A DNA stretch of 64,000 nucleotides from Macrostomum lignano. Its lineage: Eukaryota. The notes below the pieces were generated by a model. It did no database searches, was not told where the DNA came from, and saw only the letters and a program-made list of their open reading frames with translations. Below are positions 1 to 64,000 of the stretch, one piece after another. Numbering within the stretch: position 1 is the stretch's first letter; each line of letters starts with the position of its first letter. Where the stretch lies: contig NIVC01003246.1 in the NCBI GenBank assembly GCA_002269645.1, positions 45,215 to 109,214 on the forward strand. Direction: 5' to 3'. A program made the translations under genes and the position numbers.

Positions 1-2
1 GC

Positions 3-746
3 CAGGCGGGCCCGAACGGCGCAAACTCGCTGCCCGTCAGCGCCTCCTACACCGGCTTCGGCGGCAGCGGCGGCCAGCCGGGATTCACGGACACCAGCCG
101 GGGTAATTATCACGGCGGCCCGGGCGCCGGCTGGCTGGGCCGCGGCAACATGACTAGGAAGTCGATTAACCACGGCGACAGGTGAGATGGAGGCGTCATG
201 GCGCACGGTTTCCCTTCAACAGTGTCACAGAATGCCGGCATTTGCTGAAATGCCTAATCGAAGGCGTCAGATAAGGCTGGATTTCCCTTCATCATTGTCA
301 GGAGGCTGGATTTCCCTTCATCATTGTCAGGAGGCTGGATTTCCCTTCATCAGTATTAGGAGGCTGGATTTCCTTCATCATTGTCAGGAGGCTGGATTTC
401 CCTTCATCAGTATTAGGAGGTTTGAAATTCCTATTCATCAATGCGCATCTTCGCGGACCCGCAGAGGCGGCGGTCTCGCCGAAGGCTGGGTCGGCGGCGT
501 CGCCGGCTCGAAGAACTCCGGTGCCGTCGGCGGCTTCGGCGGCGGCGGCGGCGGCTCGCAGTCGAACGGCGCCAGTGGCGGCGGCGGCGGCTTCAGCGGC
601 GCGGAGCCGGGCTGTACTTTGGCTACACCGGCGGCGGCGGCGGCTCCTTCTGCGGCGGCGTCGGGTGCGCCAGCCAGACAGGCGGCAACGCGGACAGCGA
701 CCAGGGCTCGGTGGTCTTTGAGCTCAGGGGCCTGGGCGCCTGCTGA
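3..746 (+). CDS. C-terminal part of an ALK/LTK-type glycine-rich domain protein (gene enters from the left; 2 exons visible; one apparent frameshift)
   Basis: Exon 3-181 (QAGPNGANS...GGPGAGWLGRGNMTRKSINHGD), donor AG|GTGAG at 182, acceptor CGCAG| at 464, exon 465-746. The joined frame reads GGGLAEGWVGG...GGFGGGGGG...GGGGGFSG. A +1 shift near 600 then gives GAGLYFGYTGGGGGSFC...GNADSDQGSVVFELRGLGAC*. The pattern matches the ALK/LTK Gly-rich region (EGxxGG, GGFGGGGG, GGGGGYxGG). Confidence 0.6.
270..430. repeat. Intronic copy of the ~29-bp AGGAGGCTGGATTTCCCTTCATCATTGTC minisatellite
   Basis: About 5 tandem units inside intron 182-464; same family as the array at 1195-2105. Confidence 0.85.
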
Positions 747-1194
747 AGTGCAAGAGGGACGCGGCGGCCAACCGGCTGATCCTCCTGTGAACTGCGCTGC
801 AAAATGCATTGGCGAGATTGGGCAGCTTCAGCTTTTTACACCAAATTTACAAAAAATTTTACCAGGGAGATCTCGAAGTGTGCAGACTGGCGATGCTAAA
901 GTCAGGGCGTTTCCTACACGGATCTCTTGTGTTTGCTATCTTACATGAAGAGAATCCCGTTCATAAAAATAAACTGAAAAAACAGGAACAGCTGACATTT
1001 TCCCGAAACTTTGCATTCCTATTTGTCTCCGGAAGCAGGTTTTGAAAGCTTAAGAAATTGTGTTGGAACAAAACACTGAGCTCTACTTGCTTCATTTTCA
1101 TTTTTTTATTCTAGTAGCTGAGATATTGACTATTAGATTTTTAGAAACTGAAAGATTCCAGCCTATCAGCTCCTAACGGCCTTATTTATTCTCC

Positions 1195-2105
1195 TTCATC
1201 AATGTCAGGAGGCTGGAATTCTCCTTCATCGATGTCAGGAGGAGGCTGGAATTGTCCTTCATCAATGTCAGAAGGAGGCTGGAATTGTCCTTCATCAGTG
1301 TCAGGAGGCTGGAACTCCTCTTAATCAATGTCAGGAGGCTGGAATTCTCTTTCATCAATGTCAGGAGGCTGGAACTCCTCTTCATCAATGTCAGGAGGAG
1401 GCTCGAATTCCTCTTCATCAATGTCAGGAGGCTGCAATTCCCTTTCATCAATGTCAGGAGGAGGCTGGAATTCCCCTTCATCAATGTCGGGAGGAGGCTG
1501 GAATTCTCCTTCATCAGTGTCAGGAGGAGGCTGGAATTCTCCTTCATCAATGTCAGGAGGAGGCTGGAATTGTCCTTCATCAATGTCAGGAGGCTGGAAC
1601 TCCTCTTAATCAATGTCAGGAGGCTGGAACTCCTCTTAATCAATGTCAGGAGGAGGCTGAATTCTCCTTCATCAGTGTCAGGAGGAGGCTGGGATTCTCC
1701 TTCATCAATGTCAGTAGGAGGCTGGAATTGTCCTTCATCAGTGTCAGCAGGTGTCTGGAATTGTCCCTCATCAGTGTCAAGAGGATACTGGAATTCCCCT
1801 TCATCAGTGTCAGTAGGAGGCTCGAATTCCCTTTCATCAATGTCAGGAGGCTGGAATTCCCCTTCATCAATGTCGGGAGGAGGCTGGAATTCCCCTTCAT
1901 CAATGTCGGGAGGAGGCTGGAATTCCCCTTCATCAATGTCGGGAGGAGGCTGGAATTCCCCTTCATCAATGTCAGGAGGAGGCTCGAATTCCGCTTCATC
2001 AATGTCAGGAGGAGGCTCGAATTCCGCTTCATCAATGTCAGGAAGAGGCTGAAATTGTCTTTCATCAGTGTCAGTTGGAGGCTGGAATTGTCCTTTATCA
2101 TTCAT
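1195..2105. repeat. 27/30-bp minisatellite (TCAATGTCAGGAGGAGGCTGGAATTCCCCTTCA)
   Basis: About 30 tandem units; explains ORFs 1182-2105, 1252-2052, 1646-2101 and 1728-2123. Confidence 0.9.
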
Positions 2106-2624
2106 CCGTCAGGTTTTCTATGACATCTATAGGAGAAATTTCGTATACTATCTAATAGTCAGCAGAGGTCTTAAGGAGTTTTAAAACCGTTTTGTTTTAG
2201 TCAGAGTTTTGCATTTCAAAACAGCACACACGCCTGCATCACTTCTCCTGTCATGATCCAGCAATTTACGCGCAATACAGAATGCATCCATTAAGCCGTG
2301 CTCGGCCTCCCCAGACCCTCAGAGTTCCTCAGCTTTCATCACGGTCCACTTGAGCCAGCGTCTGCATGAGCTCTTGGTTGCTCAAAAACATTTCCTCATC
2401 CAGTAACTCAACTCTTTCCCCTGTTGCTGGCGCGCTCGGCCGGAACTGAAAAAAACTCGTACTTGAGCACGACTCGGAGCTGCGGGGGACGGCTGGTTGT
2501 GTAAATCCGCATGTCCTTATAGATCGTATGGAAGAAAGGCGGAGCAGTCGATCTGTATGAAGGATCAACGTTTCTGAGTTTGTGTCAATAGAGTTGGAAG
2601 CTGTGTTTTGGGGTGTCAGAAAAG

Positions 2625-2940
2625 TAGAGTACTGTCCATAGTAAAGTGCAGTAAAGTTGTGTGTCCACAGTTTAGTACAGTAGAGTTATGTGTCCACAGT
2701 AAAGTACAGTAGAGTTATGTGTCCACAGTAAAGTACAGTAGAGTGATGTGTCCAAAGTTAAGTAATTTGTGTCAGCAGTAAAGTACATGTAACCTGTGTA
2801 CACAATAAATTACAGTAATGTTATGTCTACAGTAAAGTACCTGTGTCCACAGTAAAGTACAGTATCCACAGTAAAGTACAGTAATATGTCCACAGTAAAT
2901 TTGTGTCCACAGTAAAGTAATTTGTGTCCACAGTAAAGTA
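2625..2940. repeat. Degenerate minisatellite (GTGTCCACAGTAAAGTACAGTA-type units)
   Basis: Repeated CCACAGTAAAGTA cores with variable spacing. Confidence 0.8.
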
Positions 2941-3499
2941 CACTCGTATCTGTCACAGCACAAAGCCGGCATAAAATCGTTCAAAAGCGCATCAAAGGAG
3001 CGGTCAGGCGCAGTCAAAGGCCCGAGCCGCTCACCTACCCCTTCCAATTTCAGTCCGTTGCCATTGGTTACGGGGGGCGCTATGAGCGCTAATTAAAGGA
3101 CTCGCAGCACTGTGTGGCCTAGCGGCTGCCGGGAGAATCTCAGCGGGCGGGAGAGCAAACTGAGTCAAAAGGAAAGAAAAGAATTGAAAGAGGGAAGCGC
3201 AGAGGCACGGGGGGGGGGCAGGATTGGGTGTCAGTCACGCCCAGCTTCTGCCCTTCATCCACCTCCGCGTATGCATGAATGCCGGCGTGCTGCTCAAACT
3301 CAGGCCCTTTCAGCTTTGCGGTCTGGGATGCTGGGCCGGACTGTACTTGACTGGCAGGGAATCGCAAATTCAAAACTGCTTTTAGGGGCGTTGGGGAAGG
3401 GGGTTAGGGTCGCGCACCGCTCTGTCTCTCTCCTGCTTGCCCTGCCTGCGGCCTCCTCTGCTGCTCCGTGCTTCTCGCTGACGCCGGCCTCCACCTTCT

Positions 3500-3790
3500 C
3501 TCCTTTCTTCTCCTCTCATCTTCTCTCCCATCTTTTCTTTCCCATTTCTCGTGGCTCATGTCTGAACTCTCATCTTCAATGTCTTATGTCTCTTGAATCT
3601 TATCTCTTTTATAATCTCTCCTCTTCCATCTCCCTTCTTCGATCCTCTCTCCTCTCTTATCTCTCCTCTCTCATCTCTCCTCTCTCATCCCCCCTCTCTC
3701 CTCTTTCATCTGTCTTCTATCATCACTACTCTCTCATCTTTATCCTCTCTCCTCTCTCATATCCCCTCCCTTATTTCTCCTCTCATCTGT
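3500..3790. repeat. CT-rich low-complexity tract
   Basis: Pyrimidine-rich (CTCTCCT/CTCATC) sequence. Confidence 0.75.
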
Positions 3791-3976
3791 CCTTGCAGAA
3801 AAAAATGAAGTCGCAAAAATTCGCAGAAGGCCCAACAAAAATTTTGAATAAGAATCTGCAAGCCGAAAAGCTATAAAAAGTCAATAAAAAAGGTTAACTG
3901 CATTTATTGCATTGAAACACAGTGGAATTTCGGTGTCTAACTAAGCTAAACAAAAACTTGCAATCCGCGAACGGGA

Positions 3977-4028
3977 GATCACGTGATCGCGCGAGTCCGT
4001 GCGAGTGTGCAGCTGCAGATCACGTGAC
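3977..4028. promoter_or_regulatory. Two extended palindromic E-boxes (GATCACGTGATC; GATCACGTGAC) in a short CpG-rich island
   Basis: GATCACGTGATC at 3977-3988 and GATCACGTGAC at 4018-4028, flanked by AT-rich DNA; target gene not identified. Confidence 0.35.
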
Positions 4029-4689
4029 TGCAAATGGCAATAAAAGCGCCGCAATAACCTGGACTCCTGTAGCGCAGGCGCGCAGCGAGCAATAAACAAG
4101 TCGAGTGACAAAAATGGTTAAAAACAGTGAATAAAACACTCGGTGAAACACTTGAGATTATTTGAAGAAATAGTGACTCAATAAGAAGTGTTTAAACAAA
4201 AAAGCTATCGACTTAAACAGAAAAGTGCAAAAATGGAATGCTCAGGCGGCTGAGTTATTGATTTTTTTGTTAGTCTAAAAATGAAGTATTGAAAATCACA
4301 AGTTATTTATTAGTATCGAATGCAGAGCTGCTGAGTCTATAGAAAAACTATTACAAACCTTGTCAGTTAGTGAAGTGCCCAGAGGCACCCAGCCAGGTTA
4401 ATGAAATTCTCAGATCGAGTCTTCCACTGCTAGGGGATTACTCGTAAAAGGCCGATATGGGAATTTTCCCAATAGGATATTAGCGGCCCACGCATAGAGA
4501 AATCTCAATACATGAGCACGAAATAGCAATTTCTATAATGAATTAACTATTGGACACGAAGCATGTCAGTGCGGTGCAGAACATAATGGGAATATTTTAT
4601 CAATGCCCTTTCTTGAATAATTGTTTCAACAAGCTTCAGGCCTCGGGGGTTTGGGCTTCAACAAGTGAATTAAAGATTAAAATTTACGC

Positions 4690-5065
4690 TTGGGAGGACA
4701 TTGGGGGGTCAAATTTGGGAGGACATTTGGGGGGGTCAAAGTTGGGAGGACATTGGGGGTCAAAGTTGGGAGGACATTGGGGGGTCAAAGTTGGGAGGAC
4801 ATTGGGGGGCTCAAATTTGGGAGGACATTGGGGGCTCAAATTTGGGAGGACATTGGGGGGTCAAATTTGGGAGGACATTTGGGGGGGGTCAAATTTGGGA
4901 GGACATTGGGGGGTCAAACTTGTCAGGACATTGGGGGGGGCAAATTTGGGAGGACGTTGGGGGTCAAAATTGGGAGGACATGCGGGGGGGGGGTCAAATT
5001 TGGAGGACATGGGAGGTCAAATCGGGAGTGGAAGTTCGGAGGTCGAGTTGGAAATAACATTGGGG
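4690..5065. repeat. G-rich ~24-bp minisatellite (GGGGGTCAAATTTGGGAGGACATT) just downstream of the PAQR stop
   Basis: About 15 tandem units; explains ORFs 4550-5863, 4690-5082 and 4701-5057. Confidence 0.9.
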
Positions 5066-5101
5066 ATCAACTTAGACCTTAGGAGAGGACATCGGGGGTC
5101 A

Positions 5102-6510
5102 TCAATCGGAGCGTTTCTTCCCGCAGCCACCGCCGCCGCCTGCGGCCGCCAGCCGCCGCACCCGCAGGCTGTAGCGCAGGACGATGCCGCAGGCGCAGGC
5201 GGCCACCAGGCCGGCGCTGACCAGCATGGGCAGCCAGGGAGGCGGCGAGGTCAGCAACGGCCGACGATCCCGAAGGTCGAAGCGCAGCGCGGCGATCTGG
5301 TCGGCGGTGCCCATGCAGCCGGCCAGGTGGAACAGCTGGTGCGAGTGCCCGACGATGTCGAATGCGCCGGGCCAGAGGCGCTCCGGCAGGTGCGTCAGGT
5401 AGAGGAAGGCCATCGCCAGCACCAGCCACAGCTGGCGGCGCCAGTGCGGCAGCGACGCCTCGTCGGAGTTGGCGGCCGCAGCGGCCAGGCGGGCAAGCAC
5501 CGGCAGGTTGGCGATGAGGCAGGCGAGCACGAAACCCGAAAGGCGGAGCACCTGCCGGCTCAGGGATCTGGGGGGATATTTTTGGGATTATATCTCGTAA
5601 AGTGTTGGCTATTCGGTACAGGTGGGATTTCGGTTCTTACGGATGGGATCTCGGTTCTTACGAATGGGATCTTGATTCTTACGGATGGGATCTCCGTTCT
5701 TAGGGATAGGATATCGATTGTTACGGATGGGATATCGATTCTTACGGACGGGATCTCAACTCTTTTTGATGGGATCTTGATTCTTTTTGATGGGATCTTG
5801 ATTCTTTTTTATGGGATCTTGATTCTTTTTGATGGGATCTTGATTTTTTTGATGGGATCTTGATTCTTTTTTATGGGATCTTGATTCTTACGGATGGGAG
5901 GTTGGTGATTACAGGTGGGAGTTTGATATCTAAGAGCTGAATTTGATGTCGGAGCTCTCAAATTCGGAGAGCACCTGGGCATGAACCTGGTCCGACAGGA
6001 GGTCCAGACTCCCCATATGGCGGTGGCGGTGGAGGCGGCCAGAAGCAGCAGCTGAGGCGCGGGCGCCATCATGTGGCCGGGCAGAGAGTAGGCCGAATAG
6101 GCGCAGGTGGCGCAGTGCCCGTAGAAGGCGATGGCCGCGTAATCAATGAAGAAGCAAACGTCCCGGGCCTCCCTGGACAGCACGTTGAACATGTGCGCCA
6201 GCGCGGAGGCCAGCGGGTACAGCACCGAGGCGAGCAGGAAGAGGTACAGCGGCCAGACGGCCGGGTCTGAGACGCCGAACTCGCTGACGGCGCCGACGGC
6301 CATGGACAGGAAGGCCAGCGAGCCCAGCAGGTGGCTCCAGACATTGAGGGTCTCGTTATTCCAGCTGAAGATGCTGCGGACGCACTGCGCCACCGAGCTG
6401 CTGACTGGCCGGTAGCCCGATAGGATGAAGACCTCCTTGAAGTGGCCCGGCACCTCGTGGTGGCGCAGGACGGCTGGCTTCAAGTAGGCGGCCTGCATTG
6501 ACGCGGGCAT
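5102..6510 (-). CDS. PAQR family (progestin/adipoQ receptor, mPR-gamma/PAQR5-6-like) 7-TM protein, 2 exons
   Basis: Exons 6510-5975 and 5567-5102 join in frame (FMPR|[11 protein letters not shown]) across a GT..CAG intron. Motifs: [44 protein letters not shown]. Confidence 0.92.
5620..5900. repeat. 21-bp minisatellite (GATGGGATCTTGATTCTTTTT) in the PAQR intron
   Basis: Tandem units between acceptor 5568 and donor 5974. Confidence 0.85.
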
Positions 6511-8935
6511 GGGGCAAGTCGGTAGGTTGTGGCCATGGCACGCGAGTTTAAATTGGTGGACAAATAATTATTCAGCAGCCATAAACACAATGCCCATATG
6601 GGGTAAATTTTTCATGCTTTTTTCGAACAAGCTGCCCATTTTAAACAAGCAAAATATTTTTTTCAAAACTGGTTAAACAATATTTTAATCCATTGCACAT
6701 AGATAGAAATGTTGCAATTAGTAACATCAAATTAGTTGCTTATAAAGCTACATGATTAAATAAAGTAGAAATCCTAACCAGATAAATTATTCCTAAAATA
6801 AACTGAAAATTTGTAGCAGCTACATCAACTGAAAAATCTCAAAATTGCATTGCTCAGAGGAATCAGAGGCTAAATCAAAAAGCTAAATTCTAAAAGCTAA
6901 AATGTGCATGTGTTTTAATAAATAAGACTTAAAGCTAAACATAATTTATGATAGCTGAATATTTGCTTAGCTATAAAGGCGGTGGCTTATTAGTCATCAG
7001 GGTAAACTAAATTTCATTATTTTTTTCCTTATATGCTTGTAAAAAGTTGCTTCTTTGAACATTCTGGTGGGATTGCAGCACAAAAAATACACATTGACAG
7101 CGAATTCAATAAAAATCACATTTCTTGTCACCATCATAGATAAAGAGATCACTATTTATGTCGTTTGAATATGAAAATAAAATGTTTCAAGAAAAATTAC
7201 AGCTTTATATTTTCTATAATAGCTTTGTTTTATTCGATATAAACACAGTCTATGTCAGAGTTGCAAGCAAGGCATTATATTTCTAATTTGATCTGTGTAT
7301 AATAATCACAAGGACTACTTAAGTTATAAAAGTTATAACTTTAGAGCCTTGAGTAGTAGTTCTCAGAAAAATCAGCTTAGAAAGTGAAACTAAAAAATAA
7401 AGCTTTGCTTGATAACAATTTTATCTTTAGTTTAGATCAAAATTATGTAAAAATGAAAACTTATTGATCATTAGCACTTGCTGAAGCTTTTTTATTTTGC
7501 ATAATTATTGGTGTAATAGTTATTGATTTGTTTAAACTAATAAAAAACGAGGAAAAAGAAAATAAAAAGAATCCGGCGCTTTAAATTGAAATATTAAGTA
7601 TGTACAACAAGGAAAAGAAAATTAATCAGCTTAATAAACTTAATAAGCTTTAACCTTTCTGAAAAACTAGCTTTTCTTTCTAAAAAAATCAAAACACTTG
7701 GAAGTTGTCTTTCTGACTACTAGTGTCTTTGATAGGAAACAAGCCATAAAAATTTCTACACAAAAGCCCACAGAAAATACGAGTCGAATCCTTCGATCTA
7801 CTGAAGCCGTCTTTGTCTAGACTATAGTGTATGTTAAGGGTTATGTTTTTTACGAATTTTTCATCTAAATATGTACGCGATTCTAGTAGATTATTTAAAG
7901 AAAAAAAATTCTACTTAGCGCTGCATTGCATTAAAAGTAAACTCTTACCTAATAAATTTTTCAGCGTTTGAAACACTGGGCATTGACAGCCACTTTTGAC
8001 AGCTTGACAGCAAAATGCTACTGTATAGCGCAGCCGAGAATGATTCCAAATTGTCAATTCATTTCAATAATTTTCAAATTGGCAATCAATTGTTACGATA
8101 AAAAGCTCATTTACAAAGCAATGTTTTACAAAGACTAAACAGTTGATTATTGATGAAAATGGGCACATTTTATTGAAAATAAGTTAACATTCTGAATAAT
8201 TAACATTCAAAGCGCATTGGGCTAAGTTACAATTGCAGTAATGCCGTAACTTAAAGGACACGAGACGCGCCTGGTAGTGGTAATTGTTAGTGCATACAAT
8301 GTACATCAAAGCATTAGTTAGTCAGCTGATGTTGATTAATATTTTTAAACAGTCACGGTATTTTTTAACGAGGCCAACAAAGTTCAAAATAGCCACGGAA
8401 TGGTGCACTATTAATTTGATTACGGAATAATAAGCTGAGCTATTTTTCAGCAACAGACGATTTGCGAAAGCTGGAATCAATTTTTTTTCTGCAACCGAGT
8501 GCTGACGGGAAAGCAGAGCAGCAGGCATTTCGTAAGAATGAAGAATTATTAATACAAATACACTGAATAACTGAAAATAATATTTTTAGATAATCTACAA
8601 ACAAAAAAATCCCGAACGCGTACTAACCTACTTACAGCAGTGTGCAAAGAAATTTGCAAATATATTGGCAAAATGAAAGCAAACACAGGAGTGGCATTAA
8701 TAGTTTTTATCCAACTATCATGTCTGATTGCAAGAGAAATTTCTAACCGAGTGCAAGACTGATTGGTGCGGCCCGGCCTGGGCTCGAGAAATAAGCATTG
8801 AGCATTCATTCAAGTATTGTAACTGATTGATTGAATTGAGAGAAGTACAAAAAATGACTCGAATAATTTATGTTGCTTTCGACTGAGACTCGGCCAGGAG
8901 TTGCCGTTAGGATGGCATGCGGCGGGTGAGTCACT

Positions 8936-11900
8936 TCAGGTGCTTTCACTGACGCATTGCCTGAAGTTATATTTCAAGAGGCTCCAAATTACTGAATGGG
9001 AATTGGACTTAGGGGATGCACAGACCTGACAACTAAGGCCTAAGAGAATGGGATCATTGGGATTGGGATCAATGGGATCTAAAAGATTGGGGGGATCAAT
9101 GGGATCTAAGTGATTGGGGTCAATGGGATTTAAGTGATTGGGATCAATAGGATTTAAGTGATTGGGATCAATGGGATCTAAGTGATTGGGATCAATGGGA
9201 TCTAAGTGATTGGGATCAATGGGATCTAAGTGATTGGGGATCAATAGGATTTAAGTGATTGGGGATCAATGGGATCTAAGTGATTGGGATCAATGGGATC
9301 TAAGTGATTGGGATCAATAGGATTTAAGTGATTGGGATCAATGGGATCTAAGTGATTGGGATCAATGGGATCTAAGTGATTGGGATCAATAGGATTTAAG
9401 TGATTGGGATCAATGGGATCTAAGTGATTGGGGATCAATGGGATCTAAGTGATTGGGGATCAATGGGATCTAAGTGATTGGGGATCAATGGGATCTAAGT
9501 GATTGGGATCAATGGGATCCAAGTGATTGGGATCAATGGGATTTAAGTGATTGGGGATCAATGGGATCTAAGTGATTGGGATCAATGGGATCCAAGTGAT
9601 TGGGATCAATGGGATTTAAGTGATTGGGGATCAATGGGATCTAAGTGATTGGGATCAATGGGATCTAAGTGATTGGGATCAATGGGATCTAAGTGATTGG
9701 GATCAATGGGATCCAAGTGATTGGGATCAATGGGATTTAAGTGATTGGGGATCAATGGGATCTAAGTGATTGGGATCAATGGGATTTAAGTGATTGGGGA
9801 TCAATGGGATCTAAGTGATTGGGGATCAATGGGATCTAAGTGATTGGGATCAATGGGATCTAAGTGATTGGGATCAATGGGATCCAAGTGATTGGGATCA
9901 ATGGGATTTAAGTGATTGGGATCAATGGGATCTAAGTGATTGGGATCAATGGGATCCAAGTGATTGGGATCAATGGGATTTAAGTGATTGGGATCAATGG
10001 GATCTAAGTGATTGGGATCAATGGGATTTAAGTGATTGGGGATCAATGGGATCTAAGTGATTGGGGATCAATGGGATCTAAGTGATTGGGGATCAATGGG
10101 ATCTAAGTGATTGGGATCAATGGGATCTAAGTGATTGGGATCAATGGGATCCAAGTGATTGGGATCAATGGGATTTAAGTGATTGGGATCAATGGGATCT
10201 AAGTGATTGGGATCAATGGGATCCAAGTGATTGGGATCAATGGGATTTAAGTGATTGGGATCAATGGGATCTAAGCGATTGGGGGATCACTGGGACCTGA
10301 CTAACTGTCATCGGACACCAGGAACCGCGGTGACTCACTTGACCTGCAGCAGGGTGCGGCACCGGCCCTGCAGCCGGCTGATCTTGTCGAACACCTTGAC
10401 CGCAGGCCCCAGCTTCAGGCCCAGGCCCGTCAGGACGTCCATCCGCTTCATCAGCATCAGCGAGGCGCCGTCGATCTCCTGCTCAACGCAGGCCTGCGCA
10501 GCCAGCGGGAAGCCTTCGCCGTCCAGCCAGCTGCGGACCTGCGCGATGCTCCACAGGCTGGCGTCGCCCGCCAGCTGCGCCTGCGACTCCTGCGGCGGTG
10601 GCTGCTGACCGGAGCTGAGGAATCATAATTGGTGGGGATTATGGATCATTGTAGCCTGAAGTTGAAAACCCATAAATCAGGGATCCCAAAGCCATAAATC
10701 AGGGACCCAAGAGCCATAAATCAGGGACCCAAGAGCCATAAATCAGGGACCCAAGAGCCATAAATCAGGGACCCAAGAGCCATAAATCAGGGATCCCAAG
10801 AGCCATAAATAAGGGATTCCGAAGCCCATAAGTCAGGGATCCCGAAGCCATAAATCAGGGATCCCAAGAGCCATAAATCAGGGACCCAAGAGCCATAAAT
10901 CAGGGACCCAAGAGCCATAAATCAGGGACCCAAGAGCCATAAATCAGGGACCCAAGAGCCATAAATCAGGGATCCCAAGAGCCATAAATAAGGGATTCCG
11001 AAGCCCATAAGTCAGGGATCCCGAAGCCATAAATAAGGGATCCCAAAGCCATAAATCAGGGACCCAAGAGCCATAAATCAGGGATCCCAAGAGCCATAAA
11101 TAAGGGATTCCGAAGCCCATAAGTCAGGGATCCCAAAGCCATAAATCAGGGATCCCAAGAGCCATAAATAAGGGATTCCGAAGCCCATAAGTCAGGGATC
11201 CCAAAGCCATAAATCAGGGATCCCAAGAGCCATAAATAAGGGATTCCGAAGCCCATAAGTCAGGGATCCCGAAGCCATAAATAAGGGATCCCAAAGCCAT
11301 AAATAAGGGATTCCGAAGCCCATAAGTCAGGGATCCCAAAGCCATAAATCAGGGATCCCAAGAGCCATAAATCAGGGACCCAAGAGCCATAAATCTGGGA
11401 TTCCGAAGCCCATAAATCAGGAATCTCATAAACCATAAATCAGGAATCTCATAAACCATAAATCAGGGATCCCAAAGCTCATAAATCAGGGATATCAAAA
11501 GCCATAAATCAGGGATCCCAAAGCCATAAATCAGGGATCCCAAGAGCCATAAATAAGGGATTCCGAAGCCATAAATAAGGGATTCCGAAGCCCATAAGTC
11601 AGGGATCCCGAAGCCATAAATAAGGGATCCCAAAGCCATAAATAAGGGATTCCGAAGCCCATAAGTCAGGGATCCCGAAGCCATAAATAAGGGATCCCAA
11701 GAGCCATAAATAAGGGATTCCGAAGCCCATAAGTCAGGGATCCCAAAGCCATAAATAAGGGATTCCGAAGCCCATAAGTCAGGGATCCCAAGAGCCATAA
11801 ATCAGGGACCCAAGAGCCATAAATCAGGGATCCCAAGAGCCATAAATAAGGGATTCCGAAGCCCATAAGTCAGGGATCCCGAAGCCATAAATAAGGGATC

Positions 11901-14900
11901 CCAAAGCCATAAATCAGGGATCCCAAGAGCCATAAATAAGGGATTCCGAAGCCCATAAGTCAGGGATCCCAAAGCCATAAATCAGGGATCCCAAGAGCCA
12001 TAAATCAGGGACCCAAGAGCCATAAATCTGGGATTCCGAAGCCCATAAATCAGGAATCTCATAAACCATAAATCAGGAATCTCATAAACCATAAATCAGG
12101 GATCCCAAAGCTCATAAATCAGGAATCTCATAAACCATAAATCAGGAATCTCATAAACCATAAATCAGGAATCTCATAAACCATAAATCAGGAATCTCAT
12201 AAACCATAAATCAGGAATCTCATAAACCATAAATAAGGGATCCCAAAGCCATAAATAAGGGATTCCGAAGCCCATAAGTCAGGGATCCCGAAGCCATAAA
12301 TAAGGGATCCCAAAGCCATAAATAAGGGATTCCGAAGCCCATAAGTCAGGGATCCCAAAGCCATAAATAAGGGATTCCGAAGCCCATAAGTCAGGGATCC
12401 CAAAGCCATAAATCAGGGATCCCAAGAGCCATAAATCAGGGATCCCAAGAGCCATAAATAAGGGATTCCGAAGCCATAAGTCAGGGATCCCAAAGCCATA
12501 AATCAGGGATCCCAAGAGCCATAAATAAGGGATTCCGAAGCCCATAAGTCAGGGATCCCGAAGCCATAAATAAGGGATCCCAAAGCCATAAATAAGGGAT
12601 TCCGAAGCCCATAAGTCAGGGATCCCAAAGCCCATAAATCAGGAATCTCATAAACCATAAATCAGGAATCTCATAAACCATAAATCAGGGATCCCAAAGC
12701 TCATAAATCAGGAATCTCATAAACCATAAATCAGGGATCCCAAGAGCCATAAATCAGGGATCCCAAGAGCCATAAATAAGGGATTCCGAAGCCCATAAGT
12801 CAGGGATCCCAAAGTCATAAATCAGGGATCCCAAGAGCCATAAATCAGGGATCCCAAGAGCCATAAATAAGGGATTCCGAAGCCCATAAGTCAGGGATCC
12901 CGAAGCCATAAATAAGGGATCCCAAAGCCATAAATAAGGGATCCCAAGAGCCATAAATCAGGGACCCAAGAGCCATAAATCAGGGACCCAAGAGCCATAA
13001 ATCAGGGACCCAAGAGCCATAAATAAGGGATCCCAAAGCCATAAATCAGGGACCCAAGAGCCATAAATCTGGGATTCCGAAGCCCATAAATCAGGAATCT
13101 CATAAACCATAAATCAGGAATCTCATAAACCAGAAATCAGGGATCCCAAAGCCCATAAATCAGGGATATCAAAAGCCATAAATCAGGGATCCCAAAGCCA
13201 TAAATCAGGGATCCCAAGAGCCATAAATCTGGGATCCCAAAGCCCATAAATCAGGAATCTCATAAACCATAAATCAGGGATCCCAAAGCCCATAAATCAG
13301 GGATATCAAAAGCCATAAATCACGGATCCCAAAGCCATAAATCAGGGATCTCAAAAGCTATAAATCAGGGATCCCGTAAGCCGTAACTCAGGAATCCCAA
13401 AAATCATAAATCAGGGATCCCAAAAGCCATAAGCCATAAATAAAAACACAAAGGATCCCATAGAATCAACAGACCCGTCCGCTCGCTCCTCCTCCCGGCA
13501 GCGGCTGCACACCCACTTGGCGTCACTGGCTGGTCGCTCGGTGACGCGGGGCCGGTGGCAGCTGACGTGGTAGCCTTTGTCGCAGGCGTCGCAGATCAGG
13601 ATGAGCTCGGGGTCGCCGCTGCCCGAGCACACGCAGCAGGTCTTGCACTCGGAGCACTGCCACGGCGACTGGCAGGCCCTGGCGGCCAGCTCCGGCCCGT
13701 ACAGCATGCAGCTGGGGTGCGCCTGGGGCGGGCGGGTGCTGCGTGGCAGGGCTGATCCCAATCGCCATGGCTCTGATCCCAATCGTCATGGCTCTGATCC
13801 CAATCGCCATGGCTCTGATCCCAATCGTCATGGCTCTGATCCCAATAGCCATGGCTCTGATCCCACTCATAGCGGCTCTGATCCCACTCATGACGGCTCT
13901 GATCCCACTCATGACGGCTCTGATCCCACTCATGACGGCTCTGATCCCAATCCCCACGGCTCTGATCCCAATCCCCACGGCTCTAATCCCAATCCCCACG
14001 GCTCTGATCCCAATCCCCACGGCTCTGATCCCAATCCCCACGGCTCTAATCCCAATCCCCACGGCTCTAATCCCAATCCCCACGGCTCTAATCCCAATCC
14101 CCACGGCTCTAATCCCAATCACCATGGCTCTAATCCCAATCCCCACGGCTCTGATCCCAATCACCATGGCTCTAATCCCAATCCCCACGGCTCTGATCCC
14201 ACTCATGACGGCTCTGATCCCAATCGTCATGGCTCTGATCCCAATCACCACGGCTCTGATCCCAATCCCCACGGCTCTAATCCCAATCCCCACGGCTCTA
14301 ATCCCAATCCCCACGGCTCTAATCCCAATCCCCACGGCTCTAATCCCAACCCCCACGGCTCTAATCCCAATCCCCACGGCTCTAATCCCAATCCCCACGG
14401 CTCTGATCCCAATCCCCACGGCTCTAATCCCAATCACCATGGCTCTAATCCCAATCCCCACGGCTCTGATCCCAATCCCCACGGCTCTAATCCCAATCAC
14501 CATGGCTCTAATCCCAATCCCCACGGCTCTGATCCCAATCACCATGGCTCTGATCCCAATCCCCACGGCTCTGATCCCACTCATGACGGCTCTGATCCCA
14601 ATCCCCACGGCTCTAATCCCAATCCCCACGGCTCTGATCCCAATCACCACGGCTCTGATCCCAATCGTCATGGCTCTGATCCCAATCACCACGGCTCTAA
14701 TCCCAATCACCATGGCTCTAATCCCAATCCCCACGGCTCTGATCCCAATCACCATGGCTCTAATCCCAATCCCCACGGCTCTGATCCCACTCATGACGGC
14801 TCTGATCCCAATCCCCACGGCTCTAATCCCAATCCCCACGGCTCTGATCCCAATCACCACGGCTCTAATCCCAATCCCCACGGCTCTGATCCCAATCACC

Positions 14901-17900
14901 ACGGCTCTAATCCCAATCACCATGGCTCTAATCCCAATCCCCACGGCTCTAATCCCAATCCCCACGGCTCTAATCCCAATCCCCACGGCTCTAATCCCAA
15001 TCCCCACGGCTCTGATCCCAATCCCCACGGCTCTAATCCCAATCACCATGGCTCTAATCCCAATCCCCACGGCTCTGATCCCAATCACCATGGCTCTAAT
15101 CCCAATCCCCACGGCTCTGATCCCACTCATGACGGCTCTGATCCCAATCCCCACGGCTCTAATCCCAATCCCCACGGCTCTGATCCCAATCACCACGGCT
15201 CTAATCCCAATCCCCACGGCTCTGATCCCAATCACCACGGCTCTAATCCCAATCACCATGGCTCTAATCCCAATCCCCACGGCTCTAATCCCAATCCCCA
15301 CGGCTCTAATCCCAATCCCCACGGCTCTAATCCCAATCCCCACGGCTCTGATCCCAATCCCCACGGCTCTAATCCCAATCACCATGGCTCTAATCCCAAT
15401 CCCCACGGCTCTGATCCCACTCATGACGGCTCTGATCCCAATCCCCACGGCTCTGATCCCAATCCCCACGGCTCTGATTCCAATCGCCACGGCTGATCTC
15501 AACCCGGGGCCACGGCTATCACAAGTCAACCCAACTCGACAAAGCGGCCCGCGATTCGACATCCTAACTCGTCTTTTCAACATCCGCATTACAGATCCCA
15601 TCACTATTCACTCCTTGTCTCAGCCTCAATCCCCGACTCTACATTCTGTTCATATTCCCATCCCTATCAAAATTTAAATCCCACATCCCATCCCACACTG
15701 AATCCCATCCCCCAAATCCCATCCAGTGCCGATCCCAACCCCACCTTGTGCGCGCAGTCCCGGCAGCGCAGCATCCGCTCGGGGACGCCCATGCGATTCG
15801 CACTTGGAGGCGACTGGCAGAAGTCGCACAGGTCCGGTGAATTCGCCGAGCCGCCGCCGCCGCCGCCACCGCTGGCCGAGGCGGCCGCGTCCATGGAGGA
15901 TGAGGAGGCGGAGGGGGCGCGAGAGGCCACCACCGGCGACTTCTTCCGACGGCGGCGTCGACGCGGAGCGCCGCACAGCCGCAGGTCCAGCGGCGTCGAG
16001 CCGGCACCCGCTGCCCGCTTGACGGCCGGCGGCCCGACGAATTCGTCGCCGTCGCCGTCATCGCCGTTGTCGTTGTCAGCGTCGTCAACGACTGCAGCGG
16101 CCACGGCGGCCACGGCGGCCGCAGCGGCGGCTCGGCGCCGTTTGGCGAGCTGCACCCGCTCCTTGCGGCGGCGCAGGGCCGCCTGGCGCCGCGAGCCGTC
16201 CAGGTCGAGCTGGAAGCGGCTGGGCCCGAGACGGAACAGCCGGCCGGCGGCGGCCTCCCGCTCCAGCGCCTCGGACAGGGCGGTGGCCGACATTGGGGGG
16301 ACTTCGGCATGCTGGCGGAATGCAGATGGGACGAAATGCGAGATAGAGAAAGAAGTGGACGGCCAAGGTGTAGGGGAAAAAGCAAAAGGGCGGGGACAAG
16401 ATGGAGGGAGAAGGAGATGGGAGAAGATGGAGAAGGAGATGGGGAGAAGATGGAGAGGGAGATGGGGAGAAGATGGAGAGGGAGATGGGGAGAAGACGGA
16501 GAGGGAGATAGGGAGAAGATGGAGAGGGAGATAGGGAGAAGATGGAGAGGGAGATGGGGAGAAGATGGAGAGGGAGATGGGGAGAAGAGGGAGAGGGAGA
16601 TGGGGAGAAGATGGAGAGGGAGATGGGGAGAAGATGGAGAGGGAGATAGGGAGAAGAGGGGAGGGAGATGGGGAGAAGATGGAGAGGGAGATGGGGAGAA
16701 GAGGGAGAGGGAGATGGGGAGAAGATGGAGAGGGAGATGGAGAGAAGAGGGGAGGGAGATGGGGAGAAGATGGAGAGGGAGATAGAGAGAAGAGGGGAGG
16801 GAGATGGGGAGAAGATGGAGAGGGAGATGGAGAGAAGAGGGGAGGGGATAAGGAGAGGGAGAGGGGAGAGGAGGAAGAAGGGCAGCGGGGAGATTGGGAT
16901 GAGAGGAAGAGAGGGGGAGGGAGTAAATGAGGTCTATCAGCCAAACTCACTCCCTATTAATCCCTATTGGAATAAGTTTGAAAAACCTGCGGACGCGCAC
17001 ACAGGCCAAAAAATGGCGCCCCAAAAGTGCGACGCAAACACGAATATTGCGGTTATTATTACGGTTATATAATAGCCGTAATGCGACACCTCAGTCCGCG
17101 CGTTTTCTTTATTTTCCAGAGTCGCGACACTGGAAAATTCCTTACTTCGTTCAATGGAAAGCATCGCAGCTAAGGACTGATGTCGCAGAGACTGGCATGA
17201 CAATGGGGATGTGCAGGGATTAAGCCCCATAAGTCAATCAGCAGCAACGCACCTGCTGCAGCAGCAGCATCCGAGCGTGCAGCATCTGGACGGTGAAGGT
17301 GGCACCGTCCGGGAGGCTCTTGGCTGCGGCGAGCACCCGCTGGGTGGTGTCCGGGCTGTTCCGGCCGCTGGCCAGCTCCTTCCGGCGGTGCCAGCTGGAG
17401 GCGTTTCGGTAGGACACGGAGCCCTTGTACTCCACCCGCATCACCTGGCGCTGTTCGACAAGGCGCTGCAGGATGCTGGCCACGGCATCCCGGGTGAGCT
17501 CGGCGCCTCCGGGATTCTGCTGCCGCTGACGGTTGGCCTGGAGAAGCGGGGCGGCGGTTCGAACTGCGAATTGAGCGCTTCGGGGTTGAAATGATTCTGG
17601 GAAATAATCTATAGGGGAAGAGTTGCCGCTAGCAATGATGAGTCAGCTTCCACTTTATGGCAGCGAATTCGGATTGGGTGACTCTTGGCCATAGACAGTT
17701 GGTTGACTGCCTACGCAGCTCGTTTCCTTCGGACTATGAGGCTCGCACCAACCTCTGCTCCTGCGAGTGTTCTGGAGAACATCAGGCGCCGAAAATGAGT
17801 TTCAAGTGATTGACAGAGAAAATGAGTTTCCGATGAGTATCCGATTGAGAAAATGAGTTTCCGATGAGTATCCGACTGAGAAAACGAGTATCCGATGAGT

Positions 17901-18495
17901 ATCCGATTGAGAAAATGAGTTTCCGATGAGTATCCGATTGAGAAAACGAGTTTCTAGTGAGTGTCAGACTGAGAAAATGAGTTTCTGGTGAGTGTCAGAC
18001 TGAGAAAACGAGTTTCTAGTGAGTGTCAGACTGAGAAAATGAGTTTCTGGTGAGTGTCCGACTGAGAAAACGAGTTTCTAGTGAGTGTCAGACTGAGAAA
18101 ATGAGTTTCTGGTGAGTGTCCGACTGAGAAAACGAGTTTCTAGTGAGTGTCAGACTGAGAAAATGAGTTTCTGGTGAGTGTCCGACTGAGAAAACGAGTT
18201 TCTAGTGAGTGTCAGACTGAGAAAATGAGTTTCTGGTGAGTGTCCGACTGAGAAAAGTTACTCTCATGCGAAAAGCAATAATGCTAGAGTCAATAAAAAG
18301 CACCAGAGTTCATATACACAATAAATAGCGATATTTTACCATGACGAAGATTCGCTCAACATCCGGTCGGGCCTTGCGGTCTCTCAGCTTGTCGATGACG
18401 CTCAAAACCGTCGCCATCCAGTCGTCAAGATGGCGATCAGACGAATCGGACAGGGTGTCCGCCTGCTGCTGCGCGGCCTCTGATTGCTCCGGCAT
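8936..18495 (-). CDS. SAMD1: SAMD1-like chromatin protein: winged helix + second WH/H15-like segment + double PHD finger + C-terminal SAM (~518 aa, 6 exons)
   Basis: Exons 18495-18340, 17537-17253, 16311-15745, 13722-13475, 10614-10339 and 8960-8936 total 1557 nt with GT-AG introns and consistent phases. WH: WMATVLSVIDKLRDRKARPDVERIFVM...LQRLVEQRQVMRVEYKGSVSYRN. PHD1: CDFC...CRDC..KAHPSC. PHD2: WQCSECKTCCVC...ICDACDKGYHVSC. SAM: WSIAQVRSWL...EQEIDGASLMLM...LGLKLGPAVKV. Confidence 0.88.
9050..10290. repeat. 24/25-bp minisatellite (TGGGATCAATGGGATCTAAGTGAT) in SAMD1-like intron 5
   Basis: About 50 tandem units filling intron 8961-10338. Confidence 0.95.
10670..13435. repeat. 22-23-bp minisatellite family (GCCATAAATCAGGGATCCCAAGA and variants) in SAMD1-like intron 4
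   Basis: More than 100 units with recurring variant blocks. Confidence 0.95.
13750..15495. repeat. 21-bp minisatellite (GGCTCTGATCCCAATCCCCAC) in SAMD1-like intron 3
   Basis: About 83 units; the 21-bp unit creates the 639-693 aa pseudo-ORFs. Confidence 0.95.
16400..16920. repeat. Purine-only ~23-bp minisatellite (GGGGAGAAGATGGAGAGGGAGAT) in SAMD1-like intron 2
   Basis: Tandem G/A-rich units inside intron 16312-17252. Confidence 0.9.
17815..18255. repeat. 31-bp minisatellite (GAGAAAATGAGTTTCTGGTGAGTGTCAGACT) in SAMD1-like intron 1
   Basis: About 14 units alternating two variants. Confidence 0.92.
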
Positions 18496-19926
18496 GGCCA
18501 AATAAAAGGCAAAGGAAGATGGACTCTCGTGTCTTTGTTTTTGAGAGGCGCGAAAGAAGAGCAAATTGCGGCCTTTTCTCTAAACTTTCTTGTCTCTTAA
18601 ACAAGCTCGATTTTCACTTAGCAAGCAACCAGGGCCGCTATTAAAGCTATTTTACTTCAGTTCTAAAGGCAAAAGCCGCTCCGGTGTCGCGCGACGCGTT
18701 TGCGCGCAAAAATTGGGGGCCCGCCCGCTCGCAAAAGTCCCGGCGGTCCAAAGGGAAACGCAGCAGAAAAGAGAAAAGGTGGCAGGCGCGGCCCGGGCTG
18801 GACTGCTTTGGCTAGCTGGGGTCTGGGCTGTGTAGAGTTTGGCTACAAGGTGAAGGCCCAGATGGGGGGTGGGGCGGGGGGTTGGCTGAATTCGCGCGCC
18901 GGACCTAAAAGGGCGGAAAGGAGAGAGAAATTGGGGTGGCGGGCGCTGTTCTATTTTTAGAACTCATACGCTGAATTGGGGGACGGGTTGGAGCAACCCC
19001 GCCTCCCCCTGGCGCTCACTGGCTGGGTAGGTTTCAGGGGGTGGGGTTTGTGAACAGGAGGCCGGGGTTGGCGTCTGGTTCAGGCAGGAGGTTGAGGCGC
19101 AGAAGGACCGCGCGTAGTACGCAAAAACGAGAAGACAGGACAGGAACATTGGGGCTGTGGAGAAGAGCAGAATAGGAATTGCGCTTGCGAAAAGGAGGCA
19201 GCTTTGGTACCCCGCTCGGGCTCAGCGGACCGCCTCCCCCTTAAACACAGCCAGTCATGAGGGCTGAAAGAGGACTGCGAACTAGCCGAGGGAAAACCTT
19301 ATCTTGCACAAATGGAGACGCCTCTCGATGCGATTTGCCAGTTCTCCGCGCGTTTCCCCTCTTTCTCACTCTTCCTCCATTGCGCAGCGGCTTCTGCTGT
19401 TTGCAACCGAAAAGTGGCATGGCAACGTTCCGCACTTCCGAGTTCGCTTGTAAATTTAAAGCTGTTTCGAATTCGAAATTTGCGATAGTAGAGCAGTCTG
19501 CGATGCTGACCGGGCACTACCAAGGGGTGTGTGTGTATGAGAAATGGCAAACATTCTAACAGGCCAAAATTCTACTAAGAGCATATAAAAAAGGCAATGG
19601 CGCTGCGCCAGTAGGGTCTGTATGGGATTCAAATTGTGAGTCCCTTAACAAGCATCGGGGTTATGAGATGAGATGATCAATCAGTTTCGGAGAAACTGAA
19701 AGGAACTCTTGAAATATTGGCGTCATTGAATCATGATCTCCAATCTCCATCACACTCCAATCTACACTACGCACCGTGGTCGCAAACCAAGGTTGGTAGA
19801 GTCCTTAACGCCCGGCCCGTCCGCATCAGGCTGTCGAGGAAGCGCTGAGTTCGCACCCCTCCTCGCCAAGTACGTGATGCCGTCAGCGTGAACAGCAGCC
19901 CCTCATGAGTTCCGAGTCTCATCCGG

Positions 19927-20070
19927 GATGATGTAGCCTTCCAGCTGGAGTCATCGCACGCGAGGATGATGTTGTCAGCCTGCTGGAGTCATCGCATGCG
20001 AGAATGATGTTGTCAGCCTGCTGGAGTCATCGAAGGCGCGGATGATGTGGCCTGTAATCTGGAGTCGCCT
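19927..20070. repeat. 38-bp tandem repeat, about 4 copies
   Basis: GATGATGT-starting units at 19927, 19965, 20003 and 20041. Confidence 0.75.
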
Positions 20071-21613
20071 GTGGAAAAGCAAGTCATGCCATCTTAAGAC
20101 GAATGTTTCAGACGGCCAGTGGGAGCCTCATCTTCTACGCTCGTACGACTGACCCTCAGCGACTAACTGGCAGGCCCAAATCCTCGCGAACTTCGGGCAC
20201 CAGACCACTCATTAGCCGCGAAAAAAAGCAGCATTAGCTGGAAACCTGCAGCCCGATGTCGTCGTGCGGCATGCAACGCTGCGAACGGTCTTCTGTGTGG
20301 TTGAGCGCTCGTATAAGCACGCTGCCAAATTTCGGCACAAGGGTAACAAATCTAACAATTCCTACTTAATTTGAAGCTCCTTATCGCCATAAAATAAGTG
20401 AAATATATTATATATTTATTTATTATTTATTATTATTGTCACTGTTGTTATTATTTATTTTATTATTATATTAGATATAATGTCCATTAAAATGTTAAAT
20501 GGTAAAAATCTGATTGCCGTAGAACAATGTGCACTCTTTTGAGCACAGACACAAGCGTGCAATTCGAGTTAGCACGCCTAGCTAGCACAAGCGTGCAATT
20601 CGAGTTAGCACGCCTAGCTAGCACAAGCGTGCAATTAGAGTTAGCACGCCCAGCTGGCACAAACGCAATTGGAATGGCGTGCCCAAGCCTGCGCGAAGGT
20701 CACTGCAGTTTTTGTGTACATACGCCAATGCGCGCTTATTTAACAAACTTTCCAAAAAACGTTCTTTCTTTTGCAGCTCTCGCCATAGCGAGTTTCAAGT
20801 GCGAAGCCAACGGAAACCCTAAAAAACTAGGGAAAGTGGGGGTCGTGACCCACATATCAAAATATGCGCGAGAAAGTGAGACAATCACAAAATGCGCTGT
20901 CAGGTTAGGTCTTATACGAGTAAACCATGAGCAGTGCCCACAGGGCGGGCCTCCTGGCTAGGGCGCGAACGTAGGCACCAGCCAGCTAGCCGTCAACGCC
21001 GAGTGCCTGTCCTCACCGGTAGGGTTGCCGGCAGCTTCAGCAGCAGCACCTCTTGCACCGGCTGTGGGCAGTGCGATTCGGTATAGATAATACGTACGGC
21101 CTGCCAGCTGAAGTCGCAACAGGTCGCTTGAACAGACCAGGCGATAGAGCACCGCGTACATATTAAGGGCATAAAACCTTAAGAGTTTCTCTGGCGCAAT
21201 GCATGCCCGAATCAGCTGTCTCAGCAAAGCGCTTAAGAGAGCCCTAAACGCATGCATTTTGATGCGTCAGTATCCATCCACTCCAGAAAAAACCCTGAGC
21301 GTCACGAACCCCATTGCCAATACGCACTTTTAATTGCATTCACTGCCACGTGACCGCAGGTAAATCTAAGTCTCAACGTCAGCAGTTGAGCCTTTTTTCG
21401 AATTTTTGCGTTATCATTGCCAGCAAAGATTTGCGTCATGGCAACTGGCGGCAGCGGCGCGTTTCCGCCTTATCTGAAGGCTACAAAGCAAAATTCAATT
21501 GATAAGCGAAGTTACACTTAAAGGGTTCACGAAACCATTTCTCTCTTTCGCTCTCGCTTTTTTGCACCTGCTGAAATTTCAAATCTGTAGAAGACAGCAA
21601 GGACCAGCAAGGC

Positions 21614-26434
<4,821 letters not shown>

Positions 26435-27003
26435 GCTCCGCGAGAGCGCAACAACGACATCTTAGTTGAACTCCCATTGATTTTTAATGGTTTGATATAA
26501 TTAACTCTTATTCAATACTGCTATCCTACTTTCGAGCTAGTAGTATGGATCGTTTTTTGTTGAAAATTTCATCCATGACTATTGAATTCTCTCCTGGTTC
26601 TACGCTCCTAACTACTCCAAAAGCCGAAGAGTGAATGTTACGATGTTTTTACACTTTTTATTAAGTTGAAAATAAATTGGATCAGCGAATTCTAAGGCTA
26701 AAATAGTGGGGAAAAATATCGGAAATCTGAAATCGAAGAACTGAATCATTTTTCACGGGTAAAATCTATGAGTTTAACATTTCTAAGAAAGATGACACTT
26801 TTAACAAAGTTGAGTAAGTGTAGATAAAATACATGCATATATGATAGCTAATATGTTTCGGAGTTTAATCAAACCAGTGATTAAAATATAACGCAAAACT
26901 AATCCGCAAAAAAACTAAGGCCTGGACGCGCTGCAGATGAATAAACAAGATGAAATTGAGTAACAGTTTTTATTGTCCAATTGTCTCAAAAATCCGTCCA
27001 ACG

Positions 27004-28572
27004 TCACTCCTTGCTCTTGCCGCGTCGGGTCAGCCGCAGCGGGAACTCGGGCGCCTCGATTCCCAGTGGCGACACGTCGTAGTGGAAGGGCATGGGCCCC
27101 CCGGTGGACTCCACCCGGCACTCGAGCAGCAGGCGCAGAGTGAAATTGTACAGCAGCTGCATCGCCAGCTTACTGCCGGCGCACTTGCGGAAGCCGGCCC
27201 CGAATGCGGGAAACGCGGCGCCGGCCGCCTCTAGGAAGGCGCCCTCCTCGTCCAGGAAGCGCCCTGGCTGGAAGGCGTCCGGCTCGGACCACAGCGAGGC
27301 GTCCCGACTGGCCGACCACATGTTGCAGAGCACGATGGTTCCCTTGGCCACCCTGGTGCCGCACTCCAGCGTGAAGTCCCTCACAGCGCAGTGCGGGATG
27401 AGGAACAGCAGGCCGCATGAGTGCCGCAGCACCTCGGCAATAAAGGCGCGCAGCTTCGGCAGCTGCTGTCGCTCGGCCCAGCTGATGGCGGTCCGGCCCG
27501 GTCCGAGCTGCTCCCGAAGCTCGTCGACTACACTGGCCTGCCAGTTTGGGTGCATCGCCAGGTAGTACAGAATCCAGCGCACAACCGACACCGTGGTGCT
27601 GACCGAGGCGCCCATGATGTCCGTGAGCAGCCGTCCGGCCGTTTCGTTGTTGCAGACGTCTCCAAACTCGTCCGATAGGCAGCGAGCCGCCTCCCCCGGT
27701 TGACGGCTCTCGGCGTCGCGATGGACCAGGTCCACTATTGCCGAGTCGACTTGGTCGGACACGCTCTTGAACTCGGCCAGCCGACCCGGCAGCAGGCGGG
27801 CAACTGGCGGCACCATGTCAGCCAGGCAGAGCAGCAGGGAGTTGTTGTTTCCTAGCGAGTGCACCGCGTCAACCACCTTCGTGAACGGCGAGTCCGGGTT
27901 GCTGATGCACCTCTCGAACCAGCCCGGAGTGCGAGCGTGCAGCACAGAGTACAGGATGGAGCTCATCCACTTCTTCAAGTGGCGCATGCTGCTCACTGGG
28001 CCGTCGGTGCCTTCGCCTAGAAGTCCATCGACAAGGCGCGCCGTCTCCTCGGAGGCGAGCTCCTCGACCAGGCCGGAGTAGCGCCTGTCGTAGCGAATCA
28101 GCCCGGCGTGCATGAGGCGGCGATCGCGCAGGTACCAGCTGCCAGAACCGAAGGCAACTGAGCGGCCGCCGCTGATTGTGCGGAAGGTGTTCCAGTCCGG
28201 CCGGTCGCAGATGTCCCTGCCGTGCTCGGTGAGCACATGTCGGATCGCAGCCGTGCCGTTGACCACCAGAGCAGGCCAGAGACCCATTCGGATGAAATAA
28301 ATGTTGCCGTACACTCGCGACCACTCCAGCAGGCGGATGTGCGGCTGGGTGCCCAACCTGGGCAGGTGGCCGATCACCGGGAAGCCCCACGGTCCGTGCT
28401 GACCTTTGACTCCGGTGCAGATGAGTGGCGCGGCCAGTACGCTCGCCACCTTGACCCAGAGCCACACCAGAAGGTAAATCAGGACTCCAGCGCACAGTCC
28501 GAGTCCGAGATCGACGCCCAGCTTAACTCCTCGCTCCGTTTCGCTCCCGCCGCTTTTGTTTTGGCTCTCCAT
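27004..28572 (-). CDS. Cytochrome P450, clan 2, CYP1-like; intronless, 522 aa
   Basis: N-terminal TM anchor; GPWGFPVIGHL Pro-rich hinge; RPDWNTFRTISGGRSVAFG; I-helix DIMGASVSTT; ExxR (EVLR); FQPGRFL; heme motif FGAGFRKCAG. Confidence 0.95.
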   Translation of the reverse strand: MESQNKSGGSETERGVKLGVDLGLGLCAGVLIYLLVWLWVKVASVLAAPLICTGVKGQHGPWGFPVIGHLPRLGTQPHIRLLEWSRVYGNIYFIRMGLWPALVVNGTAAIRHVLTEHGRDICDRPDWNTFRTISGGRSVAFGSGSWYLRDRRLMHAGLIRYDRRYSGLVEELASEETARLVDGLLGEGTDGPVSSMRHLKKWMSSILYSVLHARTPGWFERCISNPDSPFTKVVDAVHSLGNNNSLLLCLADMVPPVARLLPGRLAEFKSVSDQVDSAIVDLVHRDAESRQPGEAARCLSDEFGDVCNNETAGRLLTDIMGASVSTTVSVVRWILYYLAMHPNWQASVVDELREQLGPGRTAISWAERQQLPKLRAFIAEVLRHSCGLLFLIPHCAVRDFTLECGTRVAKGTIVLCNMWSASRDASLWSEPDAFQPGRFLDEEGAFLEAAGAAFPAFGAGFRKCAGSKLAMQLLYNFTLRLLLECRVESTGGPMPFHYDVSPLGIEAPEFPLRLTRRGKSKE

Positions 28573-29759
28573 CAGATCAGTGGATTTTTTTATGGAACTC
28601 TTAGCTCAGGATACTCCTACGCACAAGCTGCGAGGGCACTTCTCAACACTGGTTGCCCGGCGTATTTATAATGAATTCCGGCTCAATAAAAAGTTGTTTT
28701 GGCCCCTGAAAAGCCACCAACACACCTCATCATTCCTCACTGCCTCCCTCGCCTTCCTGTCTCTAATTCAACTAAGCCATTGTGAGACATCCGGCAACCA
28801 ACTAGCAACTACCCAACCCTCCCACCGCTTCCTCGGTAGTTTTTGCCGTCCAAAATTTCAAAGCAAATTTTTGATAGCCCCGATCACCATGACAACGGCC
28901 GACAAAACCTGACCATTGGGATTGGAGAGACCGCCTGTAAGAACTGAAGGTTAACCGATTCCCACAGGAAAAGGGATAAGGTTATAGTAGACGTGTAAAT
29001 GCTTATTACAACCCAGATTTCGTAGACGTTCAAGCATTTTTTGGATTCTTGATGCTGATTCATGACAAAGCAGACCAAAGAGCTTTCTAGGCTAACAAAG
29101 AAGCATTCACTTAGGGGAAACAAGAACTCGAGCTGATGGCGCCAAGGTGAATTCAAGCTCACCTTGAGGTGAGCAGCTACGCGTGGGTGGCACTGCGTCT
29201 GTGGGTATCGGACGAAGGTCGCCGGGCGGAAGGCTCAGCGCGCTGACGGATGCGTTGCGGTTTTCTAGAAAGTTTGCCCACCTCCCTCCCGGATGAGGAA
29301 AGAGTACACGGACTGTTCGCACAATGCAGCGGGGGTGGGATGAACAAACAATGGACCTGCTGCTGTTGTGTGGGCGTCTACTTCCGCAACAAGCCCTGAG
29401 CTCGCCCAGAGGCTTGGCTCTTCCGCTGCGGCCTTTGTGTCAAAGTTTATCACGGAAGAGCGAGATTGATCAACAAAAGGCTAAATGTCAGAGAATAGGC
29501 TGCTGGCCTTTGTGCGAAGGGGCGCCACGGACACGCCCTGGTCTGGTGCTTGTGAGCAATCATTTCCGCAAGGGGTGGAATTAAAGTACCGATCAAACTC
29601 TAAGTGGCACCACTGCGCAACAATGAACTTAAGAGCCTCCTTGGTGTGTACTTGCACAATCGGTGTTGACCTTTGAAAAAATAGGACATTTCCATCAGAT
29701 TTCTCGGAATTTTAGGCGCCAAAGACGTTTGGGATTTTATCCCTTAGCTTGGAAAAGGG

Positions 29760-30320
29760 CGCCCCTGTCTCTTGGTGGGCGCCTCTATCTCTTGGTGGAC
29801 GCCTCTATCTCTTGGTGGGCGCCTCTATCTCTTGGTGGGCGCCTCTATCTCTTGGTGGGCGCCTCTATCTCTTGGTGGGCGCCCTTGTCTTTTGGTGAGC
29901 GGCCCTGCCTCTTGGTAGGGGCCCTTCTCTTGGTGGGCGCCCCTGTCTCTTGGTGGGCGCCTCTATCTTTTGGTGGGCGCCCCTGTCTCTTGGTGGGCGC
30001 CTCTATCTCTTGGTGGGCGCCTCTATCTCTTGGTGGGCGCCTCTATCTCTTGGTGGGCGCCTCTATCTCTTGGTGGGCGCCTCTATCTCTTGGTGGGCGC
30101 CTCTATCTCTTGGTGGGCGCCCTTGTCTTTTGGTGAGCGGCCCTGCCTCTTGGTAGGGGCCCTTCTCTTGGTGGGCGCCCCTGTCTCTTGGTGGGCGCCT
30201 CTATCTTTTGGTGGGCGCCCCTGTCTCTTGGTGGGCGCCTCTATCTCTTGGTGGGCGCCCCTGTCTCTTGGTGGGCGCCTCTATCTCTTGGTGCGCGCCC
30301 CCTGTCTTTTGGTGGACGCT
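29760..30320. repeat. 20-bp minisatellite (CTCTTGGTGGGCGCCTCTAT)
   Basis: About 28 units; a variant block (TTTTGGTGAGCGGCCCTGCC...GGTAGGGGCCC) recurs near 29885 and 30125. Confidence 0.92.
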
Positions 30321-30517
30321 TCTGTCTCTAAGTTTGTGTTGCTACCCATCAAAGCTCGGTGTTTTGAGCACTTCCTACTCTTTTGTAGGAACAACCTCAT
30401 CAACCATCAACCTTTATTTGTACTCAGAGAAGGCTTTGTTATTTGAGCACCTATTCTTTAAACTTCTTTCAAGTTAGGAGTCTCGCATTCTCAAAACTGA
30501 GAAGTGACTGCCGAATA

Positions 30518-30772
30518 TTATTGCCCACTCCGCCGACTCCTTTGAACAGGCACACAATCACACAGGAGTGTACAGCGGCCCTAACTTTATTTATCGTTAG
30601 GCATGCACACTTCACTGTGCCTTGGGGGTTGGCTCTCAGTGACGTTAATTGCTCGAGCAGAGCCAAGCCAAAGTTCCAATTTAGCCGCAAATTAATGTGA
30701 CTGCACTTGGAATCGAGCCTGGGCCGCTGGCACATCAGAGCAGCGCCCCCCAGACCGCTGGGCTGCGGTCCC
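30518..30772 (-). mobile_element. tRNA-derived SINE family 2, copy B (partial)
   Basis: Reverse complement matches 42008-42368: CCCAGGCTCGATTCCAAGTGCAG, GAGAGCCAACCCCC.AAGGC.CAGTGAAGTGT.CATGCCTAAC, AAAGTTAGGGCCGCTGTACACTCCTGTGTGA. Confidence 0.75.
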
Positions 30773-31489
30773 GGTCGCTTGCTTGATAAAGTACGCCTGA
30801 ACCTCGCAAAAAACAAATCAGTCTGAGCTGAGCTATTTGGAATTTAATGCTGAAAATCTGCAAACTCCCTAAATTTACCGACTCATTTCATTCTGCTCTA
30901 ATTGCAAATTGCATCTCGGCTCGCATTACTGTGTGCACTTTTAATTTTATCTCTGAACCGCATGAGGAAGCCGCTGCCTGAATCGCTCAGGCTGCTGGCA
31001 ATAATGGCAGCTCATCTCCTTCAGACTCATTCAGCTTCTCAGCCAACTCTTAGTCCGCTAAAATCAATAAAGAAGAAAAGAGAAAAGCCGAACAACGCAG
31101 TTTCGCTGAGGCAGGGGCTGCTCAATAAACCAAGCCGAGTCCGCATCCATTAATGCGCCGTTCCTGTTGCCGGATGCAGCCGCTTTACAGCCTTATTATT
31201 TAGCTGTGTTTACAGCAGGCCTGTCAACAATTTATGCAGCAGGCAAAGTTGCGAGCTTCAGTTCTACCTGTACATTCTCGAGTAGCTGAGGCAGCTACCT
31301 GCAGAGATCAGCTAATTACCCAGTCTGTGTGACGAAAACAACATAATTCCAAACCCCTAGGGGGTCAATGAGAATCAGGCACCAGAACCCTCTGTTTCAG
31401 ATTTGGGCTGTGGAGCTTAGTAATTTAATAGTGCTTCAAATACATGCATTTTATACGTATCAATTTTGCCAATTTATGTTATCATTACA

Positions 31490-31940
<451 letters not shown>

Positions 31941-31986
31941 TGCTCGTTTGCTGCAGCAGTTATTGAAGACTTATGATTTTTGTATT

Positions 31987-34671
31987 TCAGGCCATCTCGT
32001 TGCTGCAAGATACGCCGTTATTGGCGGTGTAGAACTTGACGTTGCACTGCGCCTCTGGCACGGCGTAGGCTGCGTAAAGCTTCGGCGCGAACATGATGGC
32101 CAGCAGCAGACCGTGGGTCAGCACGCAAGAGAACACCATCAACTTGACGGCGGTGGCCAATGTGGTTGCCGTCAACGCAGCCGGGGTGAATGCCGCCCAG
32201 AGGAAGAGCGCGGAGGCGCCGGCCGCCAGGATGCACTTGCTGTCGTGAAAATTGTCGGGCAGTTGACGGGTCCGCAGCGCCAGCAGGCAGGTGGTGCCCA
32301 ATACCGGTAGGGTCAAGTTGCAGCCTAGCGGAGCCCAGAAGCTGACGGTCATGAGGTCGCACTGCCGCTCCACCCACGGCTTTGAGTCAGACGTTGTCGA
32401 GGCCGACTGACGGATGCGCGACTGCACGGGCCAGCGGAGACTGAGCCCAATGATGATGCCAGTCTGCAATGTTTTGTATAAATGGACAGGTAGTTGTTGG
32501 GTTGATAAGGCCGGTCAGCATCCCAGATCCCCATGCCTCACCATCAGCAGGACGAGACCAGCCAGCATCGCAGAAATCGGGCGCTGCCTTGCCAACTGCG
32601 GCGTCGGCCGGCCCGCCCCGGACGCTCTGAACACCAGCAGGATGCGCAGTGTCTTCACCAGCTGGCTGCAGTAGCAAACCGACAGGCCCAGCTGGGTGGC
32701 GGCGTTCGCGCAGCAGCAGGCGACGTCGGAAGCCTCAACTGCGATGGGTGCCAGGCCGGACAGACCGAGAAGGCTGCCGCAAAGGCAGGCCACCTGTCGG
32801 AAACAATTTAAAATGGTAGTTCGAGTTCCACACTAACAAATGCCACCAGTCTTACCGACAGCTGCACCGAGGACGCCTTGACTAGCCGATGCTCCCGCCG
32901 GTGCAGCAGCAACAGCAGCGCAGTCAGTGTCAGTGTGGCCAGGAGGGCCGCGCACACCAGGAGCCCCGGCAGCAGGAGATCTTCGTTCCAGCCGGCGACA
33001 GGCAACCGCTGGCAGGTCTCGGCCTCTGGCCAGAGGAACGTTGGGCAGGGCAGGCAGGCGAGGCCGTCCGAACCGGCGATTTCGCCCGGGAAGCAGGCGC
33101 GGCAGGTGAAGCAGCAGGCGTCGCTGGGCACCCGGATGTGGCCGGCTGGGCAGGGCGGGCTGCAGAACGAGGCCGCCGGTGCGGCAGTTTCGTTGTCCCA
33201 AACCCTCAGGCTGGAGCGCTGCGTCCATCGGGCGAACAATTTGAGCTCGCTGTCGGCTTCCTCGCGGCGCACGTCGTAGGCAGGCGCGGCATCGCCGCTG
33301 GAGTCGAAGCCGTCAAAGTCAGCGATAAAATGCCGGCGAGCTGTTGTTGAAAAATTTGACGCAGCAATGAGGGTGGAAATTCGAGGGCCAGTGATGCAGC
33401 TGAGTAGCTGGCTGAGGTTTCCCTCTGCGACGCTCGGCTGACACTCTTCGCTTAGGGCGACCGATTGGACGCTGTCGGCGATGAGCGTCAGCGAGTCCAG
33501 CATGCGAGCCAGCGGAGCCACTTTAACGTTGAGGCTTAAACGCGACAGAGAGGCGACCTTGGCACTGCACCCAGCTGATGTGACGTTGCCAGCAGCTGTG
33601 CAATTGCCAACGGAGAGAACCTTCTGCAGCTGAAAGCCGAACGGGAACTCCACCAGCTGGGCGAGGTTCAACGAGTGGTAAAAGCGGAGCAAGTCTGGCA
33701 CGGGAAACTGCGGAAAGGCTACGTAGAAGGCGCCCGAGTGTAGTCTTTGTACGAATCGGCGTTCGTGTCGGAGGTGATGATGGTGCCACCGCGGGAGGCG
33801 ATGCGGGCAAGCAGCCTGTCGGGCACCAGGCTGAATAGTTCGTACACGAGAAACACGGTCAAGTTTTGCCGAGAGTCGATGGCGTCCAGCGCGTCGGATA
33901 CGGAAGTGAGCTGGTTCAACGCCAGGGTGAAGGCAACGCACACCGGTGCAGCGGATTCGCTGGAGTTGCCTCCTTCGCTCGGTGCTGCAGCCAGTAGGAG
34001 CCTGGTGTTGTGCGCGAGGCCCCTCCCGTACACGTCGTCTCTGTGGATGATGGCCACGTAGGTCCAGCCGAAGTGGCGCACCAGCTGCACCGCGGCTCTG
34101 GCCTGGTGGCGATCCGGTGACACCAGCCGGTAGACGTTCGGGTACCGCTCCCGTCCGAGAACGCGTCGCTGCTGGACTCGGTGGACACCTGCGGCAGCTG
34201 GTAGGGCGACAGCAGACGTGACACGATGTCCGTGGTGCTGCTGTACCAGGCGGCCGCAGCGGCCTGAATGAGATAGACCGACTCCTCGATGCCGCTGAGC
34301 CGCTGAGAGCAGAAGGCGCCTCCGGCTGCAAGGGCGCCGTGCTGCCAGGCAGGGCGCAGGTTCTTCGTCAGACTGACGGCTGCGGCTGACGACATGCAGG
34401 GGTCCAAATGGACGAAGCCGAACGTCCATCCACGTGCGCGCAGCTCCGGGCGCAGCTGCTCCCTGTTGATTCTGTCGACAGCAAAGTGGACGGCGAGTCC
34501 TCGCAAGAACTGCGCCTCCGTGATGGGAAACTCCGCCTCGGCGCTGGCCAGGCAGTTGAACTCAGAATTCTGCACGATGGCCAAGTTGAAGACGCCGTCG
34601 CGACAGAACAGCTGCTGGCGGCAGTGAGCCGCCAGCAGAAGCTGCTGTAGCAGCATTAGGGAGATGAGCAT
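31987..34671 (-). CDS. Class C GPCR (mGluR/CaSR-like): signal peptide, Venus-flytrap, nine-Cys domain, 7TM; 3 exons, 2 apparent frameshifts
   Basis: Exons ~34671-32856, 32793-32542 and 32463-31987. Motifs: FAVDRIN, YPNVYRLVSPDRHQARAAVQLVRHFGWTYVAII, CSPPCPAGH...CCFTCRAC...CLPCP...WP...C, LVKASS, KTLRILLVF, TRQLPDNFHDSK, FAPKLY. The frame changes near 34152 and 33741. Confidence 0.85.
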
Positions 34672-35244
34672 GGAGAGGCTAGGACGAGCTGGCAGGCTGG
34701 CGGCAGACCGGCACATCGCCCGCAGCTGACCTGCCCAAATCCAGGCCAGTCAGGGCCCGCTCGTGCATTTCTGATTCGGTCAGCCATTCGGCGGCCAATC
34801 CGGCGAATTTTTCCCCGGCAGCAGGGCTGCCAAGCAAATCGAAGCGAAGCCTCGATGCCTATCGATCGGGTCAAGCTTAGTCACCTCTACAGTGACCTGC
34901 TGACAGGTGTGTGTATGAGAGAGTCAGAGGGCAGCACGATGCTTTTCCGGTGCACCCCGCACCGCAGAACAATGCAGAGCAGTGCAATCCAGTGAGCATA
35001 CTCGTAGCATTTCTGCAGAGTGGGTCACCTCCAGGCAAATCTGCGCCAAAACAGTCTGCTCTCGAGCTCGATAAGAGAGGACAGCAAAAACAAAAGCTGA
35101 TTAGATAAGAAATCTCGCACGGTGCCAGCTCTGTATTTATGGCGCGGCAACTCGCGGCCAGCTCAGACAACTCAGAGAGCCGGCCCTTCTTAGCTGATTT
35201 TTTAACACAAGTAAGCTTTACTCAGAACCCCTGCAAGTCTCTGA

Positions 35245-35738
35245 ATGGCGCTCAAACTGCAGCTCAGTCTGGCTCTGGCGCTCACCGTGCTGGCTGCCTC
35301 GCTGCGGACAGGCCACAGCTGCAACAGCGGAAACAGGGGCGGCTCCGGCTCCAAGTCCATCACCGACTCCGGCTCCGGCCGCCCCGTCCGCGTTTCCGGC
35401 TACGTCCTGCTGAACCCGGCACCGCAGCAGCTGCCAGTCAACACCCGTCTCGAAGTTCGCCTACAGGACATCTCGCTGATGGACGCGCCGTCGAAGCTGC
35501 TTGGCAGCCAGACGCTCAACTCGGTGTCGACGAGTTACAACGCCGACCGCCGGATCCCCTTCAGCCTGGAGGCGTGATCCCTGCGGACACGCCCTTCATG
35601 CCCCACTCGGTGTCCGTGTCGGCCTCCTTGCGTGGCGACGGCGTCTCCTACATCACCGACACTGCCTACTACGTGAACCTTCAGGAGGGCACCTTCGAGT
35701 ACCGCGACATGGAGATCACCATCATCAAGTACCCGTGA
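35245..35738 (+). CDS. Secreted YbaY/YscW-like (bacterial lipoprotein-type) domain protein; intronless, ~164 aa after repair of one frameshift at ~35571
   Basis: Signal peptide MALKLQLSLALALTVLAAS; VSGYV...LPVNTRLEVRLQDISLMDAPSKLLGSQTL...IPFSLE(G)V...VSASLRGDGVSYITDTAY. This parallels the YbaY pattern VSGTV...LPPDAVLTVTLSDASLADAPSKVLA...PFSF...SAAI...FITDT (recalled, not searched). Confidence 0.75.
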
Positions 35739-36039
35739 AGCTGCTGGGTACCTGAAGCTAACCTGATCATGCGTAAATGAGCGACGTTGTTGACGGTTTC
35801 ATAAGCTCGCGATTTATAACTAATTACGAGATACGAGTATCTACTTGTAAAATTCACTTTATAAATACAATTTTCATCTGGTCTTTAAGGAAAGGTTATC
35901 CTCATCAGTGTAGGCTACTTATAGTAGACAAACGCAACAACAATATGCAAAGCCGGATTTGAGATTTATTGGTTAAATATTTTAAATATGAACGCTTTAA
36001 TAAGCAAACTGTAAATAACTGCTGTTAACTGTCAACTTT

Positions 36040-38577
36040 TCAATTGTCCGTGGCGAAGTAGTAAGGCAGCAATGAGCTGTTCCTCAGGTACAGCAGACAG
36101 CAGATGGACTGGAAAACTCTCAGGTAGCACAACAGCAGCACCACCACCACGACTGAGTCGACTGGCCACGGCACCAATTCGAGGCACTTCTGCACCACCT
36201 CCACGTTGACGTCGTCCAATAGAAAGTTTCTCTCTAAGAGCAGTGCGGAGTAGCATTTGGCTTCTGCCCCATTCTGTCCGGTTTTTATCCCGTTTCTGTC
36301 CGGTTCCTGTCCAGTTTCTGTCCAGTTTCTGTCCAGTTTCTGTCCCCATTCTGTCCGGTTCCTTTCCAGTTTCTGTCCGGCTTCTGCCCCCATTCTGTCC
36401 AGTTTCTGTCCAGTTTCTGTCCCCATTCTGTCCGGTTCCTTTCCAGTTTCTGTCCGGCTTCTGCCCCCATTCTGTCCAGTTTCTGTCCAGTTTCTGTCCA
36501 GTTTCTATCCCGTTTCTGTCCAGTTTCTGTCCAGTTTCTGTCCGGCTTCTGCCCCCATTCTGTCCAGTTTCTGTCCAGTTTCTGTCCCTATTCTGTCCGG
36601 TTCCTGTCCAGTTTCTGTCCGGCTTCTGCCCCCATTCTGTCCAGTTTCTGTCCAGTTTCTGTCCCCATTCTATCCCGTTTCTGTCCTGTTTCTGTCCAGT
36701 TTCTGTCCAGTTTCTGTCCTGTTTCTGTCCAGTTTTTGTCCAGTTTCTGTCCTGTTTCTGTCCAGTTTCTGTCCAGTTTCTGTCCAGTTTCTGTCCCCAT
36801 TCTATCCCATTTTTAGCCAGTTTCTGTCCAGTTTCCGTCCGGTTTCTGTCCAGTTTCTGTCCGGTTTCTGTCCAGTTTCTGTCCAGTTTCTGTCCGGTTT
36901 CTGTCCAGTTTCTGTCCAGTTTCTGTCCAGTTTCTGTCCAGTTTCTGTCCCCATTCTGTCCAGTTTCTGTCCGGCTTCTGTCCCCATTCTGTCCGGTTTC
37001 TGTCCCCATTCTGTCCGGTTCCTGTTCCAGTTCCAAGCAGCAGAGCCGGCGCTTACCCAGCAGTTTGGGCACCAGCGGGTCGGTCCTGGTGATGGCCACG
37101 GTCATCAGGATGTACACGTTGGCCAGCAGGAAGCTCAGGCCGCACACCACATTTTCAACTTGGCGAAAGCGAAGCACCGTGGCAAAGAAGCCCATCAGGC
37201 CGACTGGGCGTTGAGCAGGTGGGGTGGAAGACCTGCTGCGTCACCAGCTACTGCCATTCCCTGTGCCATTCCCTGTGCCATTCCCTGTGCCATTCCCTGT
37301 GCCATTCCCTGTGCCATTCCCTGTGCCATTCCCTGTGCCATTCCCTGTGCCATTCCCTGTGCCATTCCCTGTGCCATTCCCTGTGCCATTCCCTGTGCCA
37401 TTCCCTGTGCCATTCTCTGTGCCATTCCCTGTGCCATTCCCTGTGCCATTCCCTGTGCCATTCCCTGTGCCATTCCCTGTGCCATTCCCTGTGCCATTCC
37501 CTGTGCCATTCCCTGTACCATTCCCTGTGCCATTCTCTGTACCATTCCCTGTGCCATTCTCTGTGCCATTCCCTGTGCCATTCCCTGTGCCATTCCCTGT
37601 GCCATTCCCTGTGCCATTCCCTGTGCCATTCCCTGTGCCATTCCCTGTGCCATTCCCTGTGCCATTCCCTGTGCCATTCTCTGTGCCATTCCCTGTGCCA
37701 TTCCCTGTGCCATTCTCTGTGCCATTCCCTGTGCCATTACCTACTGCCATTCACTGTGCCATTCCCTGTGCCATTACCTACTGCCATTCACTGTGCCATT
37801 ACCTACTGCCATTCACTGTGCCATTCCCTGTGCCATTACCTACTGCCATTCACTGTGCCATTCCCTGTGCCATTCCCTGTGCCATTCCCTGTGCCATTCC
37901 CTGTGCCATTCCCTGTGCCATTCCCTGTGCCATTCCCTGTGCCATTCTCTGTGCCATTCCCTGTACCATTCCCTGTGCCATTCCCTGTGCCATTCCCTGT
38001 GCCATTCCCTGTACCATTCCCTGTGCCATTCCCTGTGCCATTCTCTGTGCCATTCTCTGTGCCATTCCCTGTGCCATTCCCTGTGCCATTTCCTGTGCCA
38101 TTACCTACTGCCATTCACTGTGCCATTCCCTGTGCCATTACCTACTGCCATTCACTGTGCCATTCCCTGTGCCATTACCTACTGCCATTCACTGTGCCAT
38201 TCCCTGTGCCATTACCTACTGCCATTCACTGTGCCATTACCTACTGCCATTCTCTGTGCCATTACCTACTGCCATTCCCTGTGCCATTACCTACTGCCAT
38301 TCCCTGTGCCACTATCTACTGCCATTCCATGTGCCATTACCTACTGCCATCCCCAAAACCACGCCCCTGTCTTACCCGCCATGCTCTCCCCGTTGATCAT
38401 GAAGCCGAGCATGGTGGCCTTGTACATGATGCAGTCGATGTTGGACACGTCCTTGGAAATTTCCTTGGTGCGCACTTTGCGCCTGAGGCTCTGCGACAGC
38501 ACGGTGAAAATTGTCAGCGTGGCGCCGCTCAGCATAACAAGGATGTAGCAGCTTGCTGCGATAAATCTTGTGGTCAT
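36040..38577 (-). CDS. Uncharacterised 4-TM, tetraspanin-like topology protein (~200 aa, 3 exons, probable frameshift ~37207)
   Basis: Exons 38577-38376 (donor G|GTAAGA), ~37240-37057 (donor G|GTAAGC) and 36263-36040 with compatible phase. Four hydrophobic segments: [82 protein letters not shown]. Cys-containing loop between TM3 and TM4. Confidence 0.5.
36265..37020. repeat. 11-bp-based minisatellite (CCAGTTTCTGT and variants) filling an intron
   Basis: Tandem units between acceptor 36264 and donor 37056. Confidence 0.92.
37250..38350. repeat. 12-bp minisatellite (GCCATTCCCTGT) with interspersed ACCTACTGCCATT variants
   Basis: About 90 units filling an intron; source of the AIPC/CHSL/PFPV pseudo-ORFs. 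Confidence 0.95.
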
Positions 38578-38759
38578 TGCGCCGGATTAGCGACCGGGAT
38601 TAGCGGGTCTACTGATACTACAGCTTCGAAAATTTTATTGTAGCTTTGGATTTCTTGCTAACTAGAGATCCTGCTGTCTATGGCAGATAGGTTTCATGAG
38701 AAGTGAAGGTTACCAATGGTTACAAATCCTTGTAAGCTTATGTTTCCGGCGTCTATTAA

Positions 38760-38910
38760 TTAATCAATCGATCAGTCAATCAGTCGATCAGTCAATCAAC
38801 CAATCAATCACTCAATCAACCAATCAATCACTCAATCAACCAATCAATCACTCAGTCAATCAGTCAATCACTCAATCAACCAATCAATCACTCAATCAAT
38901 CAATCAATCC

Positions 38911-38950
<40 letters not shown>

Positions 38951-39145
38951 ATCAATCAATCCATCAATAATCAATCCACCAACCAACCAATCAATCAAAC
39001 AATCGATCAGTCAATCAGTCGATCAGTCAATCAACCAATCAATCACTCAATCAACCAATCAATCACTCAATCAACCAATCAATCACTCAGTCAATCAGTC
39101 AATCACTCAATCAACCAATCAATCACTCAATCAATCAATCAATCC

Positions 39146-39189
<44 letters not shown>

Positions 39190-39236
39190 ATCAATCAATC
39201 CATCAATAATCAATCCACCAACCAACCAATCAATCA

Positions 39237-39275
<39 letters not shown>

Positions 39276-39368
39276 CATCAATAATCAATCAATCAATCAA
39301 TCTATCAATCAATCCATCAATAATCAATCCACCAACCAACCAATCAATCAAACAATCAATCAATCAAT

Positions 39369-39401
<33 letters not shown>

Positions 39402-39437
39402 CATCAATAATCAATCCACCAACCAACCAATCAATCA

Positions 39438-39480
<43 letters not shown>

Positions 39481-39516
39481 CATCAATAATCAATCCACCA
39501 ACCAACCAATCAATCA

Positions 39517-39547
<31 letters not shown>

Positions 39548-39554
39548 CATCAAT

Positions 39555-39591
<37 letters not shown>

Positions 39592-39665
39592 GTCAGTCAG
39601 TCAGTCAATCAATCGATTAATCAATCAATCAATCAATGATTCAACCAATCAATCAATCAATCAAT
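38760..39665. repeat. (TCAA)n degenerate tetranucleotide array
   Basis: About 900 bp of TCAA/CCAA/TCAG units. Confidence 0.95.
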
Positions 39666-40084
39666 TAACCAAAGATCTATCTTAAATAAACAAAAATGCC
39701 AACACGTAAATCCATTAGTCTACCCGTGAGAGCTTATTCTGAGCAGCCAGCTGCCCTGATCCCCTGCTGCTCAGCCCTTTGAAAGGCGAATCCCGGAGCG
39801 CCTCAGCCAGGCTTGAAGGAGCTTCCAACAAGGCAGGCAGCTGGGAGGCATCCAGGTATTCTGCCCAGCAATGGGATTATGACGGGCTTGGCCAGGTGAA
39901 GCTGGCGATCGAAATTCCGCATGAGCGCCATCTCGCATTTCCGCTCTGCTCCGGGTCCCCAAGGGAATTTCAATCGCGGAGGGAAAACTTCAAAATAAAG
40001 AAGAAAAATCGACAAAGAAATTTATTTTACCATCAAAGCAGCCGCATTCGGAGGTGAAAAATCAAAGAAATCGAAAAAATAAAC

Positions 40085-42895
<2,811 letters not shown>

Positions 42896-43623
42896 GGCGA
42901 AGGCCAGAGGCGACTCGGGCTTGAAGGAGGTCACTTTCTGAAGGCATGAGCAGTGATGGACGATGGACGAACGATAAACGACTGCTGCTATGGCCGGACA
43001 TTTCCCAAGCATGTCCTGCTGTGGGTGTCCCTTTATGGGTGTTTTGAGATTCTGTGGGTGTTTTGGGGTTTTGTGGGTATTTTGTGATTTCTTGTGTTGT
43101 GCTCGGGTTTTAAAGCTGTTTTTTTTGTCACAAGAAGTCTCAGTCCAATTAGTCATGGGAAGATTGTGAGATTTATTATCACTAAATGCGTCTCGCACTT
43201 TTAGCACAGTCTAACACTTTATCTCGTGACTTTATTCTCGAAAACAATGGTAACCGGGCAGCTCTGTTATTAAGTTTGTTACATGTAAAAATATTTCACA
43301 AAAATTGTTCTGCTTGATCGACCATACCTAAACTCAATGTAATTTTTATTCGACTGGAGTTTATCATGTCTGTTTCCTTAATCAGACAAGAAAACACTTT
43401 TCAAGCTTTTCCAACGCTTTATAATAAAACAAACAGTATCCAATATTTATTTCCGGTGCAATGTCCTCACGCAGTCGTTATTTTCGGTTTGGGCGGAATT
43501 TTAAACAGCAAAAATTCTAAGAATCAGTTTAAATCTTCACTCTTTTCAGCGAGGCCTTGTGGATAATTTGCTAAAAAATCTGCGAAAAAAAAATTGCAAA
43601 ATAATCAACAGAATCGTCTGAGA

Positions 43624-46600
43624 ATGTCGCGAGACAGACTGCCGGACCTGAGGCGGGCGATGGCTTTGGGGGAGGATGCTGCTCAGGTGAGAACTGCATC
43701 TGATTGACCAGTGCGACTGCTCGACAGTGGGACTGTCTGACAATGGGACTGTCTGACAATGGGACTGTCTGACAATGGGACTGTCTGATAGTGGGACTGT
43801 CTGACAATGGGACTGTCTGACAATGGGACTATCTGACAATGGGACTGTCTGATAGTGGGACTGTCTGACTATGGGACTATCTGACAATTCTGACAATGAG
43901 ACTATCTGACAATGGGACTATCTGACAATGGGACTATCTGACAATGGGACTGTCTGACAATGGGACTATCTGACAATGGGACTATCTGACAATAGGACTA
44001 TCTGACAATGGGACTATCTGACAATGGGACTATCTGACAATGGGACTATCTGACAATGGGACTATCTGACAATGGGACTATCTGACAATGGGACTATCTG
44101 ACAATGGGACTGTCTGACAATGGGACTGTCTGACAGTGGGACTGTCTGACAATGGGACTATCTGACAATGGGACTGTCTGACAATGGGACTGTCTGACAG
44201 TGGGACTGTCTGACAATGGGACTCTGCGCCTCGCAAATTCGCGCTAAGATCGTGCCAGACGAAGAAGAGCTCGGCGACGAGAACTTTTCGATGGAACCGG
44301 ACGATCAGCCGGGCAGGCGCGGAGACCCCGAGCGTTGGCAGCGGCCGCGCAACTCCGAAGGCTTCATGGACGATTTTTCGCTGACGTCGACGCTGTCCGT
44401 CGCCTGATTAACGAAATCGAAGCTAGCGTCTGCAGCGTCAGGATGAAGCACTCGCACATCCTGGCCTCGCCAAACAACGACCAGAGTGAGTTTCTGCGGA
44501 GTGAAATCACTCTCTAGACTCTTGACTGATCGGAGTGAACTCACTCTGGCACACCATGACTGATCTCAGTGAACTCACCCACCCTTGAGCAGGCAGTTTC
44601 TGCTTCAAATCTTCATTATTCAGGACCCAAATCCATTTGTTGCAGAAACAAAGGAAGAACTTGAAGTCCTGATGCAGAACATCAAGACCAACGCTAACAA
44701 AGTGCGAATGAAGCTCAAAGGTTCGTGGCTACTGTTTATTGGGATCATTATCCCCTCAGAGCTCATTGGGATCATTATCCCCCCGCCACTCATTAGGATC
44801 ATTATCCCCCCCACCAGATTTCATTGGGATCATTAACCCCCACCAGAGATCATTGGGATCATTAACCCCCACCAGAGATCATTGGGATCATTATCCCCCA
44901 CCAGAGATCATTGGGATCATTATCCCCCACCAGATTTCATTGGTGATCATTAACCCCCCCGGAGTTCATTGGGATCATTATCACATTCATAAACAGCTGA
45001 CAGTCAGGTCACATAGCAACCGACTCCCATCGAATCTCCAGCCGTTGAGCAGGGTCTTGAGCAGAGTGAGCTGTCCGACGGTGGATCCACAGCCGACGTG
45101 CGAATCCGCAAAACCCAGGTAAATTTCTGCTTTTACTGTTGCAGATTCTGACAGAAAAACAGGAAAGAAATTAATCGGCTTTCCCGCTCAGTCCAACACA
45201 AGAGCCTCTTAAAAATTTTTGCATAAATTATTTTGCTAAAATCTCCGAAATACCAGAAAGTTTTAAAGCATTATTGCTTTGCAGCACTCGACAATACTAA
45301 GAAAGTTCATAGAGACAATGAGCGAGTACAACAGGGCCCAGTTGGAGTACCGCAGCGGCTGCAAGGCTCGGATTAGACGCCAGATGGAGATCAGTAATCC
45401 GAGGCTTAGTTCGATTTGGCTAGACTCCTGTGCTGACTGGTGGCGCTGGTGAAGGCAAAATATTTTACCAGATATTAGTTGCACGCTGGGCCCCTATTGG
45501 TGCGATCGTTAGGCGGTTAATTTTAATGAATTCTTCTCTCTCTGTGCACACTTGATTGAACTCTATGGCTGCCGGTTCTTATCTCTCTGTACACACTTGA
45601 TTGGACTCAGTGGCTGCCGGTTCTTATCTCTCTGTACACACTTGATTGGACTCAGTGGCTGCCGGTTCTTATCTCTCTGTACACACTTGATTGGACTCAG
45701 TGGCTGCCGGTTCTTATCTCTCTGTACACACTTGATTGGAGTCTATGGCTGCCGGTTCTTATCTCTCTGTGCACACTTGATTGGACTCAGTGGCTGCCGG
45801 TTCTTATCTCTCTGTGCACACTTGATTGGAGTCTATGGCTGCCGGTTCTTATCTCTCTGTACACACTTGATTGGACTCTATGGCTGCCGGTTCTTATCTC
45901 TCTGTACACACTTGATTGGAGTCTATGGCTGCCGGTTCTTATCTCTCTGTACACACTTGATTGGACTCTATGGCTGCCGGTTCTTATCTCTCTGTACACA
46001 CTTGATTGGACTCTATGGCTGCCGGTTCTTATCTCTCTGTACACACTTGATCTCGCGTATCCCGCGTACCTCCCATATTTTACTCCGAAACACAATATTA
46101 TTTAGAAAGTTGTCTATTGATAAAAATAATTTTAGTAGCCTTGTGTTCACCCGAATCTCAGTCTGGCTCAATAACAGGTATAAAAACTGGCTTCTGTTTT
46201 TGGGGGAGTGCTAGATGTCTTGGGGATCCCACTGGGGCGCTGAGCTGCAGAAGAGCGTCATAAAAAGCTTGCAGCAGGCACCAGGCTGAACTGAATGCCT
46301 GCGTGCCAAACTGCTGAAGCCTCAATTTGATTGACTGCGCTATTCGATGTGGCCGCTTGTTGAGTGACGCCCCACTTCGCTTCCAGTGACTTGTCGTTGC
46401 ATTATTAATTTGCACGTCAGCCGATTGCAGAAAAATCCAATCAAAAGTGTCAGTTGAAAGTGAAATTTTAAATCATTTTCAGCAGCTGCTCAGATATCTT
46501 AGAGACCTAACTCGTTCCCCACCTCTCTCTCAGACCTCTCTCCAGGTCTCCCTCCCTCCGATTTCTGCGTCAGATCTCTCTGCATCAGATCTCTCATAAG

Positions 46601-49600
46601 ATCTCTCATCAGATCTCTCATCAGATCTCTCATCAGATCTCTCATCAAATCTCTCATCAGATCTCTCATGAGATCTCTCATCAGATCTCTCATCAAATCT
46701 CTCATCAGATCTCTCATCAGATCTCTCATCAGATCTCTCATCAGATCTCTCATCAAATCTCTCATCAGATCTCTCATGAGATCTCTCTCATCAAATCTCT
46801 CATCAGATCTCTCATCAGATCTCTCATCAGATCTCTCATCAGATCTCTCATCAGATCTCTCATGAGATCTCTCTCATCAAATCTCTCATCAAATCTCTCA
46901 TCAGATCTCTCATCAGATCTCTCATCAGATCTCTCATCAGATCTCTCATCAGATCTCTCATGAGATCTTTCATCAGCTCTCTCAGATCCTCGCAGAGGAT
47001 ACCTACTGACATGCAGAGCTTCTCTAGTGAAGCCGTCAGTCAGAGCAGCGCGGCCCGCACCCACCGCAATTCCAGCACCTGACGCTTTCCCGCAAATTTG
47101 TGGACGCCATCAGCCGCTACAACGCCTGCCAGATCGCCTTCAGGCAGGGCTGCAAGGCGAAGATTTCTCGCCATTTAGCGCTCAGTAAGAAAGCTGCTCT
47201 GCGAGCTCGTGGCTTTGAGCTTGAGAAGCATTCAGGCTTGTGCCCGCTCGAATCTTGATTGTTTGTTGCATTGCACGGTGCTTTGTTATTTTTATGCCTT
47301 GTTGTGGCTTTGGGGCAGCACATTCTGTTGTTAACAGGCGCCCGCCCAGCCATTTGTCAACAATACTGAGTGCTCGCGAACTACAGAGCTTGAAAAAAAT
47401 TTGAGAATTGACTTCTGCTGCTAGAAGAAATCTTTATGGCTATTTCCGCTGCTTGAGGACCGTTCTTCTGGTATAAAAGAAAATGTTTCCGCTCGTCTGT
47501 CTTTTTTTCTGCTTCGAACTTGCTATATCCTATATACTAAAAATGAGTTGTCTGTATGTATGTATGTATATGGGTATGCGATTGATTTCAGAAAAAACGG
47601 CTCAACCGATTTTCTTCAAACTTGCATCATTCGATCAGAAATTTTCCTGGCACAGTACATGCATCTTGGCTAAGAAATTGCTCAATGTTAAAGGGATTAA
47701 ATATTCGAAAAACACGCTTTTTTGCAAAGGTCAAGCAAAATTTTCGACTTGAAATGCATTGTAAGAATGCTAGAGAAAAAACTGACTGACTGAATTTCAA
47801 TTCTGATAAAGATTGCATCACAACAAGTTGAAAACAGTGCCGAAGAAATGCACACACGACTTGATTGAAATTGCGTAACCATATTGCTAACTCGAAGTGA
47901 GACTGATACTGGCTGACTGAGAAATTGATTATGTCATAACTTTTTACTCCAATTGACTTGCTGTAAGAATTGAATTATAAGGGCCACAATTCATGTTCTC
48001 CAATTGAAAAGAGATAGCCCTGATGCGAACAGACTGGAATGCTAATGTAGCGACCTGGGTTCGAGTCTTAGAAGCGCAAAATAATTTTTTTATTAAAACA
48101 CCTTAAAAACTAAAAAACTGCTAAACATAAAAAAAGCGCAATAGAAGAGCCACCATGTCAAACCTAAAGGAGCCACCATGTCGAACATTAAAGAACCACC
48201 ATGTCGAACATAAAAGAGCCACCATATCGAACATAAAAGAGTTACCATGTTAAAAATTAAAGAGCCACCATGTCGAACATAGAAGAGCCACCATGTCGAA
48301 CATAGAAGAGCCACCATGTCAAACATTAAAGAGCCACCATATCAAACATAAAAGAGTTACCATGTCAAACATTAAAGAGCCACATTGTCAAGCATTAAAG
48401 ACCCACCATTTCAAACCTAAAATAGTTACCATGTCAAACATTCAATAGCCACCATGTCAAACATTAAAGAGCCACCATGTCGAACATAAAAGAGCCACCA
48501 TATTAAACATAAAAGAGTTACCATGTCAAACATTAAAGAGCCACCATGTCGAACATTAAAGAGCCACCATGTCAAACATTAAAGAGCCACATTGTCAAGC
48601 ATTAAAGACCCACCATTTCAAACCTAAAAGAGCCACCATGTCAAACATTAAAGAGCCACCATGTCGAACATTAAAGAGCCACCTTGTCAAATATTAAAGA
48701 GCCACCATTTCAAACCTAAAGAAGCCACCATGTCGAACATACAAGAGCCACCATGTCGAACATAGAAAAGCCACCATGTCAAACATTAAAGAGTCACCAT
48801 GTCAAACATTAAAGAGCCACCGTTTCAAACCTAAAAGAGCCACCATGTTAAAAATTAAAGAGCCACCATGTCAAACATAAAACAGACACCATTAAGAACA
48901 TTAAAGAGCCACCATGTCAAATATAAAACAGCCACCATTTCGAAAATTAAGGAGCCACCATTTCAAAAATTTAAGAGCCGCTATGTTAAACATTAAAGGG
49001 CCACCTTGTCAAATATTAAAGAGCCACCATTTCAAACCTAAAAGAGCGACCCTGTCGAACATACAAGAGCCACCATGTCGAACATAAAAGAGCCACCATG
49101 TCGAACATACAAGAGCCACCATGTCGAACATAGAAAAGCCACCATGTCGAACATAGAAAAGCCACCATGTTAAACATTAAAGAGCCAATATTTCAAACCT
49201 AAAGGAGCCACCATGTCGAACATAAAAGAGTCACCATGTTAAAAATTAAAGAGCCACCATGTCGAACATTAAAGAGCCACCATTTCAAACATTAAAGAGC
49301 CACCATGTCAAACATTAAAGAGCCACCGGTTCAAACCTAAAAGAGCCACCATGTCGAACATTAAAGAGCCACCATGTCAAACATAAAACAGACACCATGT
49401 CAAACATTAAAGAGCCACCATGTCAAACATTAAAGAGCCACCGGTTCAAACCTAAAAGAGCCACCATGTCGAACATTAAAAAGCCACCATGTCAAACATT
49501 AAAGAGCCACATTGTCAAACATTAAAAAGCCACCATTTCAAACCTAAAAGAGCCACCATGTCAAACATTAAAGAGCCACCATGTCAAACATTAAAGAGCC

Positions 49601-52600
49601 ACCTTGTCAAATATTAAAGAGCCACCATTTCAAACCTAAAGAAGCCACCATGTCGAACATACAAGAGCCACCATGTCGAACATTAAAGAGCCACCATATC
49701 AAACATAAAAGAGTTACCATGTCAAACATTAAAGAGCCACCATGTCAAACATTAAAGAGCCACCATGTCGAACATAAAAGAGCCACCATATCAAACATAA
49801 AAGAGTTACCATGTCAAACATTAAAGAGCCACCATGTCGAACATTAAAGAGCCACCATGTCAAACATTAAAGAGCCACCTTGTCAAATATTAAAGAGCCA
49901 CCATGTCGAACATAAAAGAGCCACCATATCAAACATAAAAGAGTTACCATGTCAAACATTAAAGAGCCACATTGTCAAGCATTAAAGACCCACCATTTCA
50001 AACCTAAAATAGTTACCATGTCAAACATTCAATAGCCACCATGTCAAACATTAAAGAGCCACCATGTCGAACATAAAAGAGCCACCATATTAAACATAAA
50101 AGAGTTACCATGTCAAACATTAAAGAGCCACCATGTCGAACATTAAAGAGCCACCATGTCAAACATTAAAGAGCCACATTGTCAAGCATTAAAGACCCAC
50201 CATTTCAAACCTAAAAGAGCCACCATGTCAAACATTAAAGAGCCACCATGTCGAACATTAAAGAGCCACCTTGTCAAATATTAAAGAGCCACCATTTCAA
50301 ACCTAAAGAAGCCACCATGTCGAACATACAAGAGCCACCATGTCGAACATAGAAAAGCCACCATGTCAAACATTAAAGAGTCACCATGTCAAACATTAAA
50401 GAGCCACCGTTTCAAACCTAAAAGAGCCACCATGTTAAAAATTAAAGAGCCACCATGTCAAACATAAAACAGACACCATTAAGAACATTAAAGAGCCACC
50501 ATGTCAAATATAAAACAGCCACCATTTCGAAAATTAAGGAGCCACCATTTCAAAAATTTAAGAGCCGCTATGTTAAACATTAAAGGGCCACCTTGTCAAA
50601 TATTAAAGAGCCACCATTTCAAACCTAAAAGAGCGACCCTGTCGAACATACAAGAGCCACCATGTCGAACATAAAAGAGCCACCATGTCGAACATACAAG
50701 AGCCACCATGTCGAACATAGAAAAGCCACCATGTCGAACATAGAAAAGCCACCATGTTAAACATTAAAGAGCCAATATTTCAAACCTAAAGGAGCCACCA
50801 TGTCGAACATAAAAGAGTCACCATGTTAAAAATTAAAGAGCCACCATGTCGAACATTAAAGAGCCACCATTTCAAACATTAAAGAGCCACCATGTCAAAC
50901 ATTAAAGAGCCACCGGTTCAAACCTAAAAGAGCCACCATGTCGAACATTAAAGAGCCACCATGTCAAACATAAAACAGACACCATGTCAAACATTAAAGA
51001 GCCACCATGTCAAACATTAAAGAGCCACCGGTTCAAACCTAAAAGAGCCACCATGTCGAACATTAAAAAGCCACCATGTCAAACATTAAAGAGCCACATT
51101 GTCAAACATTAAAAAGCCACCATTTCAAACCTAAAAGAGCCACCATGTCAAACATTAAAGAGCCACCATGTCAAACATTAAAGAGCCACCTTGTCAAATA
51201 TTAAAGAGCCACCATTTCAAACCTAAAGAAGCCACCATGTCGAACATACAAGAGCCACCATGTCGAACATTAAAGAGCCACCATATCAAACATAAAAGAG
51301 TTACCATGTCAAACATTAAAGAGCCACCATGTCAAACATTAAAGAGCCACCATGTCGAACATAAAAGAGCCACCATATCAAACATAAAAGAGTTACCATG
51401 TCAAACATTAAAGAGCCACCATGTCGAACATTAAAGAGCCACCATGTCAAACATTAAAGAGCCACCTTGTCAAATATTAAAGAGCCACCATTTCAAACCT
51501 AAAAGAGCCACCATGTCGAACATTAAAGAGCCACCTTGTCAAATATTAAAGAGCCACCATTTCAAACCTAAAGAAGCCACCATGTCGAACATACAAGAGC
51601 CACCATGTCGAACATAAAAGAGCCACCATATCAAACATAAAAGAGCCACCATGTCGAACATAAAAGAGCAACCATGTCAAACATAAAACAGACACCATTA
51701 AGAACATTAAAGAGCCACCATGTCGAACATTAAAGAGCCACCATGTCAAATATAAAACAGCCACCATTTCGAAAATTTAAGAGCCGCCATGTTAAACATT
51801 AAAGGGCCACCTTGTCAAATATTAAAGAGCCACCATTTCAAACCTAAAAGAGCGACCCTGTCGAACATACAAGAGCCACAATGTCGAACATAAAAGAGCA
51901 GCTATGTAGAACATAAAAGAGCCACCATGTCAAACATAAAAAAGCCACCATGTCAAACATAAAAGAGCCAACATGAAGAACATTAAAGAGCCACCATGTC
52001 GACCATTAAAAGAGCCACCATGTCGAACATACAAGAGCCACCATGTCGAACATAGAAAAGCCACCATGTCGAACATAGAAAAGCCACCATGTTAAACATT
52101 AAAGAGCCAATATTTCAAACCTTAAGGAGCCACCATGTCGAACATAAAAGAGTCACCATGTTAAAAATTAAAGAGCCACCATGTCGAACATTAAAGAGCC
52201 ACCATGTCGAACATTAAAGAGCCACCATGTCAAACATAAAACAGACACCATGTCAAACATTAAAGAGCCACCGGTTCAAACCTAAAAGAGCCACCATGTC
52301 GAACATTAAAGAGCCACCTTGTCAAATATTAAAGAGCCACCATTTCAAACCTAAAGGAGCCACCATGTCGAACATTAAAAAGCCACCATGTCGAACATTA
52401 AAAAGCCAACATGTCAAACATAAAAGAGCCACCATGTCAAACCTAAAAAAGCCACCATGTCAAACATAGAAGAGCCACCATGTCAAACATAATAGAGCCA
52501 CCATGTCAAACATTAAAGAGCCACCATGTCAAACATAGAAGAGCCACTATGTCAAACATAAAAGAGCCACCATGTCGAACATAAAAGAGTCACCATGTTA

Positions 52601-55335
52601 AAAATTAAAGAGCCACCATGTCGAACATTAAAGAGCCACCATGTCGAACATTAAAGAGCCACCATGTCGAACATTAAAGAGCCACCATATCAAACATAAA
52701 AGAGTTACCATGTCAAACATTAAAGAGCCACCATGTCGAACATTAAAGAGCCACCATATCAAACATAAAACAGACACCATGTCAAACATTAAAGAGCCAC
52801 CATGTCGAACATTAAAGAGCCACCATGTCAAACATAAAACAGCCACCATTTCGAAAATTAAGGAGCCACCATTTCGAAAATTAAAGAGCCGCCATGTTAA
52901 CCATTAAAGGGCCACCATGTCAAACATTAAAGAGCCACCATGTCGAACATAAAAGAGCCACCATGTCGAACATTAAAGAGCCACCATGTCAAACATTAAA
53001 GAGCCACCGGTTCAAACCTAAAAGAGCCACCATGTCGAACATTAAAAAGCCACCGTGTCGAACATAAAAAAGTCAACATGTCAAACATAAAAGAGCCACC
53101 ATGTCAAACCTAAAAAAGCCACCATGTCAAACATAGAAGAGCCACCATGTCGAACATAAAAGAGCCACTATGTCAAACATAAAAGAGCCACCATGTCAAA
53201 CATTCAAGATATCCAATTTCAAATGTAAAGGTATAAAGCGCCATGCCAATTTAAAGGAGCCACTATAAAGCTAAGGAAATTGTCGCTCTAGCTACTTATT
53301 GTCTGGTGGATGGTTGCTATTTGGGGATGCTATCTATCTTGGGGATGCTTGCTATTTGGAGGATGCTTGCTTTCTGGGGATGCTTGCTATCTGGGGAATG
53401 CTTGCTATCTGGGGAATGCTTGCTATCTGGGGGATGCTTGCTATCTGGGGGATGTTTGCTATCTGGGGGATGCTTGCTATCTGGTGGATGCTTGCTATCT
53501 GAGGGATGCTTGCTATCTGAGTGATGCTTGCTATCTGGGGGATGCTTGCTATCTGGGGTATGCTTGCTATCTGAGGGATGCTTGCTATCTTGGGGTATGC
53601 TTGCTATCTGAGGGATGCTTGCTATCTTGGGGATGCTTGCTATCTGGGGGATGCTTGCTATCTGCGGAATGCTTGCTATCTGGGGAATGCTTGCTATCTG
53701 GGGGATGTTTGCTATCTGGGGGATGCTTGCTATCTGGGGGATGCTTGCTATCTGGGGGATGCTTGCTATCTGGAGGATGCTTGCTATCTTGGGGATGCTT
53801 GCTATCTGGGAAATGCTTGCTATCTGGGAGAATGCTTGCTATCTGGAGGATGCTTGCTATCTGGGGGATGCTTGTGGTCTTGGGAAGATTTCTTATTGCA
53901 ATTCACTTCATTTGAGCAGTTTGTCTGTTGTCTTTGTGAAGGATTTTTTGGCTGTCTTTTTGTTAATTGTAGAGAACAGAGATTCTATCCAGATGTCCCC
54001 CATCGGGGGGCGAAGATTGCTAGTTTGTAAACTATTATTAGAGCGCTTCTGCAAATTAAAGCAAAAAATGTTCAATATTCATTGACTCTTACTTAAAGTA
54101 GATTAAAGAACGCTTCATATTTTTCCATTTTAGCCGGTCGGCAAACAACCGATGCTGAACTGGAAGAAATGATTGAATCCGGCAACCCCGCCATCTTCAC
54201 CCAGGGAGTAAGTTGCACTTTGGCCTCTAGGATGGTTGCTGGTAAGAGAGCAGCCAGGTATACCAGCTAGGGATGTTAGCAGCTAGGGGATGTACCAGCT
54301 AGGAAATACCAGCAGTAAGTGTACTGAGAACATTTACATGTAGAACGGATGTAACATCTAGGATGGATTCCAACAAAGACGGATACCAGATTGAATTTGA
54401 CGAATCAGGGGGTTGCCAACCAGAAAGGCACCAAACAGAAAGTCACCAACAAGAAGTCACCAACTAGAAAGTCACCAACCAGAAAGTCGCCAACCAGAAA
54501 GTCGCCAACCAGAAGGTTATCAACCAGAAAGTTACTAACTAGAAAGTCGCCAACCAGAAAGTCACCAACCAGAAAGTCACCAACCAGAAAGTCACCAACC
54601 AGAAGGTTATCAACCAGAAAGTCACCAACCAGAAAGTCGCCAACCAGAAGGTTATCATGCAACCAGAAAGTCACCAACCAGAAAGTCACCAACCAGAAAG
54701 TCGCCAACCAGAAAGTCGCCAACCAGAAAGTTACTAAACAGGTTACCAACTTACCAGAATGCTTTCAACTAGGCCAACAATAAACCAGGTTATCAAATAG
54801 AAAGTTACCAACGAAGGTTACAAACCGACCATAAGACTGTTTTTTATTTTGCAGATCATGACCGACACTCAGCAGGCCAAGCAGTCCTTGGCAGACATTG
54901 AGGCCCGACACGAGGATATCATAAAACTGGAAAAGAGCATCAAAGAGCTGCACGACATGTTTCTAGACATGGCCATGCTTGTAGAGAGCCAGGTATGAGG
55001 TTTATTTGAATTTTATTCGATCTGCTTTAAAAATTCAACGACCTCTTATGGATGCCAGGGTGAAATGGTTGATCGGATCGAGAACAACGTGCAGCAGGCT
55101 GTTGACTATGTCGAGGCTGCCAAGAGAGACACTAAAAAGGCCGTCAAATATCAGAGCAAGGCTCGAAAGGTGATTGAGCTGAAAACTTCTGCATGGTGGG
55201 CATGTGCATTCACCAGTTATTATACGTGCATTTATCAACCCCCGATTGCAGAAAAAGATCATTCTACTGGTCTGCCTGTTGGTCGTGCTTATCTGCATTG
55301 TAGGCGGCATCATTGGCGGTGTGGTCCCGAAATGA
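43624..55335 (+). CDS. STX1: Syntaxin-1-like Qa-SNARE, 9 exons (one apparent frameshift ~44375)
   Basis: Exons 43624-43686, 44249-44485, 44646-44720, 45042-45118, 45285-45393, 54134-54207, 54855-54992, 55059-55169 and 55252-55335. Sequence: [109 protein letters not shown]-terminal TM. Confidence 0.95.
43720..44222. repeat. 16-bp minisatellite (GACAATGGGACTGTCT) in syntaxin intron 1
   Basis: About 31 units. Confidence 0.93.
44735..44980. repeat. ~28-bp minisatellite (ATTGGGATCATTATCCCCCCACCAGAGATC) in syntaxin intron 3
   Basis: About 8 units. Confidence 0.85.
45530..46050. repeat. 45-bp tandem repeat in syntaxin intron 5
   Basis: About 11.5 near-identical units TTCTTATCTCTCTGTACACACTTGATTGGACTCAGTGGCTGCCGG. 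Confidence 0.95.
46570..46970. repeat. 12-bp tandem repeat (AGATCTCTCATC)
   Basis: About 33 units, ending about 100 bp upstream of the alternative exon. Confidence 0.93.
47076..47184 (+). CDS. STX1: Alternative (duplicated) syntaxin exon 5b encoding the Hc helix of the Habc domain
   Basis: TTCCAG|CAC...CTCA|GTAAGA; 109 nt, same length and phases as exon 5a (45285-45393); translates [36 protein letters not shown]. Confidence 0.85.
48145..53210. repeat. ~5-kb 22/23-bp satellite (AAGAGCCACCATGTCAAACATTA) with higher-order duplication, in syntaxin intron 5
   Basis: More than 200 diverged monomers; identical 88-aa pseudo-ORFs at 49581 and 51168 show a 1587-bp period. Confidence 0.95.
53310..53870. 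repeat. 18/19-bp minisatellite (GGGATGCTTGCTATCTGG)
   Basis: About 30 units. Confidence 0.93.
54410..54730. repeat. 15-bp minisatellite (AACCAGAAAGTCACC) in syntaxin intron 6
   Basis: About 21 units. Confidence 0.9.
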
Positions 55336-57335
55336 CGGCTCTTAAAACTGACAAAGATAATTTTTAAACGAACGGTTTTATTCTTCTACCCTTACTCGGA
55401 ATTTGCATGGATATCAAAACTTTCGTATGATCTCAACCGCATGTGGAAATAAATTTACACAACACCAAAAACATTTTAGCGAACTCAACTATGAAATTAA
55501 AATGTACTTGCGTGTAAAAATACCTGTATCAAAGGTGACATTTTGACTAAAAAAATAAATTGGCAAAACAAAACAAATTATATATTTAAGGGTAAAAAAC
55601 AGGCCGCAGGTACTCGCAGTGCGATTTCAGAACGACAGAATCAAGAGAAGATAATCGACGAAGCGCTAATTATGCACATGCCTTACCTGCATGATTCCAG
55701 CAGCATCAACACCGTGACTTCTTTGGAACTGAAGCGAGTGAGCGCTAATGCACGTAATTACAAAACAAAATAAACGTTTACACTAGCTGTTTTCCTATGA
55801 TTCCTATTTTTTCAGTTAAAATACGAATTCTATGCTTTTCTGTCATGTTTTTCATCTGTCGGCTGATCTAATAGCTTAAATTTAACTTGATATCGGTGTA
55901 AACCTTAGCCTAAATTCGAGACGGCCAATTTGGCATTGTTATGTAAGCAACTACAAGTCATGGCGAAGAAGCCCTTTTTAACGACATTGCATATTTTACG
56001 AAAATAAAAACTATAAATTTCATAAGCCGCTTAATTATAAAGCTATGGTTTTGACGTTATCAGCTTTTTTAATTATAAGGATTATATGTTTTGTTTTAGC
56101 TAGTCCTGCGAAAAGGATTGAACGCAAATTTCAAATTATTTTCTGCATTTTCGATCGGACGCTTAATTAAATTTAGCGCTATTAATTAAATCTAGCTGAG
56201 CGGGTTAACCAGGACTCCATGAGTTTAGAAATGCGCGATTTCTTTGATTTGCTTTACTTATCGTTATCTGCGAGTAACTGTAAACTTTGACATACAAAAC
56301 TTACTTACTTGTACTATTTATTATATTTTGACGCTTGATATTATAATATCCTACAAAGATTAGTACTATCCTAATGGTATTGTATTATATTAACTTATAA
56401 AAAAGATAAACAACATTGGAGTCTTAATACTGATATTGTGCATAACATATTCAAACTACCAACATCTAGTAGCTACACATTGCAGCTTTTGTTTATGCCA
56501 TTAAATCACCATGAGCTGAAAATGTTGTAGTCTGCAGTTTGATATCATACAATACTTTAATACAAATAATAAAGCTGTTTTGTTTTGTAGTTATTATTAG
56601 TAACATTTATAAAGCAGTTTTATTAAAAATCTAATTCTATGCAAACAAAATGAAATGCAAGCTTCTGATAATGATATATTCTAGTAATATTAATTACAAT
56701 TATTATTTCTTTTTAAGTAACTTTTAGGTTTTTTATAACTTTTGGTTTCCTTTCTTATATTCTTGGTCTTATATTTAAAAGCTCAATGAGGGTTTAGACT
56801 TAAAATGAAATTTTTTCACAATCATTTCTATCTTTAAAAAACCTAGAAAAGTATTTTTAGGCCTTTTTGGTTGAAACTTTTTAGGAAAGTTTCTTATTTT
56901 TATTTTTCTATAAAATTATAAAACATATTGATATAATTTTAAAAATCCAATATTAGTATAGTAGTATATACCACTCTGACCATTAATTGAAATATGGCAC
57001 GAAGAACTTTTACAGCTAAAACAAGTAGACAGTAAAACAAAAACTGAAATTTATTCAATGTTTTTTTGTCAATATGACCAACAATAAAGCTATCTAGACA
57101 CTTGTGAGCCTACAGTGTATAGTTAAAAATGATTTCAATTCTGGAAGAGATTTCCTCTACAACTAAGATATGGCAAAGGTAGCTAAATGTGAAAATAGTT
57201 TAAGCTGGTTGACTGTGGTTGGTTAAGTTGAAAATGGTTAAGCATGCATTATAACTAATAGTTTGAGTTGAAATTTTTCGTAAGTACTTGTGTTTAGCCA
57301 ATTAATTTTACTGTATCATAGAAAGTAAATCTGGT

Positions 57336-57738
57336 TTGCAGAATCGCCGGCACAGCAGTATTCGCTGCCACTCTGCCAAGCGCCATGGCCACCGTCGGCA
57401 TAGAAGCCGCAGCTTCCAACGGGGCAATGGCCGCCAAGTGGTGCGCTCGCGGTCTCCTGATAGCTGCGGCATTGACGCTGCCGCATGGAACTCGCAGCGG
57501 ATCCGCTCCTACTCGCCGCTATCATCGCCGTTGCCTAGCAACCAAGTAGACTATTATGACGCTGCAAATCTGCATCGGTTTAGCCAGTTGGGAGACAATC
57601 AAAGTATGCGAGGCTGCGATGTCTTGGCGGAAAATTCATTACCTGGCGGGCACGATCGCAGCAGATATCACCCATGTACGATTTGCTTCTTTTGTGAATT
57701 TACGCCTGTCTGTCTGTCTGTCTGTCTGTCTGTCTTAG

Positions 57739-57780
<42 letters not shown>

Positions 57781-58632
57781 ACTGACTGACTGACTGGCTG
57801 ACTGACTGACTGACTGACTGATTTTGTCTGAAAAGTGTCATTATCAAAAAATGTCTTCAATGCTTGGATTCTTTTATGCGTGTTAGACACGTTATCGTTA
57901 TAGATTTTCGTTAGAAACTTGAGATAATTTTTACCGACACCCCATCATCATGACGGCTAGATCCGCCTCCGCCAAGGCCTACGACCTGGGCAGAGGGCCG
58001 CAACGAATAACAATGGGTGGAAGAAGGAGAAGGCCAAGAAGAATTTGATGATGAAGAAGACAGCGAGGATGATGATGAAATTGAGGACTCAACAACGAAA
58101 GTCCAGCCCGACTGGCGCCGCTTTTACAGCCCGCCAAAGCCCGAATTTGTTTACAAGTCGCTGATGCGTCGCAATCGGCCTAATCGAATTGAATCGGCGG
58201 CGTCTTCGTCGACTTTGCTGACTTCTTCGGCAGCGGCGGCGCCGCCAGATTCAAAATCGACAGCGAAAGCCACGCCGCCTTCCGATAGAGCGACCTTTCT
58301 GGCTAGGAGGCTGGGAATTCAGCCGACGCCGCCGCAGCCAACGACGGGATGCTTCTGCCGGGGACGCCGGCCGCAGATGGCGGATGCAGCCACTCAGACG
58401 AGTCTGCCGTGCTGTCCGGGACGCTGCTGCCCGTCGTTGCGAAGGCCAACCTCATATGGCAAGAAGGACGTCCTGCAAGGTCGGCTGGAATTTGAAGAAT
58501 GATTTGGAATATAAGAAGCAATCGAGACTTCCGTTGCTTGTTTTACTTTTCATAGCAATTTTGATAGGCCTCCACATATTCCTAACAAAACTCAGAATTC
58601 CGGCGTTTTCAGCCATCCTGCATCAGTTTTAG
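57336..58632 (+). CDS. Possible uncharacterised low-complexity gene (basic/Ser-rich part, acidic part, hydrophobic C-terminal tail); structure unresolved
   Basis: GC-rich coding-like blocks at 57336-57680 and 57960-58632 separated by a (TGTC)n-containing AT-rich gap. Acidic run EEFDDEEDSEDDDE; terminal hydrophobic LPLLVLLFIAILIGLHIFL. No single clean frame. Confidence 0.3.
57707..57820. repeat. (TGTC)n/(CTGA)n microsatellite
   Basis: Seen directly in the sequence. Confidence 0.9.
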
Positions 58633-58905
58633 CATCTACCATTCATAATTAAATAAAACTTCGTCCTAATCAGTGCAATTTTTCAACTGTTTGTGTAAAA
58701 CTGCGTTTTCATTCGTTAGAAACTATTGAAGATGAAATCAAGACAATATTTAATTTACGAGCTGTTTTATTGAAAGAATACTTTTACGCATAGTTAGTTT
58801 CATCAGTTTTCGGAAAATCGTTAGGCCAAAGTTCATATGCCAGAGTTATACAATTGCAGCTCTGAAAACTTCACCCGATTTTGTCAGTAGAATTTTAGCA
58901 GACTT

Positions 58906-61168
58906 TTACCAAAACGAGCACTTTTCACTCGGGTTCATCGTCTGCCGGACTCCGCACTGGAAGACTTGGGCAAATCCTTTGCTATTCTCCATCATTCCGC
59001 GAACGCGCAGATGCGGCGGGCTGTGCTTGATGTTCTTGAAGCGCCGCTTTAGAGCCGCTGGCTCGGCCTTCGTGCACCAGGCCTGCGCCGCTTGAACGAA
59101 GAACAGTCGCTCGGCGTCAGTTCAGATGGCAGGTTCGGCAGCTGCAGCCGGCGACCAGTCTCGCCCTGTAATTGCATGGCACAGCGATGTCATTGCCCAG
59201 AGTCGTATTGGAGCCGTGCGGTACGCCGGGCACCAGCTCATAGGAGCCGTATCGAGAACGCACGCATTCGACCCGGCGCAGGTACTCCTCGGTGGTCCGG
59301 TTGTCCCAGTGGTTACCGTGGATTCCCTCCTTGTTGAGCTGGCGGCCTTTGATGTCGAATGCGTGACCGATTTCATGACCAACGACCAATCCCAGGCCGC
59401 CCAGGTTCATGTAGTCAGGATAGTCCCTATGGTACATCGGAGGCGACAGTATTCCCATGGGAAACACGATCTCGTTGCGCCGCATGTAGTTGTACGCATT
59501 AGTTGTAAGGCCACTTAAAGTGAGAAAGGCTGTGGTAGCCGAGCTGTTTTCCGTCGATAGCACGCCGAACTTCTTTCGTGCCGATGCCCAGAGCGCAATG
59601 GAGAACAACCTGCCAAAGTCCTTATCCACTGAGACTTTCGAATATCGGCCTTTTCGAAAGGAATTAATAGCAGGCGAATAGTACGCAGAAAGTTGGTCGG
59701 CTGACAAGACCTCAAACCCTATTGTGTGCTTGAGCGACAGAAGCTTTTCAATAATGATATCTTTCGTATCCGACTCTATCCAGTCCTGATTAAGCACGCT
59801 GTTAACTGTTGCATTCTCCAGGAGGTCGATCAAATTCTGCACATGCTCAAAGTTCTCTGCATGGTAGGCCTTCTGATACATTCGCTCAACTACTGGAGAC
59901 AGCAAGTCTTTAGTGCGCTTCATGCATGCATCTACCGGTCTCCCCACTGCTTTATCCATCACATCTTCTCTCAGTGGGGACTCAGTCCACATGCGCTCTA
60001 AACGCATGGGTAGGAACCTCGCAAAACTTAGCAGCCAGTCAACAACAAGAAAGCTTTGGTAAATGGAGAGCTTTCTACTGGCTGAATATGTTGATTTCTT
60101 TTTGAAGTACGTCACAAAGTTTATTACTCGCTTTGGATTCTCCAGCTCCACCAAGGCATCCGGGTCGTAGTCAGACTGAACCAGCTCGTCAAAGAATAGG
60201 CTCCACGAAAATGGATCAGCTGGGTTTGCACATTGACTAAGCGCATCTAGATCACGGATCTTGTGCTGCTGTTGCTTGGCAAGCTTGCTGCAGCCATCCG
60301 ACCAATTAGCGTATCGTTCGGACTGCTGGATCTGTTTTAGAACTCGACTGAAACTGAAACTCTCGTTAGCGATGGTCAGAACAGTCGCTCCGCCAATAGA
60401 ACTGAAAAATGTTAATATGGGCTCGAAATTGGACATTGAGCGGTAGAGCTTTGTACTTGCTGAAATAACCACTCTGCTAGCCTTTCTTAGCTTATTGCTG
60501 TCGCCTCGCTTCAGCTCTCGAATGTATGATGAGGACACGCGGACATCAAACATAGTATGGACATCCGTATTCACAATGCGGGCTAAGATTGATTCGATTG
60601 TCCGATTAGACCGTCTTGGACTGACGGCTTCAACAAGATGCTTGAGAAGGCTAGAGAAGAAATGCTGAGCCGCAACTGTGTCATTTTTCATGGATCTATA
60701 GCGCATCCATTTGGTGCAACTGCGAAAAAGCATCCTTGTAAGGTTGTACAAGTCTCTAACTTTCGGATCCGTGCTGTTGACTACCCAGTCCAGCATCAGC
60801 ACTTCGAACAGATTGCTGCGTAGTTGATTTCGCATCACAGAGTAGGAGTTCTGGTAGAAGGTCGGGCCAGTTAGCTTTAATGACTTGAAAACCTCATCGG
60901 GGTCGTATTTGTAGTTCACTGGAAAGTTGCCGCATGCGTAGTTGTAAAAGTCAACGCATGGATTTGCGCTGAAATTCATCTTGCTAGAAACAGCGGCAGA
61001 GAGTGCAACACAGGCTGACGCTTGGCATACGCTTGTTGCTGGTTAATCATTGCGTGATTGCTCTCGACAGAGCGGCAGCTGAGAACTGCTGTTAGCCTCT
61101 TCTGTCACAGACTGATCCGTCGATGGCACCGCGGAGACAACCGCTAGAAACGCGAATAAAGCGAGCAT
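58906..61168 (-). pseudogene. M13 neprilysin/ECE-like metallopeptidase, intronless, with disruptions (possible pseudogene or sequence errors)
   Basis: Signal-like MLALFAFLAVVSA; in-frame TAA at 61043-61045; PCVDFYNYACG; NAY...NEIVFPMGILSPP; NLGGLGLVVGHEIGHAFD; TLGNDIA. After frame changes (~59170, ~59112): LFFVQAAQAWC...HSPPHLRV...MNPSEKCSFW* at 58906. Confidence 0.75.
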
Positions 61169-62011
61169 CAAGAACAGTTTGGCCGTCGGATTGGGGTCAG
61201 AAAAATATCTGCATAAACTGTGTCTGCACACAGGAACACTTATAGCAAGTGCCACTTTCAAATAAATAATCTGAAGTTCTGAATGCGCTTTACTTTGGCC
61301 AGTTTGCGCTAAAACTGGTCCTCCTGGTCTGCCATTCGCTTCCTTCGAGTACAGCGATGGCTAGCGATGGCTAACTTTGAAATTTAGCTGAAATAATAAC
61401 TGGTATTAACTGGTATGCGCCAGTTCTAAAACCAACTACCGAGTCAACGTGCAGAAATCTAGTGTAAATACAAGTTTTGACCGTTTAATGTATGTGTACA
61501 TGTACGTGTACTATAATGGGGTTGTTGCATATAATTTTGCGATGCTGCCAAAAATCACGCAGTTTTTTCCATTTCCCTTGACCCCTGAGGACACCCCTGA
61601 ACACGCTATGTGTGTAACACTTTTCTATAGCCTTTCTCACGGGTAATAAATTGAAATGGAAATTTCAAGCTACTCGCATCCATCAGCCAGACACAAACAG
61701 GTCGGTCCCTAACGCTTTATTACGCTGATATTAACCCGGACCTTTTAAACTGATAGATTTTGATTTGCACCTGTATATTCTGTTCAACAAGTTAGCAATG
61801 ACGTTATCAGCTTAAATTAGCTAAAGGTACTTATTTTTATGAGCATGAATTTTGATTCACCAAAATTTGTCTATGGTAGTAAATCAAGTGAAATCTGCAA
61901 TGGCAAATTTAGCGTAAATTGAAATAAAAATAAAAAAGTTAAATATTTTTGTACCCACCCATACTTGCTCAATCCGCCTCTGTCTCAGACTTGCCAGCTA
62001 TAGCTATTCTA

Positions 62012-62495
62012 ATGGTGACTCGAGCCATCGCATTCGCAGTTTGTGTGTGCTTTGCGGTTTTATTTTCTGCTGGCGATTGTTGCACCTGTGAGTTGTTGCT
62101 GAACCTCCTCTACTCGTGCCTACATTTGCTGGAATCAGTTAATTTTTTATCCGCAACTCCCTACCAACCAAATTGTAGCCACAGTAAAAAAAGCTATCGT
62201 AGTGCCGAAGCCAAAGCTCATCGGCTGCTTCAAGGACGAGGTGCTCAACCGTGACTTCACTGAATACGGCGGCCTACGAATTAACAGAATGGACGCTGAG
62301 CAGTGCCAAAAGTTGTGCACCCCGTTGGCAACAACCTACATGGGCATACAGGGAGATGAATGTTGGTGCGGCAACTCGTTTGGCAAACACGGCCAGGGCA
62401 CGGAGAGGGACTGCGGCCAGGTGTGCTCCGGTAGCATGGATGAGCACTGCGGCGGGGAAAACTTCAATAGCGTGTACGAGGTTTCACCCGAATAA
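62012..62495 (+). CDS. Small secreted single WSC-domain protein (~130 aa, 2 exons)
   Basis: Exon 62012-62087 (signal peptide; donor T|GTGAGT) and exon 62179-62495. Sequence LIGCFKD...RDF...EQCQKLC...YMGIQGDECWCGN...CGQVCSG...CGG...SVY has WSC-type 8-Cys spacing. Confidence 0.85.
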
Positions 62496-64000
62496 TTATT
62501 TTCAAGCTGAAGACACGATGCACGGTAGTTCGGTAACTTACTTTTTTATACTACTTGTCAATGTGTACTGAGCTTTGAAAAGTACATAGTGTACTGAGCT
62601 ACACAATCTTAGATGTATTCTTAATTTCCATCGTAAGAGACTACTAGTAGTAGGATTTCGGTTGAATTTTTTGCTTCTGTTAAAAAGAATAGCTATATGT
62701 CATACAACTCATATGATAGCACGAAGCGTTTTCTGTTATATATCAAAACGTATAATGTTTTTCTAATGTTTTAATGTCGTCAGCATTTTCTAAATATTTT
62801 CATATGCTAACACAAAATTTAATTAGACCTCGTGATGCACGTGCACAATGCCACAGGTATACATATATGACTCATTTCATGAGTATCGAGAATTTTGCAG
62901 ATCCTTGACTAGATCCACACCGGAACTGCTTGAATCTTTGAATTAGAAAACAGACTTTCGATATGCAACAAATTATTTTTAAGACTGTCATGTGTAGCGG
63001 GTATGAACCATAAATGCACACACATGTATGCCTGAAGTTGTTTCACTGCTTTAAAGTACATCATTAAATTTTGAAACGCACCAAATATACATGTAGGGCG
63101 TCATTTATTACACATTTTTTCTTGCGCCTAGTATATGAAAACTGTAAATCATACTGTTTCACTTAAATCTGGAGATATGGACATGCATTTAGATAATGAA
63201 TAAATATAAACTGTATTTCCATGTTTTGTGCGTGTCCCATCAGTTCTTGTTTGCGCGTCCTTTCTCATCACACGTAGCATCGGCCTCGTGTAGATGGCTG
63301 CAATCAATCAACAAATTGAGCTGACAAACCAGATCACTTCTGAAATATAGGTGCAGAAGTGACCGTTTTTTCACGCTCATTCAATTCTTAAGTCTCGCCA
63401 ATAAAAAAGAAGCTGGATCAGTTCTGTACTTGGGTCTCTGGTTATGGACGTTGTGACGGTTTGAGTTCTTGTACATCGTATTAGCAAAAGTAATTAATAA
63501 TTTGTATTTGTGTACGTACTGGCTGACCTGTTAATCAGAGAAAGTTTTTCACTATATTTTTAAATCTTAATACTCCAATTTCAAATGACTATAAAAAAAG
63601 GTTTGAACCTTGAATAATTTCCCTGCACTCTGTTTGTCTCGTTTTGTCGCTCGTCGCTTTTGGCCTTATGCTGAGTCTAATAATTTGTAGATAAATATAT
63701 TGAATAATTCGAAGATTTTTCGACAGTATTTCGACAGCTCGACCTTGTAATTCGCCTAATCCACTAGGCTTATTCACTACATGTAAATCCTGATAGACCG
63801 CTACACCACACATCAACGACGTATCTGTTTCCCCATAGATATCCGTATTGATATTCAATTCTAAAAAATGCAGCAAAATAAACTTACTTGTACAGCTCGG
63901 ATTTGCATGAAAATTTACAGAAAATTTATTACACACAAAACAAACCCTGTGTGAAATTTCAAGTCTATCAGACCAGCAAAGCGGAACGACAATATTTTTT

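What the first reader, a model, noticed from the sequence alone, without database searches (positions are those of the whole stretch)
35245..35738. Bacterial YbaY/YscW-type lipoprotein domain in an animal genome: horizontal-transfer candidate
Seen: an intronless, GC-rich ORF with a eukaryote-style signal peptide and blocks VSGYV, LEVRLQDISLMDAPSKLL, IPFSL, VSASL and YITDT. It is embedded between genes with spliceosomal introns, so it is not a contaminant contig. Known: YbaY/YscW (pilotin/secretin-chaperone-related lipoproteins) is a mainly proteobacterial family. Inference: this is a domesticated bacterial gene now secreted by the animal. A Cys follows the signal region (GHS-C), loosely echoing the lipoprotein Cys. 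The GPCR start lies only ~570 bp away, head-to-head.
Basis: partly seen in the sequence, partly recalled or inferred. Interest (0 to 1): 0.78.

Follow-up and report, generated by a model that had tools for sequence, protein, structure and literature searches.

The report
Flatworm gene with bacterial pilotin-like fold
This is a real nuclear gene of the flatworm Macrostomum lignano for a small secreted protein with a fold otherwise typical of bacterial outer-membrane lipoproteins; its nearest relatives are a second flatworm gene and stony-coral genes, so any bacterial origin is old rather than a recent transfer.

Summary
At 35245-35738 (+) there is an intronless, GC-rich ORF for a 164-aa protein. 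It has a signal peptide, a single Cys, a Gly/Ser-rich linker and a YscW/YbaY domain (Pfam PF09619, 33.2 bits against a cut-off of 22.6). The AlphaFold2 model is confident, and its best PDB match is the Vibrio cholerae pilotin 5wec.

The window is Macrostomum lignano. The ORF is broken by one missing G at 35574. A collinear public contig carries the intact gene (BOX15_Mlig025402g1). The window shows the same deletion bias in the neighbouring GPCR, so an assembly error is most likely.

Contamination is excluded. Both neighbours have GT-AG introns, and codon GC3 matches the neighbouring genes.

The horizontal-transfer interpretation is only partly supported. Domain by domain, the best relatives are a second M. 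lignano paralogue and scleractinian coral proteins. Bacterial proteins score lower (39% identity or less), and no donor was found. Neighbour-joining places the protein beside this eukaryote-like group in 131 of 150 bootstraps. Group profiles, however, score animal and bacterial models equally, and the N-terminus looks like that of a bacterial lipoprotein.

Best reading: a divergent, secreted member of an undescribed animal branch of a bacterial family, probably from an ancient transfer. Its function is unknown; a ligand-binding role is inferred.

The parts
35245..35574 (+). First part of the coding sequence (codons 1-110, Met1 to Ala110), in the frame of the ATG at 35245.
   Evidence: ORF list and sequence. 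Identical to the intact gene on L001 except for K37E.
35574..35574 (+). Frameshift site. One G here stands for GG in the intact copy, a single-base deletion in the window.
   Evidence: Alignments with L001. Nine of the ten single-base indels in 31400-35800 are deletions in the window, and two of them break the neighbouring GPCR, which is intact in L001.
35574..35738 (+). Second part of the coding sequence (Val111 to Pro164 plus the TGA stop), shifted by one base relative to the first part.
   Evidence: Tail of ORF 35139..35738. The repaired translation matches P0001.
35245..35319 (+). Predicted signal peptide, residues 1-25 (MALK, the hydrophobic core LQLSLALALTVLAASL, then RTGHS).
   Evidence: Read from the sequence. 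The model gives a low-confidence helix at residues 5-17. No dedicated signal-peptide predictor was available, so the cleavage site is inferred.
35320..35322 (+). Cys26, the only cysteine of the protein, directly after the predicted signal peptide.
   Evidence: Read from the sequence. TGHS-C does not fit the lipobox consensus.
35323..35382 (+). Gly/Ser-rich linker, residues 27-46, predicted disordered.
   Evidence: pLDDT is below 50 for residues 22-27 and 29-36, and the 10-residue block means stay at or below 51 up to residue 40. E. coli YbaY is listed among outer-membrane lipoproteins with a disordered N-terminal linker (doi 10.1101/2021.01.05.425367).
35383..35735 (+). YscW/YbaY-like beta-sandwich domain, residues 47-164, interrupted by the frameshift at 35574.
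   Evidence: Pfam PF09619 at 33.2 bits. AlphaFold2 block means are 85 or higher, mostly 90 or higher, from residue 51 to 164, with eight strands. Foldseek best hit is 5wec_A, E = 8.7e-8, TM 0.75 on the target.
34717..35244 (.). 528-bp divergent intergenic region between the GPCR start (34716, - strand) and the start of this gene. Presumed to hold a shared or back-to-back promoter and the 5' UTR.
   Evidence: Coordinates. The promoter function is inferred and was not tested.
31987..34716 (-). Upstream neighbour, head-to-head: a class-C GPCR (ANF_receptor, NCD3G, 7tm_3) with GT-AG introns at 32794..32855 and 32464..32541. In this window it is broken by single-base deletions at 33735 and 34152.
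   Evidence: Pfam, splice sites and open joined ORF, indels, intact 661-aa ORF in L001.
36040..37195 (-). Downstream neighbour, tail-to-tail: the last two coding exons of a small membrane-protein gene, with an 823-nt GT-AG intron (36234..37056) that holds an 11-nt minisatellite.
   Evidence: Joining at these sites gives an open frame ending at a stop. The same position on L001 is annotated as a spliced gene with a 180-aa product spanning 3.2 kb. Tandem repeat array.

Best explanation
The feature is a genuine, single-exon nuclear gene of Macrostomum lignano (public model Mlig025402.g1). It encodes a small secreted protein built from a signal peptide, one Cys, a disordered Gly/Ser-rich linker and one YscW/YbaY-type beta-sandwich domain.

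It is a divergent member of a small branch of this mostly bacterial family that lives in eukaryotic genomes. That branch also holds a second M. lignano paralogue without a signal peptide, and domain-only and membrane-anchored forms in stony corals. The branch most likely descends from a bacterial gene captured long ago, not from a recent transfer into this worm.

The frameshift in the window is most likely a single-base assembly error.

Mechanism (inferred, not shown): the protein enters the ER through its signal peptide and is released outside the cell. The beta-sandwich then acts as a non-catalytic binding module through the surface built around the family-wide D-[VI]-S-L-M-D-A-P-S loop. It cannot be a pilotin in the bacterial sense, because it lacks a lipobox, and (from established knowledge) animals have no Lgt/Lsp/Lol pathway and no secretins.
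For: Real gene:
- An intact 164-aa ORF lies on an independent contig at 99% identity.
- That annotation is built from RNA-seq transcripts (PMC5730564).
- Between the two copies the coding sequence has 2 substitutions in 494 bases, against about 2% in the flanks.

Family and fold:
- Pfam YscW at 33.2 bits, above the 22.6 cut-off.
- 5wec by sequence, E = 6e-4.
- AlphaFold2 10-residue block means of 85-94 across the domain.
- Foldseek best hit 5wec, E = 8.7e-8.

Host integration:
- The neighbours are a class-C GPCR, a P450 and an M13 peptidase.
- Both direct neighbours have GT-AG introns.
- GC3 is 0.88, against 0.83 for the P450 and the 7tm exon.

Eukaryote branch:
- Named members are M. lignano PAA66317/PAA94389, Montipora XP_068754246/XP_068699677 and Stylophora PFX24036.
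- Per-domain scores of this protein are highest for coral P0059 (47 bits), the paralogue P0006 (46) and other corals (40-45), all aligned to the C-terminal ...KY end. The best bacterial domains reach about 36 bits.
- P0006 is unambiguously of the coral type: 110 bits on the coral profile against 38 on the bacterial one.
- The sister group of this protein is purely animal/eukaryote-like in 131 of 150 neighbour-joining bootstraps.

No close donor:
- Among 1.84 billion representative proteins, the best hit outside M. lignano has E = 1e-8.
- The 56 prokaryote loci that share the motif reach at most 39% identity.

Assembly error: nine of ten single-base indels against L001 are deletions in the window, and two of them break the GPCR.
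Against: - Group profiles do not separate the options for this protein: animal 61, coral 55 and bacterial 59 bits.
- The protein lacks the insertion NVGWxxxxxxW[IV]RKGDY that marks the coral/P0006 clade. At that place it keeps a bacteria-like DG..[FY]ITDT hairpin.
- It matches the bacterial Pfam model over more of its length than the coral proteins do.
- Its N-terminal layout (signal peptide, a single Cys, then a disordered linker) is that of a bacterial outer-membrane lipoprotein.
- The exact eukaryote-like split I had defined in advance (without P0033) was recovered in only 61 of 200 neighbour-joining bootstraps.
- The tree method is simple and the domain is short.
- Several 'eukaryote-like' sequences are unnamed metagenome proteins, and their eukaryotic origin is inferred.
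- Expression, secretion and any binding partner are untested here.
Confidence: 0.6

Rival explanations
1. Independent, direct transfer (essentially the first reader's reading): a whole bacterial YbaY-type lipoprotein gene moved into the Macrostomum lineage separately from the older coral/P0006 clade. The signal peptide, the Cys at +1 and the linker are relics of the bacterial lipoprotein precursor.
For: - The layout is signal peptide, a single Cys, a Gly/Ser-rich linker and the domain.
- The bacterial profile scores as high as the animal one (59 vs 61 bits).
- The Pfam match covers nearly the full bacterial model, whereas coral proteins match only its first half.
- The animal-clade insertion is absent.
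- BLASTP to the Microbulbifer YbaY lipoprotein gives 39% identity over 124 residues.
- The coding sequence has no intron.
- No orthologue at 50-90% identity was found in any other organism.
Against: - The best per-domain hits are animal proteins.
- The sister group is bacterial only in 7 of 150 bootstraps.
- The C-terminal EG..EY..D.E....KY end, with the stop at or within two codons of it, is shared with P0006 and most coral proteins, and is absent from the bacterial sequences inspected.
- The lipobox is not kept (TGHS-C).
- Codon composition is fully host-like, so any transfer is not recent.
- No donor above 39% identity was found.
Confidence: 0.22
2. The copy in this window is a pseudogene: a decaying duplicate in the partly duplicated M. 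lignano genome. The working gene is the copy on NIVC01001733.
For: - The frame is broken at 35574.
- The adjacent GPCR is also broken in this copy.
- The genome holds 180 Mb of duplicated blocks at 95% identity or more (PMC5730564).
- The window and L001 differ by about 2%.
Against: - The single-base indels are almost all deletions in the window (9 of 10), including in non-coding DNA. That is the signature of long-read consensus error rather than of decay.
- The coding sequence is otherwise nearly identical, with 2 differences in 494 bases and fewer than in the flanks.
- There are no further stops or larger lesions.
Confidence: 0.15
3. Contamination or a chimeric contig: the ORF belongs to a bacterium and was joined to flatworm DNA by mis-assembly.
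For: The family is mainly bacterial and the ORF has no intron.
Against: - The same arrangement (GPCR, this gene, then a spliced membrane-protein gene) is found on a second contig over more than 19 kb.
- There is no sequence discontinuity.
- GC3 is host-like.
- No bacterial protein exceeds 39% identity.
- The gene model is derived from transcripts.
Confidence: 0.01

Closest known systems
Pfam PF09619 YscW (type III secretion lipoprotein chaperone; the YscW/ExsB pilotins and the YbaY family of outer-membrane lipoproteins)
   Same: - The profile match is above the curated threshold over almost the whole model.
- The family-wide D-[VI]-S-L-x-D-A-P-[SA] loop and the ...ITDT strand are present.
- The domain is a single all-beta domain of about 115 residues, preceded by a signal peptide, a Cys and a disordered linker, as in E. 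coli YbaY.
   Different: - There is no lipobox, and (from established knowledge) the host lacks the lipoprotein-maturation and Lol machinery.
- There is no secretin and no secretion-system gene nearby; the neighbours are animal genes.
- No NCBIfam bacterial model matches.
- The score is far below that of true bacterial members (33 against 98 bits for Microbulbifer YbaY).
PDB 5wec, titled 'alternative pilotin from the type II secretion system of Vibrio cholerae'
   Same: It is the best sequence match in the PDB (E = 6e-4). It is also the best structural match, and with chain B the only entry below E = 0.001 (E = 8.7e-8, TM 0.75 normalised on the target, 27% identity).
   Different: 5wec is a bacterial lipoprotein that works with a secretin. 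The flatworm protein has an extra C-terminal strand segment (EG..EY..D.E....KY) shared with the coral proteins. RMSD is 3.5 A. No functional equivalence was tested.
Animal YscW-like proteins found here: M. lignano Mlig029119/Mlig033311 (PAA66317, PAA94389), Montipora XP_068754246/XP_068699677, Stylophora PFX24036 and about 25 unnamed coral-like clusters
   Same: - They are the closest relatives per domain.
- Where the genomic ORF was examined, the coding sequence is a single exon.
- They share the C-terminal end of the domain, with the protein stopping at or within a few residues of ...KY in most of them.
- They sit in ordinary animal chromosomes, including a 74.7-Mb Montipora scaffold and a position next to a Meis/PKNOX homeobox gene in M. 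lignano.
   Different: - Those proteins carry the insertion NVGWxxxxxxW[IV]RKGDY, which this protein lacks.
- They have no signal peptide (123-aa forms, P0006) or an N-terminal membrane anchor (209-255-aa forms) instead of a cleavable signal peptide.
- Identity to this protein is only 27-36%.
Two-domain YscW-like proteins of Mortierellaceae fungi (Gamsiella, Gryganskiella, Lunasporangiospora, Benniella, Mortierella, Entomortierella)
   Same: They are eukaryotic carriers of the same Pfam domain, with the identical DVSLMDAPS motif.
   Different: - They are much closer to the bacterial model (111 bits for two domains).
- They form their own cluster, recovered in 159 of 200 bootstraps and embedded among bacterial sequences in the tree, away from the animal set.
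- They have no signal peptide.
- They most likely represent a separate acquisition.

Membership tests
Pfam PF09619 YscW / YbaY domain family | The protein scores above the curated gathering threshold of the family profile. | tested here: met
   33.2 bits against 22.6, E = 7.2e-8, profile positions 5-98 of 107.
Pfam PF09619 YscW / YbaY domain family | The fold matches a solved family member (all-beta sandwich). | tested here: met
   AlphaFold2 10-residue block means are 85-94 for residues 51-164. Foldseek best hit is 5wec_A, E = 8.7e-8, TM 0.75 on the target. 5wec is also the only significant PDB sequence hit.
Bacterial pilotin / outer-membrane lipoprotein (YscW, ExsB, YbaY as functional class) | A lipoprotein signal peptide with the lipobox [LVI][ASTVI][GAS]-C. 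| tested here: not met
   The residues before Cys26 are G-H-S (TGHS-C). Positions -3 and -2 do not fit, and only the Cys and the small residue at -1 agree.
Bacterial pilotin / outer-membrane lipoprotein (YscW, ExsB, YbaY as functional class) | It is encoded with, or acts on, a secretin of a type II or type III secretion system. | tested here: not met
   The neighbours are a class-C GPCR, a small spliced membrane-protein gene, a P450 and an M13 peptidase. No secretion-system gene was seen in the window among the ORFs scanned.
NCBIfam bacterial protein families (YbaY-type models) | A match to a curated NCBIfam model. | tested here: not met
   No family at E up to 10.
Horizontally acquired gene in an animal genome | It is physically linked to undoubted host genes and is not a contaminant. 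| tested here: met
   Flanking genes have GT-AG introns. The same order holds on a second contig. GC3 is host-like.
Horizontally acquired gene in an animal genome | It nests inside a donor (bacterial) clade with strong support. | tested here: inconclusive
   The eukaryote-like group sits among bacterial sequences in the neighbour-joining tree, but deep nodes are weak. The nearest neighbours of this protein are animal, not bacterial. Group profiles tie.
Horizontally acquired gene in an animal genome | It is absent from related animals (restricted, patchy distribution). | tested here: inconclusive
   Named animal carriers are only M. lignano and scleractinian corals. No orthologue at 50-90% identity was found anywhere. 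However, the profile searches were limited by their word index, and other Macrostomum genomes could not be searched.
Horizontally acquired gene in an animal genome | It is transcribed in the host. | not testable with these tools
   Support is indirect only. The public gene model comes from an annotation built from RNA-seq (PMC5730564). The gene id was not found in any paper or supplement searched.
Animal YscW-like clade (defined here: P0006 plus the coral proteins) | The C-terminal EG..EY..D.E....KY strand, with the stop at or within two codons of it. | tested here: met
   QEGTFEYRDMEITIIKYP-stop here, IEGQTEYEMDISLIHYN-stop in P0006 and EDGKNSYNVDVELFKY-stop in coral P0047.
Animal YscW-like clade (defined here: P0006 plus the coral proteins) | The insertion NVGWxxxxxxW[IV]RKGDY before the ...TDT strand. 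| tested here: not met
   This protein reads SLRGDGVSYITDT at that position. The 12-residue insertion is missing.

The most novel reading that the evidence does not exclude
The same bacterial lipoprotein family has been captured by eukaryotes at least three separate times: the coral/flatworm clade, this Macrostomum gene on its own, and Mortierellaceae fungi.

On this reading the gene is a whole bacterial lipoprotein precursor that still works in an animal secretory pathway. Its bacterial-type signal peptide directs export, and the N-terminal Cys exposed after cleavage is a possible acylation site, as in Hedgehog-type N-palmitoylation.

Repeated capture would point to a selectable activity. One example would be a secreted decoy that binds bacterial secretin or pilotin partners at the animal's surface.
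Probability: 0.12. Interest if true: 0.75.

Novelty: new variant of a known kind. Interest (0 to 1): 0.45.

Why it matters
The YscW/YbaY domain is known only from bacterial envelope lipoproteins, and even there the function of YbaY is unknown. This work finds an undescribed set of eukaryotic genes with the domain in a flatworm, in stony corals and in Mortierellaceae fungi. They come in secreted, membrane-anchored, domain-only and multi-repeat forms. No paper in the searchable library mentions them.

If the animal branch stems from an old bacterial gift, it is a tidy case for studying how a bacterial envelope module is re-used by animals. M. lignano offers transgenesis (PMC5730564) and, from my own knowledge, RNAi to test it.

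The strictly conserved DVSLMDAPS loop across bacteria, fungi and animals suggests a shared ligand. Finding that ligand in the animal could also clarify the bacterial family.

On the practical side, the result shows that the window's assembly carries single-base deletions that break real genes.

Tried and rejected
- NCBIfam scan of the repaired protein: no hit.
- Fold search against viral structures: nothing below E = 0.001, so there is no sign of a viral vector.
- Literature: no paper contains the gene id Mlig025402 or the PDB code 5wec. The three papers that contain PF09619 are all on bacteria, judging from their titles and abstracts; I did not open them.
- The search combining YscW, YbaY and 'eukaryot' returned only bacterial secretion papers. 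The search combining M. lignano and horizontal gene transfer returned unrelated families.
- Supplement searches of four M. lignano papers for the three gene ids: no occurrence, so no expression pattern could be taken from the literature.
- The first scan of prokaryote genomes with a mixed alignment failed for lack of a conserved stretch. The second worked but is limited to genomes with the exact motif D[VIA]SLMDAPS.
- tblastn of homologues against the window: only this one locus, so there is no tandem paralogue here.
- I considered that GC-richness marks foreign DNA and rejected it. Neighbouring host exons have the same GC3.
- I considered that the Cys reflects a working lipobox and rejected it, because positions -3 and -2 do not fit.
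- I considered chance similarity and rejected it on the profile, PDB and fold evidence.
- Exact clade bootstraps for sets I had defined in advance were low, partly because P0033 had been left out of the set. The sister-group count is the more useful figure, but it still comes from a simple distance method.
Full report
**What is in the window.**
- Positions 35245-35738 on the + strand carry an ORF that begins MALKLQLSLALALTVLAASLRTGHSC. It runs for 110 codons to a TGA at 35575-35577.
- The rest of the protein (VIPADTPFMPHSVSVSASLRGDGVSYITDT...IIKYP) continues in another frame to the stop at 35736-35738.
- The break is a single base. A collinear contig reads GGAGGCGGTGATC where the window reads GGAGGCGTGATC.
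- The repaired 164-aa protein differs in one residue (K37E) from a public protein, hypothetical protein BOX15_Mlig025402g1 of Macrostomum lignano (P0001).

**Organism and locus.**
- P0001 is encoded on NIVC01001733.1 of assembly GCA_002269645.1 (locus L001).
- The window is collinear with that contig over more than 19 kb at 96-99% identity. The window is therefore M. lignano: a second assembly, an allele or a recent duplicate.
- The published genome holds 180 Mb of duplicated blocks at 95% identity or more (PMC5730564).

**Is the frameshift real?**
- Between 31400 and 35800 the window differs from L001 by ten single-base indels, and nine of them are deletions in the window.
- Two of these deletions (33735 and 34152) split the extracellular domain of the neighbouring GPCR into overlapping frames. 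In L001 the same region is one open 661-aa ORF.
- A one-sided excess of single-base deletions, in coding and non-coding DNA alike, is what consensus errors of long-read assemblies look like. I read the frameshift as an artefact, at about 0.8.
- The alternative is a decaying duplicate.
- Apart from the deletion, the coding sequence differs at 2 of 494 positions, against 1.5-3.3% in the surrounding segments. The direct comparison with the intergenic region is only suggestive (Fisher p = 0.066).

**Not a contaminant.**
- The upstream neighbour on the - strand is a class-C GPCR with ANF_receptor, NCD3G and 7tm_3 domains.
- Its first ATG is at 34716, 529 bp from the ATG of this gene, and the two genes are head-to-head.
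- It has two short canonical GT-AG introns (32794..32855 and 32464..32541). All three joined exon segments are whole numbers of codons, and the joined frame stays open to a stop.
- The downstream neighbour on the - strand has an 823-nt GT-AG intron (36234..37056) filled with an 11-nt minisatellite. On L001 it is annotated as a spliced gene.
- Further out lie a P450 and an M13 peptidase.
- The ORF has 64% GC and GC3 of 0.88. The P450 and the 7tm exon next door both have GC3 of 0.83. GC-richness is therefore the local coding style, not a foreign signature.

**Family and fold.**
- The repaired protein hits Pfam YscW (PF09619) with E = 7.2e-8 and 33.2 bits. The gathering score is 22.6, and the match covers profile positions 5-98 of 107.
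- No NCBIfam model matches.
- The only significant PDB sequence hit is 5wec (E = 6e-4).
- An AlphaFold2 model built on 26 homologues gives 10-residue block means of pLDDT between 85 and 94 from residue 51 to 164, with eight strands. Confidence is low for the signal peptide and the Gly/Ser-rich stretch.
- Foldseek against the PDB returns 5wec, 'alternative pilotin from the type II secretion system of Vibrio cholerae'. The figures are E = 8.7e-8 and TM 0.75 on the target, and no other entry scores below E = 0.001.
- No viral structure matches.

**Relatives.**
- An exhaustive phmmer search of 1.84 billion representative proteins found only 34 hits at E up to 0.001. The best one outside M. lignano had E = 1e-8.
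- The hits fall into two kinds.
  - The first kind is bacterial single- or multi-repeat YbaY-type proteins. Examples are the YbaY family lipoprotein of Microbulbifer litoralis and an Anaerolineae MAG.
  - The second kind is eukaryotic or eukaryote-looking proteins.
- Cluster look-ups name the following:
  - a second M. lignano paralogue (PAA66317, PAA94389);
  - Montipora capricornis and M. foliosa proteins, the former on a 74.7-Mb scaffold;
  - Stylophora pistillata PFX24036;
  - three Mortierellaceae fungi.
- Two profile searches added about 25 unnamed coral-like clusters of 122-255 aa, some on contigs of 0.6-2.5 Mb. They also added more Mortierellaceae (Benniella, Mortierella, Entomortierella).
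- The coral proteins come as a 123-aa domain-only form and a 209-255-aa form with an N-terminal membrane anchor. Where I looked, the coding sequence is a single ORF.
- The M. lignano paralogue lies next to a Meis/PKNOX homeobox gene. It is a single coding exon directly after a tttccag acceptor, and it has no signal peptide in that exon.

**Where this protein sits.**
- *Per-domain scores.* Its best matches are coral P0059 (47 bits), the paralogue P0006 (46) and further corals (40-45). All align to the very C-terminus. The best bacterial single domains reach about 36 bits.
- *BLASTP.* The picture is the same but with a narrow margin: 66 bits to P0006, 57-62 to corals and 42-54 to bacteria.
- *The paralogue.* P0006 is unambiguous: 86-91 bits to corals against 33 to bacteria, and 110 against 38 bits on the coral and bacterial group profiles.
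- *Group profiles.* For this protein they tie: animal 61, coral 55 and bacterial 59 bits.
- *Neighbour-joining tree.* A tree of 72 domains places it at the base of the group that holds P0006, the corals and the metagenomic eukaryote-like proteins.
- *Bootstraps.* In trees rooted on a distant bacterial domain, its sister group is purely animal/eukaryote-like in 131 of 150 replicates and purely bacterial in 7.
- *Prokaryote genomes.* A scan of one genome per prokaryote species for the motif D[VIA]SLMDAPS gave 56 loci (Variovorax, Sphingopyxis, Sulfurovum, Methanosarcinaceae and others). None exceeds 39% identity, and none aligns through to the last residues of the domain; the furthest reaches residue 117 of 121.

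**Features that pull the other way.**
- The coral/P0006 clade carries a 12-residue insertion (NVGWxxxxxxW[IV]RKGDY). This protein lacks it and reads SLRGDGVSYITDT, close to the bacterial DG..[FY]ITDT hairpin.
- It matches the Pfam model over nearly its full length, whereas the coral proteins match only the first half to three-quarters.
- Its N-terminus has a signal peptide, the only Cys of the protein and then a disordered Gly/Ser-rich linker. This is the layout of bacterial outer-membrane lipoproteins, and E. coli YbaY is listed among those with such a linker.
- The lipobox itself is not kept (TGHS-C).
- These points keep a separate, direct transfer alive as a rival. I put it at about 0.2.

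**Interpretation.**
- The gene is real and host-integrated. It is probably expressed, because the public model comes from an annotation built from RNA-seq.
- It encodes a secreted single-domain protein of the YscW/YbaY fold.
- It most likely belongs, as a divergent member, to an animal branch of this bacterial family. That branch is shared with stony corals and is undescribed in the literature I could search.
- Three observations make an origin by transfer from bacteria plausible: the family is overwhelmingly bacterial, its distribution in animals is patchy, and the coding sequences examined have no introns. The transfer would be old, because no donor is recognisable and the composition is fully host-like.
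- The fungal proteins are far closer to the bacterial model (111 bits for two domains) and cluster apart. They look like a separate event.

**Function.**
- Nothing here tests function.
- Membership of the pilotin or lipoprotein functional class fails on two defining features that I could test: the lipobox and a link to a secretin.
- The most defensible mechanism is export through the ER, followed by action as a non-catalytic binding module. The binding surface would be formed by the D-[VI]-S-L-M-D-A-P-S loop, which hardly varies across bacteria, fungi and animals.
- Which ligand it binds is open.
- The lone N-terminal Cys could form a disulfide-linked dimer or be acylated. Both ideas are speculation.

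**Verdict.**
- The horizontal-transfer interpretation is partly supported. The domain is of a bacterial type and sits in an animal genome. However, the nearest relatives are animal genes, so this is not a demonstrable recent domestication.
- Interest is moderate.

Noticed in passing
window 33735, 34152, 34807, 34826, 35093, 35227, 35574: The window carries a run of single-base deletions relative to the public M. lignano contig. Nine of the ten single-base indels in 4.4 kb are deletions in the window. Two of them split the class-C GPCR into overlapping frames. This looks like systematic consensus error in the assembly the window comes from.
   Followed up: partly
window 36262-37032 and 37252-38354: There are two large minisatellites. 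One is an 11-nt unit (TTCTGTCCAGT and variants, about 70 copies) that fills the intron of the downstream gene. The other is a 12-nt unit (TGCCATTCCCTG, about 91 copies). Both produce long spurious ORFs on both strands. BLAST against L001 gives many staggered, offset alignments across the 12-nt array.
   Followed up: partly
L007 8022-8423 (NIVC01001569.1): This is a second M. lignano YscW-like gene (Mlig029119; a near-identical copy is Mlig033311). It is of the coral type, with the NVGW...RKGDY insertion. It is a single coding exon right after a tttccag acceptor, has no signal peptide in that exon, and lies next to a Meis/PKNOX homeobox gene. The public protein is marked partial, so an upstream exon cannot be excluded.
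   Followed up: partly
L004 1-772 and 6799-12372 (ENA ERZ25067868 contig, coral-like): About 5 kb upstream of a 123-aa coral-type gene lies a second ORF with a weak YscW hit (21.8 bits), suggesting tandem paralogues. Directly downstream is a tight cluster of ORFs that includes a YqaJ-like viral recombinase domain. The cluster could be a mobile element or a viral insertion.
   Followed up: partly
P0005 (956 aa, JGI metagenome contig of 3 kb); relatives P0144 and P0150: This is a eukaryote-looking secreted protein. It has a signal peptide, a Thr-rich mucin-like stretch and five YscW-like repeats, each with a conserved Cys framework (GWC...EW[IL]R.GDYLS...CY). The source organism is unknown.
   Followed up: no
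P0008, P0018, P0022, P0046, P0147, P0149, P0159: Mortierellaceae fungi (Gamsiella, Gryganskiella, Lunasporangiospora, Benniella, Mortierella, Entomortierella) encode one- or two-domain YscW-like proteins without signal peptides. These are much closer to the bacterial model than the animal proteins are. From my own knowledge these fungi often host bacterial endosymbionts, so a separate transfer is plausible.
   Followed up: no
L009, L056, L058: Methanosarcinaceae archaea (two MAGs and Methanolobus sp. ZRKC3) carry the domain with the exact DxSLMDAPS motif. The family is therefore not confined to bacteria.
   Followed up: no
window 27004-28572 (-) and 59117-60979 (-): Two long uninterrupted ORFs encode a cytochrome P450 (522 aa, E = 2e-58) and an M13 (neprilysin-type) peptidase (620 aa). 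In this window they are intact single ORFs, unlike the GPCR.
   Followed up: no
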